Shown: positions 1-64,000 of the stretch, piece after piece
How the letters are laid out: each line of letters opens with the position of its first letter
Numbering within the stretch: position 1 is the first letter of the stretch
Assembly (NCBI GenBank): GCA_965116875.1
Contig: OZ220733.1
Coordinates: 483,767-547,766 of the forward strand
DNA: 64,000 bases
Origin: Candidatus Latescibacterota bacterium
GTDB taxonomy: Bacteria; Latescibacterota; UBA2968; GCA-2709665
Direction of reading: 5' to 3'
Program-made: the position numbers and the translations under genes
Notes under the pieces: model-generated
Told to the model about the DNA's origin: nothing
Seen by the model: only the letters and a program-made list of their open reading frames with translations
Database searches by the model: none

Positions 1-2746
1 CGCCTGAAAGGGATCCGTCGGGTGGTGGTTCGGTTGTGTGGATGACACCGGGCTCGTGGGTGGAGACGATGCCGGTCCAGGCAGCTTCCGACATCCGGAA
101 GCGATGTGACTCAGTGCCCATGACAGTCCCGCCAACGAGCAATGACCATTGCGGGCCGATTTTCGACTCCGCAAAGATCCCGAACCTCCCGTTGAAGCAA
201 ATGCGGCCGTCTATTATAATGGCGGTGTGCCCGTCGCCGAAAATGACTGTGTGGACATTTTCGTCCGGAAGGCGGACTCTCAGAGCACGGAGAGCGGGCC
301 CGCCAGGCAGGTCAACCTCTTCAATTTGCACAATTTTCCGGTTTCTTCTGAATGCCTCGATGATGCTCAGATAGCCGGAGTCGAGGGGCTGTCCACCCTC
401 GTGGGCGACGATGCCGTAGGTCAGGCGCCGGGGATTACCGGGTTTGTTGCGGGGCGGATCTCCGTGACAGAGGGCGATCTCACCAGGGGGATTTATCAAG
501 TTCCATCGCAGGTGAATGTCGGTCGCGTCACCGGGCGTGGATGATGTAGGGAGCGCCTGCCACGTATCAGCAATGGTCCAGTCGACGGAGACCGTCCCCG
601 CCGCTGCTGCACAACGCTTTACGTCGTAAAGGTACTGGAAGCCGCTGCCACTGTAGTTACGTACTTCGCCATCGTAAAATTCTCCGAACTTGACGTCCTC
701 ACCAGCATACGTGCCGTTGTCCTGTGGCGTTAATTCGAGACCTTCGGTCCTGACGATTCCTTCGGCTGCGTGGAAGAGGAAGTGGTGGGATGAGCCGCCG
801 GAGACCTGGAAGAGGTCTGCTGCATAGAAGTCCGTATCGGAAATCCGCACCAACGCGCTGGTGCGGCAATAGACCGGGCACTGCGGGTAGACGTCGGTGG
901 ACGAAACGGAGACGACCTGAGCTTCCGCTGTGGTTGCACAGAAGTCGACCTTTCCTGAGTAGCCGCCTTTCTGTTTGCTTCGATCAACAAGGACGGTGTT
1001 GTGGGAGACGGTATGGCTGGTCCAGCCTGAGCGTTTTGGCCATACGCGCGCGTGTTCGGGATAGCCCAGGTCCGGCAGCAGGTCCAATCCGAAGGCGTAA
1101 AGGCCAAGATTCAATCGATCCGCATGCCCATGGCCGGTGTTGCGGCCGTAATAGAGCCACAGGGTGCGTTCGTATTCATCCGCGCCGTCTCTGAGAAGTG
1201 CCAGTCCATACCCCGTCATCACGTCAGAATCGAGGCGGAAGGGCCCGTGCCGCGCTACGGCATCTGTCACGCGACGCCGGATGGCTTCCGGATCCTCGTT
1301 GAAGATGCTGCCGTGAATCCGTGTCAGATCTCCGCCAACGAGGTGGTGCGCAGCCCTGGCGAAAATGGGATCGCCAAACAGCTCCAGGCCTTCCAGACAT
1401 TGTTCGACGGTGAGACCGCAAAGGTTGAGGTTACCCGTCTGGCCCGTGTCGCCAATGTTTGGGATGTACCTGCCCAGACAGATCATGCGGATGTGACCCA
1501 GGTACATCTGCTTGTACCGCAGATATCCCCGGATGTTGTGACGGGTGTACGAGCGTCGGCATCCAAGTACACGGTCCAGATCGTTCATGCCCTGGGATTT
1601 GTGGAGCCAGCCCAGGCTGTAGGACGGCGCGGCTTCGGAACCGATACCGTCCCGGTCGATTTCTCCCGCGAAAAGTTCCGGAATGTGTCCACCGCTCGGT
1701 TTTTGACCGCGCAGTTTGCCGGCCTTGAAGACCCAGTCCAGCCAGTGGTCGGTATCTTCCGCATCCAGGGCGACGGAGAGGACAGCCATCGTGACCTGGT
1801 CGCCGGGTTCGTTTCGGGCGACGTCGCCTGAGAGGATGGCGGCAATGCCCTCGCGTATGATACGACTCTCAATATGGCGGCACAGTTCGTCCACGTTGTT
1901 CTGGGAACACAAACCATGGACGTTCCTTTTGCGGGAGAGAAACGTGAAGAGCGGGTCGTCGTCCCGCCATGCGGTTCGGACGGTATCATAACATTCCGTA
2001 AAGGCGATGAGCAGGCCCGGTTCCCAGATTCGGCCGTAGATACGACCCCGGCCGCTCAATCCGTCCGAGTTGAAGAATCCGAGTCCGGCCCAGTAGGACC
2101 AGTGCATATCGGGATAGACGTCGGCGATTCTGGCCAGAAGAATTCCGGCTTTGTGAGCGTACGCGGGGTTGCCCGATAGCAGGTATGCCCGCTTCAACCC
2201 CTGGCAAGCGGTCCGTATTTCGTTCCAGATACCATGGTGTCCATAGACACCAATGAGTTTGAATGACTCTCCGGTATCGTCGATCCAGCCCGTACCGTCG
2301 TCCACGCACCAGGTGAAAAGGGGGTCGTTTTTGTCCGGATGTTCTGTATTGAAGAGCAGGCTGCGGTCGGCTTCATCGGGACGAAAGACACCGTCGGGAC
2401 CTATGCCGCTCTTGTAAAAGGCGGCATAGTCGTTGCCAGGAAACCGGCCGCCGCAGTTGGGGCAGGTGATTTTCCAGGGGTCGCGGAAAACGTCGACGTT
2501 GAAAGCGCCTCCATAACGATTGATGCCGTCGCCGCATTGCGGACATCCTTTGGCGACGCTTGCATTGGTGCTGCGACCGGTGGTTTGCCCGGTAACCAGC
2601 GACCACAGGGTGTCATCGTCCAGATCAAGCCAGCGTCGGGCACAATGGACGGCAGCATCCCGCTCGGCGGCAGCCCAGTACATTTGTTCAATGTTGCGGC
2701 GTGCGTTGGCGATCTCTTCGGTGGCGATGAAATGTTCGCCGGGCAT
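1..2746 (-). CDS. Heparinase II/III-like polysaccharide lyase family protein (partial; 3' end runs off the left window edge)
   Basis: Not in the supplied ORF track. Hand translation of the minus strand from ATG at 2746 (AAGGTG 5 nt upstream) stays open for about 915 codons to position 1. No minus-strand ORF in this reading frame is listed for 1-2750, which fits one uninterrupted frame lacking a stop in the window. Starts MPGEHFIATEEIANARRNIEQMYW. Contains a CPQCG/CPNCG pair and GRNTGHGHADRLNLGLYAFGLDLLPDLGYPEH, which I recognise as heparinase II/III C-terminal-domain-like. Confidence 0.7.
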   Translation of the reverse strand, partial: MPGEHFIATEEIANARRNIEQMYWAAAERDAAVHCARRWLDLDDDTLWSLVTGQTTGRSTNASVAKGCPQCGDGINRYGGAFNVDVFRDPWKITCPNCGGRFPGNDYAAFYKSGIGPDGVFRPDEADRSLLFNTEHPDKNDPLFTWCVDDGTGWIDDTGESFKLIGVYGHHGIWNEIRTACQGLKRAYLLSGNPAYAHKAGILLARIADVYPDMHWSYWAGLGFFNSDGLSGRGRIYGRIWEPGLLIAFTECYDTVRTAWRDDDPLFTFLSRKRNVHGLCSQNNVDELCRHIESRIIREGIAAILSGDVARNEPGDQVTMAVLSVALDAEDTDHWLDWVFKAGKLRGQKPSGGHIPELFAGEIDRDGIGSEAAPSYSLGWLHKSQGMNDLDRVLGCRRSYTRHNIRGYLRYKQMYLGHIRMICLGRYIPNIGDTGQTGNLNLCGLTVEQCLEGLELFGDPIFARAAHHLVGGDLTRIHGSIFNEDPEAIRRRVTDAVARHGPFRLDSDVMTGYGLALLRDGADEYERTLWLYYGRNTGHGHADRLNLGLYAFGLDLLPDLGYPEHARVWPKRSGWTSHTVSHNTVLVDRSKQKGGYSGKVDFCATTAEAQVVSVSSTDVYPQCPVYCRTSALVRISDTDFYAADLFQVSGGSSHHFLFHAAEGIVRTEGLELTPQDNGTYAGEDVKFGEFYDGEVRNYSGSGFQYLYDVKRCAAAAGTVSVDWTIADTWQALPTSSTPGDATDIHLRWNLINPPGEIALCHGDPPRNKPGNPRRLTYGIVAHEGGQPLDSGYLSIIEAFRRNRKIVQIEEVDLPGGPALRALRVRLPDENVHTVIFGDGHTAIIIDGRICFNGRFGIFAESKIGPQWSLLVGGTVMGTESHRFRMSEAAWTGIVSTHEPGVIHTTEPPPDGSLSG

Positions 2747-2882
2747 GGGGCACCTTGAAAGACGGGGACTCGAGGGTGTCACTCAGGATAGCGCTCAAGC
2801 GGCGGCAGGACACGCGACGTCCCTCTCCCGGCCGGAGAGAAGGTGGCCATCGGATGACGTTTCGGTGCAGTTGATTCGAGCA

Positions 2883-4418
2883 TCAAGCAAGATCCCTGAG
2901 TATTTCCTGCGCGGCATTGTGGCCCGGAATGCCGCTCACTTCGCCACCGGGATGCTGTCCCGCACCGCAAAGGTACAGGCCTCGATGCGGGGCGCGATAC
3001 TGCGAGAGTTCAGGAAGGGGCCGGTTCCAGAAAAGATGTTCGCCGGCATGTTGCACGTGCCAGATGCAACCGTCCGTCAGGCCGTTCTCACGTTCGATGT
3101 CGTGCGGCGTCCGGAAGATATAGCTTCGAATGGAGGACCTGAAATTGGGAGCAAATTCCGTGATCTGCTCGATGATTCCATCGGCGATCTCGTCCCGGAC
3201 GTCGTCCCATGCACCCTGCCGGAGCCTCGCGGGCGCGGGATAGATCCACACGGAGGCGGTGTGATAGCCGGGTTGGGTGAGGGTGGGGTCCGCGAACGAG
3301 GGCATCGAAAAACTGATGACGGGTCTGCGTACCGGCAGGCCTGCATCCAGCTCATCGTACGCCGCGTCGACCTCCGGCCTCGATGCATTCAGGGTGATCG
3401 CGCCCCGGTAGGGCTGTTCAGGATCTCCATCCCAAAACCTCCATTGCGGGGCTTCGCTGATAACGGCGAGCAGCTTATAACAGCTCACGTGGGTGATCAG
3501 ACCCTCGAGGCGCTTGCGCAGCCTGCCGTTAACCGATCCGGCGGGCATGAGTCTGAGGAACGTGCGCTTGGGGTCCAGGTTGGAGACGGTGATTCGGCTG
3601 CGGACTTCCCGTTCGTCTTCCAGTCGAACGCCGATAACGGCGTTTTCTTCTACGAGGAACTCTTCTACGCCGGCGTCGAGATGGATGGCCGCGCCGGCTT
3701 CTCGCGCCGCGTCGGCGATGGCATCGCTAACGGCGCCCATTCCGCCCTCAACGTAGCCGTAGGGATGGGCCTCGCCGGTTTCGGCGTCCGGGCGGTTGAT
3801 GGAACCGTAGGCAAAGTGAAGTCCCAGGGGATTTCGGCCCACGGCGGCGCCTTCCGTTGCGTAGAGATCCTTCAGGTGGTCGGTGGACAGGAATTCGTCC
3901 TGAAGTTCCCGGATTCGCGTGGAAACAGCCCTTTCGAGCACGCGGGCCGACGGGGTGCCCGCGATCGCCGAGCGTACATCCTCCAGCGGTGGGGGCGCCT
4001 GAAACCTGTAAGGGGTCACGATGTCCGAGAGTGTCCGCTTGAATTCACCGTAACGGCGGGTGTCCGCGCGTTCGCTGCTGGTGAGGCGGCTCCGGTGGGT
4101 TCGATTCCTGGGTGAGTCGTGATCCGATGGTCCATGATACGTGCCGTCGGGACGCAGGCGGATGTATCCCTCGCGGGGAAGCATTTTCATCCCGCGTTCG
4201 TAGAGATCGAGGTCCCGTATGATTCTGGGAGGCAGGCCGTGGATCATGTGAGCACAGGTTGAAAAATGAAACCCCGGCCAGAGTTCTTCGGTGATTGAGG
4301 CGCCGCCCGCAAAAGACCGGCGCTCGAACACGCTGACGTCGAGCCCCGCTCTTGCCAGGTAGGCGGCGGCAGTCAGGCCGTTGTGGCCGGCGCCGACGAC
4401 GATGACATCCGTATCCAT
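2883..4418 (-). CDS. FAD-dependent oxidoreductase, phytoene desaturase (CrtI)-related family
   Basis: 511-aa ORF with N-terminal dinucleotide-binding motif DVIVVGAGHNGLTAAAYLARAGLDVSVFE. Length and layout fit the CrtI/COG1233 family. Confidence 0.8.
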   Translation of the reverse strand: MDTDVIVVGAGHNGLTAAAYLARAGLDVSVFERRSFAGGASITEELWPGFHFSTCAHMIHGLPPRIIRDLDLYERGMKMLPREGYIRLRPDGTYHGPSDHDSPRNRTHRSRLTSSERADTRRYGEFKRTLSDIVTPYRFQAPPPLEDVRSAIAGTPSARVLERAVSTRIRELQDEFLSTDHLKDLYATEGAAVGRNPLGLHFAYGSINRPDAETGEAHPYGYVEGGMGAVSDAIADAAREAGAAIHLDAGVEEFLVEENAVIGVRLEDEREVRSRITVSNLDPKRTFLRLMPAGSVNGRLRKRLEGLITHVSCYKLLAVISEAPQWRFWDGDPEQPYRGAITLNASRPEVDAAYDELDAGLPVRRPVISFSMPSFADPTLTQPGYHTASVWIYPAPARLRQGAWDDVRDEIADGIIEQITEFAPNFRSSIRSYIFRTPHDIERENGLTDGCIWHVQHAGEHLFWNRPLPELSQYRAPHRGLYLCGAGQHPGGEVSGIPGHNAAQEILRDLA

Positions 4419-4464
4419 AAAACCGTTCCCCTCGATGTGAACCGACCCGAACGCGCGCTGCGAA

Positions 4465-4526
4465 CAGTCCGTTGATAAAGTCGCTCTGCAGGCGAGGCCG
4501 GATGGGCTTTTTCAACGGGCTGCTAA
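4465..4526 (+). repeat. Family-A intergenic palindromic element, short form (copy A1)
   Basis: CAGTCCGTTGATAAAGTCGCTCTGCAGGC...GGATGGGCTTTTTCAACGGGCTGCTAA. The two arms are imperfect inverted repeats. The same arms recur at 16722, 51062 and as a half copy at 56056. This copy lacks the inner GCCTGCC..GGCAGGC hairpin of the long form. Confidence 0.85.
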
Positions 4527-6049
4527 ACCGGGCGGTCCCTTGAAATGAAGCGTGGCCGCAACCTTGCGGTAACGTGCGGATTGCGAGACGCCTCACCAGC
4601 GACTCCGTTCGAGGCGTCGACGTATGCCTTCAGGTGCGTTAAGGCGTTTCCGCTGTCGATGGCGTCCCTGGCGCGTTCGACGGCCGTTGACGGGTCGACA
4701 TCAAATCCAAGCAGATGATCTTTCATTGCTGCGTTGAGCACGATCTGGTCGTAGACCCAGCCTCTATTCCCGGAAAGAGCGGAAAGGCCCGTTCCGGCAA
4801 AGGCGTCTGCACACACGGCTTCGGGTCGAGGCTGACTGTCGTACCTGAATCCGGCTGCCGCCGGGTCGACGTCGCGATCGTACGTTTCAGTTCGTCCGTC
4901 GCCGGTCCGGAAACCCCTTACGTTGTTGATGGCCTTCCGTCCGCCGTCGGAGGGTTTGCCCAGCCGCAGCCCCAGCGAACTGCCGCCCTCCATTCCCTTC
5001 ACGACAAGGCATGAGTGGAGACCCCGGTCCGCTGCCAGTTGAAGGAACATATCCTCGTACCCCGGATGGTAATAGCCCACCACCATGTGGTTTTCACCCG
5101 GGCACGTGAAGAGTTGCTGGGCCTTTTCCGTTGCCGCCCAGGGAGGCCGTTTGCCGATATGCGCGCGGAGTTCCCTGGTTGCGTACGCCGACGGCGAGAA
5201 GATGCGCTGGCTGACGTAGGCAAAACCCACGTGCGGTTTCTCGATCAGTTCTCCGGCATGTTCCAGAGAGAGATCGACGTTCGCCCCCAGCGCTTTCAGG
5301 AGCTGTTCGTCGGTGACTCCCCATTTCGGCGGCATTCCATCCACGCCGTGCAGTACCGTCGGGCGTCCGAGCGCGGCCCTGACCGCCGCGACGAAAAGGG
5401 TCGGCCGGAAGTATCTGTTCGATCCGTCGTAGGGTTCACCGAAATGGGTGAGCGAGCCGACGTTCAGCTCCACAACGCCGGACGGGTCAAACGCGGCGTC
5501 CAGGTATCCGCGCGCCTCGTCGTATGTCTCGCGATTCATCCGCTGTCCGATGAGCGCAGCGCCATTGAGCGCTGCTCGCCCATGTCGGCCAAGTATGACG
5601 CCGCACATCCGGCGTGTCTCGACATAACTCAGGTGATCACCGGCGAGGATCTTACGGAGAGAGGATATGAGAACCGCTTCCTGATCGTTTTTCGCTTTCA
5701 GCTTCGAGGAGGGTTCCAGTAGAAAAAGAACCTCCGTCGGCAGGCTTTGACGGAGGGCCTCACGATTCCCTTCAAACGCTTCGGTTTCGGCGCAACTCCA
5801 CCGGGTCCGTGGAGGAAATCCGCGCCGCAGCGCCATGGCGACGAAGAAAGCACCCATCTGGACAGGCGATACACGTATCGTATCAGGGTATTCCTCTCTG
5901 ACGGAACGCAGAATCAGTTCCAGAATGCGGCCCGGCCGGGGGTCGGCGGGTTTTACGCCCAACGGCCGGGACTGATGAGGTCCGGTGCAGACGCGGGATT
6001 GGGCTTCCAGCACTTCCGGGTTCGGACCCGTGTAGCGTTCAGTCGTCAT
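4523..6049 (-). CDS. Glycosyl transferase family 3 / anthranilate phosphoribosyltransferase-like protein
   Basis: Track ORF 4523..6211. I prefer the ATG at 6049 (AGGAA 9 nt upstream). A TrpD-like N-terminal helical segment (ILAGDHLSYVETRRMCGVILG...AALIGQRMNRETYDEARGYLDA) is followed by a PRT-like core (GEPYDGSNRYFRPTLFVAAVRAALGRPTVLHG...). It is longer than canonical TrpD, so the specific function is uncertain. Confidence 0.55.
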   Translation of the reverse strand: MTTERYTGPNPEVLEAQSRVCTGPHQSRPLGVKPADPRPGRILELILRSVREEYPDTIRVSPVQMGAFFVAMALRRGFPPRTRWSCAETEAFEGNREALRQSLPTEVLFLLEPSSKLKAKNDQEAVLISSLRKILAGDHLSYVETRRMCGVILGRHGRAALNGAALIGQRMNRETYDEARGYLDAAFDPSGVVELNVGSLTHFGEPYDGSNRYFRPTLFVAAVRAALGRPTVLHGVDGMPPKWGVTDEQLLKALGANVDLSLEHAGELIEKPHVGFAYVSQRIFSPSAYATRELRAHIGKRPPWAATEKAQQLFTCPGENHMVVGYYHPGYEDMFLQLAADRGLHSCLVVKGMEGGSSLGLRLGKPSDGGRKAINNVRGFRTGDGRTETYDRDVDPAAAGFRYDSQPRPEAVCADAFAGTGLSALSGNRGWVYDQIVLNAAMKDHLLGFDVDPSTAVERARDAIDSGNALTHLKAYVDASNGVAGEASRNPHVTARLRPRFISRDRPV

Positions 6050-6279
6050 GGCAAACATTTCCTCAGGTGAAATAAAGCCGGCGATAGTATACAAGAATTC
6101 CGGTGTGCCATCAAGCGGGGCGGGCTGTGCCTCCAATCTCCGGGCAAAGTGACCGGACCGACGGAGGACTTCCGGCCCGGAGCGTATCGGGACTGAAAAA
6201 ACGGTTTGCACGTACCGTGTTTTTTGTTAAATAAGACGTGTTCGACGCAATGTGGAACATCGCTGTACCGGGATCGAAA

Positions 6280-7110
6280 ATGACGGCATTCCGACTGGCG
6301 TGGTGTCTGTGCATATTGGGTTCGGCGAATACACGGCTTCATGCCGAACCCGTCAGGGTGTACGCCGCGGCCAGTCTGATCGGTTCCCTGAAGCGGATTG
6401 AGGAGATATTCGAAAGGGAATCTGATCTGGAGATCCGCTATTCGTTCGCCGCGTCTTCCACGTTGGCAAGGCAGATCGAACGGGGGGCGCCTGCCGATGT
6501 CTACATCTCCGCGAATCCGGCGTGGATGGCTTACCTGGAGACACGCGGGCTGATTCGCCGGGATACGCGGACCGACCTGCTCGGCAACTCGCTGGTGATT
6601 GTGGCGCCCGGCGGAGAGGGGTTCCCTATTGAGTGGGAGAAGAATTTCGGCTTTGCCGCGGCGTTCGAGGGGCCGCTTGCGGTAGCGGACCCGGAACTCG
6701 TTCCGGCCGGTATCTACGCAAAGCAGGCGCTCGTCCGCCTGGGATGGTGGGGGAAATTGAGGGACCGTGTGGCCGTCGCGCAGGACGTGCGCGCGGCGCT
6801 CGCGTTCGTGGAGCAGGGCGCCTGCGCCGCAGGCATCGTATACGCGACCGACGCCGCCTCCAGCGACGGGGTGGACGTACTGGCCGCCTTTCCGGCCGAA
6901 ACCCATGACGCAATCGTTTATCCGGTTGCGATCGTGAACGGGCGGGACAGCGCGAATACCCGGCGCTTTGTGGACTTCCTGAAGTCGGCGCCGGCTCTCG
7001 GGGTATTCCGGGAAGATGGCTTTCTGGTTCCGCCTCCCGCAGAAAGGCCAGCCGACCCGCACGGGAACGATGCATCGCGCGGTGTGCCGATGTTCGCGAC
7101 CGCGCGATAG
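6280..7110 (+). CDS. modA: Molybdate ABC transporter periplasmic substrate-binding protein
   Basis: Track ORF 6238..7110; the likely start is the Met preceding signal peptide MTAFRLAWCLCILGSANTRLHA. ModA-like VRVYAAASL...LEIRYSFAASSTLARQIERGAPADVYISAN...LAVADPELVPAGIYAKQAL...IVYATDA. Confidence 0.85.
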   Translation: MTAFRLAWCLCILGSANTRLHAEPVRVYAAASLIGSLKRIEEIFERESDLEIRYSFAASSTLARQIERGAPADVYISANPAWMAYLETRGLIRRDTRTDLLGNSLVIVAPGGEGFPIEWEKNFGFAAAFEGPLAVADPELVPAGIYAKQALVRLGWWGKLRDRVAVAQDVRAALAFVEQGACAAGIVYATDAASSDGVDVLAAFPAETHDAIVYPVAIVNGRDSANTRRFVDFLKSAPALGVFREDGFLVPPPAERPADPHGNDASRGVPMFATAR

Positions 7111-7219
7111 CGGCTGTCCGCCAACGGAATCATGACTCATTGGAGCCGGTCACCCACCCGGCGGCGGATCGCCGGCATCGGGGATTCCTTCGCATTCAGA
7201 CCGGAAAGGGCCGAACGGC

Positions 7220-8341
7220 ATGTCAGTCCTGGAAAGGTTGAATATCGGTGTTGCGGGAGCGGCGGGCAGAGGCGGGAGTTTTCGGGCGGCCATTGACGCG
7301 CATCCCGCCGCCCGGCTGCATGCCGTGTGCGATATCCGGGAGGACATGCTCGATGCGGCGGCAGAAAGGCTGGGCGCATCGGAGACCTATTCGGACTACG
7401 GGAAAATGCTGGAAAAGTCCGACCTGGATGCCGTGATTATCGGCACGCCGATGCAGTTCCACGCGCCACAGGCGATCGCGGCCCTGGAGTCGGGCGTCCA
7501 CGTGCTGAGCGAGGTGACGGCCGCGGTTTCGGTGGACGAGTGCAAACGTCTGGTCGCCGCAGCCGTCGACACCACCGCGTTATACATGATGGCCGAGAAT
7601 TTCACGTATATGAAACCCAATGTACTCGTGAAAGAACTGGTGAGGCGCGGGCTGTTCGGCGAGGTCTATTACGCGGAGGGTGAGTATGTCCACGAGTTGA
7701 AGGGATTGAACGAGGTGACAACCTGGCGCCGGAAGTGGCAGACCGGGATCGACGGCGTCACCTACGGCACGCACAGCCTGGGCCCGATCCTCCAATGGAT
7801 GGCGGGCGACCGGGTGGCGCGGGTCTGCTGCGAAGGCAGCGGACATCATTACGAGGATCCCAGAGGGAACCCATACGAGAATCAGGATTCCTGCGTGATG
7901 CTGTGCAAGACCGTCAGGGGATCACTGATCAAAATACGTGTCGACATGCTGTCGGACCGCCCTCACTCCATGGCGAACTACGCCCTTCAGGGCACCACGG
8001 GTTGTTACGAGTCCGCACGCGCCAGGGCGGAGGCGAACCGGATCTGGCTCGCGGATCTGTGCGAAGACCGGAATACATGGATGGATCTGTCGGAGCTGGA
8101 AGAAGAATACATGCCGGAGATCTGGCGCGATCCGTCCGAAGAAGCGCTGCAGGCGGGCCACGGGGGTGGGGATTATTTCGAGATTCTGGACTTCGTGAAC
8201 GCCATCGAAGGAACGGCGCCGTGCCCGATCGGGATCCACGAGGCCATGGACATGACGCTTCCCGGCCTGATCAGCCAGGCATCCATCGCGAATGGCGGCG
8301 CGTGGCTGGACGTTCCGGATTCGAGAGTCTGGGTGAAGTGA
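7220..8341 (+). CDS. Gfo/Idh/MocA family oxidoreductase
   Basis: 373 aa with an N-terminal Rossmann segment: LNIGVAGAAGRGGSF...LHAVCDIREDMLDAAAERLG...DAVIIGTPMQFHAPQAIAALESGVHVLSE. Confidence 0.85.
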   Translation: MSVLERLNIGVAGAAGRGGSFRAAIDAHPAARLHAVCDIREDMLDAAAERLGASETYSDYGKMLEKSDLDAVIIGTPMQFHAPQAIAALESGVHVLSEVTAAVSVDECKRLVAAAVDTTALYMMAENFTYMKPNVLVKELVRRGLFGEVYYAEGEYVHELKGLNEVTTWRRKWQTGIDGVTYGTHSLGPILQWMAGDRVARVCCEGSGHHYEDPRGNPYENQDSCVMLCKTVRGSLIKIRVDMLSDRPHSMANYALQGTTGCYESARARAEANRIWLADLCEDRNTWMDLSELEEEYMPEIWRDPSEEALQAGHGGGDYFEILDFVNAIEGTAPCPIGIHEAMDMTLPGLISQASIANGGAWLDVPDSRVWVK

Positions 8342-8389
8342 AAAAGCGGAGGGGCCCCGAACTCGCGGCCGATTCACTCCCCTGTAATC

Positions 8390-9223
8390 TTACGACGGAC
8401 CGGGCGTCAATGCGCCCGCGCCGAAAATGACCGGGAATGCACTGCCGCGCGCGGACTTTGTTGCCGCATGCATGTAACAGGCGCTGAACGCCCTGCGGGG
8501 AACGTCCGTGCGATTTGTACCGGAACTGTGTAACAGCCAATTGTGCAGGAGAACGACTTCGCCCTCGTCGAGTTCCAGATAGATGTGCCTTGCGCTTCGC
8601 GTCCGTTCGTCAATCTGCTGGGGACTCAGGAACCCACTCGCGTTGTCGGGGTTGACGAGGCCCCATTTGTGAGACCCGGGGATGATTCTGACGCAGCCGT
8701 TTCCCACCGTGGCCGGATCCAAAGCCGTCCAGACGGTAACGAGGGGATCCCGGTCCAGGTCGGTCCAGCGGTCCTGGTGCCAGGTCAGGTCGTGGCCCTT
8801 CCCGGCCGGTTTGTTCATAAACATGGCGCGGAAGCAGGCCACCGGCGCATTCGTCCCGTAAACACCGGCGCAGATGCTCCGAAACAGCGGTTTCTGCATA
8901 TACGCGAGGAACAGACTGTCAAACTCCAGGTCCTGAATTTTCCGGTAGTTCAAAGTGGCGCCCTTATGCCCCGTGGTCTGGGGTCCCGGGCCATCCCGGC
9001 CTTCAACGACGTCCAGTTGCATCAGCATACGGCTGTAGTCCGATGGGGCCACGCCCAGCATGATGTCGTCGATGCGCTGCTTCAGGGCATCCAGTTCGGC
9101 GGCGCCTGCTACCCTGCCGAGATGGAGATAGCCCTTACTCCGGAATTGTTCCCACTGTTCGTCCGTGAGGCGGTCCATATCGCACCCTGCGTATGTGGCG
9201 GAAGATTCCCCGTACTCCGGCAC
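8390..9223 (-). CDS. Phytanoyl-CoA dioxygenase (PhyH) family Fe(II)/2-oxoglutarate oxygenase
   Basis: LTDEQWEQFRSKGYLHLGRV, HxD in WHQDRW, IIPGSHKWG and a distal His in LLHSSGTNRTDVPRRAF. The start may instead be the internal Met at 9178. Confidence 0.85.
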   Translation of the reverse strand: MPEYGESSATYAGCDMDRLTDEQWEQFRSKGYLHLGRVAGAAELDALKQRIDDIMLGVAPSDYSRMLMQLDVVEGRDGPGPQTTGHKGATLNYRKIQDLEFDSLFLAYMQKPLFRSICAGVYGTNAPVACFRAMFMNKPAGKGHDLTWHQDRWTDLDRDPLVTVWTALDPATVGNGCVRIIPGSHKWGLVNPDNASGFLSPQQIDERTRSARHIYLELDEGEVVLLHNWLLHSSGTNRTDVPRRAFSACYMHAATKSARGSAFPVIFGAGALTPGPS

Positions 9224-9524
9224 TGCGAAGAAAAAACGGGAATAACGTCACCGTTAGCCTCAATTCCGCAATAGCCGCAACGCGGCACCGCGGCGATACC
9301 CTTCAAAACGGACCGAAATGGTCGTCAGGAAGGACATTTTATCCGTTCACGTCCAGCGTCCTGGTTTATCCTGTTAATCAGCAGTTGAATCGCCTTTATT
9401 AACTCGCACATATTCGAATGAACATCCCCGAAAACTGATGAATCATGGTCAGTTGAGGGCGGGACGCTGGACGGAAAATAAATAAAATCGGATCGCAGAT
9501 CAAGCGACCCGCGAGGAGCGGCCA

Positions 9525-10496
9525 ATGTCGGATACGGTATTGTATCTCTCGAGAAATGACGTGGAAGCGGTGAATCTGTCGATGTCCGAAATCATCGACG
9601 GGCTGGACAGGATGTTTGTGGAAAAGGGACAAGACAAGGTGGAAATGCCTCCAAAACCGGGCATCCACACGCAACCGGATGCATTCATTCACGCGATGCC
9701 TGCGTATATACCGAGCCTTGAATCGGCGGGAATGAAGTGGGTGTCGGGATACCCTGAAAACCAGGCAAAGGGGTTGCCGTACATCACCGGGTTGTTGATT
9801 CTGAACGATCCCGAAACCGGCATTCCCACGTGCGTAATGGACTGTACGTGGATCACGGCGATGCGGACGGGTGCGGCCACCGCGGTCGCTGCGAAATACC
9901 TGGCGCGCAAGGACAGCTCGACGGTTGGCATTGTCGCCTGCGGCGTTCAGGGCCGCGGCAATCTCGAAGCGCTCTCGTGCGTATTCGATATCCGGGAAGT
10001 CAAGGCGTACGATCTCTACCCGGATCTCGCCGATCGATTTGCGGCGGAAATGGGACGCCGGCTGGATGTACGGATAGAGCCGGTACGAGAGGCCTCAGAA
10101 GCGGTCAGGGGTCTGGACATCGTGGTTACCAGCGGTCCGGTCCTGAGACATCCGGAACCCGTGGTTGGAATCGGCTGGTTGTCCGAGGGGTCGTTTGCGT
10201 GTCCGCTGGATTTCGATTCCTACTTCCGGGTCGATGCGTTTCGCGAGGCCGACAAACTTGCGTGCGACGATATCGGTCAGCTGGACTATTACCGCAAGAC
10301 CGGTTATTTCGGCGATACGCCCCAACCCTATGCCGACCTCGGGGAAATCGCCGCGGGACTGAAACCAGGACGGGAGTCGGCGAAGGAGCGCACGATTGCG
10401 ATCAATCTGGGCCTCGGCCTGGAGGACATGGCGACTGCAATTCTGGTTTACCGTCGTGCGGTGGAGCTGGAAATCGGAACCGGGTTACCGCTGTAA
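9525..10496 (+). CDS. Ornithine cyclodeaminase / mu-crystallin family protein
   Basis: 323 aa. TAMRTGAATAVAAKYLARKDSSTVGIVACGVQGRGNLEAL is the typical OCD/mu-crystallin Rossmann region. Confidence 0.85.
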   Translation: MSDTVLYLSRNDVEAVNLSMSEIIDGLDRMFVEKGQDKVEMPPKPGIHTQPDAFIHAMPAYIPSLESAGMKWVSGYPENQAKGLPYITGLLILNDPETGIPTCVMDCTWITAMRTGAATAVAAKYLARKDSSTVGIVACGVQGRGNLEALSCVFDIREVKAYDLYPDLADRFAAEMGRRLDVRIEPVREASEAVRGLDIVVTSGPVLRHPEPVVGIGWLSEGSFACPLDFDSYFRVDAFREADKLACDDIGQLDYYRKTGYFGDTPQPYADLGEIAAGLKPGRESAKERTIAINLGLGLEDMATAILVYRRAVELEIGTGLPL

Positions 10497-10531
10497 TCAG
10501 GCCGTTGGGATCACTATGACGGGGAGGCGCG

Positions 10532-11653
10532 ATGATTCGACAAACTGAGGACCCGGAAGAGATCGGGCTATCTGAAGAAGGCATGCGGACGGCATGCGGG
10601 ATCCTGGAGGAGGCGGTGGTCCGGGGAGAGTTGATGGGCGCCGCACTGCAGGTGTCACGGGGCGGCGTCGCCCTTCCGCCGGCGTGTTTCGGGCGCCGCA
10701 CCCTGGCCCCGGCCGGTTCTCCGGTTGCGCCGGATACACGATTCCTGGTTGCATCCATCACCAAGCCGATCGTCGCGGCGGCCGTCATGTTGCTCGTGGA
10801 GCGGGGCAAGGTCTGCCTGGACGACGCCGTGGCGGAGCTTGTGCCGGAGTTCGGTCAGGCGGGCAAGGAAGGCGTGCAGGTGCGGCATCTCCTGACCCAC
10901 ACGTCCGGACTGCCGGACATGCTCCCGCAGAATCTGGCGCTGCGGGCCGAGCATGCGCCGCTGGACGTCTTCATACAACACATTTGCGGGGTGGAACTGC
11001 TGTTTCAACCCGGGACGCGGATTTCCTATCAGAGTTGCGGTATTGCGATGCTTGGCGAGATTGTCCAGCGGATGGAGGCAGTACCCATCCGCACCTTCCT
11101 GAAACGTTCGTTCTTCGATCCGCTGGGACTCGAAAACACGTCGCTGGGTCTCCGGGAACGGAACGCGAGGGAGTCCGACGTGAAAATACACAGCGGGGAA
11201 TACGGCGAAGCGGACGCCGTGTCGTGGAACTGGAATTCCGACTACTGGCGCGGATTCGGCGCGCCATGGGGAGGGCTTTTGACGATACCGGCTGAAATGA
11301 CGGCGCTCTGTCAGGCCTTTCTGTACGGCGGATCGCTGAACGGAATCCGCATTCTGAGTCCGGCAACGGTTTCCGCGATGACAACTGACCAGACGTCAGC
11401 GATGCCGGACCTGGACCGGACCGACAGATTCCGGCAGCGCTGGGGGTTGGGATGGCGCCTGAAGGACCGGATGAGTTCAATCTTCGGCGATATGACTTCG
11501 GACGCAACCTTCGGACACGAGGGGGCGACCGGCACGGTGGCGTGGGTGGATCCCGAAACGGAGACGACGTGCGTATTGTTTACCAACGACCCCCATGGCG
11601 CCGCTCCTCTGCGTCCACGGGTGGGCAACGCGGTTGCGGCCTCGGTGATGTAG
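10532..11653 (+). CDS. Serine hydrolase, beta-lactamase/penicillin-binding (class C-like) family
   Basis: SxxK motif in FLVASITKPIVAAAVMLLVERGKV, then LLTHTSGLPD. 373 aa. Confidence 0.85.
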   Translation: MIRQTEDPEEIGLSEEGMRTACGILEEAVVRGELMGAALQVSRGGVALPPACFGRRTLAPAGSPVAPDTRFLVASITKPIVAAAVMLLVERGKVCLDDAVAELVPEFGQAGKEGVQVRHLLTHTSGLPDMLPQNLALRAEHAPLDVFIQHICGVELLFQPGTRISYQSCGIAMLGEIVQRMEAVPIRTFLKRSFFDPLGLENTSLGLRERNARESDVKIHSGEYGEADAVSWNWNSDYWRGFGAPWGGLLTIPAEMTALCQAFLYGGSLNGIRILSPATVSAMTTDQTSAMPDLDRTDRFRQRWGLGWRLKDRMSSIFGDMTSDATFGHEGATGTVAWVDPETETTCVLFTNDPHGAAPLRPRVGNAVAASVM

Positions 11654-11737
11654 TCGCGTACCGTACCGCGGCCACCTCCGTAGTTACGTTCTCTTCGTAG
11701 TTTCGTTCTTTCGTAGTCTCGTAGTTTCCGAGCAGTT

Positions 11738-12706
11738 CTATCCCTCGACGTGAACGTGGCCGAAGAGTGTGCTGACCGACTCGTCGTTGTGGATGCGGCG
11801 GATGGCTTCCGACAGGATGGAAGCGACGGAAAGCACCTTGATTTTTCCGTTCTGGACGTTTTCAGGCACCGGAATGGAATTTGAGACGACCAATTCGGTC
11901 AGGATGGAGTTTTCCACCCGCTCGACCGCGGGGCCGGCCAGTACGGGATGTACGATTACGGCGCTGATGTCGAGCGCGCCCTGTTTTCTCAGCGCCGTAG
12001 CGGCCTCAACGAGCGACCCGCCCGTAGAAATGAGGTCATCGATGATCACGGCGTTCTTTCCTTCCACGTCGCCGATAATGTTCAGAACTTCGGTCTGCGT
12101 TCCACTCGAGCGTCGTTTGTCTACAATGGCAAGGGGCGCGTCCAGCAGTTCGGAATAGGCCCGGGTCATTTTGATGTTGCCCACGTCGGGCGTGACCGTG
12201 ACCAGGTTTTCCATGCCTTTTTCCATCAGGTAGTTTCCAAAGACGTTGATGGAGTAGAGGTGGTCCATGGGGATGTCAAAAAATCCCTGGATCTGGTTGG
12301 AATGCAGATCCAGCGAAAGGACCCTTCTGGCGCCGGCCGTAACGACAAGGTTCCCGATCAGTTTGGCGGTTATTGGAACCCGCGGCCTGTCCTTCCGGTC
12401 CTGCCGGGCATACCCGTAATAGGGTAATACGGCAGTGATCCGCCGCGCGGAGGCCCGACGGGCCGCGTCGATGAGGATGAGGATTTCCATCAGGGCGTCG
12501 TTGGGCGTGAATTCCCCGTTACCACAGATGGGCTGAACGATATAGACGTCGTTGCCTCGCACGTTCTCCCGGATTTGAACGCCGGTTTCCCCTCCAGGGA
12601 AACTGACGACTTCGGCTTCTCCCAGAGTGATGTCGAGGTGTCGGCAGATCTCTTCGGCCAGGGGCCTGTTGATGTTGCCGGTGAAAATCTGACAGTCGTA
12701 TCCCAA
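11738..12706 (-). CDS. prs: Ribose-phosphate pyrophosphokinase
   Basis: IFTGNINRPLAEEICRHL, VYIVQP, LPYYGYARQDRK and the PRPP-binding loop AVIIDDLISTGGSL. Track ORF extends to 12802. I prefer TTG at 12706, which is preceded by AAGGAGG with an 8-nt spacer and gives a typical ~322-aa Prs. Confidence 0.9.
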   Translation of the reverse strand: MGYDCQIFTGNINRPLAEEICRHLDITLGEAEVVSFPGGETGVQIRENVRGNDVYIVQPICGNGEFTPNDALMEILILIDAARRASARRITAVLPYYGYARQDRKDRPRVPITAKLIGNLVVTAGARRVLSLDLHSNQIQGFFDIPMDHLYSINVFGNYLMEKGMENLVTVTPDVGNIKMTRAYSELLDAPLAIVDKRRSSGTQTEVLNIIGDVEGKNAVIIDDLISTGGSLVEAATALRKQGALDISAVIVHPVLAGPAVERVENSILTELVVSNSIPVPENVQNGKIKVLSVASILSEAIRRIHNDESVSTLFGHVHVEG

Positions 12707-12803
12707 AACGTCAGCCTCCTTCGGGGAGTTCGAGTCGCGGAATTGAAGAAATTTCCCGGGGAAGAACAGATGGAATATATAAACCGTCTGACGGTGGATC
12801 AAT

Positions 12804-13532
12804 ATGTTTCAAATCCTCTACCAGGACGACTGCTACGTTGCCGTTGACAAACCGAGCGGCATTTTCGTACACCCGACCCGCCTGGGGCGACGGGAACCCG
12901 ACTGCATGTCCCGCCTGGGCCGGCAACTGGGTCGTCCCGTTTTTACGATTCACAGGTTGGACCGCGCCACCTCCGGCGTGCTTCTCTTCGCGCTGAGTTC
13001 CGAGGCGGCCCGGAAAATGTGCCTCCTGTTCGAAGAACGACGCATCCGCAAGGAATACCTGGCCGTGGTTCGGGGGTTTGCGCCCGAAGCCGGACGGGTC
13101 GATCACGCCCTGCGCAGACACCGGAAAAACTCAGCGGTGGATGCGGTTACCGACTTTGTACGGGTAGGAACGGCCGAACTACAGGAGCCGGTTGGCAGAC
13201 ATGAAACAGCGCGCTTCTCACTGGTACGGGCGGTGCCTCAGACCGGCCGCATGCACCAGATCCGGAGACACATGGCCCATATCTCCCATCCCGTTCTCGG
13301 CGACACCAGGTACGGCGACGGCGCGCAGAACCGGTTCTTTCGCGCCCGGTTCGGTGTGCGCCGTCTGGCGCTTGTGGCCGTCCGCCTCGCGTTTCTGCAC
13401 CCATATACCGGGGAAGATGTTTCAGTCGTTGCGGAACCTTCGGAGGATCTCAGGGCGACGTTCGCCGGGTTGGGCTGGAACGCGTCGTTGGCGGCCTGCT
13501 CTCATTCGCCCCTGGCTTCCTCTACGCTTTGA
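12804..13532 (+). CDS. truC: RluA-family pseudouridine synthase, TruC-like
   Basis: MFQILYQDDCYVAVDKPSGIFVH...HRLDRATSGVLLFALSSEAA...GRMHQIRRHMAHISHPVLGDTRYGD aligns along its whole length with my memory of E. coli TruC. Confidence 0.8.
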   Translation: MFQILYQDDCYVAVDKPSGIFVHPTRLGRREPDCMSRLGRQLGRPVFTIHRLDRATSGVLLFALSSEAARKMCLLFEERRIRKEYLAVVRGFAPEAGRVDHALRRHRKNSAVDAVTDFVRVGTAELQEPVGRHETARFSLVRAVPQTGRMHQIRRHMAHISHPVLGDTRYGDGAQNRFFRARFGVRRLALVAVRLAFLHPYTGEDVSVVAEPSEDLRATFAGLGWNASLAACSHSPLASSTL

Positions 13533-14566
13533 GGCCGCCCCGAAACATCCCCGCCGGCCCACCTGTACAGCCTGGGAAACAGCGATAGCGTTCGATCCTC
13601 GAGCGGCAGCCTTACGGGCGCGCTGTTGCCGCGCACCGATTGTCTGGACGCAATGGACACCTCGAGGGCCTGTCGCAGATCATGGCCGGTAATCCACGGT
13701 TCACCCTGCCCCCGTACTGCCGCCAGGAAAGAACGGAGCGATCCGGTCAGATATTGATACTCGCGCCATTCATAAGGCTCATAGGCCGTTTGCTCTCTGA
13801 TGCGACGTCCTGCTTGATCAAATCCCGTGTAGACCTCCGGCGGCGCCCAGTTCCATCGCACCAGAGAATCATCGGTCCACACGTCCACGCCGCCGTGCGG
13901 CGTTGGCATGCCGAACACGGCACAATCGATGCCCGAACTCATGCGAAACCATCCATGAACAACCAGACCCTCATCCGTTTCCGCAGCCAGCGCCTCCTCC
14001 GCCGCTCCCCAGGCCATGACTTCCTCCACTTCCGCATCGGCAAACAGCCTGAGTACCGATATATGCTGACAACAACCGCCCGAAATCTCACCGCCGAATC
14101 CGTGGACGCTGGCCCCTCTCAAAACGCCGAATTCACCGGCGCGAATCCGTCCCGCCGCCTCCTGCACCTCGTGCATCGCCCGCTGCAGATTGCCCCCGCC
14201 GAACACAACGTCCCGTTTTTTGCAGACGTCGACCATCTCGTCCGCATCGGCCAGCAGACCGGCGATGGGCTTCTCCGCCGTCACCCCTTTTACGCCCGCC
14301 TGCGCGCACGCCACCACGGCATCTTTAATATACTTTACCGGTGTCACCACGGAGGCCACGTGGGGAACCTCGTCTCGCAGCAGGGCCTCCGCGTCCGGGT
14401 ACAGCGCCCCAACCCCGAATCGCTCGCCCACCGCGCGGCGTCGTTCCGCGTTGACCTCGGCGATGGCGACGAGTTCCGTATCCGGATAGGCCGAAAATGC
14501 TTCTGCGTAAACCTGGCCCATACGACCGCATCCGATGACCGCTGCTCGTAATCTGACGTCACTCAT
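13502..14566 (-). CDS. Gfo/Idh/MocA family oxidoreductase
   Basis: LRAAVIGCGRMGQVYAEAFSAYPDTELVAIAEVNAERRRAVGERFGV. 354 aa. Its 3' end overlaps the convergent truC-like gene by about 31 nt. Confidence 0.85.
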   Translation of the reverse strand: MSDVRLRAAVIGCGRMGQVYAEAFSAYPDTELVAIAEVNAERRRAVGERFGVGALYPDAEALLRDEVPHVASVVTPVKYIKDAVVACAQAGVKGVTAEKPIAGLLADADEMVDVCKKRDVVFGGGNLQRAMHEVQEAAGRIRAGEFGVLRGASVHGFGGEISGGCCQHISVLRLFADAEVEEVMAWGAAEEALAAETDEGLVVHGWFRMSSGIDCAVFGMPTPHGGVDVWTDDSLVRWNWAPPEVYTGFDQAGRRIREQTAYEPYEWREYQYLTGSLRSFLAAVRGQGEPWITGHDLRQALEVSIASRQSVRGNSAPVRLPLEDRTLSLFPRLYRWAGGDVSGRPQSVEEARGE

Positions 14567-14659
14567 CGTTCTCTCCCCTGCTTACAGAGTTCGCCCGCAA
14601 GCGGTCCCCCCTCTGAGGGGGCAACGATACAGGAATAATCACACCGCGGTGTCATCTGC

Positions 14660-15613
14660 ATGCACGTGAACCCGAAACAGATCTCGATGATGCGAAGCGG
14701 CGCGATCGGAGACTTCGTACTGACGCTGCCGGGGGTGAACGCGCTGCGCACGGCATACCCGCGCTCAACCCTCCGACTCATCGGCAACCCGTCGATTCTC
14801 CGCCTCGCCAGCGTGGAAAACGTCGTCGACATCAACAGCGCCGAAGTCGCAGGTCTATATAATCCTGAGGGGCCGGTTCCCGAACGTACACGCGCGCTCT
14901 TCTCGGATGTCGATCTTCTTCTGGCCTACGCCGTCGACCCGGGCTGCCGCCTTCAGTCCCGCCTCGCTGAAATCGTCCGCGGCCGGGCCATCGTATTCGA
15001 TCCACGCCCGAAAGGAGACGTCCACATCGTAGAACACCTCCTGGCGCCGTTGCGAAGGATGTGCATACCCGTGTCCGATCCGATGCCTCGCATCCGTCCG
15101 GCCGCCAATGAACTGGCTTACGCGGGCGAGATCCTTAAAAAACACGGTCTTTCCTCCCCCCTGGTGGCCATTCACCCCGGAAGCGGGGGCCGGGAGAAGT
15201 GCTGGCCGTTGACTTCCTATTTGGAGCTCGCCCGCAGACTCCGCATTCGCGGCGCGTGCGTTATCGCCGCATGCGGCCCCGTGGAACGGGGCGCGGTCGA
15301 TGAACTGAAGGCTCACGTTCCCTGCCAGGTTCCCCGGGACCTTCGCAGCCTTGCCGCCCTGCTGCAGGGCGCCGACCTCTTCATTGGAAACGACTCCGGA
15401 CCGGGACACATCGCAGCGGCGGTCGACACCCCCACGCTCACCCTGTTCGGGCCTACCGACGCGGAAACATGGTCGCCGCGGCATCCCCTCGCCCGGATAC
15501 TGAAGGCACCGGACGGCCGCCTTCCTGACCTATCGGTCGAATCCGTGCTGAACGCCGCACTCGAACAGCTTGTAACTGAACCACCACCGCCGCCGGCGTC
15601 ATTCGGACCATAA
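14660..15613 (+). CDS. Glycosyltransferase family 9 (heptosyltransferase-like)
   Basis: GAIGDFVLTLPGVNALRTAYP..., VAIHPGSGGREKCWP, LFIGNDSGPGHIAAAVDTPTLTLFGPTD. Confidence 0.85.
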   Translation: MHVNPKQISMMRSGAIGDFVLTLPGVNALRTAYPRSTLRLIGNPSILRLASVENVVDINSAEVAGLYNPEGPVPERTRALFSDVDLLLAYAVDPGCRLQSRLAEIVRGRAIVFDPRPKGDVHIVEHLLAPLRRMCIPVSDPMPRIRPAANELAYAGEILKKHGLSSPLVAIHPGSGGREKCWPLTSYLELARRLRIRGACVIAACGPVERGAVDELKAHVPCQVPRDLRSLAALLQGADLFIGNDSGPGHIAAAVDTPTLTLFGPTDAETWSPRHPLARILKAPDGRLPDLSVESVLNAALEQLVTEPPPPPASFGP

Positions 15614-15754
15614 TCCGTTCCAACGTGATTCTGCTATCGGTCAATGGCATTGGATTTGACAGCCTGGGACCAATGTGCCATATTAAGTTCCGACATCAAT
15701 AGCATTTTGGCGTCGTCTTTGCATGTCGCACGTGACGAAGGCAAGGAGATAAAA

Positions 15755-16717
15755 ATGAACGCCCTGCTCGATCTGACCTTTCGCGGGAATCCAATCGCGG
15801 GATCCGTCAATGACACGGGCGAGTTGCGGCGGTCGGACGACATTCTGCACGATCCTGCCGCACTGCACGACCGAATGGCGGACGACGGCTACCTCTACAT
15901 GCCCGGACTCCTCGACCCTGAGGAATCGCTGGCGGCGCGGCTGGAAGTGATGAAGCGCCTCGCCGGCCTGGGCTCGGTGGATGAAACCCTTCCACTCATC
16001 GAGGGGAGGTACAAACCGGGCGGCGGGCTTGGTGCCATGTTCGACTTCACGCTCGACAATCCGGAACTGATGAAACTCCTCTACGACGGGCCCATGATCC
16101 GGTTCTACGAACGATTCCTGGGAGGACCCGTCACCCATTTCGACTATACATGGTTCCGGGTCAAGGCGCCGGGAACCGCGTCTCCCACCCAACCCCACTA
16201 CGACGTTGTCTACATGGGACGAGGAACCCCGAACCTCTACACCTCCTGGACCCCGCTGGGGGACGTCCCTTTCGAAATGGGCGGCCTGATCATCCTGGAG
16301 AATTCACACAAGTGCGAACGCCTGCGGCACACCTACGCGCGGACCGACGTCGACAAATACTGCGAGAATGAAAACGAAGCCGGACGCATCGTTGAAACCG
16401 CCAGGATTCAGAAGCGCGACCTGACCGGCGAGGAACAGTCCCGCATCCGATGGAATTCCACCGGTTCGTATGCCTCCGACGCCATTCAGGCTCGTAACGA
16501 AATCGGCGGCCGGTGGCTGACGGCAGACTACAAACTGGGTGACGTGCTTGTCTTTTCGATGCACACGCTGCACGCCAGCTCAGACAACCGCACCGACCGG
16601 ATCCGCATCTCCTCGGACTCCCGCTATCAACTCGCCTCCGAACCGCAGGACGAACGCTGGATCGGAACCCGTCCGGCGGCGCATGGCATTCGCGCGAAAC
16701 AGGGCATGATCTGCTGA
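15755..16717 (+). CDS. Phytanoyl-CoA dioxygenase (PhyH) family oxygenase
   Basis: Track ORF starts at 15644. The ATG at 15755 has AAGGAG 6 nt upstream. HYD facial-triad motif (PTQPHYDVVYMG), IILENSHK, VFSMHTLHASSDNRTDRIRIS. Confidence 0.8.
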   Translation: MNALLDLTFRGNPIAGSVNDTGELRRSDDILHDPAALHDRMADDGYLYMPGLLDPEESLAARLEVMKRLAGLGSVDETLPLIEGRYKPGGGLGAMFDFTLDNPELMKLLYDGPMIRFYERFLGGPVTHFDYTWFRVKAPGTASPTQPHYDVVYMGRGTPNLYTSWTPLGDVPFEMGGLIILENSHKCERLRHTYARTDVDKYCENENEAGRIVETARIQKRDLTGEEQSRIRWNSTGSYASDAIQARNEIGGRWLTADYKLGDVLVFSMHTLHASSDNRTDRIRISSDSRYQLASEPQDERWIGTRPAAHGIRAKQGMIC

Positions 16718-16721
16718 CCCT

Positions 16722-16812
16722 CAGCCGTCCGTTGATAAAGTCGCTCTGCAGGCCTGCCGGAGAAGTCCTGGCAGGCAGGTAGCCCGGATGGGCTTTTTCA
16801 ACGGGCTGTTAG
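16722..16812 (+). repeat. Family-A intergenic palindromic element, long form (copy A2)
   Basis: GTCCGTTGATAAAGTCGCTCTGCAGGCCTGCCGGAGAAGTCCTGGCAGGCAGGTAGCCCGGATGGGCTTTTTCAACGGGCTGTTAG. Lies between convergent genes. Outer arms plus an inner GCCTGCC/GGCAGGC hairpin. Confidence 0.85.
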
Positions 16813-16822
16813 AACCGGTCTT

Positions 16823-18745
16823 TCAGTCTCCCTCCTTCGAGCCGCGTTCCTGCATCTGCCGCACAAACGAGTTTTCCGAATATCCGCCACGCACAGCCCT
16901 GAAGTCTGCCTCGACTTCGTCCGCGCCACCATCGGCGCCATATCCGATTGCCGCCGCGGCGCCAAACTCCTTTTCCGCGTCCGCCAGCACCCTTCTCGTG
17001 GCCGATGCGCGCAGTTTCCCACGCGCGGCGCCCAATTCCTTCAGGTCCTGTGCTGTCAGCGCTTCCACGGAGGCGCCGGTTCGGTCACGGTACGTACGGC
17101 GCACCCATGCCCACTCATCCCTCTCGTACATCCCGTCGGCCAACGCGAATGCCGCATGGAACGCCGCCACCGTGCTCACGTCTCTTGAGACGATATCCGT
17201 TTCGATCTTCTCCAGGCGCGCCCCCGCAAGCAATAAACCGCCCACGTCCGCCCAGCACGCATCGTATACCTCCCCTTCGGACGGACCCAATCCCTTTCCG
17301 TCCGCCACCCGCTGAAGGATCGTTTCAATCAGGTACAGGTCGATCGCAGCCGCATAGCTCCTGATGCCGTGGCGCAGGACCAGGCGCCGGATCCTCACGC
17401 CGTTGTGGCGCACGTGCTCCACGTCTCGCGGTGTTTTGTCATACAAAGCGGTGAGAAGCGCCTCGCCCCGCTTCATTCGCTCGACCGTATAGGGACTGAA
17501 CACTTCGTACCGGATTCTGTCGCGCCTGTCGGATGCCGTCCGCCGGTCCCGGTTCGGCCACTTGTCGCCGTCGCGAACGGTACCTGCCGTGTGCAGGTTC
17601 ATCGCAGGCGTGAGAAAACTCGCGCCCCTTTCCTCGACGAGGTACGAAAACGGTAAATCCCGGGTATCGAAGTTCGTCATGTGCTTGCCGATGACGACCG
17701 TGAACGGTCCGACCGCGCTCGGCAGGAGCATATAGGATGACGACCCCGTCTTGCTTCCTCGTTCGAGTATACCCTGGTGTACGGGGCCCAGCTTATACAT
17801 GTGGTTGCTCTGGTTCGTCCCGCTTCCGGCATTGTAGAACGAATAGAGTCCCGCAATCAGAAGCGTGCTTTTGTGGTGCGTTACCGTGTAGGGACCGCCG
17901 AACACAGCGCAGGCTTCGCCGTTATAGCACTCCGAATTGGCGAAAAAGAGGGAATTCTCGGCCGAAAACTGCTTTCCAACCTGGACGCCCTGCCCGATAA
18001 AGCACCGGGACAGGATTGCGCCGCTTTCCACACTGGAGCCTTCCGCGATGATGAAATCCTCGGCCACAACGGACGCGCCGACTCGCGAACGCGCGTCCGT
18101 TTCACTCAATACGGTTCCGTTCTTCAGCATGGCCGCACCGACGACCTCCGCGCAGCAACCGATGTTTACATCCTGAATCTCATTTACATGCGCGACGACG
18201 GCGCGTTCGCCAACCACGCCCGTATCCGAGGTGACGTCCGCGATGTACGCATCGACCATCTCCTGCAGGCGCAACGTCATCTCCGTCCGGTACCGGTGCA
18301 TGCTCATCACGTATGCGAACTGGCTGGACATCTCGTTGAACATCGGCACCTCGCGCCCGCCACCCTCGTTAACGGTTTCCAAAACCACACCGTTTCCGAA
18401 TACCGCACCGGCACGCGTCACCATCTGCCCGACGTCCGTTACGACCGCACCCTCGCCGATCCTGTAGTTCGCGAGGAGACCGCGAACCCGGGTCACCCGC
18501 ACGTTGTCGCCCAGTACGCAATCAATCAGGGTTGCGTCCGAGATTTCCGCCGGTAAATCCGCGCCGGCAAAGGACACGTCTCCCTCCACGACGCCCAGCT
18601 TGTTCTGTCCGTAGAATCCGACACACCTCACCCGATCCGGTTTGAATCCGTGCTTCACTTCGACCCTGGACCAATCCGGGGATTCGCACCCGTTCCGTTC
18701 CAGTTCCTCGACCTCGGCCCGCGAAAGCGCCCGATAGCCATCCAT
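16823..18745 (-). CDS. Left-handed beta-helix (hexapeptide-repeat) protein, DUF4954-like
   Basis: 640 aa. The N-terminus YRALSRAEVEELERNGCESPDWSRVEVKHGFKPDRVRCVGFYG resembles my memory of the DUF4954 family. The central region has isoleucine-patch-like periodicity. The family assignment is from memory only. Confidence 0.5.
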   Translation of the reverse strand: MDGYRALSRAEVEELERNGCESPDWSRVEVKHGFKPDRVRCVGFYGQNKLGVVEGDVSFAGADLPAEISDATLIDCVLGDNVRVTRVRGLLANYRIGEGAVVTDVGQMVTRAGAVFGNGVVLETVNEGGGREVPMFNEMSSQFAYVMSMHRYRTEMTLRLQEMVDAYIADVTSDTGVVGERAVVAHVNEIQDVNIGCCAEVVGAAMLKNGTVLSETDARSRVGASVVAEDFIIAEGSSVESGAILSRCFIGQGVQVGKQFSAENSLFFANSECYNGEACAVFGGPYTVTHHKSTLLIAGLYSFYNAGSGTNQSNHMYKLGPVHQGILERGSKTGSSSYMLLPSAVGPFTVVIGKHMTNFDTRDLPFSYLVEERGASFLTPAMNLHTAGTVRDGDKWPNRDRRTASDRRDRIRYEVFSPYTVERMKRGEALLTALYDKTPRDVEHVRHNGVRIRRLVLRHGIRSYAAAIDLYLIETILQRVADGKGLGPSEGEVYDACWADVGGLLLAGARLEKIETDIVSRDVSTVAAFHAAFALADGMYERDEWAWVRRTYRDRTGASVEALTAQDLKELGAARGKLRASATRRVLADAEKEFGAAAAIGYGADGGADEVEADFRAVRGGYSENSFVRQMQERGSKEGD

Positions 18746-19001
18746 GTGTGAATTCTCCTTCCCATCTCAGTTCATCGGTGCGTATCTTGCTGAAAAACCG
18801 GTCATTATCGAATCAGGAGGGCGGGTAAGATATCCTGCGCCGCATCCGACGGCAAGCGTTTTCTGCCGAATTCCCGTCCGGTTCCGCACCTCCCGGTTCG
18901 AGGGCAAAAACCTTTACTTCAATCCGGCCATTTGGTATATTGTCTTTCCTTTTCAGGCAGCCGCCAATCCAGAATACAGCGTTCCACGACGGGAGTACCG
19001 G

Positions 19002-19754
19002 ATGTCCGGCAGCATCAAACTCGAAGTCTGCGACACGAGCGCCGACGTAGCGGACAAAGCGTCGGAAACCATCGCAGATCTGATCCGCACAACACCGAAT
19101 GCGGTGATCGGCCTGGCCACGGGATCCACACCGGAACAGACCTACGCGAGACTTTCCGATTTGCATCGTAACGAGGGTCTCCGATTCGTCAGGGTGACCT
19201 CCTTCAACCTGGACGAATACTGGGGCCTCGACGGCGATCACGATCAGAGCTACCGTTATTTCATGAACGACCGCCTTTTTCGGAAGATCGACATTCAACC
19301 CTGGAATACCCATGTCCTGAACGGTACCGCCGTCAATCCCGAATTGGAGTGCAGGGCCTTCGAGACGAAAATCCTTGCGGCAGGCGGCATCGACCTGTGG
19401 CTGCTCGGTATCGGCACCAACGGTCATATCGCATTCAACGAACCCGGTAGCGCCGTTGACAGCCGCACGCGTCTCGTCAACCTTGCGCCGAGTACGATTG
19501 CCGCGAACAGTGACGGCCGTTTCTTCAAGGATGCCGCCAGTGTCCCCCGATTCGCCCTCTCGGCCGGAATCGGTACCATTCGGGAGGCACGGCGTATTCT
19601 TCTGCTGGCCACCGGATCCGGGAAGGCAGATGCCGTTGCGCAGTCCCTGGAAGGACCGCCATCAACGGACTGCCCGGCCAGCCTTCTGCAGAGCCACCCG
19701 GACTGCACGTTCATCGTGGACCGCGAAGCGGCTTCCAGGCTTGGATCCGGTTGA
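19002..19754 (+). CDS. nagB: Glucosamine-6-phosphate deaminase
   Basis: Track ORF starts at 18744, but homology begins at the Met at 19002. VIGLATGSTPEQTY, FNLDEYWGL and LLGIGTNGHIAFNEPGS are classic NagB motifs. Confidence 0.88.
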   Translation: MSGSIKLEVCDTSADVADKASETIADLIRTTPNAVIGLATGSTPEQTYARLSDLHRNEGLRFVRVTSFNLDEYWGLDGDHDQSYRYFMNDRLFRKIDIQPWNTHVLNGTAVNPELECRAFETKILAAGGIDLWLLGIGTNGHIAFNEPGSAVDSRTRLVNLAPSTIAANSDGRFFKDAASVPRFALSAGIGTIREARRILLLATGSGKADAVAQSLEGPPSTDCPASLLQSHPDCTFIVDREAASRLGSG

Positions 19755-19835
19755 ATCCGAACGCAAACACCATCCGTCGCGCCGCAGCGCAACGGGACTA
19801 CCTTCCAGTTTCTCCGCATTTTCAGGGAGCGTCAA

Positions 19836-20081
19836 ATGGATCGCGAATCAGTCAAGGCAGGCGTATACCAGGTGATTTCGAGGGTTCTTGGAATCGACAC
19901 AGCCGAGGTCGCGGAGGATCAGAGCTTCACGGCGGATCTGGGCGCCGAATCCGTTCAATCCGTAGAACTCATGGCCGGATTCGAAGAGGAATTCGAAATA
20001 GAGATGGACGAAGATGAAGCCCTGGCCGTACAGACCGTGGGTGGCGCCATCGACTTCATCGCACAGTATGTGAACGATTGA
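19836..20081 (+). CDS. Acyl carrier protein-like (phosphopantetheine-binding)
   Basis: 81 aa, acidic. SFTADLGAESVQSVELMAGFEEEFEIEM matches the ACP helix II region with Ser in a DLGAES context. Its stop overlaps the next ORF. Confidence 0.75.
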   Translation: MDRESVKAGVYQVISRVLGIDTAEVAEDQSFTADLGAESVQSVELMAGFEEEFEIEMDEDEALAVQTVGGAIDFIAQYVND

Positions 20082-20122
20082 TTCCGCACCACAGGCCCCC
20101 GATATTCCCAGGAGCGTACCCC

Positions 20123-21514
20123 ATGAAGACAGGAGACCTGATCGAAGTTGACGAGCCGAATCTCCTTGACGAGCAGTTTGACTACAATCTGCCGCCCAGG
20201 ATTCTGTTTGACGGTCCGCTATATGAAGAAATCGGAGACCAACTCGTCAGATTCGACCCCGAAGAAGCCCTCGCCCGTGACCTCGTTATCACCGACACGA
20301 CCTTTCGGGATGGTCAGCAGGCCCGCCCGCCGTACACGGTCGAGCAGCAGGTCAGACTCTACGACATGATGGCCAGGCTCGGCGGACCCAACGGCGTGAT
20401 CCGGCAGACCGAGTTCTTTCTCTACACGAAAAACGACCGGCGCACCCTCGAGGAATGCCGCGCGCTGGGGCACCGTTTTCCGGAAATCACCTCCTGGATC
20501 CGGGCGGACAAGGGCGACTTCCGCCTGGTTAAGGAAGCCGGTGTGCGGGAAACCGGAATGCTCACGCCCAGTTCCGACTACCACATCTTCTACAAACTGA
20601 AGAAAGACCGACGGAAGGCATTCAACGACTACCTGGAGGTTGTGGAAGCCGCCTGGGAGTCCGGCATACGGCCTCGGTGTCACCTCGAAGACGTCACCCG
20701 GGCGGACATCGACGGATACGTCCTGCCATTCGTCCAGGAACTGATGCGCCGTTCCGAGCAGGTTGCTCCCGAACTGCGCGCAAAAATCCGGCTCTGCGAC
20801 ACCATGGGATTCGGGATCAGCTATCCGGGCGCGAGCCTCCCGCGGTCGATTCCCAAGCTCGTCTACCGGATGACCAACGACGGCGGAGTCCCGCACGATT
20901 GCCTGGAATGGCACGGGCACAACGACTTCCACAAGGTTCACGTCAACGGGGCTACCGCATGGCTCTACGGCTGCAATGCGCTCAACACCACGCTGTTCGG
21001 TTTCGGCGAACGCACCGGCAATCCGCCGCTGGAGGGCGCCATCCTCGAATACATCGGCCTTCGCGGGAGCCTTTTCGGCATAGACACCATGATGATCCAG
21101 GAGATGGCCGAGTACATGCGCTCCATCGGCGTGGACATCGCGCCGAACTACCCGTTTGTGGGCAGGGACTTCAACACCACGCGGGCCGGGATCCACGCGG
21201 GCGGGCTGCGTTCCGATGAACGCATCTACAATATTTTCGATACCACCGCACTGTTCGGACGTCCTCCGAGGGTGGCCATAACCGACAAGACCGGTGTCGA
21301 CGGGGTGGCCCTCTGGGTCAATGAGTTCCTGGGTCTCAAGGGCAGCGACCGGCTCAGCAAGATCAAAGTGCACAAGGTCGCCCGCTGGGTGATGGACCAG
21401 TACGAAGTGCATGGACGGATGAGCGCGATTACGGACGAGGAACTGGAAGAACAGGTCAAGATGAACCTCCCGGACCGGTACGCAACCTGTCAGGCCGGCC
21501 GCAAAGCCGGCTGA
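20123..21514 (+). CDS. DRE-TIM metallolyase, homocitrate/2-isopropylmalate/citramalate synthase-like
   Basis: ITDTTFRDGQQA, CDTMG, EWHGHNDFHKVHVNGATAWLYGCNALNTTLFGFGERTGN. Track ORF starts with TTG at 20078. The ATG at 20123 has AGGAG 8 nt upstream. Confidence 0.75.
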   Translation: MKTGDLIEVDEPNLLDEQFDYNLPPRILFDGPLYEEIGDQLVRFDPEEALARDLVITDTTFRDGQQARPPYTVEQQVRLYDMMARLGGPNGVIRQTEFFLYTKNDRRTLEECRALGHRFPEITSWIRADKGDFRLVKEAGVRETGMLTPSSDYHIFYKLKKDRRKAFNDYLEVVEAAWESGIRPRCHLEDVTRADIDGYVLPFVQELMRRSEQVAPELRAKIRLCDTMGFGISYPGASLPRSIPKLVYRMTNDGGVPHDCLEWHGHNDFHKVHVNGATAWLYGCNALNTTLFGFGERTGNPPLEGAILEYIGLRGSLFGIDTMMIQEMAEYMRSIGVDIAPNYPFVGRDFNTTRAGIHAGGLRSDERIYNIFDTTALFGRPPRVAITDKTGVDGVALWVNEFLGLKGSDRLSKIKVHKVARWVMDQYEVHGRMSAITDEELEEQVKMNLPDRYATCQAGRKAG

Positions 21515-21558
21515 TCCGCTCATTTCGCCTTGCAATTCCGAACTCCTGGCGGATACTC

Positions 21559-22578
21559 GTGACGACCCGCACCGTCTCACACACCGCACTCAACGCCTTT
21601 TGCGTTGAGCTCCTCCAGGCGGCGGGTGTGCCTGAAACCGACGCCCGAATCACGGCCCGCATCCAGGTTGAAGCGGATCTCCGCGGCGTGCATTCTCACG
21701 GTGCCCGCGCCATTGCGGGCTATATCCGACAAATCCTGCAAGGCGATATCAACCCCGACGCCCATCCAGGTATCCTGAGCGAGGGGGCCGCGTACGTTCA
21801 CACGGACGCGGATAACGCCCTCGGACAGGTGTCCGCGTACAGGGCGATGCAATGCGCGATCCGGAAAGCCGAGGGATCGGGCATCGGCATGGCCGCAGTG
21901 CGGAATACCAATCATTACGGCGCCGCGGCCTACTACGCCAACATGGCGGCCGAGGCCGGTATGGTGGGATTCAACACCACCGGTGGACGCCAGAACCGGG
22001 GCAACATGGCGCCGTACGGCAGCATCGAACCCGCAATCGGGAACGCGCCATTCGCCTACGGGATCCCCGCCGGGCGGGAACGCCCCATCATCCTGGATAT
22101 GGCCACGGGTGTGGTTGCCGCCGGCAAAATCGGAATTGCCCGGGACCGCGGACAGAAGATCCCCCTGGGGTGGGCGCTGGACGCGGCGGGAAATCCCACG
22201 GACGACCCGGCTGAAGCACGGATCGTCGTACCTCTCGGCCCCAAGGGATCGGGACTCGCCATTGTAATGCATTGTATCGGGGGCATCCTGGCGGGCGCTG
22301 CGTTTCCGGACGTGGAGAAGTTCGGCTATCTGTTCATCGCGATCGACGTCTCGACATTTGCCGATCCCAAACCCTTTGCGGCAGAAGTCGACGCCCGTAT
22401 TCAGACCATCCGCGAGGCCACGCCGGCGCCCGGTGTCGACCGCGTTTACTACCCCGGTGAGCCCGAGTGGATCACCCGCGAACACCATCTCGAAAATGGT
22501 ATCCCCATGCTTCTTCCGCATGTGACCGATCTCGAGTCCGTCGCCCGCCAACTCGGCGTATCGACGCGCCTGGGATGA
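21559..22578 (+). CDS. Ldh2-family malate/L-lactate/sulfolactate dehydrogenase-like oxidoreductase
   Basis: ADLRGVHSHGARAIAGYIRQI...DADNALGQV...MAAVRNTNHYGAAAYYANMAAEAGMVGFNTT, typical of the Ldh_2 family. Confidence 0.85.
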   Translation: MTTRTVSHTALNAFCVELLQAAGVPETDARITARIQVEADLRGVHSHGARAIAGYIRQILQGDINPDAHPGILSEGAAYVHTDADNALGQVSAYRAMQCAIRKAEGSGIGMAAVRNTNHYGAAAYYANMAAEAGMVGFNTTGGRQNRGNMAPYGSIEPAIGNAPFAYGIPAGRERPIILDMATGVVAAGKIGIARDRGQKIPLGWALDAAGNPTDDPAEARIVVPLGPKGSGLAIVMHCIGGILAGAAFPDVEKFGYLFIAIDVSTFADPKPFAAEVDARIQTIREATPAPGVDRVYYPGEPEWITREHHLENGIPMLLPHVTDLESVARQLGVSTRLG

Positions 22579-22678
22579 CGCTCGCATCCGGAACCTGCCG
22601 CTGAAAATGGGTTCGGGTTGATCGCTGATTCCGTCCGGCTGCACCGCACAAAATGCCTGCCCGATCTGCAAACAACCG

Positions 22679-23410
22679 ATGGACATCCTTGCAATCACAG
22701 CCACCGCATTCGAGCAGGAGACGCTCAGAAGCAGTATTTCGCACTCCACCACGCGCACCTTCGCTCACAGGGTGCGCACCGAGGGCAAACTGGGGTCGCG
22801 TCGCGTCACCCTGATCGAGACGGGTATCGGCGCCGTCAATACCGCGCAGGCGCTCACCGCGGCTCTGGAGTCCTGCCGGCCGGATTTCGTACTGCAGGTC
22901 GGCGTCGGCGGCGCTTACGCCGGTTCTCAACTCAACGTGGGTGACCTCGCCGTGGCCACCGAGGAAAACGACGGGGAACTGGGGATCCTTGCGCCCGGCG
23001 GCTGGCTTTCGGCCGACTGCATCGGCATTCCCGTTCCGAGCGGGAACCGGAACCACTACAATACCTTTCCACTCGACGCGGTCCTGGCCCGGCGCGCGGA
23101 AATGCTGATCCGCAACGTACGTCCGGAGGCGGTTCCGGCCGTGCGCTCCGGTCCTTTCGTTACTGTACAGCAATGCAGCGGCCTCGCTGCCAGAGGCAAC
23201 GAACTCGCAGCGCGGTTCCAGGCGATCTGCGAGAATATGGAGGGCGCGGCCGCCGCGCGCGTCTGCGCGCTGTACGACGTTCCTTTCATCGAACTGCGAA
23301 GCATCAGCAACCTCGTGGAAGACCGGAACACGGACGCCTGGAAGCTCCCACTGGCCTCAGAGAATGCGCAAAGGGCCGCGCGTGTCCTGATGGAAAACCT
23401 GACGCCCTGA
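22679..23410 (+). CDS. mqnB: Futalosine hydrolase (menaquinone biosynthesis via futalosine)
   Basis: PNP/UDP-phosphorylase fold with MqnB-like TLIETGIGAVNTAQAL...VGVGGAY...FVTVQQCSG...ENMEGAAAARVCALYDVPFIELRSISN. Lies directly upstream of mqnD. Confidence 0.8.
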   Translation: MDILAITATAFEQETLRSSISHSTTRTFAHRVRTEGKLGSRRVTLIETGIGAVNTAQALTAALESCRPDFVLQVGVGGAYAGSQLNVGDLAVATEENDGELGILAPGGWLSADCIGIPVPSGNRNHYNTFPLDAVLARRAEMLIRNVRPEAVPAVRSGPFVTVQQCSGLAARGNELAARFQAICENMEGAAAARVCALYDVPFIELRSISNLVEDRNTDAWKLPLASENAQRAARVLMENLTP

Positions 23411-23455
23411 GAAGCTGTCTCGAAATCTCCAGCGGTCTTCGCGTATCTCGAGGCT
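23411..23455 (+). repeat. Family-B element, truncated 5'-arm copy
   Basis: GAAGCTGTCTCGAAATCTCCAGCGGTCTTCGCG matches the first ~33 nt of the B element with a few mismatches. It fills the mqnB-mqnD spacer exactly. Confidence 0.6.
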
Positions 23456-23458
23456 CCG

Positions 23459-24292
23459 ATGGCCATCGTTTCGCTCGGCTATTCTCCCAGCCCGAACGAC
23501 AATTACATTTTCTACGGACTCGCCCATGGCAAGATCTCCGGCGCACCCGTGTTTGAGACGATCCTCGATGACATAGAAGCGCTCAACCGTCTGGCCATCG
23601 ACGGCCGATTGGACGTCACCAAAGTTTCCTTTCACGCACTGGGCCACCTTCGGGACCGGTACTGCCTCCTCCATTCGGGCGGCGCCCTGGGCCGCGGCTG
23701 CGGTCCTCTCGTTGTGGCCGTGAGACCCATGAAGCCGTCGGAACTGACCTGTGAAAAAATCGCGATTCCCGGAAGGCTCACTACCGCCACCCTGCTTCTG
23801 CGGCTGTTCCAGCCCTCCCTCGACAATCTCGTCGTTCTGCCTTACCACCGCATTATGGATGCCGTACGGACGGGCGAAGTCGGCGCCGGGCTGATCATTC
23901 ACGAAAGCCGTTTCACCTATCCCGATTTCGGGCTGCACGAAGTCATCGACCTGGGCGATTGGTGGGAACGCAGCACCGGCCACCCCATTCCGCTTGGAGG
24001 CATCCTTGCCCGCCGCAACCTGGGCGCCGACCGGATCCGCGCCATCGATAAAGCTGTGCGGGAAAGCGTGGAATATGCCCACGCACACGCGGGACGGGTC
24101 CGGGAGGACATCCTCCGGAATGCACCGGAAATGGATGCGTCGGTCGTGCAACGGTTCATCGACCTGTACGTCAACACCTATACTCTGGACTACGGTCCGG
24201 ACGGGGAGGCCGCAATTGCCGATATCGTCACGCGGGCCGAAACGGCTCGCATCATTCCGACATCCGAAAAGTCTCTCTTTGTCGACGGGTAA
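23459..24292 (+). CDS. mqnD: 1,4-dihydroxy-6-naphthoate synthase
   Basis: LGYSPSPNDNYIFYGLAHG...DVTKVSFHA...GGALGRGCGPLVV...IAIPGRLTTATLLLRL...GLIIHESRFTY, matching MqnD (VitK2_biosynth) family motifs. Confidence 0.85.
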   Translation: MAIVSLGYSPSPNDNYIFYGLAHGKISGAPVFETILDDIEALNRLAIDGRLDVTKVSFHALGHLRDRYCLLHSGGALGRGCGPLVVAVRPMKPSELTCEKIAIPGRLTTATLLLRLFQPSLDNLVVLPYHRIMDAVRTGEVGAGLIIHESRFTYPDFGLHEVIDLGDWWERSTGHPIPLGGILARRNLGADRIRAIDKAVRESVEYAHAHAGRVREDILRNAPEMDASVVQRFIDLYVNTYTLDYGPDGEAAIADIVTRAETARIIPTSEKSLFVDG

Positions 24293-24310
24293 GTGAAAGG
24301 AGTCGCTTCA

Positions 24311-25216
24311 ATGTCCAGACCCAGGATCGGATTCATCGGACTCGGGATTATGGGAAAACCGATGTCCAAACACCTGCTCGCAGCCGGTTACGACGTTGTT
24401 GTACACAATCGAAGCCGGGAACCCGTGGCCGAACTGGTTGACGCCGGAGCCAGCGAAGCCCACTCCCCCAGGGAGGTAGCCGAACATAGTTCGGTCATCA
24501 TCACGATGTTGCCCGACTCTCCGGACGTGGAGGCGGTCGCTCTCGGACCCGGCGGCCTCATTGAAGGCGTGAGCCGGGGCGACGTCTACATCGACATGAG
24601 TACGATCGCACCCACAGTCTCCCAGGACGTGGGCCGGGCGATGGCCGAAAAAGGCGCTCGCTGCCTGGATGCGCCGGTGAGCGGAGGCGACGTCGGCGCG
24701 CAGAATGCCACCCTTTCCATCATGGTGGGCGGCGACGAGGAGGCGTTCAACTCAGTCAAGCCCATTTTTGCGGCGATGGGTCAGAATATCGTACTGTGCG
24801 GGCCGCTCGGCGCCGGTCAGACCGTGAAGGCCTGCAACCAGGTCCTGGTTGCCGTCACCATTGCCGGGGTGTCCGAAGCATTGACCCTCGGCGCCAGGGC
24901 GGGCGTAGACCCGGCCAACATCGTGCGGGTCCTGAGCGGGGGTCTTGCGCGGTGCGGAGTACTTGAAAACCGGGGAGAGCGTATGGTCAACGGCGACTTC
25001 GACCCCGGCTTCCGCATCCGGCTTCACTACAAAGACCTCAATATCATCATGAAAACCGGCAGCGACTTCAATGTGCCGCTGCCGGTTACGAGCATTGTAC
25101 ACGAACTGTTCAACCTGGCGATGGCCAGGGACCGGGGCGAACTGGATCACTCCGGTCTGTTGACCGTCGTCGAAGACCTGGCCGGCGTACAGGCGCGTAC
25201 GGCCGACGCGGGCTGA
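24311..25216 (+). CDS. NAD(P)-dependent 3-hydroxyisobutyrate / 2-hydroxy-3-oxopropionate reductase family
   Basis: RIGFIGLGIMGKPMSKHLLAAGYDVVVHNRS, DAPVSGG, GAGQTVKACNQ. The ATG at 24311 has AAAGGAG 8 nt upstream. Confidence 0.88.
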   Translation: MSRPRIGFIGLGIMGKPMSKHLLAAGYDVVVHNRSREPVAELVDAGASEAHSPREVAEHSSVIITMLPDSPDVEAVALGPGGLIEGVSRGDVYIDMSTIAPTVSQDVGRAMAEKGARCLDAPVSGGDVGAQNATLSIMVGGDEEAFNSVKPIFAAMGQNIVLCGPLGAGQTVKACNQVLVAVTIAGVSEALTLGARAGVDPANIVRVLSGGLARCGVLENRGERMVNGDFDPGFRIRLHYKDLNIIMKTGSDFNVPLPVTSIVHELFNLAMARDRGELDHSGLLTVVEDLAGVQARTADAG

Positions 25217-25223
25217 CGCGCCC

Positions 25224-25793
25224 TCACGCCGTCCAGCGCATCACGTCCTCCAGCGGCTTTCGCCTGGGCTTCGGGATCTCGCGCGGATACCCCGTGTAGA
25301 AGAAACCGATGATATATTCACGGTCCCGATCCATGCCGAGCAACTCGTAGGTTTCCTTCCGCATGGTAATGGGACCGGTGCTCCACTGCATTCCCACGCC
25401 CAACTCCCATGCCGCGAGCTGCACGTTCTGCATCGCGCAGCAGACCGCCGCATAGTCCTCCCGCCGCTGCTGTTCGTCTCCTTCCTGGACGCAGGATACG
25501 GCGACGATTGAGGGTTTGGACATAAACTTGTCGTAACCCGCCTGCCACAGCTTCCTGCGGCTCTCACTATCTGCATGTTCCGGCGCCTTGCCTTCCTGGA
25601 TGTCCGCGTATCGCCGCCCAAGCGCTTCTTTCGTGCGCTCCCCCAGAACGACAAAACGCCACGGCTCCGTGACATGGTGATTCGGCGCCCACAGGCCGAA
25701 CTCGAAAATGCGTTTCAGCATTTCGCCGGAGACGGGCCTCGAATTGAATTTAAAGATCGTGCGCCGCGCCTTCAACACATCCAGTACATCCAT
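25224..25793 (-). CDS. Nitroreductase family protein
   Basis: LDVLKARRTIFKFNSRPVSGEMLKRIFEFGLWAPNHHVTEPWRFVVL. 189 aa. Confidence 0.85.
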   Translation of the reverse strand: MDVLDVLKARRTIFKFNSRPVSGEMLKRIFEFGLWAPNHHVTEPWRFVVLGERTKEALGRRYADIQEGKAPEHADSESRRKLWQAGYDKFMSKPSIVAVSCVQEGDEQQRREDYAAVCCAMQNVQLAAWELGVGMQWSTGPITMRKETYELLGMDRDREYIIGFFYTGYPREIPKPRRKPLEDVMRWTA

Positions 25794-25873
25794 CCATCCG
25801 ACCCTCCAGAAAATGGCAGAACACGCCGGCGCCGCGGTTGGCGTTCATCCGGGAACCGCCGGCGGACGCACAG

Positions 25874-27127
25874 TCAGACACGTTGCCCCAACAACGCCTC
25901 CGTGACCTTTCGCACCGCCCGAACGGCGGCGTTCGCCTCGCCCTCCGTATTGTGCTGGGTCAACCGGACCGCTCCCACGCGTTCTCCGCAGGTCCTGGCG
26001 TTGGGGCACCCATCGAGCGGATACGCATTTTTTTCGAGCCGGCCGGGCCTGTAGCTGTTGAACGCCGCGGGGTCCCTGTGCAACCTCCGGAAGACCTTCC
26101 ATTCGATGACGTACTGCTGAGGTTTGGCGAACGCCGGAATGCCCTCCGCCGCGACCATCCGGCAGAACTCCGCCGCATTCACCCCGAGTACCTCCGGATC
26201 TACCGAAAACAGGGCCCACCAGTAACTGGGTTTCGCACCCTGCGGCTGTGGATGCGGCTTGACGCCCGGCAACCCCGCAATCCCCCGATCGAACGTATCG
26301 CCGAACGCCTGGCGACTGGCGATCCACCCCGGTACCCGTTTGAGTTGCACGGACGCCAATGCGGCGTTGACGTCGCTCAACCGCACGTTCAACGCCGGGA
26401 ATGCGGGCGTTGCCGGCGCGCCGGGGAACCTCGGATAGCATTTGTCGGAAAACAAATCCGCTGTTTCCGCCAATTTGCGGCTTCGGGTCAAAGCAAACCC
26501 TCCTTCGCCTGACTTCATGTGCTTGCTTTCGTTTGTACTCCATGCGCCGAGTTGTCCGAACGTGCCGAGATATCTGCCCTTGATGGACGCGAGATGCGCC
26601 TGCGCGCAATCTTCGACGACCATCAGTCGATGTCTGCGGGCCACCCTCATGACCGCGGGCATATCCACCGCGTACCCACCGTTATGAATTGGCATAATCG
26701 CCCGGGTGAACGGTGTGATTGCTGATTCCATCGCGGCCACGTCCATCAAAAGACCGTCCCGTTGCACGTCCGCAAAAACGGGTATCGCGTTCAGCTGAAA
26801 AATTCCCATAATGCTGCCATAGTCGGTCAGGGGGCTCAATATGACCTCGTCTCCAGCGCCGATACCGGCAGCAGCCAGCGCTACGTGAATGGCCGCGCTC
26901 CCTGAACTCGTCGGCACGGCATACGGCAACCCGTACAGCTTCTGCAACCCCTCGCGATAGGCCATGACGGCCTTACCGCGCGCCAGGGGCAGCGCCGGGC
27001 CGGAAAGCAACTTCTCCAACGCAGCCAGTTCCTCCCTGAAGTGGAACGCTCCCGAACGCCACGGCTTGCGATGTACCGGCCGGCCGCCGTGAATCGCCAG
27101 ATCGGACTTTCTCGTGCCTGTTGCCAA
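25874..27127 (-). CDS. DegT/DnrJ/EryC1/StrS family PLP-dependent aminotransferase
   Basis: AVPTSSGSAAIHVALAAAGIGAGDEVILSP...MPIHNGGYAVDM...VEDCAQAH...NESKHMKSGEGG (PLP Lys). Track ORF runs to 27232, which is inside the IS end. I prefer TTG at 27127, directly preceded by AAGGAGG. Confidence 0.85.
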   Translation of the reverse strand: MATGTRKSDLAIHGGRPVHRKPWRSGAFHFREELAALEKLLSGPALPLARGKAVMAYREGLQKLYGLPYAVPTSSGSAAIHVALAAAGIGAGDEVILSPLTDYGSIMGIFQLNAIPVFADVQRDGLLMDVAAMESAITPFTRAIMPIHNGGYAVDMPAVMRVARRHRLMVVEDCAQAHLASIKGRYLGTFGQLGAWSTNESKHMKSGEGGFALTRSRKLAETADLFSDKCYPRFPGAPATPAFPALNVRLSDVNAALASVQLKRVPGWIASRQAFGDTFDRGIAGLPGVKPHPQPQGAKPSYWWALFSVDPEVLGVNAAEFCRMVAAEGIPAFAKPQQYVIEWKVFRRLHRDPAAFNSYRPGRLEKNAYPLDGCPNARTCGERVGAVRLTQHNTEGEANAAVRAVRKVTEALLGQRV

Positions 27128-27187
27128 ACCACCCTCCTTGCATATTGAACCGGCAAACCTGCAGAGCCTTACGCTCCGTCGTCTAAA

Positions 27188-29051
27188 CCTTAAATAAGCG
27201 AGTATTGTTGTTTGTTGAGCCGAAGGGCGCATTTTGGTGCGTTTGGGTTGATGAGAGCAATGGTGCCTGGCAAATGGTGATGGCGTGAGGTCGTACAGAG
27301 GTCTGTCGAGGTGAGTTTGCTGTGTAAAGCGACCGGTTGTGTGTGATTTGGGCGTAAGGGTCCGTTGCGTGATGATGGACGCGAACGCTGTGGTGATCTG
27401 CGGTCATCCTTCGAGTTGGTGTCAGGTGAAGCCGGTGCGTTCGATGGTGGCCCAGGCGCTTAGGAGTCTGCTCAGGGACGGCTGATAGCCGATGATGCGC
27501 ACGGTGGTGCTTCGCGCGTTTCTCACCACACGACAGGGAAACAGGATGATGTGGTTGAGGAAGGTGCGAAAGTCCATCCGGATATAGTGCCGGCGGTGTT
27601 TGATGCGATGCATCATCATGGCAAACCACGACTTGATGTTCCAGGCCAGTGCGGCGATGACCATGTAAGCCCAGTTACTGATCAGGTCATACATGGGCAC
27701 GCGCAGGGCGTTGACACCGTTTTTGAGTTGTTCGATGACGTTTTCCTGGTCGCAACGTTTGTTGGCCGCAAAGACGACTTCGGCAGGTGTGAGGTCGTGG
27801 CGCGTGGTGATGTAGAAGAAATACCGGATATTGTCGAAGAGGGTCTGCTCGCCTTTCGTCTTGGAGATGTTTTTTCTCACGGCCACGACGCGGTAGGTCC
27901 GTTCGCACTTGCCGGGCTGATAGTCAAACTGTGCCACGTCTTCGAACTTGAGCGCCAGGGTGAGGTAGCCCCGCGCCTTGACGATGCGCTGCTTCTCATT
28001 GTCCCGTCGGTGCCTTTTCTGTGGCGCGACAGGCCGGTGCAGGCGATGCCAGGCCGCTTCGTCAAGCGCCTCGGCCCGTGTTCGCAAGGCCTCGTTGGCG
28101 TCCATGCCGAAGATGAAATCGACGTTTTTGGCCCAGCGATCGAAGTGACCGGTGAGCGAAAAATCCGTGTCGCCGCGCAGGCATACGCGCCCTGCGTGGG
28201 GCTTCACCAAGGAGATGGCCGCATCGATCCAGGATGCGGCGCCCTGGTGAGAAGACGCGTTGCCCGGACGGTTGACCACATACAGCACCTCTTTGGTATT
28301 GGCCAACGACACGATCAAAGGCGCATATCCCCACACGCCCTTGTAGGAAATGTCCATACCGGCTTTCTTCTGCCCATACGTTGGCGCACTGGTGCCATCC
28401 ACGTCGATGTATGCCACCCCTGCCAGGTCTCGGGTAGCGCGTGTGCGCCACAACTTGGCGCGTACCGCGTTAATGCAATCCATCAGCTCGATCACGTCGG
28501 CCTCGGTGAAGCGACGTGTGAAGTCACCCGTGGTCGTCGGATCCGGGATCAGATCCGCGTTCAAGGCATTCATGTAGGCCACGTCATGTCGCAAACGCTC
28601 GATATCTTCCAGACGCGTGCCGCCGCACATGATGTTGTAGGAAAGGTTCAACACATGATCCGACTCGTGATACGGCAGATGCACCTTCAACAACTGCAAC
28701 CTCGCGTCGATTTCCTTGACCAAGCCCAACTTCGTCACCAGGCGATGCACCGCCGTGATGCCACCGTAGCTCATCGCGTGCCCATCTGCGCTGACCTCGT
28801 AATGTACACGCGTGCTGCCAAACATCGGCTTGCCTTGCGCACAAAAGCGACTCGCGCGCTTCTGCCGTACATGTACCTTGCGCCCACATTTTGTACTGTT
28901 CCTGCGGCTTTCTCTTACCGATATTCTTTTCACCGGAAAGGCCCCCTTCGTTGGAGTAGCAATTTCCCGTCCGAGACTGCTAACTTCAACAAAGATAAGT
29001 CTTTCCGGTACTTTTATACATTTAAATCTGAAATAACTCGCTTAATTAGAG
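27188..29051 (-). mobile_element. IS1380-family insertion sequence, apparently intact (~1.86 kb)
   Basis: Imperfect terminal inverted repeats CCTTAAATAAGCGAGT (27188-) and the reverse complement of ...ACTCGCTTAATTAGAG (to 29051). Flanked by the direct repeat (G)TCTAAA at 27181/2-27187 and 29051/2-29057. One full-length transposase ORF and locally lower GC. Confidence 0.8.
27422..28933 (-). CDS. IS1380-family DDE transposase
   Basis: Blocks parallel to my memory of ISEcp1 TnpA: AYIDVDGTSAPTYGQKK, VVNRPGNASSHQGAASWI, CLRGDTDF, YFFYITTRHDLTPAEVVFAANKRCDQENVIEQLKNG, ISNWAYMVIAALAWNI. Confidence 0.8.
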   Translation of the reverse strand: MKRISVRESRRNSTKCGRKVHVRQKRASRFCAQGKPMFGSTRVHYEVSADGHAMSYGGITAVHRLVTKLGLVKEIDARLQLLKVHLPYHESDHVLNLSYNIMCGGTRLEDIERLRHDVAYMNALNADLIPDPTTTGDFTRRFTEADVIELMDCINAVRAKLWRTRATRDLAGVAYIDVDGTSAPTYGQKKAGMDISYKGVWGYAPLIVSLANTKEVLYVVNRPGNASSHQGAASWIDAAISLVKPHAGRVCLRGDTDFSLTGHFDRWAKNVDFIFGMDANEALRTRAEALDEAAWHRLHRPVAPQKRHRRDNEKQRIVKARGYLTLALKFEDVAQFDYQPGKCERTYRVVAVRKNISKTKGEQTLFDNIRYFFYITTRHDLTPAEVVFAANKRCDQENVIEQLKNGVNALRVPMYDLISNWAYMVIAALAWNIKSWFAMMMHRIKHRRHYIRMDFRTFLNHIILFPCRVVRNARSTTVRIIGYQPSLSRLLSAWATIERTGFT

Positions 29052-29052
29052 T

Positions 29053-30159
29053 CTAAATGTCTCCGGAAACAGCGTATTCTTCCAGCACTTCCCGGTCGAT
29101 CTCGATGCCCAGCCCCGGGCTCTGTAACACCGGCACCTCCCCGTCCACTACCTTGACTGGCTCTCTGGCGAGTTCAGTTCGCAGCCTGTTTTCGGTCATG
29201 TCGAATTCAAACAGGGATGGAAACGGATTCAGCGTCTCCGGTGAGTCGGGCAGGGTTGCCTGCCAGTGGATCGTAGCGGCAAGGCGAATACTGGTTCCCC
29301 ACATGTGAGGCAGCACCCGTACGTGGTTGGCGCTTGCAAGCGCGGCAACCCTCCGGCACTCCGTGAACCCGCCCGCGTCGCAGATATCCGGCTGCACGAT
29401 ATCCAGCCCCCGCTCCTGGATCAGGTTGCGAAACGCCCATCTGCCCTGCAGGGCCTCGCCGCCGGCAACGCGCACCCCCAGCGCCTGACGGATCTCGCGA
29501 TAGCCGGAAACGTCGTCGGTTGAAATCGGTTCCTCGAACCAGAGCAGATCGTTCTCGAGGAGCTGACGCCCCACGTGGATCGCCGTGCCGGTGTCGTAGC
29601 CGCAATTGGCGTCCACGGCAAGCAGAGTCGAATCGCCGATCGCCCCTCGCACGGCGCCCGTGTTCCTGACGTCGTAGTCCGCGCCGAACCCGATCTTCAT
29701 CTTCACCGCCCGGAACCCCATATCCACGTACGACGCCGCCTCGTCCGACAACGCCCGGGTCATGTCCGCTTTTCGCTGCAGGAACAACCCGCTGGCATAC
29801 GCCGGAATCCGATCCCGGAATGCGCCGCCCAGTAGCCTGTAGACGGGCATCTCGAGAGCACGTCCCACGATATCCCACAGCGCGATATCCACCGCGCTCA
29901 GATCCGAAAACCCCACGCCGCCGCGCAGATAGAGGTCGTTCCAGATGACTTCGACGTCAAACGGATCCCGGCCCACGAGTTGCGTCCGCAACGCCGTTTC
30001 GTTCAGACCCGATACCCCTTCGCCCCAACCCGTGACACCCGCGTCGGTGATGACCTCGATCACGCCGGCGGTCCGTGCCGTATTCCAGACAATCGAGTTC
30101 GCGAACGGCTCTTTCAGCGGATACCGGAGATTATAGACCTTGATGTCGGTGATCTTCAT
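29053..30159 (-). CDS. Enolase-superfamily enzyme (mandelate racemase/muconate lactonizing enzyme family)
   Basis: MKITDIKVYNLRYPLKEPF...GVTGWGEG; Mg ligand region LAVDANCGY...WFEEP. 368 aa. Its stop codon lies inside the IS target duplication. Confidence 0.88.
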   Translation of the reverse strand: MKITDIKVYNLRYPLKEPFANSIVWNTARTAGVIEVITDAGVTGWGEGVSGLNETALRTQLVGRDPFDVEVIWNDLYLRGGVGFSDLSAVDIALWDIVGRALEMPVYRLLGGAFRDRIPAYASGLFLQRKADMTRALSDEAASYVDMGFRAVKMKIGFGADYDVRNTGAVRGAIGDSTLLAVDANCGYDTGTAIHVGRQLLENDLLWFEEPISTDDVSGYREIRQALGVRVAGGEALQGRWAFRNLIQERGLDIVQPDICDAGGFTECRRVAALASANHVRVLPHMWGTSIRLAATIHWQATLPDSPETLNPFPSLFEFDMTENRLRTELAREPVKVVDGEVPVLQSPGLGIEIDREVLEEYAVSGDI

Positions 30160-30178
30160 TTTGTTCCACAGACCCGCT

Positions 30179-31006
30179 TCAAACCGAAGTCCGCCGGCGG
30201 CTGTACTCCACCGCCTCAGGAAACCGGATCGTGAGATGGCTCAGGGCCTCCGCAATTTCACACTCGCAGGCCGAGGCGGCGTAAGGCAGCGTTCCGGTCG
30301 CGCGAAATTGTCGTCCGTTCAAGGCATGAAAGTCGCCGCGCCGGTCCATGAATTGTCCCCAATGCCCCATGGTATAGCCGATATGGGGGTTGACCACCTC
30401 GCTCTCCGCCCAGCGGGCCGGAAACAGCGAACGGAATCGGGGCGCTGAATTCATCCAACTGCTGCAGCGAACGATCGCGATATCGGGTCGTCGCGTCCGT
30501 GAATCCCGGAGCATTCGAATCAGAGACGCCGCGAAAGGCGTGAACATTTCACTGAGCGGCGATTCGGGCCGGTAGACATTGTCGATATGAATATTCAACC
30601 GACCGGAATCCGTATAGTCGTAAGACCAGCATTCGTAGGGTCGTTCTCCCGCGAGACCATCGTCGGCCACTCTCAGACGGGCCTCGAGACAGGGCCACAG
30701 CAATTCCAGGCCCTCAGACTCGAATGCGTGGGCCGTGGAGCTGTTTTCGTGCCTGCCGTAAAGGGACTCCAGGCGGTCGACCACGACAGCCCACTCCGGC
30801 CCGACGTCGTCGCCGGATGGATGGCGTTTCCCGTCGTAGAACGAGGTGTTCCTGTAAATGTTGACCCGTTTGTTCACCACGTCGGCAAAAGGTTCCGATC
30901 CGGCCTTCGCCACGCGCCACACGTACCAGAGGGAAAGCTTCGTGAATTCCGTCACGTAGCGACTTCGAACCGTATCCATACCGGGCGCCTGATGTTCTGC
31001 CTCCAT
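30179..31006 (-). CDS. Hypothetical protein (no family recognised)
   Basis: 275-aa ORF, co-directional and tightly spaced between the HIBADH-like and enolase-family genes. Its composition looks protein-like rather than an Arg/Pro-rich shadow. No motif recognised. Confidence 0.55.
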   Translation of the reverse strand: MEAEHQAPGMDTVRSRYVTEFTKLSLWYVWRVAKAGSEPFADVVNKRVNIYRNTSFYDGKRHPSGDDVGPEWAVVVDRLESLYGRHENSSTAHAFESEGLELLWPCLEARLRVADDGLAGERPYECWSYDYTDSGRLNIHIDNVYRPESPLSEMFTPFAASLIRMLRDSRTRRPDIAIVRCSSWMNSAPRFRSLFPARWAESEVVNPHIGYTMGHWGQFMDRRGDFHALNGRQFRATGTLPYAASACECEIAEALSHLTIRFPEAVEYSRRRTSV

Positions 31007-31041
31007 ACCCTTCCGTACGACGGGACGCGGGCGAAGTGCGT

Positions 31042-31932
31042 CTATCCCCTCCCGGGAAACGTCAGTTCGGCGACGCCCGACTTATCCAGTTCGCCCTTGC
31101 CGGTTTCTATCATACGGTCGTACTGCCTCTTCGTCGCATCGGCCAGCGGCAGATTCAGCCCGGCGTTACGGGCCAGGTCCAGGGCGATGCCTGAATCTTT
31201 CGCGGCGTGCGCACAGGAAAAGTAGCACTCGTGGTCCCGCGCCACCATATCCTCCCCGTCCGTTTCAAGGACGCGGGAATTGGCGCCCGTCTGTGAGAAA
31301 ACCTGCTGCAGCATCTCCAGATCGAGACCCAGAGCCGCCCCCAGCCCCAGCCCTTCCGCGAGACCTGCCGTATTGATATTCATGACCATATTGACGAGCG
31401 CCTTGACCTGCGCCGCCTGTCCGGCCTCCCCGATGTACTTCAAGTCGGTGCTCATCGAGTCCAGAATCGGGCGCACGTCGTCGAAGACTTCCTTCCTGCC
31501 GCCGCACATGAGATAGAGCGTGCCTTCACGGGCCTGTGTGATGCTGCTTGCCATACACCCTTCAAGGCTTCTCGCGCCCGCCGCCTCAGCCAGCGCCTGA
31601 ACGTCGACGTGTACCTGAGGGGCGATGGTTGCGCAATTGATGAAGACCCTGCCGTCCGCGCCGCAAAGCAAACTGTCGCCCCCGGTTGAAAATACCGCAC
31701 GCATCGCTTCGTTGTCGGTAACGACGGTAATGATCTGATCCGCGGCTGCAGTCACGCACTCCAGCGAGCCGGCTGCCTCACACCCGAGTTCACGCGCCAG
31801 TTCGGCCGCGGCATCCGATCGGACGTCGTATACAGACGTTACGACAAATCCGTCGTCCTTCAGATGCCTTGCTATATTCGCGCCCATACGCCCGACACCC
31901 ACCACGCCGATTCTGAAATCAGAAGTCTCCAT
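31042..31932 (-). CDS. NAD(P)-dependent oxidoreductase, HIBADH-like
   Basis: Homology starts at METSDFRIGVVGVGRMGANIARHLKDDGF (ATG at 31932). The longer track ORF (to 32067) would read through repeat B1. Confidence 0.8.
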   Translation of the reverse strand: METSDFRIGVVGVGRMGANIARHLKDDGFVVTSVYDVRSDAAAELARELGCEAAGSLECVTAAADQIITVVTDNEAMRAVFSTGGDSLLCGADGRVFINCATIAPQVHVDVQALAEAAGARSLEGCMASSITQAREGTLYLMCGGRKEVFDDVRPILDSMSTDLKYIGEAGQAAQVKALVNMVMNINTAGLAEGLGLGAALGLDLEMLQQVFSQTGANSRVLETDGEDMVARDHECYFSCAHAAKDSGIALDLARNAGLNLPLADATKRQYDRMIETGKGELDKSGVAELTFPGRG

Positions 31933-31952
31933 GTTACCCTCCGGCATACAAA

Positions 31953-32114
31953 GAAGCTGTTTTAAAACTCCCAGCGGTCTTCGCGCGGCTGCAAAAGCGC
32001 CGGCCGGCGTTGGTCGTAGCCACCCGTATCTACAAATATGGGCGGCTTCACCCGCCTTGGCCGCCACATTTTCGCTCGCGCTCGGGAACTCACCGGTAGT
32101 TTTAAAACAGCTTC
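31953..32114 (+). repeat. Family-B intergenic element, full copy B1 (162 bp)
   Basis: Perfect 17-bp terminal inverted repeats GAAGCTGTTTTAAAACT / AGTTTTAAAACAGCTTC. Alignable by eye along its full length with 61215-61376 (+) and 39594-39782 (-). Confidence 0.85.
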
Positions 32115-32181
32115 AAAGAGCGTTCAACTGCCGGCGTGTGTTCCAGCGCGGTCAACGGTCGAACGCTCCGTACGGATCAAC

Positions 32182-32616
32182 CTACAGGCTATTGTGGAAT
32201 TCGGTCCAGTCGTCCAGGTTGTTCAATTTCACCGCGTCCAGGATCGACCCGTCGTCCGCCACTCCTGCCGCCGACAGAATCGCTCCGCGCGTATCGTCGT
32301 CGTGGTGATACCCGAGAATGGCCGCATTAGAAGCGTCGATCTCATCCTGCGGGATGCTGCCGCCGCGCTGGCTCACCACCCAGTTCTCAAACTCGATATA
32401 CGTCGGCAGGTTGCCTTTTACGTAGTCAACCGCCGCATCCCGATCGACTTTCAATCCGTCGAGCACCATCTGGTCGTAGCCGGCGCCGCATTCGGGGTAG
32501 TCATCCGCCAGCTGGCCCTTCGCGGAAAGCGTCAGCTTCAGCCACAACCTGGGGAGGTGGATGGCTCCGAGAGGCCCGGCAACGCCGGAGCTGATCAGGG
32601 GAATCGTGCCTGCCAT
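32182..32616 (-). CDS. Conserved hypothetical protein, possibly DUF5069-like
   Basis: 144 aa. LPRLWLKLTLSAKGQLADDYPECGAGYDQMVLDGLKVD resembles my recollection of DUF5069. Assignment is from memory only. Confidence 0.5.
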   Translation of the reverse strand: MAGTIPLISSGVAGPLGAIHLPRLWLKLTLSAKGQLADDYPECGAGYDQMVLDGLKVDRDAAVDYVKGNLPTYIEFENWVVSQRGGSIPQDEIDASNAAILGYHHDDDTRGAILSAAGVADDGSILDAVKLNNLDDWTEFHNSL

Positions 32617-32898
32617 CGTGTGTCTCCTTCTGAATTTGGGGAGTTTAATTCGATGGAAACCGCGTCATGGACACCGCGACCGATGCACCCCCGTTCATCG
32701 GTCTGATTGTCAAATAAATGTACAGGATGAAACCTCTGTCAACATGAAAAACGCCGGACGTGGGCACCAGCCCGTTCCGGTTGGTTGGGTGCGGGGCGAC
32801 CAGTCGGGTCGCGACAGCCGTAATTTGCGAAGGGAAAAGGGTACATAGAAAGAGCGGATGAGAAATCCACTCACCCGCACCTCCTGTAACCAGCCTCT

Positions 32899-33570
32899 TC
32901 ATGCTTCGCGGCTGTTTTTCAACCGGTCTATTTCGTCCCGCAGCCGCCCGGCCTCTTCATAGCGCTCCTGCCGGCAGGCCTGTTCCATCTTGCGGAGGAG
33001 ATCGTTGATCCTTGTCTCGACGGGGTCTCCGGCATCGGCTGTCCCGCTCCTGGATACCTCCGCGACCGTCATTACGGCTTCTTCCTTGTCCTCGACGAGC
33101 TGGGGCGGCGCCAGGGCTTCGATCGATTCCGGCTCCTCAGCGCCGACTTCCGGGCGGTCCTCGTGTCCTGCTTCGGTGAGAACGGCCTCCGATACGAAGA
33201 TTGTCGCTTCGTAACGTAGCGCCAGGGCAACGCAATCGCTCGGCCGGGCGTCTACCCGCCAACGCTTCGCGCCGCGTGCGAGGGCCAGCTCCGCGTAGAA
33301 GATACCTTTTTTCAACGCCACAATGTAGACGCCTTCTATTGTGGTGTCCAGCTGACCCAGAATGGACCGGACCAGGTCGTGCGTGAGCGGGCGAGGCGGG
33401 CGCTCGTTCGTCAGTTCGGCGTAGATGGCGCTGGCCTCCATCAGTCCGATCACGATCGGCAGCAAAACGTTGTGCTCGGTGTTGCAAAGCCAGATCATGC
33501 GCGGCTGCGAAACCTGTACAGGTCGCAACGCGTTCAACGTGCGTTCGATGTCGATCTTGACTTCAACCAT
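32899..33570 (-). CDS. Bifunctional nuclease (BFN) family protein with C-terminal UVR motif
   Basis: LPIVIGLMEASAIYAELTNERPPRPLTHDLV...VDARPSDCVALALRYEATIFV is BFN-like. The C-terminal QERYEEAGRLRDEIDRLK is UVR-like. The ATG at 33570 has GGAGG 6 nt upstream; the track start is 33591. Confidence 0.8.
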   Translation of the reverse strand: MVEVKIDIERTLNALRPVQVSQPRMIWLCNTEHNVLLPIVIGLMEASAIYAELTNERPPRPLTHDLVRSILGQLDTTIEGVYIVALKKGIFYAELALARGAKRWRVDARPSDCVALALRYEATIFVSEAVLTEAGHEDRPEVGAEEPESIEALAPPQLVEDKEEAVMTVAEVSRSGTADAGDPVETRINDLLRKMEQACRQERYEEAGRLRDEIDRLKNSREA

Positions 33571-33659
33571 CTGCTTCCTCCGGATTCTCATTTCCCCGGA
33601 ACATGCTCAGCAATATACAAAAGCGAGGCTCCCCGACAAGGGTATTTTTGCACTTTTTT

Positions 33660-34961
33660 TTAGACGCACTGTGCCGCGAACCGTTCCATCTGCCGAATGC
33701 ACACCGCCTCGATCCGTTCCGCACTCCCGGGCGCAACCCGCGACCAGGGTCCGGCAACCACCTCGTAACCCCCCTCTTCATACGCTCTGTGGATTGGGAA
33801 ATACCCCACCCATCCGTTCGCGTTTCCGGTTACGAACCAGGCGCCGGCCTGTTTAACTGCAAGCCCGGTCTCGACGAACACCTCCCCGGGGAGCGCGACC
33901 CAGCGCAGGCGGCCCAGCGCCATGGCCTGGACCTCGACCTGAACCGGACCCTCAGCAAGCTTTCGCGCCAGCCGCAACGCCAGGCGGTTTTCGAAGGAAG
34001 AACTCTGCGCCGCGGTTCTCTCAGCCTCCTCCAGCGGCGGACAGGGCCTCGGGTCCAGCTCCAGCCGGTCCGTTTCGTAATCCACGCGAGTGGAACAGAG
34101 CGGAGCGCCCTTTTTCAGGCGGGCGATCTCATCCAGCGCGGCCCTGCCCAGCGTTCGCCCAATCCGGGACACGTCATCGAAACCGGTCGTCACGTGAATC
34201 GAGTTGACGTTGCCGCATGCGCCGTTGACGAAGAGACACGTTGCGTCATTCAGTCCCGCTTCCACGGAAGCCGTGAGAGCGCCGGGATAATCCGCCGACA
34301 CCGGCGGAAGCAGCATGGCCACGACGGGATGTGCGGAATAGTTCACCATCACAGCCTGCGGCTGTCCGTTCAGGGCTTCGAGATAAAGTACGGCCAGCGC
34401 CTCATCGACGGCCCAGGTTCCGGCAGCCGCCTCGAGCGGTGGCAGTTCCCCGGCTCGGTTCAGAGTGCCGTCTTTCAAACGAATTCGCCGATGCCGTGCC
34501 ACGCCCGGCACCTGCGTCACCCCGGCGTAAGCCCGGACAGCCGTCCGTTTTACCCACGCTTCGGTAACCGTGGACGCCAACGTCTCGAGGTGTCCTTCCA
34601 GCCAGTCCTGAATCCCCTCCGTTTCCCGGAACGGCGTCAACCCCAGCGTCTCGGGCGTGGAGTGGGAGTGGGTGGCCGTCAGCATCACGCCTTCCGGGGC
34701 AAGCCCTGTACGGTTGGCAATCAACGAACGCAACTCCGCCGTAAAGTTTCGATCCGGACCGAGAATCGCGTTGTCGTATCCGACCGCGTCCACCGACAGC
34801 ACCGCAATCGACCTGCGGCCGTCGTCGAGTACAAGGGCTCTGGCGTACAGGTCGTCGTGAACGCCGTCAAACGGCTCGCAGGTGCCGTTCCCGGACGACG
34901 TCAGATACGGCACCCAGGTGGGTGGGGTAACACACCGCTTTGCCGCGCCTGCCATCAGCAT
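33660..34961 (-). CDS. Neutral/alkaline ceramidase-like N-terminal domain hydrolase
   Basis: AGAAKRCVTPPTWVPYL...FDGVHDDLYARALVLDDGRRSIAVLSVDAVG resembles the ceramidase_alk N-terminal signature. 433 aa. Confidence 0.55.
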   Translation of the reverse strand: MLMAGAAKRCVTPPTWVPYLTSSGNGTCEPFDGVHDDLYARALVLDDGRRSIAVLSVDAVGYDNAILGPDRNFTAELRSLIANRTGLAPEGVMLTATHSHSTPETLGLTPFRETEGIQDWLEGHLETLASTVTEAWVKRTAVRAYAGVTQVPGVARHRRIRLKDGTLNRAGELPPLEAAAGTWAVDEALAVLYLEALNGQPQAVMVNYSAHPVVAMLLPPVSADYPGALTASVEAGLNDATCLFVNGACGNVNSIHVTTGFDDVSRIGRTLGRAALDEIARLKKGAPLCSTRVDYETDRLELDPRPCPPLEEAERTAAQSSSFENRLALRLARKLAEGPVQVEVQAMALGRLRWVALPGEVFVETGLAVKQAGAWFVTGNANGWVGYFPIHRAYEEGGYEVVAGPWSRVAPGSAERIEAVCIRQMERFAAQCV

Positions 34962-35406
34962 ATTCGACGTTTCTCCATTCCGGTGTTGACAGGTTCAGTT
35001 CCCGCGGATAAATTACAACGGCATCCGTTAACCATGACTCGTGTGTATTCTGGACGTTAATTCGAATTAATGCAAGTTGAAAAAGGCGGTTAAAGTGCGG
35101 CTTACCCTGTCTGCCTACGCTCGACAGGCAGGATACACCTGGTCACTGGGCAAGTTCGGAACCTTTCCCCCCAGCCGCCCCACCACCTGGTGAGAAGGAA
35201 GACGGGAGAGGGGAGAGATCGGATGCCGTAACGGGATTCTCCTTATGCCGCAGGCAAGTCGGAAGAATAGACGGGCAAGGGTTTCTTCTCCCGTCTCCAG
35301 TCTTGCGTCTCCCCGCATTTCTTCTACCCTCTACCCACATTAAGGCTCTTTGTGTCCAATTTGACTGTTGTATTGTTTCGAATATGAGGTTAAACGGGGA
35401 CATCCG

Positions 35407-36231
35407 ATGAAACTCTCACTTTCCGTGCGGGTTGCAGAAAGCTTCAGCAACAAACGTGTCGTGGACATACCGCTGCCCGACCTGGCCGGCATCGCAAGAA
35501 GGGCCGGATTTGGCGCGCTGTGCATGCGGGCTTCGGTTGTCGGCGTCCGGAGCACACCGGAAGCCGTGGAATCCGCCCGGGCGCTTCTGAGGCGGGAAGG
35601 CCTCGCGGTGTCGATGGTGACGGGTGACTTTGCCGTTCCCGAAAACGGTGACGAAGGTCCGGGTTGCCTGCGGAACATCACGCCGCACCTCGATCTGGCG
35701 CAGGCGCTCGGATCCGACCTGATACGTGTCTGCATCAAGACCGGGGCCGATGTCCCCTTTGCGCGAGATTCCGCCGACGAGGCCGCCGAACGGAATATCC
35801 GCCTCGCCCATCAGAGCCATACGCTCAGCCTGTTCGAGACCGTTGAGGGCTCGTTGAATGTCCTTGGCCAAATCGACAGATCCAACTTCGGACTGATCTA
35901 CGAACCCGCCAACCTTGCCCTCTGCGGAGAAGACTACGGGCCGGAGACGCTTCGGTTATTTCAGCCGTACCTGTTCAATGTCTACCTGCAGAACCACGCG
36001 CCCCATCCTGAGGGCGACATGCCGATGACCACGTGGGCCAACGGTACCGTGATGTCCCACCTGCGTCCGCTCGATGCCGCAGGAGGCATCGAATTCGGCA
36101 GGGTCTTCGAGGGGCTGCACGCCATCTCCTACAGCGGGTACGTCACCGTGCACCAGGCGTTCGGCGGGCGTCTGTCTCCAGACGAAGCCGCCATGCGCTC
36201 TGCAGGTTTCCTCAAGTCGTTCACCGTTTAG
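35407..36231 (+). CDS. Sugar phosphate isomerase/epimerase (xylose isomerase-like TIM barrel)
   Basis: MKLSLSVRV...AGFGALCMRAS...LIRVC...RLAHQSHTLSLFETVEGSL...IYEPANL, matching the AP_endonuc_2-type pattern. Confidence 0.75.
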   Translation: MKLSLSVRVAESFSNKRVVDIPLPDLAGIARRAGFGALCMRASVVGVRSTPEAVESARALLRREGLAVSMVTGDFAVPENGDEGPGCLRNITPHLDLAQALGSDLIRVCIKTGADVPFARDSADEAAERNIRLAHQSHTLSLFETVEGSLNVLGQIDRSNFGLIYEPANLALCGEDYGPETLRLFQPYLFNVYLQNHAPHPEGDMPMTTWANGTVMSHLRPLDAAGGIEFGRVFEGLHAISYSGYVTVHQAFGGRLSPDEAAMRSAGFLKSFTV

Positions 36232-36244
36232 CGGGACGTTGCAG

Positions 36245-36658
36245 TCAAGGGTCTCGCTCACGGCTGTATTCCGCGGTGACTTCGTGCTCGATCCCGCCCC
36301 TGACGTTGAACCGGCCGACCACCGCCATTTCCACCGGCGCGCAGACCAGAACCAGGTCGTCCAGGATCCGGTTCGTCACCTCTTCGAAAAAAGCGCCCGT
36401 ATCGCGAAACGACCTGAAGTAGAGCTTGAGCGACTTGAGCTCCACGCACTTTTCGCGCGGAACGTACCGGACGACGATCGTGGCAAAGTCGGGCTGTCCC
36501 GTCAGCGGACACAGCGAAGTGAACTCCCGGCACGTGAATTCAATCGTGTACCGCCGTCCCGGACGCGGATTCTCGAAGACCTCCAGGATTTCACCTGCCT
36601 GAGCCCCCAATCTGTCGCTCCTCTCAAGAGTCGGCAACCCCATCGCTTGCCCAGTCAA
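36245..36658 (-). CDS. queF: NADPH-dependent 7-cyano-7-deazaguanine (preQ0) reductase, unimodular type
   Basis: [23 protein letters not shown] (catalytic Cys), QueF motif [13 protein letters not shown], and GRFNVRGGI. Confidence 0.9.
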
Positions 36659-37055
36659 CGGTGACCGTAGCGGAAATCCCTCCCCTCACCGTGAACTCCC
36701 CTGCCACCGTCATTTTCTTCGGGTTACAGGCCGCGACCAGATCATCCAGGATCCGGTTGACGCCCCCCTCGTACGACGTGGCCTGATTTCGATACGACCC
36801 CAGATACCGCTTGAGCGACACGGTCTCTATACACGCGTCGCCCGGCACGTATCGAACGGTGATTGTCGCGAAAACGGGTTCGTTCGTTTCCGGATAGATG
36901 GCCGTGAATTCGGGGAAAACAAACTCGATCGTATACGGCCTGCCCGGCCGAGGGTTTTGTGTCGTCTCCAGACCCAATTCAACACTCCATGGCAGCGTCC
37001 CGACCTGCCGCACGCGACGATATTCGGGTACCTGCCGCGACGCCCGCGAGGTCAA
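36624..37055 (-). CDS. QueF-like T-fold paralogue lacking the catalytic cysteine
   Basis: Colinear with the neighbouring QueF ([12 protein letters not shown]...RGGIS). The Cys position reads [14 protein letters not shown] (Cys to Tyr, QPD to EPV) and the QueF motif is degraded to [17 protein letters not shown] start/stop overlap with the upstream Gfo/Idh/MocA gene. Confidence 0.75.
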
Positions 37056-38053
37056 AACCCGGGGACGGCCACGGGCTTGCCCGACCGCACGGATTCAAAC
37101 AATGCCACGCAGATCGCCGCCGTGCGGACGGATTGCTCCAGATTCACCTGCGGTTCCGTGTCGTTTTCTATGGCATGAAGCAGGTCTTCGATGAGCATCT
37201 GCCGGCTGTCCCGGCCGTCGTCCCCGACGTCGAGGGGCATCCATTTTCGCCCCTGCAGGTCCGAAACCAGGCGGGCCGGCGGCGCCTGGGCGGTCAGGAA
37301 CGTCTTGCGCGTACCGTATATCTGCACATTGCGAAAGCCGGGCCGCGCCGATCCCATCGTCGTAAACGTCTTGGCCACACATCCGTTCTCAAAGCGAATG
37401 ATCCCCACGATGCAGTCGGTCACTTCCACACCGTGCGACCCGGCGGATATGCCGTTTCCGTACGCGGCCACCTCCACCGCGGGCGAGTCCACAATCCATT
37501 GAATCACGTCTACGGGATGGATGCTTCCGCCGGCCGCCGCGTTATAACGGGCGCCGAGCCCGCCGCGCCATCCGTCCTGAAACAGATTCAAGTGGTTGGA
37601 TATATAGTCCGCCTCGGCGTAGAACACCTTGCCGAACGCCCGTGCCTCAACCTGGCGTTTCAACTCCTGAAACGTCTCGTCGAACCGGATCTGGCAGCCG
37701 TGCGACACCTTCCGTCCCGTCCGGCGGGACGTTCGCACGATTCTTTCGATATCCTCAAACGAGGTGGCCAGCGGCTTCTCGATTAGCACGTGCTTCCCCG
37801 AGGCCATCATTTCAACGGCCGGGTCGGCGTGCAGATGATCCGGTGTGCAGATTGAAACGACGTCTACGTCATCCAGATCGGCCAGGGCGCGGTAATCCGT
37901 ATACCGGCGCGGGACGCCGTGCTCCTCCCCTACCTGTTCCAGCAATTCCCCGTTTACGTCGCAGATCGCTGTTACCTCCGCGTCCGCTTCCCGGTAGGCG
38001 GAGATGTGCGCCCTGCCCACGCCCAGACCGATCACCGCCGCGTTCAATGCCAC
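37052..38053 (-). CDS. Gfo/Idh/MocA family oxidoreductase
   Basis: LNAAVIGLGVGRAHISAYREADAEVTAICDVNGELLEQVGEEHG...VVSICTPDHLHADPAVEMMASGKHVLIEKP. Confidence 0.88.
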   Translation of the reverse strand: MALNAAVIGLGVGRAHISAYREADAEVTAICDVNGELLEQVGEEHGVPRRYTDYRALADLDDVDVVSICTPDHLHADPAVEMMASGKHVLIEKPLATSFEDIERIVRTSRRTGRKVSHGCQIRFDETFQELKRQVEARAFGKVFYAEADYISNHLNLFQDGWRGGLGARYNAAAGGSIHPVDVIQWIVDSPAVEVAAYGNGISAGSHGVEVTDCIVGIIRFENGCVAKTFTTMGSARPGFRNVQIYGTRKTFLTAQAPPARLVSDLQGRKWMPLDVGDDGRDSRQMLIEDLLHAIENDTEPQVNLEQSVRTAAICVALFESVRSGKPVAVPGF

Positions 38054-38155
38054 ACGTCAACCCTCCACTGAAACGATCCTCGCGCAGAATTCCCGAATAG
38101 TGTACTGCGTACCGATATGAAGTGCAACTTGTCGGTACGACTCGACCCCAGGCTG

Positions 38156-39340
38156 CTAACATCGCCCCTGCGCAATCGGCACGAGACTGGCGCCCGATGG
38201 CCTCGGGCCGACGGGCCTGATCGGCAGGCGCTCGTACGAACGGTACCGGACTTCGAGATGCGGTGTCTCCACCCTTACGTGGCCTCTGTGGCGGGAGTCC
38301 ATCAGCGCATCCAGGGCCCCGCTCACCAGGAGCGTGCGCTCTACCGGGTACGGCGGCTTGCCGGTAAGGAAGAGTTCGTGGATGTTTCTGCCGAGATAGC
38401 TGAAATGGGCATGGGGATCGTCAGGCAGAAATACCTCCATCCCCCGCACCCGGTCTTTTTCGCGGCCGGCGTACCCGAACCCCTGCGTGTATCCGTTCAA
38501 CATCAGCGTGGCCGCCTTCAACCCGTCGGCGTATTCCAGCAGAAAAACCGCCGGGTCCGGGCAGTGGGCTTCCATTGCCCCCTCGGCTTTCGCCTCGATG
38601 GGTTCGCGCGCGGCGTCGGCAAGCTCGCGCGACCACCGCCCCTCGTCTCCGGCCCGCCAGACGTCATCTCCCTCGAGGCACTGTACAGCGACGATACCGG
38701 TCTCGCCGCCCCGTCTGCGTTCGGTCATACACTGCAACAGCTCGAGCGCGTGGAACCCGTAGATGTCCAGTCCGGAATACCCGATTGACAATGCCTCCTC
38801 AAGCGGCGCATCCAGGCTGTATTCAAGGTACGGACGCCTCCAGGCCAGCGGCACCGAGGAGCCAGCCAGAAAAGGCACCTTCAGCATTCCCGCCCGGTCG
38901 TACATCCACTTTGAATTCACCCAGTCATACGCCAGGTGCTTGTCGTTGAACACCGGCACGGAACGTCCGGACGTGGCAAATATCCCGCATATCTGCTCGA
39001 AGAAGTACCGGCGTGGATACATGTGCTGCTGCTTTTCGTTCCAGGCGTAGTCCCCATGCTCGCCGATCAACAGCACGCCGTCGACCGCCAGTTTCTCTCC
39101 GCCCAGCGTCAATGCCTTCGGAATACTGTTGTAGACCGGCACCCCGTGTTCCTTTGCGAGTTCGAGGCCGACGTCTTTCTCATGAACCTGGTCCATGTAC
39201 ATCGACGCGACCTCCACCCGCGGCGGTATCAACCCGTCGTCCGACGGAAACCCCTTCAGAAACTTGGTCATAATGACGTCGGCGTGAGAATACCGATAGT
39301 ACGTCGTCACAACTGCCGCGATTTTCTTCGATCCGGACAT
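38156..39340 (-). CDS. Conserved hypothetical protein (possibly a distant oxidoreductase-like fold)
   Basis: I place the start at MSGSKKIAAVVTTYYRYSHADVI (ATG at 39340). The longer track ORF (to 39538) is Arg-rich upstream. No family recognised with confidence. Confidence 0.55.
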   Translation of the reverse strand: MSGSKKIAAVVTTYYRYSHADVIMTKFLKGFPSDDGLIPPRVEVASMYMDQVHEKDVGLELAKEHGVPVYNSIPKALTLGGEKLAVDGVLLIGEHGDYAWNEKQQHMYPRRYFFEQICGIFATSGRSVPVFNDKHLAYDWVNSKWMYDRAGMLKVPFLAGSSVPLAWRRPYLEYSLDAPLEEALSIGYSGLDIYGFHALELLQCMTERRRGGETGIVAVQCLEGDDVWRAGDEGRWSRELADAAREPIEAKAEGAMEAHCPDPAVFLLEYADGLKAATLMLNGYTQGFGYAGREKDRVRGMEVFLPDDPHAHFSYLGRNIHELFLTGKPPYPVERTLLVSGALDALMDSRHRGHVRVETPHLEVRYRSYERLPIRPVGPRPSGASLVPIAQGRC

Positions 39341-39593
39341 TTGTACCCACCCTTCGAAACATCGGGCGAACACCGGGTTCGCCTTCGCCTCGGCAAAGCG
39401 AAAAAAGATCAATCGCTCCGCCGCAGAGTACGGCAGGCGACTGAGAAAAACACGTGCGCGTCGCCCGGTCCGCCGGGCAAATATGAAGCGGGCCGGAATC
39501 GATGTCAAGGTGAATTGAACTTCCCGGAGCCGGGACAATGCCCGACTTATCCGGCTTGATTTTGGAGGATGGATCTTCTATTTTGGTGTCTCG

Positions 39594-39782
39594 GAAGTTG
39601 TCTTAGAATTACCGGTGAGTTCCCGAGCACGAGCGAAAAAGCGGCGGTCAAGGCGGGAGAATTCGCCCATATACCAATGTATCGTGGCTGCGCGCCCCTC
39701 GCCACTCTTGGGTGGATTTAACCAACGCCGACCGGCACGTTTACAGCCGTGCGAAGACCGCTGGGAATTTTAAGACAGCTTC
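39594..39782 (-). repeat. Family-B intergenic element, full copy B2 (189 bp, inverted orientation)
   Basis: Its reverse complement aligns with B1/B3 end to end, apart from a ~27-nt longer central segment. Arms are GAAGCTGTCTTAAAATT / AATTCTAAGACAACTTC. Lies in a divergent promoter region. Confidence 0.85.
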
Positions 39783-39824
39783 TCAGGTCAGGATGCCGGC
39801 TTTCGACCCCACAGGACTTCCGAT

Positions 39825-41018
<1,194 letters not shown>

Positions 41019-41086
41019 ACCCTTCCCTAGATTTCGGAAGAGGAAGCGGTTGCGGCCGCAGCCGGCAACAACGAGAGGACACGCTC

Positions 41087-41854
41087 ATGGATTTGCCCCA
41101 GAATCAACCCCTTCGTGACCACGTCGCCATCGTGACCGGGGCGGGGCAGGGCATCGGCCGGGCCGTCGCCCGGACCCTTGCGGAACAGGGCGCCCACCTC
41201 GTCGTGAACGACCTCGACGAGTCCAACGCCGAAAGTACCGCCGAAGAGCTGAAGTCGTCGGTCACCACGGCTTTTCACTTTCAGGCCGATGTCACCGATG
41301 CGCCCGGCGTGCAGGCCATGGTCGACTGGACGGCGGACACGTTCGGCGCCGTCCACATTCTGGTCAACAATGCCGGAATTCTCTTTCCAACCAGCGTCAT
41401 GGATATTGACGAAGACGAGTGGGATCGGGTGATCGACGTGAATCTCAAGGGCGCCTTTCTCTGCTCGAAGGCCGTCCTCCCACATATGAGGGAAGCCGGT
41501 TGGGGCCGGATTGTCAATTTCTCATCCACCGCCGGCAAGAACATCAGTACCGTGGGCGGCGCGCACTATACCGCGGCAAAGGCCGGCGTGCTGGGATTCA
41601 CGCGCCACCTGGCCAGAGAGGTCGCGCCCTACAACATCACCGTAAACGCCGTTTGCCCGGGCCTGATCGATACCGAAATGGTACGCGGAACCATCGATGA
41701 GGAACGAACTCGCGATTATGCGCGAAGCTTCCCCATACCCCGCCTGGGCAGACCGGAGGAAGTGGCCGTCCTGGTGGCATTCCTCGCCTCCGACCAGGCC
41801 GCCTACATCACCGGCGCATCGCTGGACATCAACGGCGGCGATCTGATGATTTAG
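41087..41854 (+). CDS. SDR family oxidoreductase (FabG-like)
   Basis: VAIVTGAGQGIGRAVA, NNAG, and YTAAK as the catalytic YxxxK. 255 aa. Confidence 0.88.
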   Translation: MDLPQNQPLRDHVAIVTGAGQGIGRAVARTLAEQGAHLVVNDLDESNAESTAEELKSSVTTAFHFQADVTDAPGVQAMVDWTADTFGAVHILVNNAGILFPTSVMDIDEDEWDRVIDVNLKGAFLCSKAVLPHMREAGWGRIVNFSSTAGKNISTVGGAHYTAAKAGVLGFTRHLAREVAPYNITVNAVCPGLIDTEMVRGTIDEERTRDYARSFPIPRLGRPEEVAVLVAFLASDQAAYITGASLDINGGDLMI

Positions 41855-41903
41855 AAGGTGTCGCCAACTGGTGTCCCATACGGCTTTCCGGAGCATTCGC
41901 GGA

Positions 41904-43064
41904 ATGCGGATAGAGCGCATAAAGACCTTCCTTGTCCACCCCGGCAGCGCGAAGAACTGGCTTTTCGTAAGGCTGGAAACCGACACGGGCATCCACGGAT
42001 GGGGCGAGGCCTACACCCAGCACGACAGGGACCGGAGCGTCCAGGTTCACGTGGAGGAACTGGGCCGCTACCTGACGGGAAGGTCGCCGTTCGACATCAA
42101 GCATTTCACGTACGTGGCCTACACGGACTTCGCAAGCAAGCGGGGCGCGATGGACCTCTATGCCGCCATCAGCGCCATCGAACAGGCCATGTGGGATATT
42201 GTCGGCAAGTCGCTCAACCAGCCCGTCTACAACCTTCTGGGCGGCGCGTGCAGGACCAGGATCAGGGTCTACGCCAACGGATGGGGAAGCTGGTACGATC
42301 CCGGCAAGGGGTTGGATGAACTCGCCGATCGGGCGGCCCGGGTTGTGGCGAGAGGGTTCACCGCGCTCAAATTCGACCCCTTTCCGGGCCCCTGGCGCAG
42401 CCTCATCGACCGGACGGACGAACAGACCGCCGTGGACCGCGTCCGGGCCGTGCGGGAGGCCGTAGGCCCGAACGTGGATATCCTGGTCGAGGTACACCGC
42501 AGGCTCTCTCCGGCCCATGCCATCCGCGTTGCCCGCGGCATGGAGCCATACAATCCCTTCTGGTACGAAGAACCGGTTTCGTCGCGGGATCTCGACGGCC
42601 TGGTGGAAGCCAGACGAAACATCCGCATCCCGGTTGTTACCGGAGAGGAACTCTATACAAAGACCGAATTCCGCGAGGTTTTCGAAAAACGCGCCGCCGA
42701 CGTCATCAACCCGGACGTCTGCAACTGCGGCGGAATACTCGAGCTCAGGGAAATCGCGGCGATGGCCGAACCCTGTCACGTCGCGGTCTCGCCGCACAAC
42801 TACAACAGCACCACCGTGGGGCTGGCTGCAACGATGCAGGCGGCGGCCGGCATGCCCAACTTTCTGATTACCGAGTACTTCGTAAACTTCGAAGCCGCGG
42901 GCAATAAAATCGCCGTCGAACCCCTCGTTGTCGAAGACGGTTATATCCCGCTTCCCACGGCCCCCGGGCTTGGCATCGACCTGGACGAACGCGCGCTCGC
43001 CGAGCATCCTTTCCGGCCGTTCCCGGGAAGAAACCTGCGGCGCCCGTGCGATGAGGGCCCGTAG
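41904..43064 (+). CDS. Enolase-superfamily dehydratase (mandelate racemase/galactonate dehydratase-like)
   Basis: MRIERIKTFLVHPGSAKNWLFVRLETDTGIHGWGEAY..., VEVHRRL, WYEEP, VTGEEL. Confidence 0.88.
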   Translation: MRIERIKTFLVHPGSAKNWLFVRLETDTGIHGWGEAYTQHDRDRSVQVHVEELGRYLTGRSPFDIKHFTYVAYTDFASKRGAMDLYAAISAIEQAMWDIVGKSLNQPVYNLLGGACRTRIRVYANGWGSWYDPGKGLDELADRAARVVARGFTALKFDPFPGPWRSLIDRTDEQTAVDRVRAVREAVGPNVDILVEVHRRLSPAHAIRVARGMEPYNPFWYEEPVSSRDLDGLVEARRNIRIPVVTGEELYTKTEFREVFEKRAADVINPDVCNCGGILELREIAAMAEPCHVAVSPHNYNSTTVGLAATMQAAAGMPNFLITEYFVNFEAAGNKIAVEPLVVEDGYIPLPTAPGLGIDLDERALAEHPFRPFPGRNLRRPCDEGP

Positions 43065-43156
43065 CCATCGGAAATTCACAACCACGTACGACGGTTTCTG
43101 AATCTGACCCATTCAGGCTCAGGACTGACCTGTTATTCACGCGAAGGAGACAGAAA

Positions 43157-44335
43157 ATGGAACGTGACGACGTGAGAAAGAGATTGGACGCGCTGGAGGA
43201 GAGGCTGCGCTGGCAGAAGCGGGCGATTGCGGGGTTGCTCGTCTTATTTCTGTTCAGCGCAGCGCCGGTTCTGACCCGGACGCCGAAATGGTTCGGCGTG
43301 ATGCTCCCGTCAAAACTGACCTCGCTGAGCTTTCGAGACGGCGTTACCACCGGCGACGTACGGTTCGGAGATCTCTCGCCAACCCGCGCCGGTCTCCCGT
43401 TGCCGGAGGCCGCCAGCGATGGGCTGAGCAAAATTGCTCCTGAGCAAATCGTCGATGCCGGTGACACCTTGCGCGTGCGTACGCTACACATTGTAAATGC
43501 AGGCGGGGCGGTCGTCGCGGAAGTCGGGTCTGATGAGTCCGGGGACGGCTCACTCGCGATCTGGAACAGTGCCGGCGCCCTCGTTTCCGTCGTGGGCGTA
43601 GACAGAAACGGCCACGGTACGCTGGGAGTCCTCAATGCGGCGGGCCGTGTCGCGGCCGCCATGGGCGCGGATCCGACAGAACAGGCCAATGGCTGGATGG
43701 ACGTCAGGAGCGCAACCGGGTCCGCTGCCGCACTCGCATTCGATAATGCCGGAGACGGCGCGATTGCCGTGTTTAACACGGATGACAAGCTTGTTGCCGG
43801 ATTCGGTATCGACGCCAACGGTCACGGCGCCCTCCGTGTCTGGAACGCGTCGGGCGGGATCGCCGCTGCGATCGGCGCGGATGAGACGGAGGACGCCAAC
43901 GGATGGATGGATGTCAGGAACAAGTCGGGGCCGGCGGCGGGACTCTCCGTCGACGCGGACGGCGACGGCCTGGTAATCGCGGGCAACCGGGACGGCGGTC
44001 CGACTTCGATAATGGGCGCGAATGGGAGCGGACACGGAATCATCGGGTTCAGGAATGCGTCCGGCAGGGTTGTGGCCGGCATGGGCGCCGATTCGACCGG
44101 CATTGGGGGATTGAGTATCGAAGGAGGCAGGTTCGGAGCCTATGTCGACGGGAACGCCAACGGCGTGGCGGAGACTCGGGGCAACAACGGGGAGGTTCGA
44201 TGGTCCTCCGAAGCGCCCGCCGTCGGTGATACCGGCACGTCAACCGGGCTGATCGGGGATTTCGACGGGGACGGCGACGTGGACTTCAACGACTTCCTCA
44301 CCTTTACCGCGAATTTCGGTAAGACGAGCGGGTAG
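43157..44335 (+). CDS. N-terminally TM-anchored repeat protein (about ten 21-24-aa Gly/Asp-rich repeats) with a single C-terminal dockerin-like Ca-loop
   Basis: GAAGGAG Shine-Dalgarno sequence. Cytoplasmic helix MERDDVRKRLDALEERLRWQKR is followed by hydrophobic AIAGLLVLFLFSAAPVL. Repeats look like LAIWNSAGALVSVVGVDRNGHGT / LRVWNASGGIAAAIGADETEDANGW. Tail is GDFDGDGDVDFNDFLTFTANFGKTSG. Confidence 0.8.
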   Translation: MERDDVRKRLDALEERLRWQKRAIAGLLVLFLFSAAPVLTRTPKWFGVMLPSKLTSLSFRDGVTTGDVRFGDLSPTRAGLPLPEAASDGLSKIAPEQIVDAGDTLRVRTLHIVNAGGAVVAEVGSDESGDGSLAIWNSAGALVSVVGVDRNGHGTLGVLNAAGRVAAAMGADPTEQANGWMDVRSATGSAAALAFDNAGDGAIAVFNTDDKLVAGFGIDANGHGALRVWNASGGIAAAIGADETEDANGWMDVRNKSGPAAGLSVDADGDGLVIAGNRDGGPTSIMGANGSGHGIIGFRNASGRVVAGMGADSTGIGGLSIEGGRFGAYVDGNANGVAETRGNNGEVRWSSEAPAVGDTGTSTGLIGDFDGDGDVDFNDFLTFTANFGKTSG

Positions 44336-44499
44336 CAGAAAGCGCGTTGGGATGGCGGCCCCGCCCCGGTGCGCGGCGCGGAGTGTGATCGCGACCGACG
44401 ACGACGACGAAACGTGAATTGGCGGGTGAATTCAAATGGTCTGATGCAGGCGGTGGAGGCTCCAGTCCGGGGCCGATTCGACGCGAAGGAGTGTTGGAT

Positions 44500-45987
44500 A
44501 TGCGATTGAACAACTCCTTATTTCCAATGACTGCCGTCTTCGCCTGTATGTTTGCAGGAGCGGAATGCCCTTCGGCAGCGGCGGAAGACGATTCCGCAAC
44601 TTCAGCCGACGGTCGTAACCTGCCGCCCGTGATTGTCAAAGCGGGAAGAAATGGAGCATACGGATATTCCCAAACAGTGGGTTCCGGTTTTTCTTTCTCT
44701 TCCAGCAAGACCCTGGCCGAGGGAAAGATGGAAGAAGGACTTGCGGAATTCCGTTCTGACAAGGACGTCGTATGGCTCTATTACAACTCGGAGGCCAACG
44801 ACCCCGACGGGGACGAAGTGCAGTATATCTGGTCTCAGGTTTCACCGGAAAAGCCGGTGGCGATCATCGAACAGGATGATTCCTTCGTTCCCAGTGGGCA
44901 GTCAGTTGACGTGAAAGTATGCACTCCTCCCTCAGGTGCTGAGATCACGCTTCAAGTCGTAGCGATGGACAGGAACGGCGCCAGAAGCGAACCCAGGTCG
45001 GTCATCGTGAACGCCGCCGGCTGCGCGTCGGAAGCGCGCTGGGCGCGGTTGTCCAGATTTGCCCGATTGCGCGAAGCCGCCAATCAGGGAGATCATATAT
45101 CTCAAAGAGACCTCGCATTAGCCTATATCAACGGCGACGGCGTTTTCAAGAATGTGAAAAAAGGAACTGACCTCATGCAATCGCAGGCGGAGGCTGGAAA
45201 TGCCGAAGCACAAGCTCAATGGGCCTTTTTTCTCGACACGGGGAAGCACAGATTAAAAAAAGACAAAAAGAAAGCGCTTGAGTGGTATCGCGCTGCAGCC
45301 CGGCAGGGCCATGCGCATGCACAATATGCCGTGGGGTTCTACGAGAAGGACAAGCGAGAGGCGCAGAGGTGGTACAAACTGGCGGCCGAGCAGGACAACA
45401 TGTCCGCACAATTCAGTTTGGCAAAGATGCTGGCTGAGGGTGACGGCGTAGCGAAGGATCTGGTTGCGGCGAAGGAGTGGATGCAAAAATCGGCTGATCG
45501 TGGGCACAAACGCGCCAAGACCTGGTTAGAAAACTGGGAGGTGGCCACTGCTTTCGATGCGTCCGGAAATCGGCCGCCGCAATTGACGTCGGTTACCTAT
45601 ACGGGAGATCACAGCCCTGCCTCGGTTTCCTATTCCGCCGACAAGGTGACGTACAAGGACGGGAAATGGATCACTGAGGGGGGAAAGACCGGCGTCAACA
45701 AGATTGTGTGGCGAAAGTTTAACGTTCGAGCTGAAGATTTCGATGGCGAGGCGATTCGATATCTCGTTACGCAGACATCGCCAGTTACTCCCAAAGTCAC
45801 AATCGGCGGTCAGCGAAACGTATTCAAATATCATGCCTCCGGCAAGGAAGTCATGTTTGCAGTCTGCTTCCCTCAGATTTCCAGTGGAGAATTCACGTTT
45901 CAAGTGATTGCCGAGGATAAACGCGGCGGAAGAAGCGCTCCCAGGACAATCGCGCTCGAGGCGATAAGATCGGACAAGTGCCAGTGA
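44500..45987 (+). CDS. Secreted Sel1-repeat protein flanked by two homologous Ig/PKD-like domains
   Basis: The ATG at 44500 has AAGGAG upstream and is followed by signal peptide MRLNNSLFPMTAVFACMFAGAECPSAAA. Sel1 repeats: ALEWYRAAARQGHAHAQYAVG, AQRWYKLAAEQDNMSAQFSLAKMLAEGDGVAKDLVAAKEWMQKSADRGH. Duplicated flanks: DPDGDEVQYIWSQVSPEKP...ITLQVVAMDRNGARSEPRSV versus DFDGEAIRYLVTQTSPVTP...FTFQVIAEDKRGGRSAPRTI. Confidence 0.8.
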   Translation: MRLNNSLFPMTAVFACMFAGAECPSAAAEDDSATSADGRNLPPVIVKAGRNGAYGYSQTVGSGFSFSSSKTLAEGKMEEGLAEFRSDKDVVWLYYNSEANDPDGDEVQYIWSQVSPEKPVAIIEQDDSFVPSGQSVDVKVCTPPSGAEITLQVVAMDRNGARSEPRSVIVNAAGCASEARWARLSRFARLREAANQGDHISQRDLALAYINGDGVFKNVKKGTDLMQSQAEAGNAEAQAQWAFFLDTGKHRLKKDKKKALEWYRAAARQGHAHAQYAVGFYEKDKREAQRWYKLAAEQDNMSAQFSLAKMLAEGDGVAKDLVAAKEWMQKSADRGHKRAKTWLENWEVATAFDASGNRPPQLTSVTYTGDHSPASVSYSADKVTYKDGKWITEGGKTGVNKIVWRKFNVRAEDFDGEAIRYLVTQTSPVTPKVTIGGQRNVFKYHASGKEVMFAVCFPQISSGEFTFQVIAEDKRGGRSAPRTIALEAIRSDKCQ

Positions 45988-46169
45988 GAGTGCGCACGAG
46001 AAGGGCAGATCTCAAGGGTGGTGGGAATCGACGCTGGTCCTCCGAACCATCCTCCGTTGGTGATACCGGCACGTCAACCGGTCTGATCTGGGAATTCGAC
46101 GGGGACGGCGACGTGGACTTCAACGACTTCCTCACCTTTACCGCGAATTTCGGTAAGACGAGCGGGTAA
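45978..46169 (+). pseudogene. Orphan 3'-end copy of the 43157-44335 gene (dockerin-like tail fragment)
   Basis: 46035-46169 aligns without gaps to 44201-44335. By hand count about 126 of 135 nt are identical, and the last ~70 nt before the stop are identical. It encodes ...RRWSSEPSSVGDTGTSTGLIWEFDGDGDVDFNDFLTFTANFGKTSG in the -1 frame relative to the Sel1 ORF, whose stop it overlaps. Confidence 0.65.
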
Positions 46170-46481
46170 CGAGCCCTCCCCGGCACAGGGATGGGAGCAT
46201 GCTCCCATCCGACGTCATGCGCCTCATGCAAACGTTGAGAGGGAGTTGCAGAAGCCGAGCCGTCCCCTGAGCTTGTCGAAGGGCCGGCGACGGCTGATGC
46301 GGTGGAAGGACTACAACGCGATTCCTTATTCAAGCAGAATTATCAAAAACGAACGCATCTTGCGTTGAAGTGTCTGAACCCCTTATATGTATTTCTACGT
46401 CCCGGCGATCCGAAGTCTTCACCGCCGCAATCGCTCGCTTTCTGCCGAGACTTGCGGCCAATTTATATTGGGAGAGTAGCA

Positions 46482-47612
46482 ATGAATCCACTTGAAGAAC
46501 GGATGAACAGGTTAGAGACGCGCGTTACGCGGTATCGCAATTTCAACGTTTTGTTGTGCCTCCTGCTGGTAACCGTCGTCACAGTTGCCGCAAAAGAAAC
46601 TGTATCGCCATTTCAGGCGAAAGCAGCCCATGAGTCCGTTGCTATGCCGCGAGGTGACTTCGGCGTTCCAGAATTGTCGGACCGTGGTGCAGATGCTGTA
46701 ATGGAACCGGAAGTTCGGAGTGCTGGAAAAGTTGCGGCACAGACGCAGGGCTTGATTCGCGCGACGGGACTGCAGATTGTAAACAGCGACGGACAGGCGG
46801 TTATTGAACTGGGGTTCAGCAGGTCGGGCGACGGTCTCGTCTTTGTCAAATCTGCACAAGGCAAGAGACTGATTTACGTCGGGCCGAGCGCATCTAACGA
46901 CGATGGTTTGGTCTTGATCAGCTCAAAGGAAGAAAAAAGCCTGATAGCGTTGGGATCAGATTCTGAGTCGGGAGACGGTTTCATCGGCATCAGAAACAGA
47001 AATGAAGAGCGTTTGATCAGTTTGAGGACCGGCGAGAGCGCTGGATGGATTAGAATCGACAAAACCGGAAATGAGAACTTAGCGTACATCGGTGCTAGTA
47101 CTCATGACAATGGACTATTGAGCCTGAGCAATAGATCCGGAAAGGGCCTTGTAACAATGACTGCAGACGACATTGCCGGCAATCTGCAGCTACGAAACAA
47201 TAGCGATAAGATGATCGCCTACCTGGGTTGGAGTAGCGAAGGCCAGGGAGTAATGAAGATTAACTCCAAGACCGGTACGGAACTCATTACGGCGGGTTCA
47301 AACGTAGAAGATGACGGACTGCTCAGGGTAAGCAATCGCTATGGAACTCTCGGTTTTTTCGTTGTTAGTACTGAACTTCACGGCTATGTGGGAATTCAGG
47401 ATAACCAGGAGAGGCTGCTTGCAGACCTGACAGCGACGGCGGGCGGCGATGGGCTTATGCGCACGTTGTCCAGGCAGGGTATCACGACGTGGTCCAGCGC
47501 TTCCTTTCAAGGCACCTCGGGTTCGACGTCCTTGAAGGGTGATATGGACAACGATGGCGATATTGACGGGGATGATTTCCTCATCTTCTCTGAAAACTTC
47601 GGTAAGAAATAG
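46482..47612 (+). CDS. Divergent paralogue of the TM-anchored repeat protein, with a single C-terminal dockerin-like Ca-loop
   Basis: Same architecture as the 43157 gene: MNPLEERMNRLETRVTRYRN then TM FNVLLCLLLVTVVTVAA. About 11 repeats (LQIVNSDGQAVIELGFSRSGDGL, LISSKEEKSLIALGSDSESGDGF, MKINSKTGTELITAGSNVEDDGL), then TTWSS and tail GDMDNDGDIDGDDFLIFSENFGKK. Lower GC and Ser/Asn/Lys-rich compared with its Ala/Gly-rich neighbour. Confidence 0.8.
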   Translation: MNPLEERMNRLETRVTRYRNFNVLLCLLLVTVVTVAAKETVSPFQAKAAHESVAMPRGDFGVPELSDRGADAVMEPEVRSAGKVAAQTQGLIRATGLQIVNSDGQAVIELGFSRSGDGLVFVKSAQGKRLIYVGPSASNDDGLVLISSKEEKSLIALGSDSESGDGFIGIRNRNEERLISLRTGESAGWIRIDKTGNENLAYIGASTHDNGLLSLSNRSGKGLVTMTADDIAGNLQLRNNSDKMIAYLGWSSEGQGVMKINSKTGTELITAGSNVEDDGLLRVSNRYGTLGFFVVSTELHGYVGIQDNQERLLADLTATAGGDGLMRTLSRQGITTWSSASFQGTSGSTSLKGDMDNDGDIDGDDFLIFSENFGKK

Positions 47613-47627
47613 TGAGCATTGATAATT

Positions 47628-50498
47628 ATGCCAGGATTACAAAGTTTGCTATTTGCATTCTCTGCGTTCGTCCTACTCTTTCATTGCGGCATAGTATTTG
47701 GATCTCCGCCGATTGAGTACGTCAAGGAACAGCATCCGCCGAAACTGGAAGGCGTACTCGCCCGAATTCAGAAGAACTGGTCGGCGCAGAAACGGGCGCT
47801 GGCCGAGGCGACGGCGAGACAATATAGGGCCGCAAAAATCGTTGGCGAAAACATCACGGTCGTATTGGAGCCCGGCCCCGGAAAGCTCTCAGAAAGCATC
47901 GATTTTACGGCATTGTCCGACCTGGGTGTCAGCGTTGTCGCCCAATCGCAGCACCTAGTGGAGGTATCCGCACCGATAGCCCGCCTTGAGAGGGTGGCAG
48001 AGGTGGATGGCGTGCAATTTGTGAGATTGCCCATAGAGCCGAAAACGCAGACCGTTGTGAGTGAGGGCGTGGATCGCATCAGTGCACAGGTCTTTTCAAA
48101 CAGGGGTTTTACAGGGCGTGGCATTAAGGTAGGGGTAATTGACATCGGTTTCGCGGGGGTTCCGGAGTTAATGAGTCAAGGCGAATTGCCGCAGAATCTA
48201 CCCCCCCAAGATTTCACTAACGCAGGGATTTTTGTTGGCGACGAGGTACATGGATCGGCCTGCGCCGAAATCGTGCACGATATCGCTCCGGATGCTGAAA
48301 TCTACCTGTATGACGTAAAAAACGATGTCCGCTGGCAAATCGCGAAAGAAGCAGCGGTCCAGGAGGGCCTCGACATTGTCTCGGTATCTTTGGTCTTCCC
48401 AGTAATGGGCTTCGGTGACGGAACGGGCCCTGCCTGTGAACTTGTAGATGATGCTTTTAAGAAAGGTGTCTTGTGGGTGAATGCGGCGGGAAATTATGCA
48501 CAATCCCAGATCTTCCAATTGTCAAGTGACCCGGATGGCGATGGGTTTCACAACTTCGAAGGCGAAAATGAAATCGTTTACCTGAAGAATGTCCAAGTAG
48601 GAGATGAAGTAGAAGCATGGCTGAACTGGAATGAATGGCCACTCACGTCTAACGATTACGATCTATTTCTTGTTAAAATCGGGTCGGACGGTGGTATTAC
48701 CGAAGTTGAACGAGCAAATACAGAGCAATCTCGCCATCGGTCACCTCCGTTCGAACGGCTTGTCCATACGATTCGGGACGCAGGAAACTATGGATTTGCC
48801 ATCTGGAGGGCACAGGACTCCAAAGTAACCCAACTTAAGCTGATCAGCACAAACCACGACTTCGACGGGCTACTATCCAGTAAAGGGACCGTGAGCATAC
48901 CCGGGGACGCGGTCGGCGCCCTGACCGTGGGAGCGTTGCATCATCGGGAATGGAAGACAGCGATCGCTGAGTACAGTTCGCAAGGACCTACGTCTGACGG
49001 GCGAATCAAGCCGGATTTGGTTGCTCCTGCTGGTGTCAGTACCATTAGCTACAGCCCCAAGCCATACTTTGGAACATCGGCGGCGACTCCTCATGTCGCC
49101 GGGGCAGCAGCTCTCTTGAAGTCCTCTGATCCCGTCCACTACAATGCGCAGAATCTATATGACGCACTGTTGAGATCGACGATCGACATGGGAGTTCCGG
49201 GCCCCGATAATTTCTATGGACATGGAAGATTGGATTTGTCGCTGCTTTCACCCACGGGCAGACCTGTTATCGAACTTTCGCGTAATGTACTTGATTTCGG
49301 CGCTATCCTGCTGGGATCATCACAGACGCTGGATCTCGGCATAGTCAACACGGGTCCGTCGTCGTTGGTGATTACGGAAATCCTTCTGCCATCCAGTGAT
49401 TTCGGCCTCTCTAAAAGTTCCTTTCCCGTTGCGCCGGGACGCGGCGAGAGGATTTCCGTCACGTTTACCCCTCGGAGTGAGGGAGACAGATCCGGTGATA
49501 TGACGATTTTGAGCAATTTACCGCAAACCAACGTGGCCCTGCGAGCGCGAGGCGTCCGGCAACCCGTTGTTCCTGTTCCACGGATCGCGATGGATGCGTC
49601 CCGACGCGATTTTGGCGGCGTCGAGGTTGGCGACTCAAAGTCAATTGTTGTAACGGTCACGAATTCCGGTGACGCCTCGCTGTCCATTACGGATATCACC
49701 ACCAATGCCAGACGGCTTAGCGTGTCACCCACGCAATTCTCGATTCCAGCAAAGCAAAACGGGTATTTCACGCTTCGTTTCCAGCCAGACAGAGCGGGTG
49801 ATCTGTCAGCACGCGTGACCATTTACAGCAATGATTCCAAGACGCCGGTTGTCGGCTTCCCCATCGTGGGAAAGGGGCTTCGGTCCCAGGCTACCTCTTT
49901 TACGTTATCTCTCGTCGTCGATGCGCCGAAAGACCAGGGTGTGTATTCTTTGCCGTCAGACGGTGTCATTTCCATCGAAATCTTAGGCCAACAGGTTAAG
50001 GACGCCATAGGATTTCGCGCGTTGTTTGATTCCGATACGCCATCCTTCACCTATACGGGTTTCGACATTGGCGACGGCATTCCCAATGGACACTCGCCGG
50101 GGCCCTACTATCCCTCCGGTCCCGCTTCCGTTGAAGTGATGGCGGCATCATTTGGCGGAAGAATCGCTGTGCCGTCCGCAAAACTCGGCACGGTACGTTT
50201 TAGCGTAGCCGATACCCTTCAAAGAGGTCAAATGCGGCTGCGATATGCCCGAATCCGGCGAGCCGGAAAATTCGAAGTATTCACCGATCCTGTCGTATTG
50301 AGATTTTCGAAACAGGGCGGCTTGCCAGCAGACTTCGACGGCGACGGGACCGTCGGGTTCAGCGATTTCTTGCAGTTTGCTGGCGCGTTCGGATCAGGTC
50401 GCGGCGATGCGGGATATGACGCGCGGTACGATCTGGATGGGAATGGCAGCGTCGGGTTCAGCGACTTTGTCATCTTTGCGGGCAGCTTTGGCACGTAG
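47628..50498 (+). CDS. Secreted subtilisin-like (S8) serine protease with Ig-like domains, a possible cohesin-like module and a C-terminal double dockerin
   Basis: Signal peptide MPGLQSLLFAFSAFVLLFHCGIVFG. Catalytic triad contexts VGVIDIGF (Asp), HGSACAEIVHDIAP (His) and GTSAATPHVAGAAALL (Ser). Two choice-of-anchor-D/ASH-like beta-sandwiches (LDFGAILLGSSQTLDLGIVNTG..., RDFGGVEVGDSKSIVVTVTNSG...). Tail DFDGDGTVGFSDFLQFAGAFG...DLDGNGSVGFSDFVIFAGSFGT. Confidence 0.88.
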   Translation: MPGLQSLLFAFSAFVLLFHCGIVFGSPPIEYVKEQHPPKLEGVLARIQKNWSAQKRALAEATARQYRAAKIVGENITVVLEPGPGKLSESIDFTALSDLGVSVVAQSQHLVEVSAPIARLERVAEVDGVQFVRLPIEPKTQTVVSEGVDRISAQVFSNRGFTGRGIKVGVIDIGFAGVPELMSQGELPQNLPPQDFTNAGIFVGDEVHGSACAEIVHDIAPDAEIYLYDVKNDVRWQIAKEAAVQEGLDIVSVSLVFPVMGFGDGTGPACELVDDAFKKGVLWVNAAGNYAQSQIFQLSSDPDGDGFHNFEGENEIVYLKNVQVGDEVEAWLNWNEWPLTSNDYDLFLVKIGSDGGITEVERANTEQSRHRSPPFERLVHTIRDAGNYGFAIWRAQDSKVTQLKLISTNHDFDGLLSSKGTVSIPGDAVGALTVGALHHREWKTAIAEYSSQGPTSDGRIKPDLVAPAGVSTISYSPKPYFGTSAATPHVAGAAALLKSSDPVHYNAQNLYDALLRSTIDMGVPGPDNFYGHGRLDLSLLSPTGRPVIELSRNVLDFGAILLGSSQTLDLGIVNTGPSSLVITEILLPSSDFGLSKSSFPVAPGRGERISVTFTPRSEGDRSGDMTILSNLPQTNVALRARGVRQPVVPVPRIAMDASRRDFGGVEVGDSKSIVVTVTNSGDASLSITDITTNARRLSVSPTQFSIPAKQNGYFTLRFQPDRAGDLSARVTIYSNDSKTPVVGFPIVGKGLRSQATSFTLSLVVDAPKDQGVYSLPSDGVISIEILGQQVKDAIGFRALFDSDTPSFTYTGFDIGDGIPNGHSPGPYYPSGPASVEVMAASFGGRIAVPSAKLGTVRFSVADTLQRGQMRLRYARIRRAGKFEVFTDPVVLRFSKQGGLPADFDGDGTVGFSDFLQFAGAFGSGRGDAGYDARYDLDGNGSVGFSDFVIFAGSFGT

Positions 50499-50808
50499 GA
50501 CTTGATAGAGTGACCAGCGGGTAGCCTGATCGGAGGAGGATCCAATGCGTAAACGCATCTCAGCGTCTGCCCAGATTGCTCTGTGCGTTCAATTTCCGTA
50601 TATTGATTTGACCTACAACGAATGCAGATGGGTTATTTTCCCGTCCCGCTGATTGATGGATAAAACGGCTATTGAGAAAGCCCTGTGACCACCACGATTC
50701 ACACGATTGAAGGTCTCATTCGCATTCGGGGCGATGATTCTGAGAGGCCTGATGTGCCGCGTGCTGTGAACTCGCACGCAAGAAGGTAAATCAGAGAAAG
50801 GATGCGAC

Positions 50809-51045
50809 GTGAAAAATCAGGAAATTACAATTCGCGTATCTCCGGAGGCCGCTCGTTTTTATCAGTCCGCATCATCACAGGATCGTCGAAAATTAAATGT
50901 CTTGTTAAGTCTGCAATTGAGCGGTTTGAGAAAACCGGCACGTCCAATTGAAGACATTATGCGCGAAGCCAGTGAAGAAGCGCGAAAAAATGGATTGACA
51001 TCTGAAATACTGACAGAACTACGCCACCTCATGAATTCCTGCTGA
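50809..51045 (+). CDS. Small hypothetical protein (78 aa), possibly antitoxin/DNA-binding-like
   Basis: GTG start in a low-GC spacer. The sequence ITIRVSPEAARFYQSASSQDRRKLNVLLS is vaguely ribbon-helix-helix-like. No partner toxin ORF is present. Weak call. Confidence 0.35.
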   Translation: MKNQEITIRVSPEAARFYQSASSQDRRKLNVLLSLQLSGLRKPARPIEDIMREASEEARKNGLTSEILTELRHLMNSC

Positions 51046-51061
51046 CGCTTGGTCCCGATGC

Positions 51062-51153
51062 TTAGCAGTCCGTTGATAGAGTCGCTCTGCAGGCCTGCCA
51101 GTGAAGTCCTGGCAGGCAGGTAGCCCGGATAGGCTTTTTCAACGGGCTGTTAG
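51062..51153 (+). repeat. Family-A intergenic palindromic element, long form (copy A3)
   Basis: TTAGCAGTCCGTTGATAGAGTCGCTCTGCAGGCCTGCCAGTGAAGTCCTGGCAGGCAGGTAGCCCGGATAGGCTTTTTCAACGGGCTGTTAG. The inner hairpin is a 9-bp perfect stem, GCCTGCCAG/CTGGCAGGC. Confidence 0.85.
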
Positions 51154-51210
51154 CGTACGGGTAAGCCGTCGTGCAATTGCCCCCGCGGATTGTCGTCGCC
51201 TGAATCCTCC

Positions 51211-52482
51211 ATGGCCCACAGATCAGAAGGACCTTCTGAAACCCCACCCCGATTTCACGGCGCGCTCGCGCCGCTGAACACCCCCGACTACCGCCGTCTG
51301 CTGGCCAGCAACGCCCTCTGGTGGCAGTTCATGTGGATGGAGATCATCGTCGCCGGCTGGCTGGTCCTGGAACTTACGGACTCGGCCTGGCAGGTATCGC
51401 TGATCGGTTTCTACCGCATGGCCCCACTGCTGGTGGTGGGCTTTGTCTCCGGACCCCTCACCGACCGGTTTGGCCGCCGGAAGATCATCATCTTCTCCCA
51501 GGTCGTCAATCTCGTCGTCTCCCTCCTGATCGCCCTGATTATTCTGGCAGACCGCCTCGCTGTGTGGCATCTGGCTGTCGCCGCTCTGGTCATGGGAACA
51601 ACCTGGGCCGTGGACTGGACTGCCCGAAGGTCGTTGCTTCCCGACCTGGTGGGCAGAGCGCGAACCATGGACGCCATGCTCCTCGAGGGAATTTCCCAAA
51701 ACGTCACCCGGGTTGCCGGACCCTTTTCCAGCGGCGCACTCTACGCGACCCTTGGACCCCCTGGCTGTTTTCTGATTCTGACCGGTATTGCCCTGGTTTC
51801 TCTATTGATCCTCCTCCGGCTCTCCAGACAGCCCGTTCTCGAAAGAACACCCACTGACGATTCCCACTGGACCCGGACCGTGGAAGGCCTGCGCTATATC
51901 CGTCGCAATCCGGCGATTCTGGGCGTTACGCTCATTACGGTTGCCATGAACTTCCTGGTCTTTCCCTATCAGGCGCTGCTGCCGGTGTTCGCGAGAGATA
52001 TCCTGAATCAGGGCCCGGTGGGCTTCGGGGTACTCGCATCCGCAAACGGTGTCGGCGCATTCGCCGGTCTCTGGATGGTGAGCAGGCTCCGCCGCTACGT
52101 TGGAATCAGCTGGCTCTATGCGGGCGGCTCGTTTCTGATGGCCGCCGCCGTGGCTGCATTCTCCACTTCGACCGATTTCTATCTTTCGCTGGGGCTCCTC
52201 ACCCTGTCGGGAATCGGCCACGCGGCTTTCGGTCTCCTCCAGAGCACCATCGTCCTGCTGTTGGCGAGGGACGACATGCGAAGCCGCGCGATGGGCGGCA
52301 TCGTCCTTGCAATCGGAACCGGACCGCCGGGCCGACTGAGTACGGGCGCCGTGGCCGAACGCTTCGGTGCGCCATTCGCCGTCTTTGGCACCTGCGCGAT
52401 CGCGTCCCTGTTCGTGGTTGCGGTCACGTTCGCCATGTCGGGGTTCCGGAACGCTTCGGCCGCACAGGAAGCGGATGCATAA
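51211..52482 (+). CDS. MFS transporter (EntS/MFS_3-like)
   Basis: About 12 predicted hydrophobic spans. YRRLLASNALWWQFMWMEIIVAGWLVLELT..., GPLTDRFGRRKIIIF. Track start is TTG at 51190; ATG at 51211. Confidence 0.85.
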   Translation: MAHRSEGPSETPPRFHGALAPLNTPDYRRLLASNALWWQFMWMEIIVAGWLVLELTDSAWQVSLIGFYRMAPLLVVGFVSGPLTDRFGRRKIIIFSQVVNLVVSLLIALIILADRLAVWHLAVAALVMGTTWAVDWTARRSLLPDLVGRARTMDAMLLEGISQNVTRVAGPFSSGALYATLGPPGCFLILTGIALVSLLILLRLSRQPVLERTPTDDSHWTRTVEGLRYIRRNPAILGVTLITVAMNFLVFPYQALLPVFARDILNQGPVGFGVLASANGVGAFAGLWMVSRLRRYVGISWLYAGGSFLMAAAVAAFSTSTDFYLSLGLLTLSGIGHAAFGLLQSTIVLLLARDDMRSRAMGGIVLAIGTGPPGRLSTGAVAERFGAPFAVFGTCAIASLFVVAVTFAMSGFRNASAAQEADA

Positions 52483-52513
52483 AAAAACCGCTCCGGAAGG
52501 GCGGTTTTTTTTG
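52481..52513. terminator. Bidirectional Rho-independent terminator
   Basis: AAAAAAA-CCGCTC-CGGAA-GGGCGG-TTTTTTTT. A GC-rich stem is flanked by an A-run and a T-run, between the convergent MFS (+) and PfkB kinase (-) genes. Confidence 0.8.
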
Positions 52514-52557
52514 TATTCATCATATTTTCAGTCTGTCAGGTACACACGGGCAAGGAA

Positions 52558-53547
52558 TCACAACCCGAGAATCCGCTCTGTCTCATCCTGGAGCGATTCC
52601 TCCAGCCGGGGTCCGTACTGCGCCACCACGCGCATCGACGCGTAGTTCGCCAGCTTTGCCGATTGTGCCGCGTTGAATCCGTGGGTAATCCCGAACAGAT
52701 AGGCTCCGGCGAACATATCCCCCGCGCCGTTCGTGTCGACCGCATCAACGCTGAATCCCGGTGAACGGATCCGTTCGACTCCGTCCCCTACAATGGCGCC
52801 ATTGGCCTCACACGTGACCGCGTATGCACCCACCATCGTCTCCAGTGCAACGCAAGCCTCGTTCGTGTCGCCCGTTTCGGTAAACGCCCGCGCTTCGTCC
52901 TCGTTACAAAACAACAGATCCACCCCGCGGGTTACGAGCGTGTGCATCCGGTCCCCGAACGCGGCCACAATCGAGGGGTCGCTCAGCGACAACGACACCC
53001 GGGTTCCCCCCGCGTGCGCCTCGGCCTGGGCAGCCACCGCCGCGTCGAATCCCTCGTCTGAGGCCACCAGATATCCTTCTATGTACAGATAGTCGCTTTC
53101 CTTTATCACGTCGGGCTCAAGTTGCTCCGGCCCGAACGATCCGGTTATGCCCAGGTATGTATTCATCGTGCGATCGGCGTCGTCCGTGATCATTACCAGA
53201 CACTTCCCTGTAATGCCCGTGCCCTGAAACCGGTTCGAAGCCACCCCGGCCGCCGCCAGGTCCTGGAGATAAAAGTCCCCGTACGCGTCCTTCGCCACCT
53301 TGCATGCGTAGTATGCCTTCCCGCCCAGACTCGCCACGGCGATCATCGAATTCGCAGCGGACCCGCCGGACGAACGTTTCAGGACGTCTTCGCCCAGGTG
53401 TTCGAGGAGTTCGTGATGCCGGTCCTCTTCAATCAATGTCATGACGCCCTTGTCGATTCCGGCCGTGGTGAGAAAGCCGGACGTGACCCGATACTGAATG
53501 TCAACCAGCGCATTGCCGATGCCGTACACGTTAAACGCCCTGGCCAT
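52558..53547 (-). CDS. PfkB-family carbohydrate/nucleoside kinase, adenosine kinase-like
   Basis: FNVYGIGNALVDIQYRV...SSGGSAANSMIAVASLGG...DTNGAGDMFAGAYLFGITHG. Confidence 0.82.
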   Translation of the reverse strand: MARAFNVYGIGNALVDIQYRVTSGFLTTAGIDKGVMTLIEEDRHHELLEHLGEDVLKRSSGGSAANSMIAVASLGGKAYYACKVAKDAYGDFYLQDLAAAGVASNRFQGTGITGKCLVMITDDADRTMNTYLGITGSFGPEQLEPDVIKESDYLYIEGYLVASDEGFDAAVAAQAEAHAGGTRVSLSLSDPSIVAAFGDRMHTLVTRGVDLLFCNEDEARAFTETGDTNEACVALETMVGAYAVTCEANGAIVGDGVERIRSPGFSVDAVDTNGAGDMFAGAYLFGITHGFNAAQSAKLANYASMRVVAQYGPRLEESLQDETERILGL

Positions 53548-53970
53548 ACACGCTCCTTGCAAAATCGGTTGGATTCCGTATCATATTGGCATTCCCGGAT
53601 GCCGCGGTCACGGCGATCGGCGGCGCGGACAGTCGTGTTCAGTTGACAACAGCGAGCAGCAACCCGCACCTCGCGTCATCTCCGGAGACAGGCAGAGGCA
53701 GGTTTGAAACCTGTCCCTGCAAGCCGACTCATTATCTTAACCATAATACAATGCTCAGGAAAAGAAAACCATCTCTTTTGTGGATTATCTGCATTGAGGT
53801 CGTCCGGAATCCGCTGCTGCCCGGGAACGAGGACGATCTGTGACAGGTTTGTCCTTTGTTGTGTTTTTGTGCCTTCTGTGGTCCCTGTCTTTTCGCGGCG
53901 AACCGGAAGAGCGAGACAATAGCCACAAATAAGGAAAGAAGGCGCAGAAGGACTGGAAGCCAAACGGCGG

Positions 53971-54762
53971 GTGAAGAAACGCCTGCAGAAGGAATCAGAT
54001 TTGAGTACGGCGATTTCCTGCAACGTTCGGGACCTGACGATTCTCATCGACGTCGAGGAAGGCGGTAAGAGCGAGGCCTCCAGGAACCACGAACTCTGGC
54101 GGGCGAACTCGTTCAATGAGAAAGAACCCGACACCCTGGACTGGATCGACACCTGGTTCCGGCCCGGCGAGACGATTTACGACGTCGGCGCAAATATCGG
54201 GCAATACTCGCTTTACGCGGCACGCAAACTGGACGGGAAGGCACGGATCCTCGCCTTTGAACCGGAAGCTCTCAATCACGCCAAGTTGAACAAGAACATC
54301 CTGCTCAACGGCCTGGAAGAGGTTGTTACGGCCTATCCGATCGCCATTTCGGACCGTACGGCCATCCAGCATTTCTACTCCAAAACCTTCGCCCCCGGCG
54401 CCGCGCTCCACGCGCTGGGCGAACCCGTAACGCAGGGCGCCGTTCCCTTCGAGCCGCAGAACCGGCAGGGAACGATGGCCGTGTCACTGGACGACCTCAC
54501 CGGCCAGTTCGGCCTTCCATTCCCAAACCACGTCAAGATCGACGTCGACGGCATCGAGGACAGGATTGTCGCCGGCGCGTCGCAAACGCTTGAGGATGAA
54601 AGACTCACGACTGTGCTCATCGAGGTCTATATGTTCGAAAACATGGCCGAAAAGATCGAAACGGCCTTCTTCAAACGGGGTTTCGCCCTGGCCAACGTGA
54701 TCCCGGTCGACTACTCCGAGGGCATCGTTCAGAATCTGATCTTCTGTCGCGACGGAAGGTGA
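53971..54762 (+). CDS. FkbM-family SAM-dependent methyltransferase
   Basis: ETIYDVGANIGQYSLYAARKLDGKARILAFEPEALNHAKLNKNI...HVKIDVDGIEDRIVAGA. Confidence 0.82.
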   Translation: MKKRLQKESDLSTAISCNVRDLTILIDVEEGGKSEASRNHELWRANSFNEKEPDTLDWIDTWFRPGETIYDVGANIGQYSLYAARKLDGKARILAFEPEALNHAKLNKNILLNGLEEVVTAYPIAISDRTAIQHFYSKTFAPGAALHALGEPVTQGAVPFEPQNRQGTMAVSLDDLTGQFGLPFPNHVKIDVDGIEDRIVAGASQTLEDERLTTVLIEVYMFENMAEKIETAFFKRGFALANVIPVDYSEGIVQNLIFCRDGR

Positions 54763-54776
54763 TCCGGGAAGACACC

Positions 54777-56051
54777 ATGACCCTACTCGAGAATGACGTG
54801 CTGGAACGCCGGCGCAGGCGCGCCGCCGGCGTCTTTGGCGACGACCCGCCGATCGTACTCTTCAGCGCCGGAAAGCCCGTTCAGATTCCCGGCGGACAGG
54901 ACCAGACCTATCCGTTCATTCCCTACCCCGAATACTACTGGCTCACAGGTTCGAGACGCTGGGGCGGCGTACTCGCGTTCGATCCGCAGGACGGCTGGAG
55001 ACACTTCGTGCGGCCGATTTCACAGAACGAACGGTTGTGGGAAGGCGGCGGCGAGGACGTCGAAGGCGAGGACGTTGCCGGACTTCAGGGCTGGCTGGAA
55101 AAACGTCCGGGCCGACCCGTCGCGGTCATCGGCGGCAACTTGGACAATGTCAAAAACGACCATCAGCGTGCGGAGGCGCTTCAGGTATCCATCGATGGAA
55201 TCCGCCGCCGGAAGGACGCCGCCGAGATCGCATTGATCGAACGGGCGGCCGCGGCAACAGCAGCCGGCCACGCGAAAGCCCGCGACACCATCCGGCCGGG
55301 TGTGAGCGAACGCCGTATCCGCATAGAAATGGAAGCCGAGATGTTCCGGCACGGCGCCGACGGCGTCGCCTTCGATACGATCGTTGGCGCGGGAACTCAC
55401 GCGGCCGTACTCCACTTCGAACCCGGCGCCAGAACTGTGGAACCCGGCGAGCTGGTCCTCATCGACGCGGGCGCGGCCATCGCAGGCTATGCGGCCGACG
55501 TCACCCGCACCTATCCGGCCGGAGACCGTTTCACGCAGCGGCAGCAGGCCATCTACGACCTCGTCCTTGCCGCCCAGATGGAAGCCATCTCCACGTGCCG
55601 CAAGGACGTTGAATGGCACGAAGTACACCGCGCCGCGGCCGGCGTTATCGCACAGGGGCTTCGTGACCTGGGCATTCTGAAAGGCAAGCCCGACGACCTC
55701 CTCGAGGGCGGCGCCATCTCCCTCTTCCTTCCCCACGGCGTCGGCCACATGGTGGGCCTTGGCGTGCGCGACGTGGGCGGGCGGGCGGCCGGGCGTGAAG
55801 TCAGCGTCTATTGCGGTATCCGGATGCGTCTGGACCTGCCGTTGGAGGAAGACTTCCTGATGACCGTCGAGCCCGGTGTGTATTTCGTTCCGGCGCTGCT
55901 CGACGACCCCGAGCGTCGGGAACGCTTTGCCGGAATGGTCGACTGGGACGCACTGGAACCCTGGCGGCCGGTGGGGGGCGTCCGGATCGAGGACAACGTG
56001 CTCATCACCGCCGCTGAACCCCGCATCCTGACGTCCGAAATCCCCAAGTAA
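54777..56051 (+). CDS. M24-family Xaa-Pro aminopeptidase-like metallopeptidase
   Basis: FDTIVGAG, LIDAGAAIAGYAADVTRTYP, HGVGHMVGLGVRD, EPGVYF, GGVRIEDNVLIT (pita-bread metal ligands). An alternative GTG start at 54759 overlaps the FkbM stop. Confidence 0.85.
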   Translation: MTLLENDVLERRRRRAAGVFGDDPPIVLFSAGKPVQIPGGQDQTYPFIPYPEYYWLTGSRRWGGVLAFDPQDGWRHFVRPISQNERLWEGGGEDVEGEDVAGLQGWLEKRPGRPVAVIGGNLDNVKNDHQRAEALQVSIDGIRRRKDAAEIALIERAAAATAAGHAKARDTIRPGVSERRIRIEMEAEMFRHGADGVAFDTIVGAGTHAAVLHFEPGARTVEPGELVLIDAGAAIAGYAADVTRTYPAGDRFTQRQQAIYDLVLAAQMEAISTCRKDVEWHEVHRAAAGVIAQGLRDLGILKGKPDDLLEGGAISLFLPHGVGHMVGLGVRDVGGRAAGREVSVYCGIRMRLDLPLEEDFLMTVEPGVYFVPALLDDPERRERFAGMVDWDALEPWRPVGGVRIEDNVLITAAEPRILTSEIPK

Positions 56052-56055
56052 TCCT

Positions 56056-56082
56056 TTAGCAGCCCGTTGAAATAGCCCATGC
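56056..56082 (-). repeat. Family-A element, half copy (one arm, inverted orientation)
   Basis: TTAGCAGCCCGTTGAAATAGCCCAT equals the reverse complement of the 3' arm ...ATGGGCTTTTTCAACGGGCTGCTAA with 1 mismatch. The P450 ATG (56079) lies inside it. Confidence 0.65.
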
Positions 56083-57440
56083 CCGATCCATCCGCCGAAA
56101 TGAATCGCGCCCCCGGACCGCGCGGGCTGCCGCTTCTCGGCTGCGTCCTTCCGTTCCGTAAGGACCCCATCGGGTACCTGTTGGATGCATGGTCCAGGTA
56201 TGGCGACGTGGTCAGGCTGGACATCAGGGGCAAGACGGTGCACCTGGTCGCCCGACCGGAGCACATCGAACACGTGCTCGTGCGCAAGAGGCGCACCTAT
56301 TTCAAGGGTTATGGATACGACGACCAGAAGCTGCTGTTGGGAGAGGGTCTGATCACCAGCGAGGGCGAACTCTGGGAGCGGCAGCACCGGATCATGCAGC
56401 CCTTCTTCACGCCCAGGGGAACGATGCGGTTCATGGGTGTGATGGTGAACGCGATTCGCGACATGCTCGCGCGATGGGAGCCCCTGGCGGATGACAAACG
56501 CGTGATCCAGGTCGACGAGGAGATGGCCCGCCTGACGGGAAACATCATCGTTCACATCCTGTTCAGCAGGAACCTGAACGACGAGACGTCCCGGATCGAC
56601 GAGGCGTTTCAGTACTGCGTGGGGTTCATCGACCGGCGTTCCGCCGATCTGATCGCGCTGCCCATGTCCGTTCCCACCTCCGCGAACCGCCGGTTCAAAC
56701 AGTGCCTCGGCGAAATCCACAGGTACGTCGACGAACGCATCGATGAGCGGCGCGACCGACCCGAAGAGGAGGATCTGCTCTCGGTACTCATGAATGCCCG
56801 AGACGAGGAAACGGGTAAGCGGATGGACCGGCGCCAGCTGCGGGACGAACTGGTCACGCTGTTCGTTGCGGGATACCAGACAACGATGCACGCCCTGACC
56901 TGGACGTGGTACCTGCTGGATCGACATCGACACGCGGAAGAGAGGCTGTGGGAGGAACAGCGTTCGATCCTGAACGGGCGACTGCCCGACCTGGAATCCG
57001 TCCACGAACTGAGCTACTCCCGAATGGTGTTCCAGGAAGCCATGCGCCTCTATCCTCCGATCAAGGTGATCGTCCGGGAGGCCGCGGCGGACGACGAAAT
57101 CGACGGGTATCGCATCCCCGCCGGATCGCTTGTCCTGGTGAGTCCCTACATCACCCAGCGTCATCCGGCCCTGTGGAAGCACCCGGAAACATTCGATCCG
57201 GAACGGTTCACCCCGGAGCAGACGGAAAGACGCTCCCGCTACGCCTACCTGCCCTTCAGCGCCGGACCCCGGATCTGCCTGGGCGGAAATTTCGCGATGC
57301 TGGAAGCCGTGCTGGTGCTCGCGATGGTTACGGAGCATTTCCGGCTTCAACTTGTCCCGGGGCATCCCGTCGCGCCTTCGATGGACGTGAAGACGTGGCC
57401 GCTTTACGGCATGCCGATGACGGTGCACCGGCGCGAGTAG
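56079..57440 (+). CDS. Cytochrome P450
   Basis: Heme-thiolate loop FSAGPRICLGGNFAMLE, ExxR (EAMRLYPP) and I-helix AGYQTT. 453 aa. Confidence 0.9.
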   Translation: MPDPSAEMNRAPGPRGLPLLGCVLPFRKDPIGYLLDAWSRYGDVVRLDIRGKTVHLVARPEHIEHVLVRKRRTYFKGYGYDDQKLLLGEGLITSEGELWERQHRIMQPFFTPRGTMRFMGVMVNAIRDMLARWEPLADDKRVIQVDEEMARLTGNIIVHILFSRNLNDETSRIDEAFQYCVGFIDRRSADLIALPMSVPTSANRRFKQCLGEIHRYVDERIDERRDRPEEEDLLSVLMNARDEETGKRMDRRQLRDELVTLFVAGYQTTMHALTWTWYLLDRHRHAEERLWEEQRSILNGRLPDLESVHELSYSRMVFQEAMRLYPPIKVIVREAAADDEIDGYRIPAGSLVLVSPYITQRHPALWKHPETFDPERFTPEQTERRSRYAYLPFSAGPRICLGGNFAMLEAVLVLAMVTEHFRLQLVPGHPVAPSMDVKTWPLYGMPMTVHRRE

Positions 57441-57473
57441 GAATCCTCCCGGCTTGACTTCCGCGACGGTACA

Positions 57474-59162
57474 CTACCCTTCATCTTCCGTCTCGATCGT
57501 ATTCAGGATCGCGTCAACGTCCTCGCTTGCGGGTTCGGGGCTGAGAATACGCCATTTGTACTGGGTATCCCGTTTCCCCGCGCCCGCCGCGCGCAGCACC
57601 TCGGCTTCCGCCCATCCGGACCGCATCAGATGGAGGCACGGCGCCGCCAGCCTGCGGGAGCGCCGCTTCTCGGCGTACTCCAGATTGACGCCCGCCAGCG
57701 CGCGGTCAAGGTGGGGAATCACCTCGTTTTTCAGGAAATCCCGCGAGAACTCTCCCTTCAACTCCGCGTAGATCTCGTACCGGCGAGCCCCCACGCTTGC
57801 TACCACGCGGAACTGCTCGACCACGGAGACGTCATACCGGCGTCGGACCTCTTCGAGCGCCAGAACGAGGTGATTCACGTGCATCTTCTCGCCCGTGATG
57901 CTCGTCATGTCACGGCCTTTACGGATGAAGGCCAGCAGCGGGGCGTTCCGGTAGAAACCGGTCACCTGTACGATGTCGTGAATATCGTACCGGTAGAGGC
58001 CTCCTGGGGTGGTCAGGAGCACCGCATAGTTCACGCCGTCCTCCAGTTCATGGCTGGAAAGAACGTGTGGGTTGGCGTCATCCAATGAGGACTCGGGAAT
58101 GAACTCGTAATAGTTCCCGTTCAGCGAGAGAATGCCCGATGCGGTATGGTCCCGGTTCGGAAGGGTAAAATGCCCTTCGCTGGCCAGAAAGCCCAGGTCT
58201 CGCGTGGGGACGTCGCCATAATACGCCGGCAGCTTCCGGGCCTGAACCCCCACACTGCCTCCCAGCCAGCACCCGATGAGTTTCAGGTCCGGCCAGCAAT
58301 CCGCTGGAAGGAGCGATCCGGTCCGGTCCAATACGCCCTCGAGTACCCTTGCGCGGTCCGGATCCGGTGCCATATTGGCGGACAGCTGTTCGGCAAGTTG
58401 CGGCTGGTCCGGCAGGTCGATGCCGGGCGTGCCCTCGTGAACCGCGCGAACGATGGCGTCGGCGTTATTGAGTGCAGTCTCCGCCAGGCGAATGAGCGTG
58501 CTTGGATTGGGTGTTCCGATGTACGAAACGCGCCTGGCCAACGCCAGACGCGCGGCCACGAAATAGCGGCGATCGTAGTCCTTGATCTCGGAAACCGCGT
58601 AGGGGATCGCGTAGGTGCCGCGGATCGGCCCGGGAATCCGCTGGTAGAGCATCCCGGACGCGCTGCCGTACGGAAGCCCCGAGGGGGTGCGACCCTCGAT
58701 GGCCCGGCTTACGATGCCCACAAATGCGCCGTCCAGGAACCCCGGATGGTCCTGAAGCGCGCGATAGATCCACTCCAGAGAAAAACCGGACGCGAGACGC
58801 ATGGACTCGCGTGTGACCGGGATGTACTTCGGTTCTCCCGTGGTCCCGCTCGTCATATTCAACATCCGGGGCGCGTCCGAAGTAAGGACCGCCTGCTCGC
58901 CGGCGATGATCCGGTTCACATACGGCCGCAGCCCTTCGTAATCTCTAACAGGTACCCGTGCGCGGTAGTCGGCTTCCGTGCGGATTGACGCGAAACCATG
59001 GTCCTTGCCGAATACGGTGTTGGCGTTGGCTTTCACCAGGCGCATAAGGAAGGCGTTCTGCGCGGCGTGCGGGCGCTCGGCCGAGCGGTCGAGCTTGCGG
59101 GCGAGGGCGGATCCCTTCATCCGGATTATGGTCTTGACGAGCATTCCCATAACCTGTCCCAT
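57474..59162 (-). CDS. GH3-family (auxin-responsive GH3-like) adenylate-forming amido synthetase
   Basis: VPVRDYEGLRPYVNRI...MTSGTTGEPKYIPVT...YGSASG... 562 aa, with the layout of bacterial GH3-domain proteins. Confidence 0.72.
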   Translation of the reverse strand: MGQVMGMLVKTIIRMKGSALARKLDRSAERPHAAQNAFLMRLVKANANTVFGKDHGFASIRTEADYRARVPVRDYEGLRPYVNRIIAGEQAVLTSDAPRMLNMTSGTTGEPKYIPVTRESMRLASGFSLEWIYRALQDHPGFLDGAFVGIVSRAIEGRTPSGLPYGSASGMLYQRIPGPIRGTYAIPYAVSEIKDYDRRYFVAARLALARRVSYIGTPNPSTLIRLAETALNNADAIVRAVHEGTPGIDLPDQPQLAEQLSANMAPDPDRARVLEGVLDRTGSLLPADCWPDLKLIGCWLGGSVGVQARKLPAYYGDVPTRDLGFLASEGHFTLPNRDHTASGILSLNGNYYEFIPESSLDDANPHVLSSHELEDGVNYAVLLTTPGGLYRYDIHDIVQVTGFYRNAPLLAFIRKGRDMTSITGEKMHVNHLVLALEEVRRRYDVSVVEQFRVVASVGARRYEIYAELKGEFSRDFLKNEVIPHLDRALAGVNLEYAEKRRSRRLAAPCLHLMRSGWAEAEVLRAAGAGKRDTQYKWRILSPEPASEDVDAILNTIETEDEG

Positions 59163-59163
59163 A

Positions 59164-59205
59164 GAAGCTGTCTTAAAATCCTCACCAATATCCCTAAACA
59201 GCTAC
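59164..59205 (+). repeat. Family-B element, arms-only miniature derivative
   Basis: GAAGCTGTCTTAAAATC|CTCACCAATATCCCTAAACAGCTAC is the B 5' arm joined directly to a degenerate B 3' arm (compare CTCACCGGTAATTCTAAGACAACTTC). It occupies the 39-bp spacer between the enolase-family stop and the GH3 start. Confidence 0.55.
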
Positions 59206-60359
59206 TTACCAAGAATCGTCGTGGTCTCCGCGTGGGCGCGAAGGACGTCATCGTTAACGTCGACGCCGAGCCCCGGATCCCGCAGCAGCGGCGCCCATCC
59301 GCCGCGGCCGAACGCAACGGATTCTTCAGACACGTCTTCCACGAGCAGCATGTTCCCGTAGGAGCCCTCCACGAACGATATCCGGTCGAGATGGGCAGCC
59401 AGGTGACGCCCGGCAGCCGAGAGGATGGCGGACTCTCCCACCTGGCAGCCGAGTTGCAGCCGCAGCCCGGCACGATCGGCCATTCGGGCGATCTCCAGCG
59501 TACGGACAAGACCGCCGCACTTGGAAATGCGCAGATTAAAGAAATCGCATGCCCCCGACTGAATCAGCGCTTCCGCGTCGGCCAGGGTGACAAGGGATTC
59601 GTCAGCCATAATCGGAATTGGCGACCGGGAACGAACACTCGCCAGCACCTCAGGATTGCCGCGGGGAATGGGCTGCTCGGCGCAGGCGATATCAAACGGC
59701 GCCAGGGCCTCGAGCGTCGCAACCGCTTCGTCAGGCGTGTACGCACAGTTCGCGTCGATCCTGAGCGAGACGTCGGGGCCCACCGTCTCACGGACGGCCG
59801 CGACGCGGTCTCGCCCATCCTCTCCGTCGATCTTTATTTTCACGTCCTGAAGCCCGAATTCCGCGCAGACCCGTGCGAGCCGGACCGCGCTATCGATGGA
59901 ACCGCCGCTGATGACGCCGCTGTAGGTGACGGAGGCACGCCTGGGCCTTAGAATCTCGCCCAGTGACAGTCGACCGCGACGCAGCAGGAGGTCGAGCAGG
60001 GCGAGTTCGCAGGCGGTTCTGGCGGCGTGCCACGCGACCACGCCGGTGGCATCGCCGTCGGGCAGGTTCCGGCCCACCGGGTCCAGCGTGCGAACGGGGT
60101 CAGAGCCGGGATCCATCGCGGGAACCTCAGAATTCACGACGGAGGGCCAGAGACATTGCGCGATATGGTCGATGCAGCTCTCAACGGTCTCGCCCGTCAC
60201 GTACGGGCGGGGCAGCCCTTCACCGTAGCCCACCGTGCCGTCCTCGGCTGTCAGGCGTACGACGACGGAGTCCGAGCGGGACCGCACCGAAGCGCTGTGT
60301 CCGAAGGCCTCTACGAAAGGAATCCGGAGGGCGAAGCATGTTGCGCCAACAATCTTCAT
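59202..60359 (-). CDS. Enolase-superfamily enzyme (dipeptide epimerase / MR-MLE-like)
   Basis: MKIVGATCFALRIPFVEAFGHS...VKIKI..., RIDANCAY, CAEQP, IMADES. ATG at 60359 with GAGGA upstream; track start is TTG at 60371. Confidence 0.85.
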   Translation of the reverse strand: MKIVGATCFALRIPFVEAFGHSASVRSRSDSVVVRLTAEDGTVGYGEGLPRPYVTGETVESCIDHIAQCLWPSVVNSEVPAMDPGSDPVRTLDPVGRNLPDGDATGVVAWHAARTACELALLDLLLRRGRLSLGEILRPRRASVTYSGVISGGSIDSAVRLARVCAEFGLQDVKIKIDGEDGRDRVAAVRETVGPDVSLRIDANCAYTPDEAVATLEALAPFDIACAEQPIPRGNPEVLASVRSRSPIPIMADESLVTLADAEALIQSGACDFFNLRISKCGGLVRTLEIARMADRAGLRLQLGCQVGESAILSAAGRHLAAHLDRISFVEGSYGNMLLVEDVSEESVAFGRGGWAPLLRDPGLGVDVNDDVLRAHAETTTILGK

Positions 60360-60367
60360 CTCGATCC

Positions 60368-61102
60368 TCAAAGCGGGGCGAGGCCGCAGCGTCCCGACCG
60401 CAGCCGCATCGCAGACCGGATGCCCTGGAGTTCCCTGACAGACGAAATCGTGACATCGGGTATCTCGGCGGCGCGCCGCGGCGTCTGAAACCGTGAAAAA
60501 CCCTGCAAAACGCGCATGGTCAAACAGCCGTGAGATTTGGCAGGGCCGATATCGTTATCCAGCCGGTCGCCAACCATCAATATGCCGTCGGGTGCGCACC
60601 CCGCCCGGGAAATCGCGGCGCCGAATACCCTCGGATCAGGCTTGGAAATGCCGAGTTCAGCGGATGCCAGAACAACGGAAAACCGGTCCCTGATCCCCCA
60701 GTCCGAAAGCCGTTTCTCCGTCCCTTCGGACTGGTTGGCGATAACGCCAAGCCTGAATTTCCGCGATAGGATCTCAAGTGTCTCCGGTACGCCAGGGTAC
60801 AAACCTTCCAGTTCTTTCGCATAACGCACAGCGCCTGCAACCGCGCGCCGCTGTTCCTCCGTCAGATCGAGACGCGCCAGCATCGCGCGAAACGGGCTTG
60901 GCGCGAAATTCGTCGCCGCCTGCTCGCACAATTCCATGAGTTCGTCCACGGAATGGTCCATCCCAAACCCCCGGACACGCTCGCACACGCCCTTGAGACG
61001 CGCCCGGTGCGCCCGGGTTTCGTCAACCAGCGTCCAGCCCAGATCCAGAAAGATCCACTCGATGTTGGTCATGGGCGGGGTGACTCCGTTGCGGCGGCTC
61101 AA
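60368..61102 (-). CDS. HAD-superfamily hydrolase
   Basis: N-terminal motif I-like FLDLGWTLVDE, then VIANQSEG, and motif IV MVGDRLDNDIGPAKSHG. The start may be the internal Met at 61072. Confidence 0.75.
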   Translation of the reverse strand: MSRRNGVTPPMTNIEWIFLDLGWTLVDETRAHRARLKGVCERVRGFGMDHSVDELMELCEQAATNFAPSPFRAMLARLDLTEEQRRAVAGAVRYAKELEGLYPGVPETLEILSRKFRLGVIANQSEGTEKRLSDWGIRDRFSVVLASAELGISKPDPRVFGAAISRAGCAPDGILMVGDRLDNDIGPAKSHGCLTMRVLQGFSRFQTPRRAAEIPDVTISSVRELQGIRSAMRLRSGRCGLAPL

Positions 61103-61214
61103 TCACATCTTCGGCACTGATGACGGGCCCCCGCGTCCACAGTTCCGCCAGACAGTTGACAGCCGGATTGGATTGCAATATACTGATGCGTTTCCATTTC
61201 TCAAGCCATATCAA

Positions 61215-61376
61215 GAAGCTGTTTTAAAACTCCCAGCGGTCTTCGCGCGGCTGCAAAAGCGCCGGTCGGCGTTGGTCAAACCCACCCGTATAGACAAATA
61301 TGGGCGGGTTTTCCCGCCTTGACCGCAACTTTTTCGCTCGCGCTCGGAAACTCACCGGTAAATTTAAAACAACTTC
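61215..61376 (+). repeat. Family-B intergenic element, full copy B3 (162 bp)
   Basis: GAAGCTGTTTTAAAACTCCCAGCGGTCTTCGCGCGGCTGCAAAAGCGCCGG...CTCACCGGTAAATTTAAAACAACTTC. It ends 6 nt before the thermonuclease Shine-Dalgarno sequence (TAAGGAG). Confidence 0.85.
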
Positions 61377-61389
61377 TAAGGAGCGTGTT

Positions 61390-61788
61390 ATGGTATGGAT
61401 TTTCGTTTTTCTCGGCCTGTTTTCACCGGTCGAAGGGAAGCAGTCTCTGTACGCCAGGCACGAGGCGACGGTGATTTCCGTGTACGACGGAGACACGATG
61501 ACCGTTGACGTGGTCCTGTGGCCGGGTCTGACGTGGCGAGGGAAGGTGCGGGTGCGGGGTGTGGATACGCCGGAGATTCAGACGAAGAGCGAAGCCGAAA
61601 AGAGACGCGCACTGCTGGCGCGCGACTTCGTCCGGGAACGGATCGGGAAAACCGTATATCTGGAAGACGTGAAGCTGGGCAACTTCTCCGGGCGCGTCGT
61701 GGCCACGGTCAGGCTGCAGGACGGGTCCAACCTCGCGAAGGTCCTGATCCGGGAGGGACACGGGGAGGCGTATAAGCGGAGAAGATGA
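61390..61788 (+). CDS. Secreted thermonuclease (staphylococcal nuclease-like)
   Basis: ATG at 61390 with a TAAGGAG Shine-Dalgarno sequence. Signal-like MVWIFVFLGLFSPVEG, then VYDGDTMTVDV...VRVRGVDTPE...ARDFVRERI...VLIREGHGEAY. The longer track ORF reads through repeat B3. Confidence 0.8.
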   Translation: MVWIFVFLGLFSPVEGKQSLYARHEATVISVYDGDTMTVDVVLWPGLTWRGKVRVRGVDTPEIQTKSEAEKRRALLARDFVRERIGKTVYLEDVKLGNFSGRVVATVRLQDGSNLAKVLIREGHGEAYKRRR

Positions 61789-61955
61789 AAAGGAAGAAGG
61801 AAAAACGAAGAAGGAAGAAGGAAAAGTCGGTAACTCTTGCATATGTGACGCGGGTGATTGGACTGTTGTCGTGTGAGACGAGGAGTTGGGCGCGGGGCGG
61901 TCCTTTTCCTTCTTCATTCTTCCTTCCCGCTTTCAACGAGCCCGGCGCGTGGTTT

Positions 61956-62699
61956 TTACTTGAGAGAGATAATCTCCCGCTGTGACGGGCTGAGGCGGTC
62001 GGCCAGGCCGGGGCTGAATTTCAGGTGCTGGCCGCCCCAATCGGGCATATAGCCGATGCTGTAGCAATAATACAGCGAGCGACGCGGGCGTCCGGACACG
62101 TTCACGGTGGACCCGTGGGTGAGCGCTTCGGTGAACAGAATGGCGTCCCCCGCGCGCGCCGGAACCGCCTGCAGGGGAGGGTTATCGTTGGGATGGCCGC
62201 CCCATGGCCTCGCGAAATTGCTCTTGTGCGCCCCGGGAATCACCGCGAAGCAGCCGTCTTCCGGGCCGCAATCCAGCATGGGGAAGACCGCTTTCGTCAG
62301 CGTTGACACCATCTGGCCGTTGCGGCAATGATACTGGCACTTGGGGAGAATCGGCGTGCCGTGCATGTGCATCCCCGTATAGCCCCCGCCCCACCGATAG
62401 ATCGTGTAGGTGTGGTTCAGGCGATACGGCCCGCCGGTAACGCATTCGACCGCATCCAGCAATCCGGGAAGTTCCATCAACGGCAGAAACGCGTCGTCGC
62501 CCTCCATGATGTTCGAAATATAGAGGTTTTCCGGCGTGCGATCCTGGCCCAACACCAGCGGTGCAGGATAATCCTCCGGATCCATGGCCTCGAACCGGTC
62601 GAGTGCGGCATTGCAGGCCGCCACCGTTTCCGGCGGCACGATCTGCTCGAGGACGATATAGCCCTGCAAATCGAAAAGGTACTTCTGTTCCTGGTCCAT
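61956..62699 (-). CDS. Phytanoyl-CoA dioxygenase (PhyH) family oxygenase
   Basis: YLFDLQGYIVLEQIVPPETVAACNAALD..., VIPGAHKSNF, AGDAILFTEALTHGS. Confidence 0.8.
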   Translation of the reverse strand: MDQEQKYLFDLQGYIVLEQIVPPETVAACNAALDRFEAMDPEDYPAPLVLGQDRTPENLYISNIMEGDDAFLPLMELPGLLDAVECVTGGPYRLNHTYTIYRWGGGYTGMHMHGTPILPKCQYHCRNGQMVSTLTKAVFPMLDCGPEDGCFAVIPGAHKSNFARPWGGHPNDNPPLQAVPARAGDAILFTEALTHGSTVNVSGRPRRSLYYCYSIGYMPDWGGQHLKFSPGLADRLSPSQREIISLK

Positions 62700-62749
62700 C
62701 GTGCCTCCTCGTACGCCAGATCAACTCACCATACAACACGGGTAATCCA

Positions 62750-63931
62750 ATGTCAAATCCCAACGTCCAGCCGCTCGCCCAGGATTTCGTCATTGCGGCT
62801 CAGGTACCGGACCCGATGCAGTATTTTTTCCACGATCCCGATCTCACACGCCTGGACGACGGCACCCTGCTGCTGGCCGCGCCGCAATGGCACCGCCCGG
62901 GCCGGGACCATTCCCGCCGTCTGCGACTTCTGCGAAGCGACGACGGAGGGCTCTCATGGGTGGAACTCCCGGGCCTGCCCTACGAAGAGGCCACGCCCTT
63001 CGTACTGGACGGACAACTCCTCATGTTCGTGCAGGAAACATGCCACAAGGATTTTCTGGTCGTGGCCAGCAACGACAGAGGCGAAACCTGGAGCGATCCC
63101 AGTACCGTGATCGAAGGCCCCGTCTGGAATATCTCCACGTCCCGGGTTCTCCGTCCCGAGGCCCTCTACTGGGCGATGGACTACGACCTGCCCGGCCATG
63201 GTCACGGCGGGAAGACGATGCTCCGTCTGAATCGGAGCATGTCACCCATGGATCCGGGAGCATGGACGTTGTCCAACATCGTTCGCCAGCCGGAAATCCC
63301 GGCGGCGATGACCAGAAACCTCTTCCCGGACGGCAACCGCCCGCAACTGGCCGGCGGCTGGAGGGACCCTCTCGTGTGGCTGGAGCCCAATACCGTCGAA
63401 GTTCGAGGCCGAATACGCGCTTTCTGCCGCTGCGTTTTTGACGAATACGCGGCGGCCCACATTGCGGCGGTATTCGACTACGATCCCGATGCGCACCAAC
63501 TGAGCTTTACGCAGTTCGCCGCGTGGCCGGGAGCACAGTGTAAGTTCTACGTCATCCACGACCGTTCAGCATCCATGTACTGGATGTTGAGCAACCTCAT
63601 CACGAACTCCCAGGACCTGCTTGGCTGGGCAGAAAGAATGCGCGAGACCGGATATCACGGAGGCCCGGGAAACGAACGGCGGTGGCTCTACCTCCATTAT
63701 GGAATCGACTGCCTCAACTGGTTCCCGGCCGGTTGCGTGGCCCGCTGGCCCGATAACGCCTACCGCAGCTTCATGTATCCCAGCGCCGTCGTGGACGGGG
63801 ACGACATCGTGGTGCTTTCGCGCACCAGCCGGGATTCCGGCGACCAGCACGACGCCGATCTCTGCACGATCCACCGCATTCGAGACTACCGCAGTCTGGC
63901 CATGGACCTCCACGCGGGCGGCCTGCACTGA
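62750..63931 (+). CDS. BNR/Asp-box repeat protein, sialidase-like beta-propeller
   Basis: Asp-box motifs RSDDGGLSW and SNDRGETWS. I place the start at MSNPNVQPLAQDF (ATG at 62750); the track start 62561 overlaps the divergent PhyH gene. Confidence 0.7.
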   Translation: MSNPNVQPLAQDFVIAAQVPDPMQYFFHDPDLTRLDDGTLLLAAPQWHRPGRDHSRRLRLLRSDDGGLSWVELPGLPYEEATPFVLDGQLLMFVQETCHKDFLVVASNDRGETWSDPSTVIEGPVWNISTSRVLRPEALYWAMDYDLPGHGHGGKTMLRLNRSMSPMDPGAWTLSNIVRQPEIPAAMTRNLFPDGNRPQLAGGWRDPLVWLEPNTVEVRGRIRAFCRCVFDEYAAAHIAAVFDYDPDAHQLSFTQFAAWPGAQCKFYVIHDRSASMYWMLSNLITNSQDLLGWAERMRETGYHGGPGNERRWLYLHYGIDCLNWFPAGCVARWPDNAYRSFMYPSAVVDGDDIVVLSRTSRDSGDQHDADLCTIHRIRDYRSLAMDLHAGGLH

Positions 63932-63937
63932 GCGCAT

Positions 63938-64000
63938 TCACGTTTTTGCCAGGATTTCCAGGTACGCCCGTACCGTGTTCGCCAGCCCCATCTCCAGCGC
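63938..64000 (-). CDS. 3' end of an unidentified gene running off the right window edge
   Basis: The minus strand reads ...ALEMGLANTVRAYLEILAKT-stop (TGA is the reverse complement of 63938-63940). Only 20 codons are visible, so this is tentative. Confidence 0.3.
   Translation of the reverse strand, partial: ALEMGLANTVRAYLEILAKT

Follow-up and report, generated by a model that had tools for sequence, protein, structure and literature searches.

The closest described relatives of the locus analyzed here are cellulosomal cohesin-dockerin pairs, specifically the Pseudobacteroides cellulosolvens Cel48 dockerin/ScaA cohesin (2y3n) and the A. cellulolyticus ScaC cohesin (4uyp), and the non-cellulosomal cohesins of Clostridium perfringens glycosidases and toxins (2vo8, 2jh2, 2w1n) and Archaeoglobus fulgidus (2xdh). 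In systems of the latter type, enzymes rather than scaffoldins bear the cohesin and/or dockerin and associate mutually; to our knowledge, none has been reported with a conserved membrane-anchored partner carrying a single dockerin repeat. Cohesin/dockerin machinery for the degradation of peptides rather than cellulose was proposed, on purely bioinformatic grounds as here, in the "planctosome" hypothesis for freshwater Planctomycetes, which comprises an LTD-domain anchor protein, an adaptor, and dockerin-bearing peptidases of the M12B and M14 metallopeptidase families (Andrei et al., 2019; PMC6461901). In Ruminococcus flavefaciens FD-1, dockerins are found on peptidases, LRR proteins, and many unknown modules, and a single binding mode was proposed for its "truncated" group-2 dockerins (Rincon et al., 2010; PMC2930009). 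An earlier note on this DNA had not recognized the locus as a described system, a claim to be narrowed given that non-cellulosomal cohesin-dockerin assemblies, dockerin-bearing peptidases, and the peptidase planctosome are published (PMC6461901, PMC2930009).

The locus occupies 7.3 kb (43157-50498) of the window, i.e., the whole 64,000-nucleotide stretch that was analyzed, and contains five consecutive plus-strand ORFs, all present at the coordinates first reported, with the following features:

43157-44335, plus strand: ORF1, 392 aa, with anchor, linker, hairpin repeats, and a single dockerin repeat
44500-45987, plus strand: ORF2, exported Sel1-repeat protein, the repeats lying between two PKD-like Ig domains (Pfam Sel1 2.5e-21)
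46030-46169, plus strand: relic copy of the tail-coding 3' end of ORF1 (direct-repeat comparison)
46395-46481, plus strand: conserved sequence upstream of ORF4, with inverted repeat GCCGCAA-N21-TTGCGGC and GGGAGA ribosome-binding site
46482-47612, plus strand: ORF4, 376 aa, conserved partner gene of the protease (homologues, synteny)
47619-50498, plus strand: ORF5, 959-aa multidomain subtilase with signal peptide, pro-region, S8 domain, two Ig-like domains, cohesin, and dockerin
48060-49238, plus strand: S8 catalytic domain of ORF5, residues ~148-540 (Pfam PF00082 1.3e-25; two-segment subtilisin alignment)
49263-49871, plus strand: two Ig-like "choice-of-anchor D"/ASH/DUF1573 domains of ORF5, residues ~549-751 (NCBIfam NF012200 1.3e-27)
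49896-50318, plus strand: cohesin module of ORF5, residues ~760-900 (homologues, PDB profile, AF2/Foldseek)
50325-50495, plus strand: two-repeat dockerin of ORF5 (phmmer against 2y3n_B; EF-hand_1)

The common Ca-loop plus helix tails described earlier were recovered by a six-frame regular-expression search at 44258-44320, 47541-47603, 50331-50393, and 50430-50492, and a fifth copy, in the fragment at 45978-46169, was matched once the first position of the expression was loosened; all five matches in the window fall within the 7.3-kb stretch, vs none in 40 shuffles. In the window, each tail finishes 1-4 residues before a stop, apart from the leading repeat of the protease's tandem tail; in ORF1, ORF4, the S8 protease, and most relatives taken together, the distance is 1-6 residues. 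As first observed, the cluster contains no carbohydrate-active enzyme.

Comparison with a solved cellulosomal dockerin agreed with the dockerin F-hand pattern that the earlier note had seen in the tails. The tandem tail of the protease (DFDGDGTVGFSDFLQFAGAFG, a 12-aa linker, and DLDGNGSVGFSDFVIFAGSFGT) aligned end to end with 2y3n_B (phmmer, 57 aa, E 2.2e-6), and the profile of the single tails matched each of the two 2y3n_B repeats (E 6.1e-11). Because of the latter match, the single tails of ORF1 (GDFDGDGDVDFNDFLTFTANFGKTSG, coded at 44258-44335) and ORF4 (GDMDNDGDIDGDDFLIFSENFGKK, 47541-47612) are each assigned from sequence as one dockerin repeat, so that both membrane-anchored proteins carry only half a dockerin, again as first noted; a dockerin repeat by itself is not known to fold or bind cohesin. 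Pfam gave a divided answer, with the tandem tail scoring 29.4 bits for EF-hand_1, which exceeds the gathering score of that family, and 20.4 bits for Dockerin_1, which falls short of the 22.9 bits required. The tails indeed share with calmodulin-type EF-hand pairs a 12-residue Ca2+ loop with D at positions 1, 3, 5, and 12; however, position 12 is thus Asp rather than Glu, the FGK-ended helix and repeat spacing are dockerin-like, and the single-tail profile scores calmodulin ∼eight orders of magnitude worse than 2y3n_B. The putative recognition positions 10-11 differ among the tails (GD in ORF4, FN in ORF1, FS in the protease), and their partners may therefore differ.

The S8 domain of ORF5 has complete catalytic motifs, Asp (VIDIG), His (HGS), Asn (AAGN), and Ser (GTSAATPH), with an insert of ∼120 aa separating the His/Asn half from the Ser half, and is followed by a C-terminal third with the order Ig-Ig-cohesin-dockerin, in which the Ig-like domains also match Pfam PF22544 and PF07610. 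The cohesin, directly before the dockerin and overlooked in the earlier note, is assigned by transitive homology and predicted fold: the region itself reaches no Pfam score, but PF00963 matches seven of 17 aligned homologues (36-43% identity; best E 1.1e-8), its profile retrieves only cohesins among PDB sequences (4uyp_A 4.1e-5, 5g5d_A 3e-3), and its AF2 model (pLDDT 84.6) has cohesins as top Foldseek matches, namely 2vo8 (TMt 0.70), 2xdh, and 2jh2. Two helices were predicted by AF2 for the adjoining dockerin. Because the protease itself holds a cohesin, a candidate receptor for the tails lies inside the cluster.

ORF4 and ORF1 are paralogues (27% identity) with a common architecture, in which a short N-terminal helix leads into a hydrophobic membrane segment, a flexible linker connects this to a long ribbon of approximately ten 23-residue beta-hairpins, and a single dockerin repeat closes the chain at its very C-terminus. 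Conservation in ORF4 is highest at its two ends; among 110 homologues, column identity was 0.98 in the tail, 0.88-0.94 in the N-terminal coil and membrane segment, and 0.64-0.86 in the middle, and the tail is conserved more strongly than the protease's own dockerin. The start of ORF4 is most likely ATG 46482, not GTG 46302, since relatives retain the 90 nt upstream together with the GGGAGA ribosome-binding site. The window, L016, and L018 share this upstream sequence, and L021 has it at a distal site; it is not conserved in L019 or L020 and matches no Rfam family, and it may represent a promoter/operator of the ORF4-S8 unit.

In all six contexts obtained (L016-L021), an ORF4 homologue is followed by an S8 gene, with a gap of 3-120 nt; next to an intact protease gene the spacing is 3-6 nt, the window itself having 6 nt, and the 120-nt gap, measured to the called start, belongs to L020, in which the protease gene is split and a tail-less ORF4 paralogue is also present. 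L016 has the same genes around the pair as the window, whereas the neighbors in L019 and L020 are different ones (sulfatases, an RND transporter). In three genomes the GC content of the pair lies 9-10 points under that of the flanking DNA, and in two others the deficit is 2-6 points; the pair is thus foreign in composition to its surroundings and moves as one compositional unit. The conserved unit is thus ORF4 (46482-47612) plus the S8 gene, not the whole five-ORF cluster: the synteny anticipated for a repeat protein and an S8 protease was found, and the Sel1 gene was not kept.

ORF1 accompanies this pair in three genomes. Its N-terminal helix with hydrophobic anchor (residues ~3-40), disordered linker, and approximately ten 23-residue hairpin repeats (residues ~105-350) were recovered in the AF2 model as a helix (3-35), disorder (36-104), and a ribbon of beta-hairpins (109-350; pLDDT ~80-87), which Foldseek matched to single-layer beta-sheet OspA constructs and Rhs/YD shells; the isolated tail was modeled at low confidence, as expected for an unpaired F-hand. 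The ORF1 family includes at least 85 proteins, in which the tail is near-invariant even at 38% overall identity. Most family genes have no adjoining S8 or cohesin gene (L003-L011), and in L003 and L008 they adjoin other dockerin proteins, not proteases.

The earlier note had correctly named a Sel1 protein and a large subtilase, but its view of the former as cargo, and of the orphan fragment as a cluster member, did not survive closer analysis. ORF2 (most likely start ATG 44500, from the gene call in L002) has no dockerin tail, and the syntenic loci L016 and L021 lack it; only two relatives with its full architecture were found among 1.84 billion representatives, both tail-less and ending ...AIRSD(K/R)C(Q/G). 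Its GC content is 0.544, and that of ORF1 is 0.642, resembling the host genome. By sequence comparison, ORF2 is a strain-specific insertion outside the conserved module. The fragment at 45978-46169 duplicates the 3' end of ORF1 as a direct repeat (44198-44334 vs 46032-46168; 137 nt, 93% identical) and forms the right-hand boundary of the Sel1 insertion; it lacks homologous coding sequence upstream, has replaced the family-invariant G367 and D368 by W and E, and is probably non-functional and decaying. Sel1 gene and fragment alike stem from a later insertion between ORF1 and ORF4 and have no mechanistic role.

With these removed, we propose, at a probability of about one half, that a non-cellulosomal cohesin-dockerin module tethers the subtilase to a membrane-anchored beta-hairpin ribbon protein. 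ORF4 would be a signal-anchored (N-in) envelope protein whose Ca2+-loaded half-dockerin, either alone or once joined to the half-dockerin of a further ORF4 or ORF1 chain, would plug into the protease cohesin, and the subtilase would thereby be held at the cell envelope on a long stalk. The complete dockerin of the protease would stay free for another cohesin, possibly that of a second protease molecule or of a stand-alone cohesin-dockerin protein of the clade. The membrane-tethered, protease-bearing assembly suggested earlier is strengthened by the protease cohesin and the strict ORF4-S8 pairing, without the Sel1 protein as part of its composition.

It is also possible, if rather unlikely, that adjacency reflects co-regulation only, with ORF1, ORF4, and the protease being clients of a separate cohesin scaffold elsewhere in the genome and the protease cohesin recruiting other dockerin-tagged proteins (WD40, Big_1, CARDB). 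The clade does contain many different small proteins with the same tandem dockerin, stand-alone signal-peptide-cohesin-dockerin proteins, and multi-dockerin-gene clusters without an ORF4-like gene (L013, L014); the association of ORF1 homologues with dockerin proteins rather than proteases and the unlike recognition positions of the three tails point the same way. However, a separate scaffold would not readily account for an ORF4-S8 pair kept in six of six contexts at 3-6 nt when the protease is intact, for its movement as one compositional unit, or for an ORF4 tail that is better conserved than the protease dockerin. The tight gene coupling and N-terminal anchor would also suit a dedicated protease helper (foldase, escort, or inhibitor), in the manner of Lif foldases, which are N-terminally anchored and encoded beside their lipases, with the F-hand as a Ca2+-dependent structural or dimerization element and not a cohesin ligand. 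EF-hand motifs pair as a rule, the lone tail is modeled at low confidence, and a tail-less paralogue is present; yet we consider this reading improbable, as ORF4 shows no similarity to known foldases or protease inhibitors (Pfam, NCBIfam, PHROGs, and PADLOC null; Foldseek generic beta-ribbons only), its tail is its best-conserved part and specifically dockerin-like rather than a generic EF-hand, and the partner protein holds a cohesin.

A tail so close to the stop in ORF1, ORF4, the S8 protease, and most relatives, common to unrelated cargo domains and, in the protease, placed after two choice-of-anchor D domains, could alternatively be a C-terminal sorting or anchoring signal for an undescribed export or attachment machinery, similar to the other interchangeable anchors that follow "choice-of-anchor" domains. 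This is very improbable: the tandem module is N-terminal or internal in other proteins (L008, L012, L015) and followed by long extensions in P0216-P0219, the tail shares homology with a protein-binding module of defined structure, and it lacks the hydrophobic or charged terminal segment typical of sorting tags. That there is no system, and that unrelated exported ORFs share a low-complexity Asp/Gly motif by chance, is scarcely credible; Dockerin_1 is under threshold and the motif pattern matched >598 stretches across GTDB genomes, but the five window motifs against zero in shuffles, the specific homology to a solved dockerin, and the synteny kept across genomes and neighborhoods stand against chance, and the synteny and homology results already contradict this reading.

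The proposed tethering module resembles cellulosomal pairs in its two-repeat protease tail, which aligns over the full 2y3n_B, and in the cohesin-like module upstream of it (profile and predicted fold), and ORF5 joins cohesin and dockerin in one polypeptide as adaptor scaffoldins do. It differs in that glycoside hydrolases, carbohydrate-binding modules, and a multi-cohesin scaffoldin were not seen at the locus, a subtilase serves as cargo, the presumptive anchors bear a half-dockerin and not cohesins with SLH/sortase signals, and the host is an uncultured Latescibacterota/Gemmatimonadota-labelled lineage rather than a Firmicute. The carriers of the module are MAGs with these labels. Structurally, the ORF5 cohesin model comes closest to the C. 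perfringens and A. fulgidus cohesins, whose enzymes, unlike the subtilase here, are glycosidases or have no known role. The planctosome proposal likewise assigns such connectors to peptide degradation but has no half-dockerin, beta-hairpin ribbon family, cohesin within the peptidase, or conserved two-gene unit, and R. flavefaciens FD-1, with its dockerin-bearing peptidases and truncated dockerins, has a true cellulosome with scaffoldins, in which no truncated dockerin sits on an N-terminally anchored repeat protein that is partnered with a cohesin-bearing enzyme.

Cellulosome-type connectors are thus probably used here for assembling a protease rather than cellulases. In a diderm host, the N-in anchor would put the assembly in the periplasm, barring cleavage of the N-terminus. 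If the proposed tethering is true, the module would join a wider network of dockerin-tagged WD40, Ig-like, CARDB, and LTD proteins in this clade.

A six-frame search of the window confined the Ca-loop-plus-helix motif to the cluster of five plus-strand ORFs at 43157–50498, where it closes ORF1 and ORF4 once each and ORF5 twice; the fragment at 45978–46169 carries a further copy in which E replaces the first D. A looser pattern gave five matches in the window and none in 40 shuffles, confirming the cluster with shared tails that the earlier note had described. By Pfam, ORF2 contains Sel1 repeats (2.5e-21) and ORF5 a Peptidase_S8 domain (1.3e-25), both as proposed there, and NCBIfam places two Ig-like "choice-of-anchor D" domains in ORF5. 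The features considered are the following:

43157–44335, plus strand: ORF1, membrane-anchored repeat protein ending in a single dockerin repeat
44500–45987, plus strand: ORF2, Sel1-repeat protein
45978–46169, plus strand: fragment holding a relic copy of the ORF1 3′ end
46482–47612, plus strand: ORF4, membrane-anchored repeat protein ending in a single dockerin repeat
47619–50498, plus strand: ORF5, S8 protease with a tandem dockerin
~49896–50318, plus strand: predicted cohesin at ORF5 residues ~760–900, from homologue Pfam matches, profile, and fold, directly followed by the dockerin

ORF4 most likely starts at ATG 46482, since relatives keep both a GGGAGA ribosome-binding site and the ~90 nt 5′ of the start, and ORF2 most likely at ATG 44500, from a gene call in a second assembly (L002). 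A promoter and terminator scan did no better than on shuffles, and scanning the window gave no Rfam match and no tRNA. A non-coding element at 46395–46481, 5′ of ORF4, contains the inverted repeat GCCGCAA-N21-TTGCGGC, matches no Rfam family, and is kept in relatives, namely at ~9915–10000 of locus L016, in L018, and at ~4470–4560 of L021, where ~300 extra bases part it from the ORF4 homologue; L019 and L020 share an upstream sequence with each other that is unlike this element. Separately, a 78-aa ORF without a Pfam match lies between the protease gene and an MFS transporter gene (50809–51045); in the syntenic L016, no gene is called that corresponds to it.

Dockerins consist of two tandem ~22-residue repeats, in each of which a helix follows a Ca2+ loop of 12 residues with D/N at positions 1, 3, 5, 9, and 12. 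Two repeats, spaced by 33 residues, fall within ORF5 residues 903–959; they have D/N at positions 1, 3, 5, and 12 and G at position 9, and AF2 predicts two helices there; ORF1 and ORF4, which the earlier note had credited with half a dockerin, have one repeat each. Pfam Dockerin_1 (PF00404) stayed below its gathering threshold of 22.9 bits on ORF5 (14.4 bits for the whole protein, 20.4 bits for the isolated tandem tail) and did not match the single tails of ORF1 and ORF4, whereas the isolated ORF5 tail scored above threshold for EF-hand_1 (29.4 bits); among 17 ORF5 relatives, Dockerin_1 was found at E ≤ 1 in 15 (best 6e-4). The solved dockerin 2y3n_B, from a cellulosomal GH48, aligned with the tandem tail over 57 residues (5–61 of 71; E 2.2e-6) and with a profile of ORF1- and ORF4-family single tails at E 6.1e-11, each of its two repeats being matched separately, whereas calmodulin-type EF-hands reached only ~1e-3 against the single-tail profile. 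On these tail alignments and the single-tail profile, the protease carries a complete dockerin and ORF1 and ORF4 exactly one dockerin repeat each; the dockerin pattern proposed for the tails thus stands by homology to a solved dockerin and not by Pfam score.

In ORF5, a stretch of ~140 residues separating the dockerin from the second Ig-like domain was previously unannotated, and the cohesin came to light by profile and fold routes only: ORF5's own copy gave no Pfam Cohesin match at E ≤ 10, and a single-sequence search (phmmer) with residues 760–900 gave no PDB match. The last 215 residues of ORF5 recovered relatives 36–43% identical over >90% of the query, whose precomputed Pfam domains include Cohesin (PF00963), a domain matched in 7 of 17 aligned relatives (best E 1.1e-8). 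With a profile of the cohesin region alone, the PDB matches were two cohesins only (4uyp_A, 4.1e-5; 5g5d_A, 3e-3). The AF2 model of residues 745–959 (pLDDT 84.6) places ~10 strands over 762–897, and its top Foldseek PDB matches are cohesins, including 2vo8 (C. perfringens GH33 cohesin; TMt 0.70, rmsd 3.4), 2xdh (the A. fulgidus non-cellulosomal cohesin), 2jh2, and many cellulosomal ones; the predicted structure agrees with the nine-stranded beta-sandwich (jelly-roll) of ~140 residues that defines the fold. These three lines converge on a predicted cohesin at ORF5 residues ~760–900, a call made by transitive homology and predicted fold because ORF5's own sequence misses the Pfam model. N-terminal to it, the PF00082 match (90.7 bits; gathering score 21.8) and an alignment to subtilisins spanning the VIDIG, HGS, AAGN, and GTSAATPH motifs place the Asp/His/Ser triad in D-H-S order, as in Peptidase S8. 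ORF5 is a predicted exported subtilase with catalytic motifs that bears both a cohesin and a dockerin. PADLOC, which covers S8 defence systems such as IetAS, gave generic subtilase and weak IetS matches to the catalytic domain only and none to ORF1, ORF2, or ORF4, so by these models the cluster does not match a known two-partner S8 anti-phage system.

The two repeat proteins represent large families, and searches of Pfam, NCBIfam, PHROGs, and PADLOC assigned neither to a known one. For ORF1, at least 85 homologues were found, all named ones from Gemmatimonadota-labelled MAGs, while the GTDB-species genomes holding relatives are titled Candidatus Latescibacterota. More generally, the labels conflict: NCBI MAG protein names give "Gemmatimonadota bacterium" for the same protein families that genome titles place under "Candidatus Latescibacterota/Latescibacteria bacterium"; the lineage of the window is probably Latescibacterota. 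The ORF1-family tail, GLIGDxDxDGDVDFxDFLxFxxNFGKTSG, is nearly invariant down to 38% overall identity. ORF4, 27% identical to ORF1, belongs to a second family of >120 members, best conserved in the tail (column identity 0.98) and in the N-terminal helix and membrane segment (0.88–0.94). The hydrophobic segments of both proteins are 17–19 residues long and strongly conserved, and the preceding helix shows, by eye, a 3–4 hydrophobic spacing continuing into the membrane segment; this suggests an uncleaved signal anchor, which may oligomerise. A sub-threshold XhlA match to the ORF1 N-terminal helix (E 0.0024) was judged to be generic coil and membrane-segment similarity. AF2 models ORF1 (mean pLDDT 69.6, from an alignment of 41 sequences) with an unbroken N-terminal helix (3–35) and a disordered linker (36–104) ahead of 22 short strands arranged as hairpins over 109–350 (pLDDT ~80–87); the terminal helix is of low confidence. 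The sequence period is 23 residues, Foldseek returned engineered single-layer beta-sheet OspA proteins and Rhs/YD shells, and the modelled middle is an extended antiparallel hairpin ribbon. Two neighbours were observed in other genomes: in L020 (8637–9728), a tail-less ORF4 paralogue lies just 5′ of the tailed copy, its first 36 residues matching the commonest ORF4-family N-terminus, and in L004 (8755–9879), an IS605 OrfB/TnpB-type gene lies directly 5′ of a 41%-identical ORF1 homologue.

A protease of S8–Ig–Ig–cohesin–dockerin architecture lies 3′ of every ORF4 homologue with readable context (L016/L017, L018, L019, L020, and L021), so the repeat-protein and S8 genes whose conserved synteny the earlier note proposed to check are indeed kept together. 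The gap is 3–6 nt where the protease gene is intact; in L020 (11252–14208), an apparent frameshift divides the S8 gene, leaving two ORFs, and the gap to the called start is 120 nt. Flanking genes are the same as in the window in L016 and quite different in L019 and L020. Composition was compared over 46482–50498 of the window, 10001–14050 of L016, 4864–8907 of L021, and 10001–14208 of L019 and L020: the pair has a GC of 0.51–0.54 vs 0.60–0.62 for the flanks in three genomes (9–10 points lower), and lies 2–6 points below the flanks in genomes of ~0.50 GC. The pair thus behaves in sequence comparison as a mobile, compositionally foreign two-gene unit, and its GC suggests horizontal acquisition. 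ORF1 has a host-like GC of 0.64 and lies 5′ of the pair in three genomes (the window, L016, and L021); its homologues elsewhere stand alone or beside other dockerin-tagged genes, such as that for a WD40-dockerin protein in L003 and, in L008, that for a protein whose dockerin is N-terminal. In L003–L011, no cohesin-like module was found adjoining the ORF1-family genes. A metagenome scan with the ORF4 alignment gave 600 pattern matches with no relative among them, and a second scan, with ORF5, yielded one locus, L021.

The Sel1 protein, which the earlier note took for cargo, and the fragment, counted there as a cluster member, both drop out of the module. In L016 and L021, the ORF1 homologue, the ORF4 homologue, and the S8 gene stand in a row with nothing between and no Sel1 gene. 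In the window, 137-nt direct repeats of the ORF1 3′ end (44198–44334 and 46032–46168, 93% identical) bracket the Sel1 gene, with 44335–46031 between them and weaker similarity running ~45 nt beyond each stop; the ORF1 copy retains the native sequence just 3′ of its stop, and the distal copy has changed two family-invariant residues (G367 to W, D368 to E). ORF2 (GC 0.544) has no tail, and 1.84 billion cluster representatives include just two relatives with its full architecture (P0326 and P0329), which stop where it stops, at the ...AIRSDKCQ position, and are likewise tail-less. From the gap-free loci, the flanking repeats, the lost residues, and the tail-less relatives, the Sel1 gene is, on sequence grounds, a strain-specific insertion and the fragment a decaying duplication relic; the pattern resembles that left by an insertion, or by a segmental duplication, with the tail-coding sequence serving as homology. 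Open from ~45920 on, the reading frame of the tail runs across the final 22 codons of ORF2; the fragment as a frameshifted Sel1 C-terminus was rejected, given the tail-less relatives and the two lost residues. Two assemblies with identical ORF1 (L001 and L002) both break inside the Sel1 gene (430 and 560 nt past ORF1), which suggests that strains differ at the insertion or that the repeats made assembly fail there.

In the clade, the same tandem dockerin occurs on many small WD40 beta-propellers and on Big_1/CarboxypepD_reg, CARDB, and LTD proteins (L003 8766–9719, L013 3291–14963, and L014 5170–10276; proteins P0224–P0325), and no glycoside hydrolases were found among the dockerin-tagged relatives. 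Runs of four consecutive dockerin-bearing genes were seen in a Latescibacterota chromosome and a Pirellulaceae MAG. Because the dockerin is carried by many protein types and clustered genes (L013), the module probably forms part of a larger non-carbohydrate cohesin-dockerin network, as one of its nodes. P0219, a stand-alone signal-peptide–cohesin–dockerin protein, neighbours fn3/cadherin proteins, not ORF1- or ORF4-like genes; in L022 (8001–14344), it overlaps the start of a 977-aa fn3/cadherin protein by 4 nt, with a cadherin/fn3/metallophosphatase protein next, and this locus may be another cohesin-dockerin-linked surface cluster.

The membrane-tethered, protease-bearing assembly proposed in the earlier note is strengthened by the cohesin in ORF5 and the retention of the ORF4–S8 pair. 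Comparative sequence makes ORF4 an obligate neighbour of the protease, a membrane-anchored stalk protein ending in half a dockerin and most constrained at its two ends. For direct docking of ORF4 to the protease, the reading we favour, we set the probability at roughly one half: one half-dockerin, or a pair of them, would bind the protease cohesin in a Ca2+-dependent manner and tether the protease to the envelope, and the protease's own dockerin would connect onward to another protease molecule or to the clade's stand-alone cohesin-dockerin proteins. ORF1, ORF4, and the protease might instead be clients of a separate scaffold, which we think somewhat unlikely. A more elaborate and rather speculative proposal is that two anchored chains (ORF4/ORF4 or ORF4/ORF1), set in register by the conserved heptad-patterned N-terminal helix and membrane segment, would form a composite two-repeat dockerin and only then bind the protease cohesin, so that recruitment would depend on oligomerisation and Ca2+; the clade-wide network would then array proteases and eukaryote-like WD40/Ig-like proteins on the envelope. 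We know of no description so far of such an oligomerisation-dependent cohesin-dockerin assembly.

That ORF4 is a Lif-like helper whose F-hand is merely structural seems improbable. The position of the tail in ORF1, ORF4, and ORF5 would suit a C-terminal sorting tag, but the module is also N-terminal and internal in other proteins, and we consider this very improbable. Coincidence, with the pair adjoining in every readable context, is scarcely credible.

Cellulosomes are as a rule joined up by high-affinity cohesin-dockerin pairs, which synthetic biology has reused widely; to our knowledge, the roles of such pairs beyond polysaccharide degradation are still largely hypothetical. By sequence, the modules described here belong to the cohesin and dockerin families or lie very near them. 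A cellulosome has a scaffoldin with several cohesins and a carbohydrate-binding module, and dockerins on carbohydrate-active enzymes, whereas one cohesin-like module was found in this cluster and its dockerins are on a subtilase and two repeat proteins, in agreement with the earlier note's report of no carbohydrate-active enzyme. Among the fetched loci, the cohesin-region queries matched protease genes only. The ORF4–S8 assembly is not a cellulosome, since no scaffoldin, carbohydrate-binding module, or carbohydrate-active enzyme was seen in the locus. The closest precedents include the cohesins of C. perfringens and A. fulgidus (2vo8, 2xdh), whose biology is non-cellulosomal. Also close are R. 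flavefaciens, with dockerin-bearing peptidases and "truncated" dockerins (PMC2930009), and the "planctosome" of Planctomycetes, a purely bioinformatic proposal of a cohesin/dockerin peptidase complex (PMC6461901). What appears to be new is the conserved two-gene unit, the cohesin within the protease, and the large single-dockerin-repeat family of membrane-anchored hairpin-ribbon proteins. A literature search on Latescibacteria or sponge symbionts with dockerin or cohesin found nothing relevant, and neither word occurs in the searched text of PMC12993501 (sponge-associated Latescibacterota), which gives WD40, Sel1, and TPR as eukaryote-like proteins, or of PMC8163846 (sponge-associated bacteria). 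The bacteria are possibly host-associated, a sponge association being one that we infer from the literature.

The conserved gene pair makes a compact case that can be tested: a subtilase has both socket and plug, and its neighbour a half plug on an anchored stalk. If the interaction is true, it would establish a protease-displaying cohesin-dockerin assembly in an uncultured Latescibacterota/Gemmatimonadota-labelled lineage, would introduce a possible minimal or split dockerin, and would suggest that such connectors also hold many of these genomes' WD40, Ig-like, and CARDB proteins in position.
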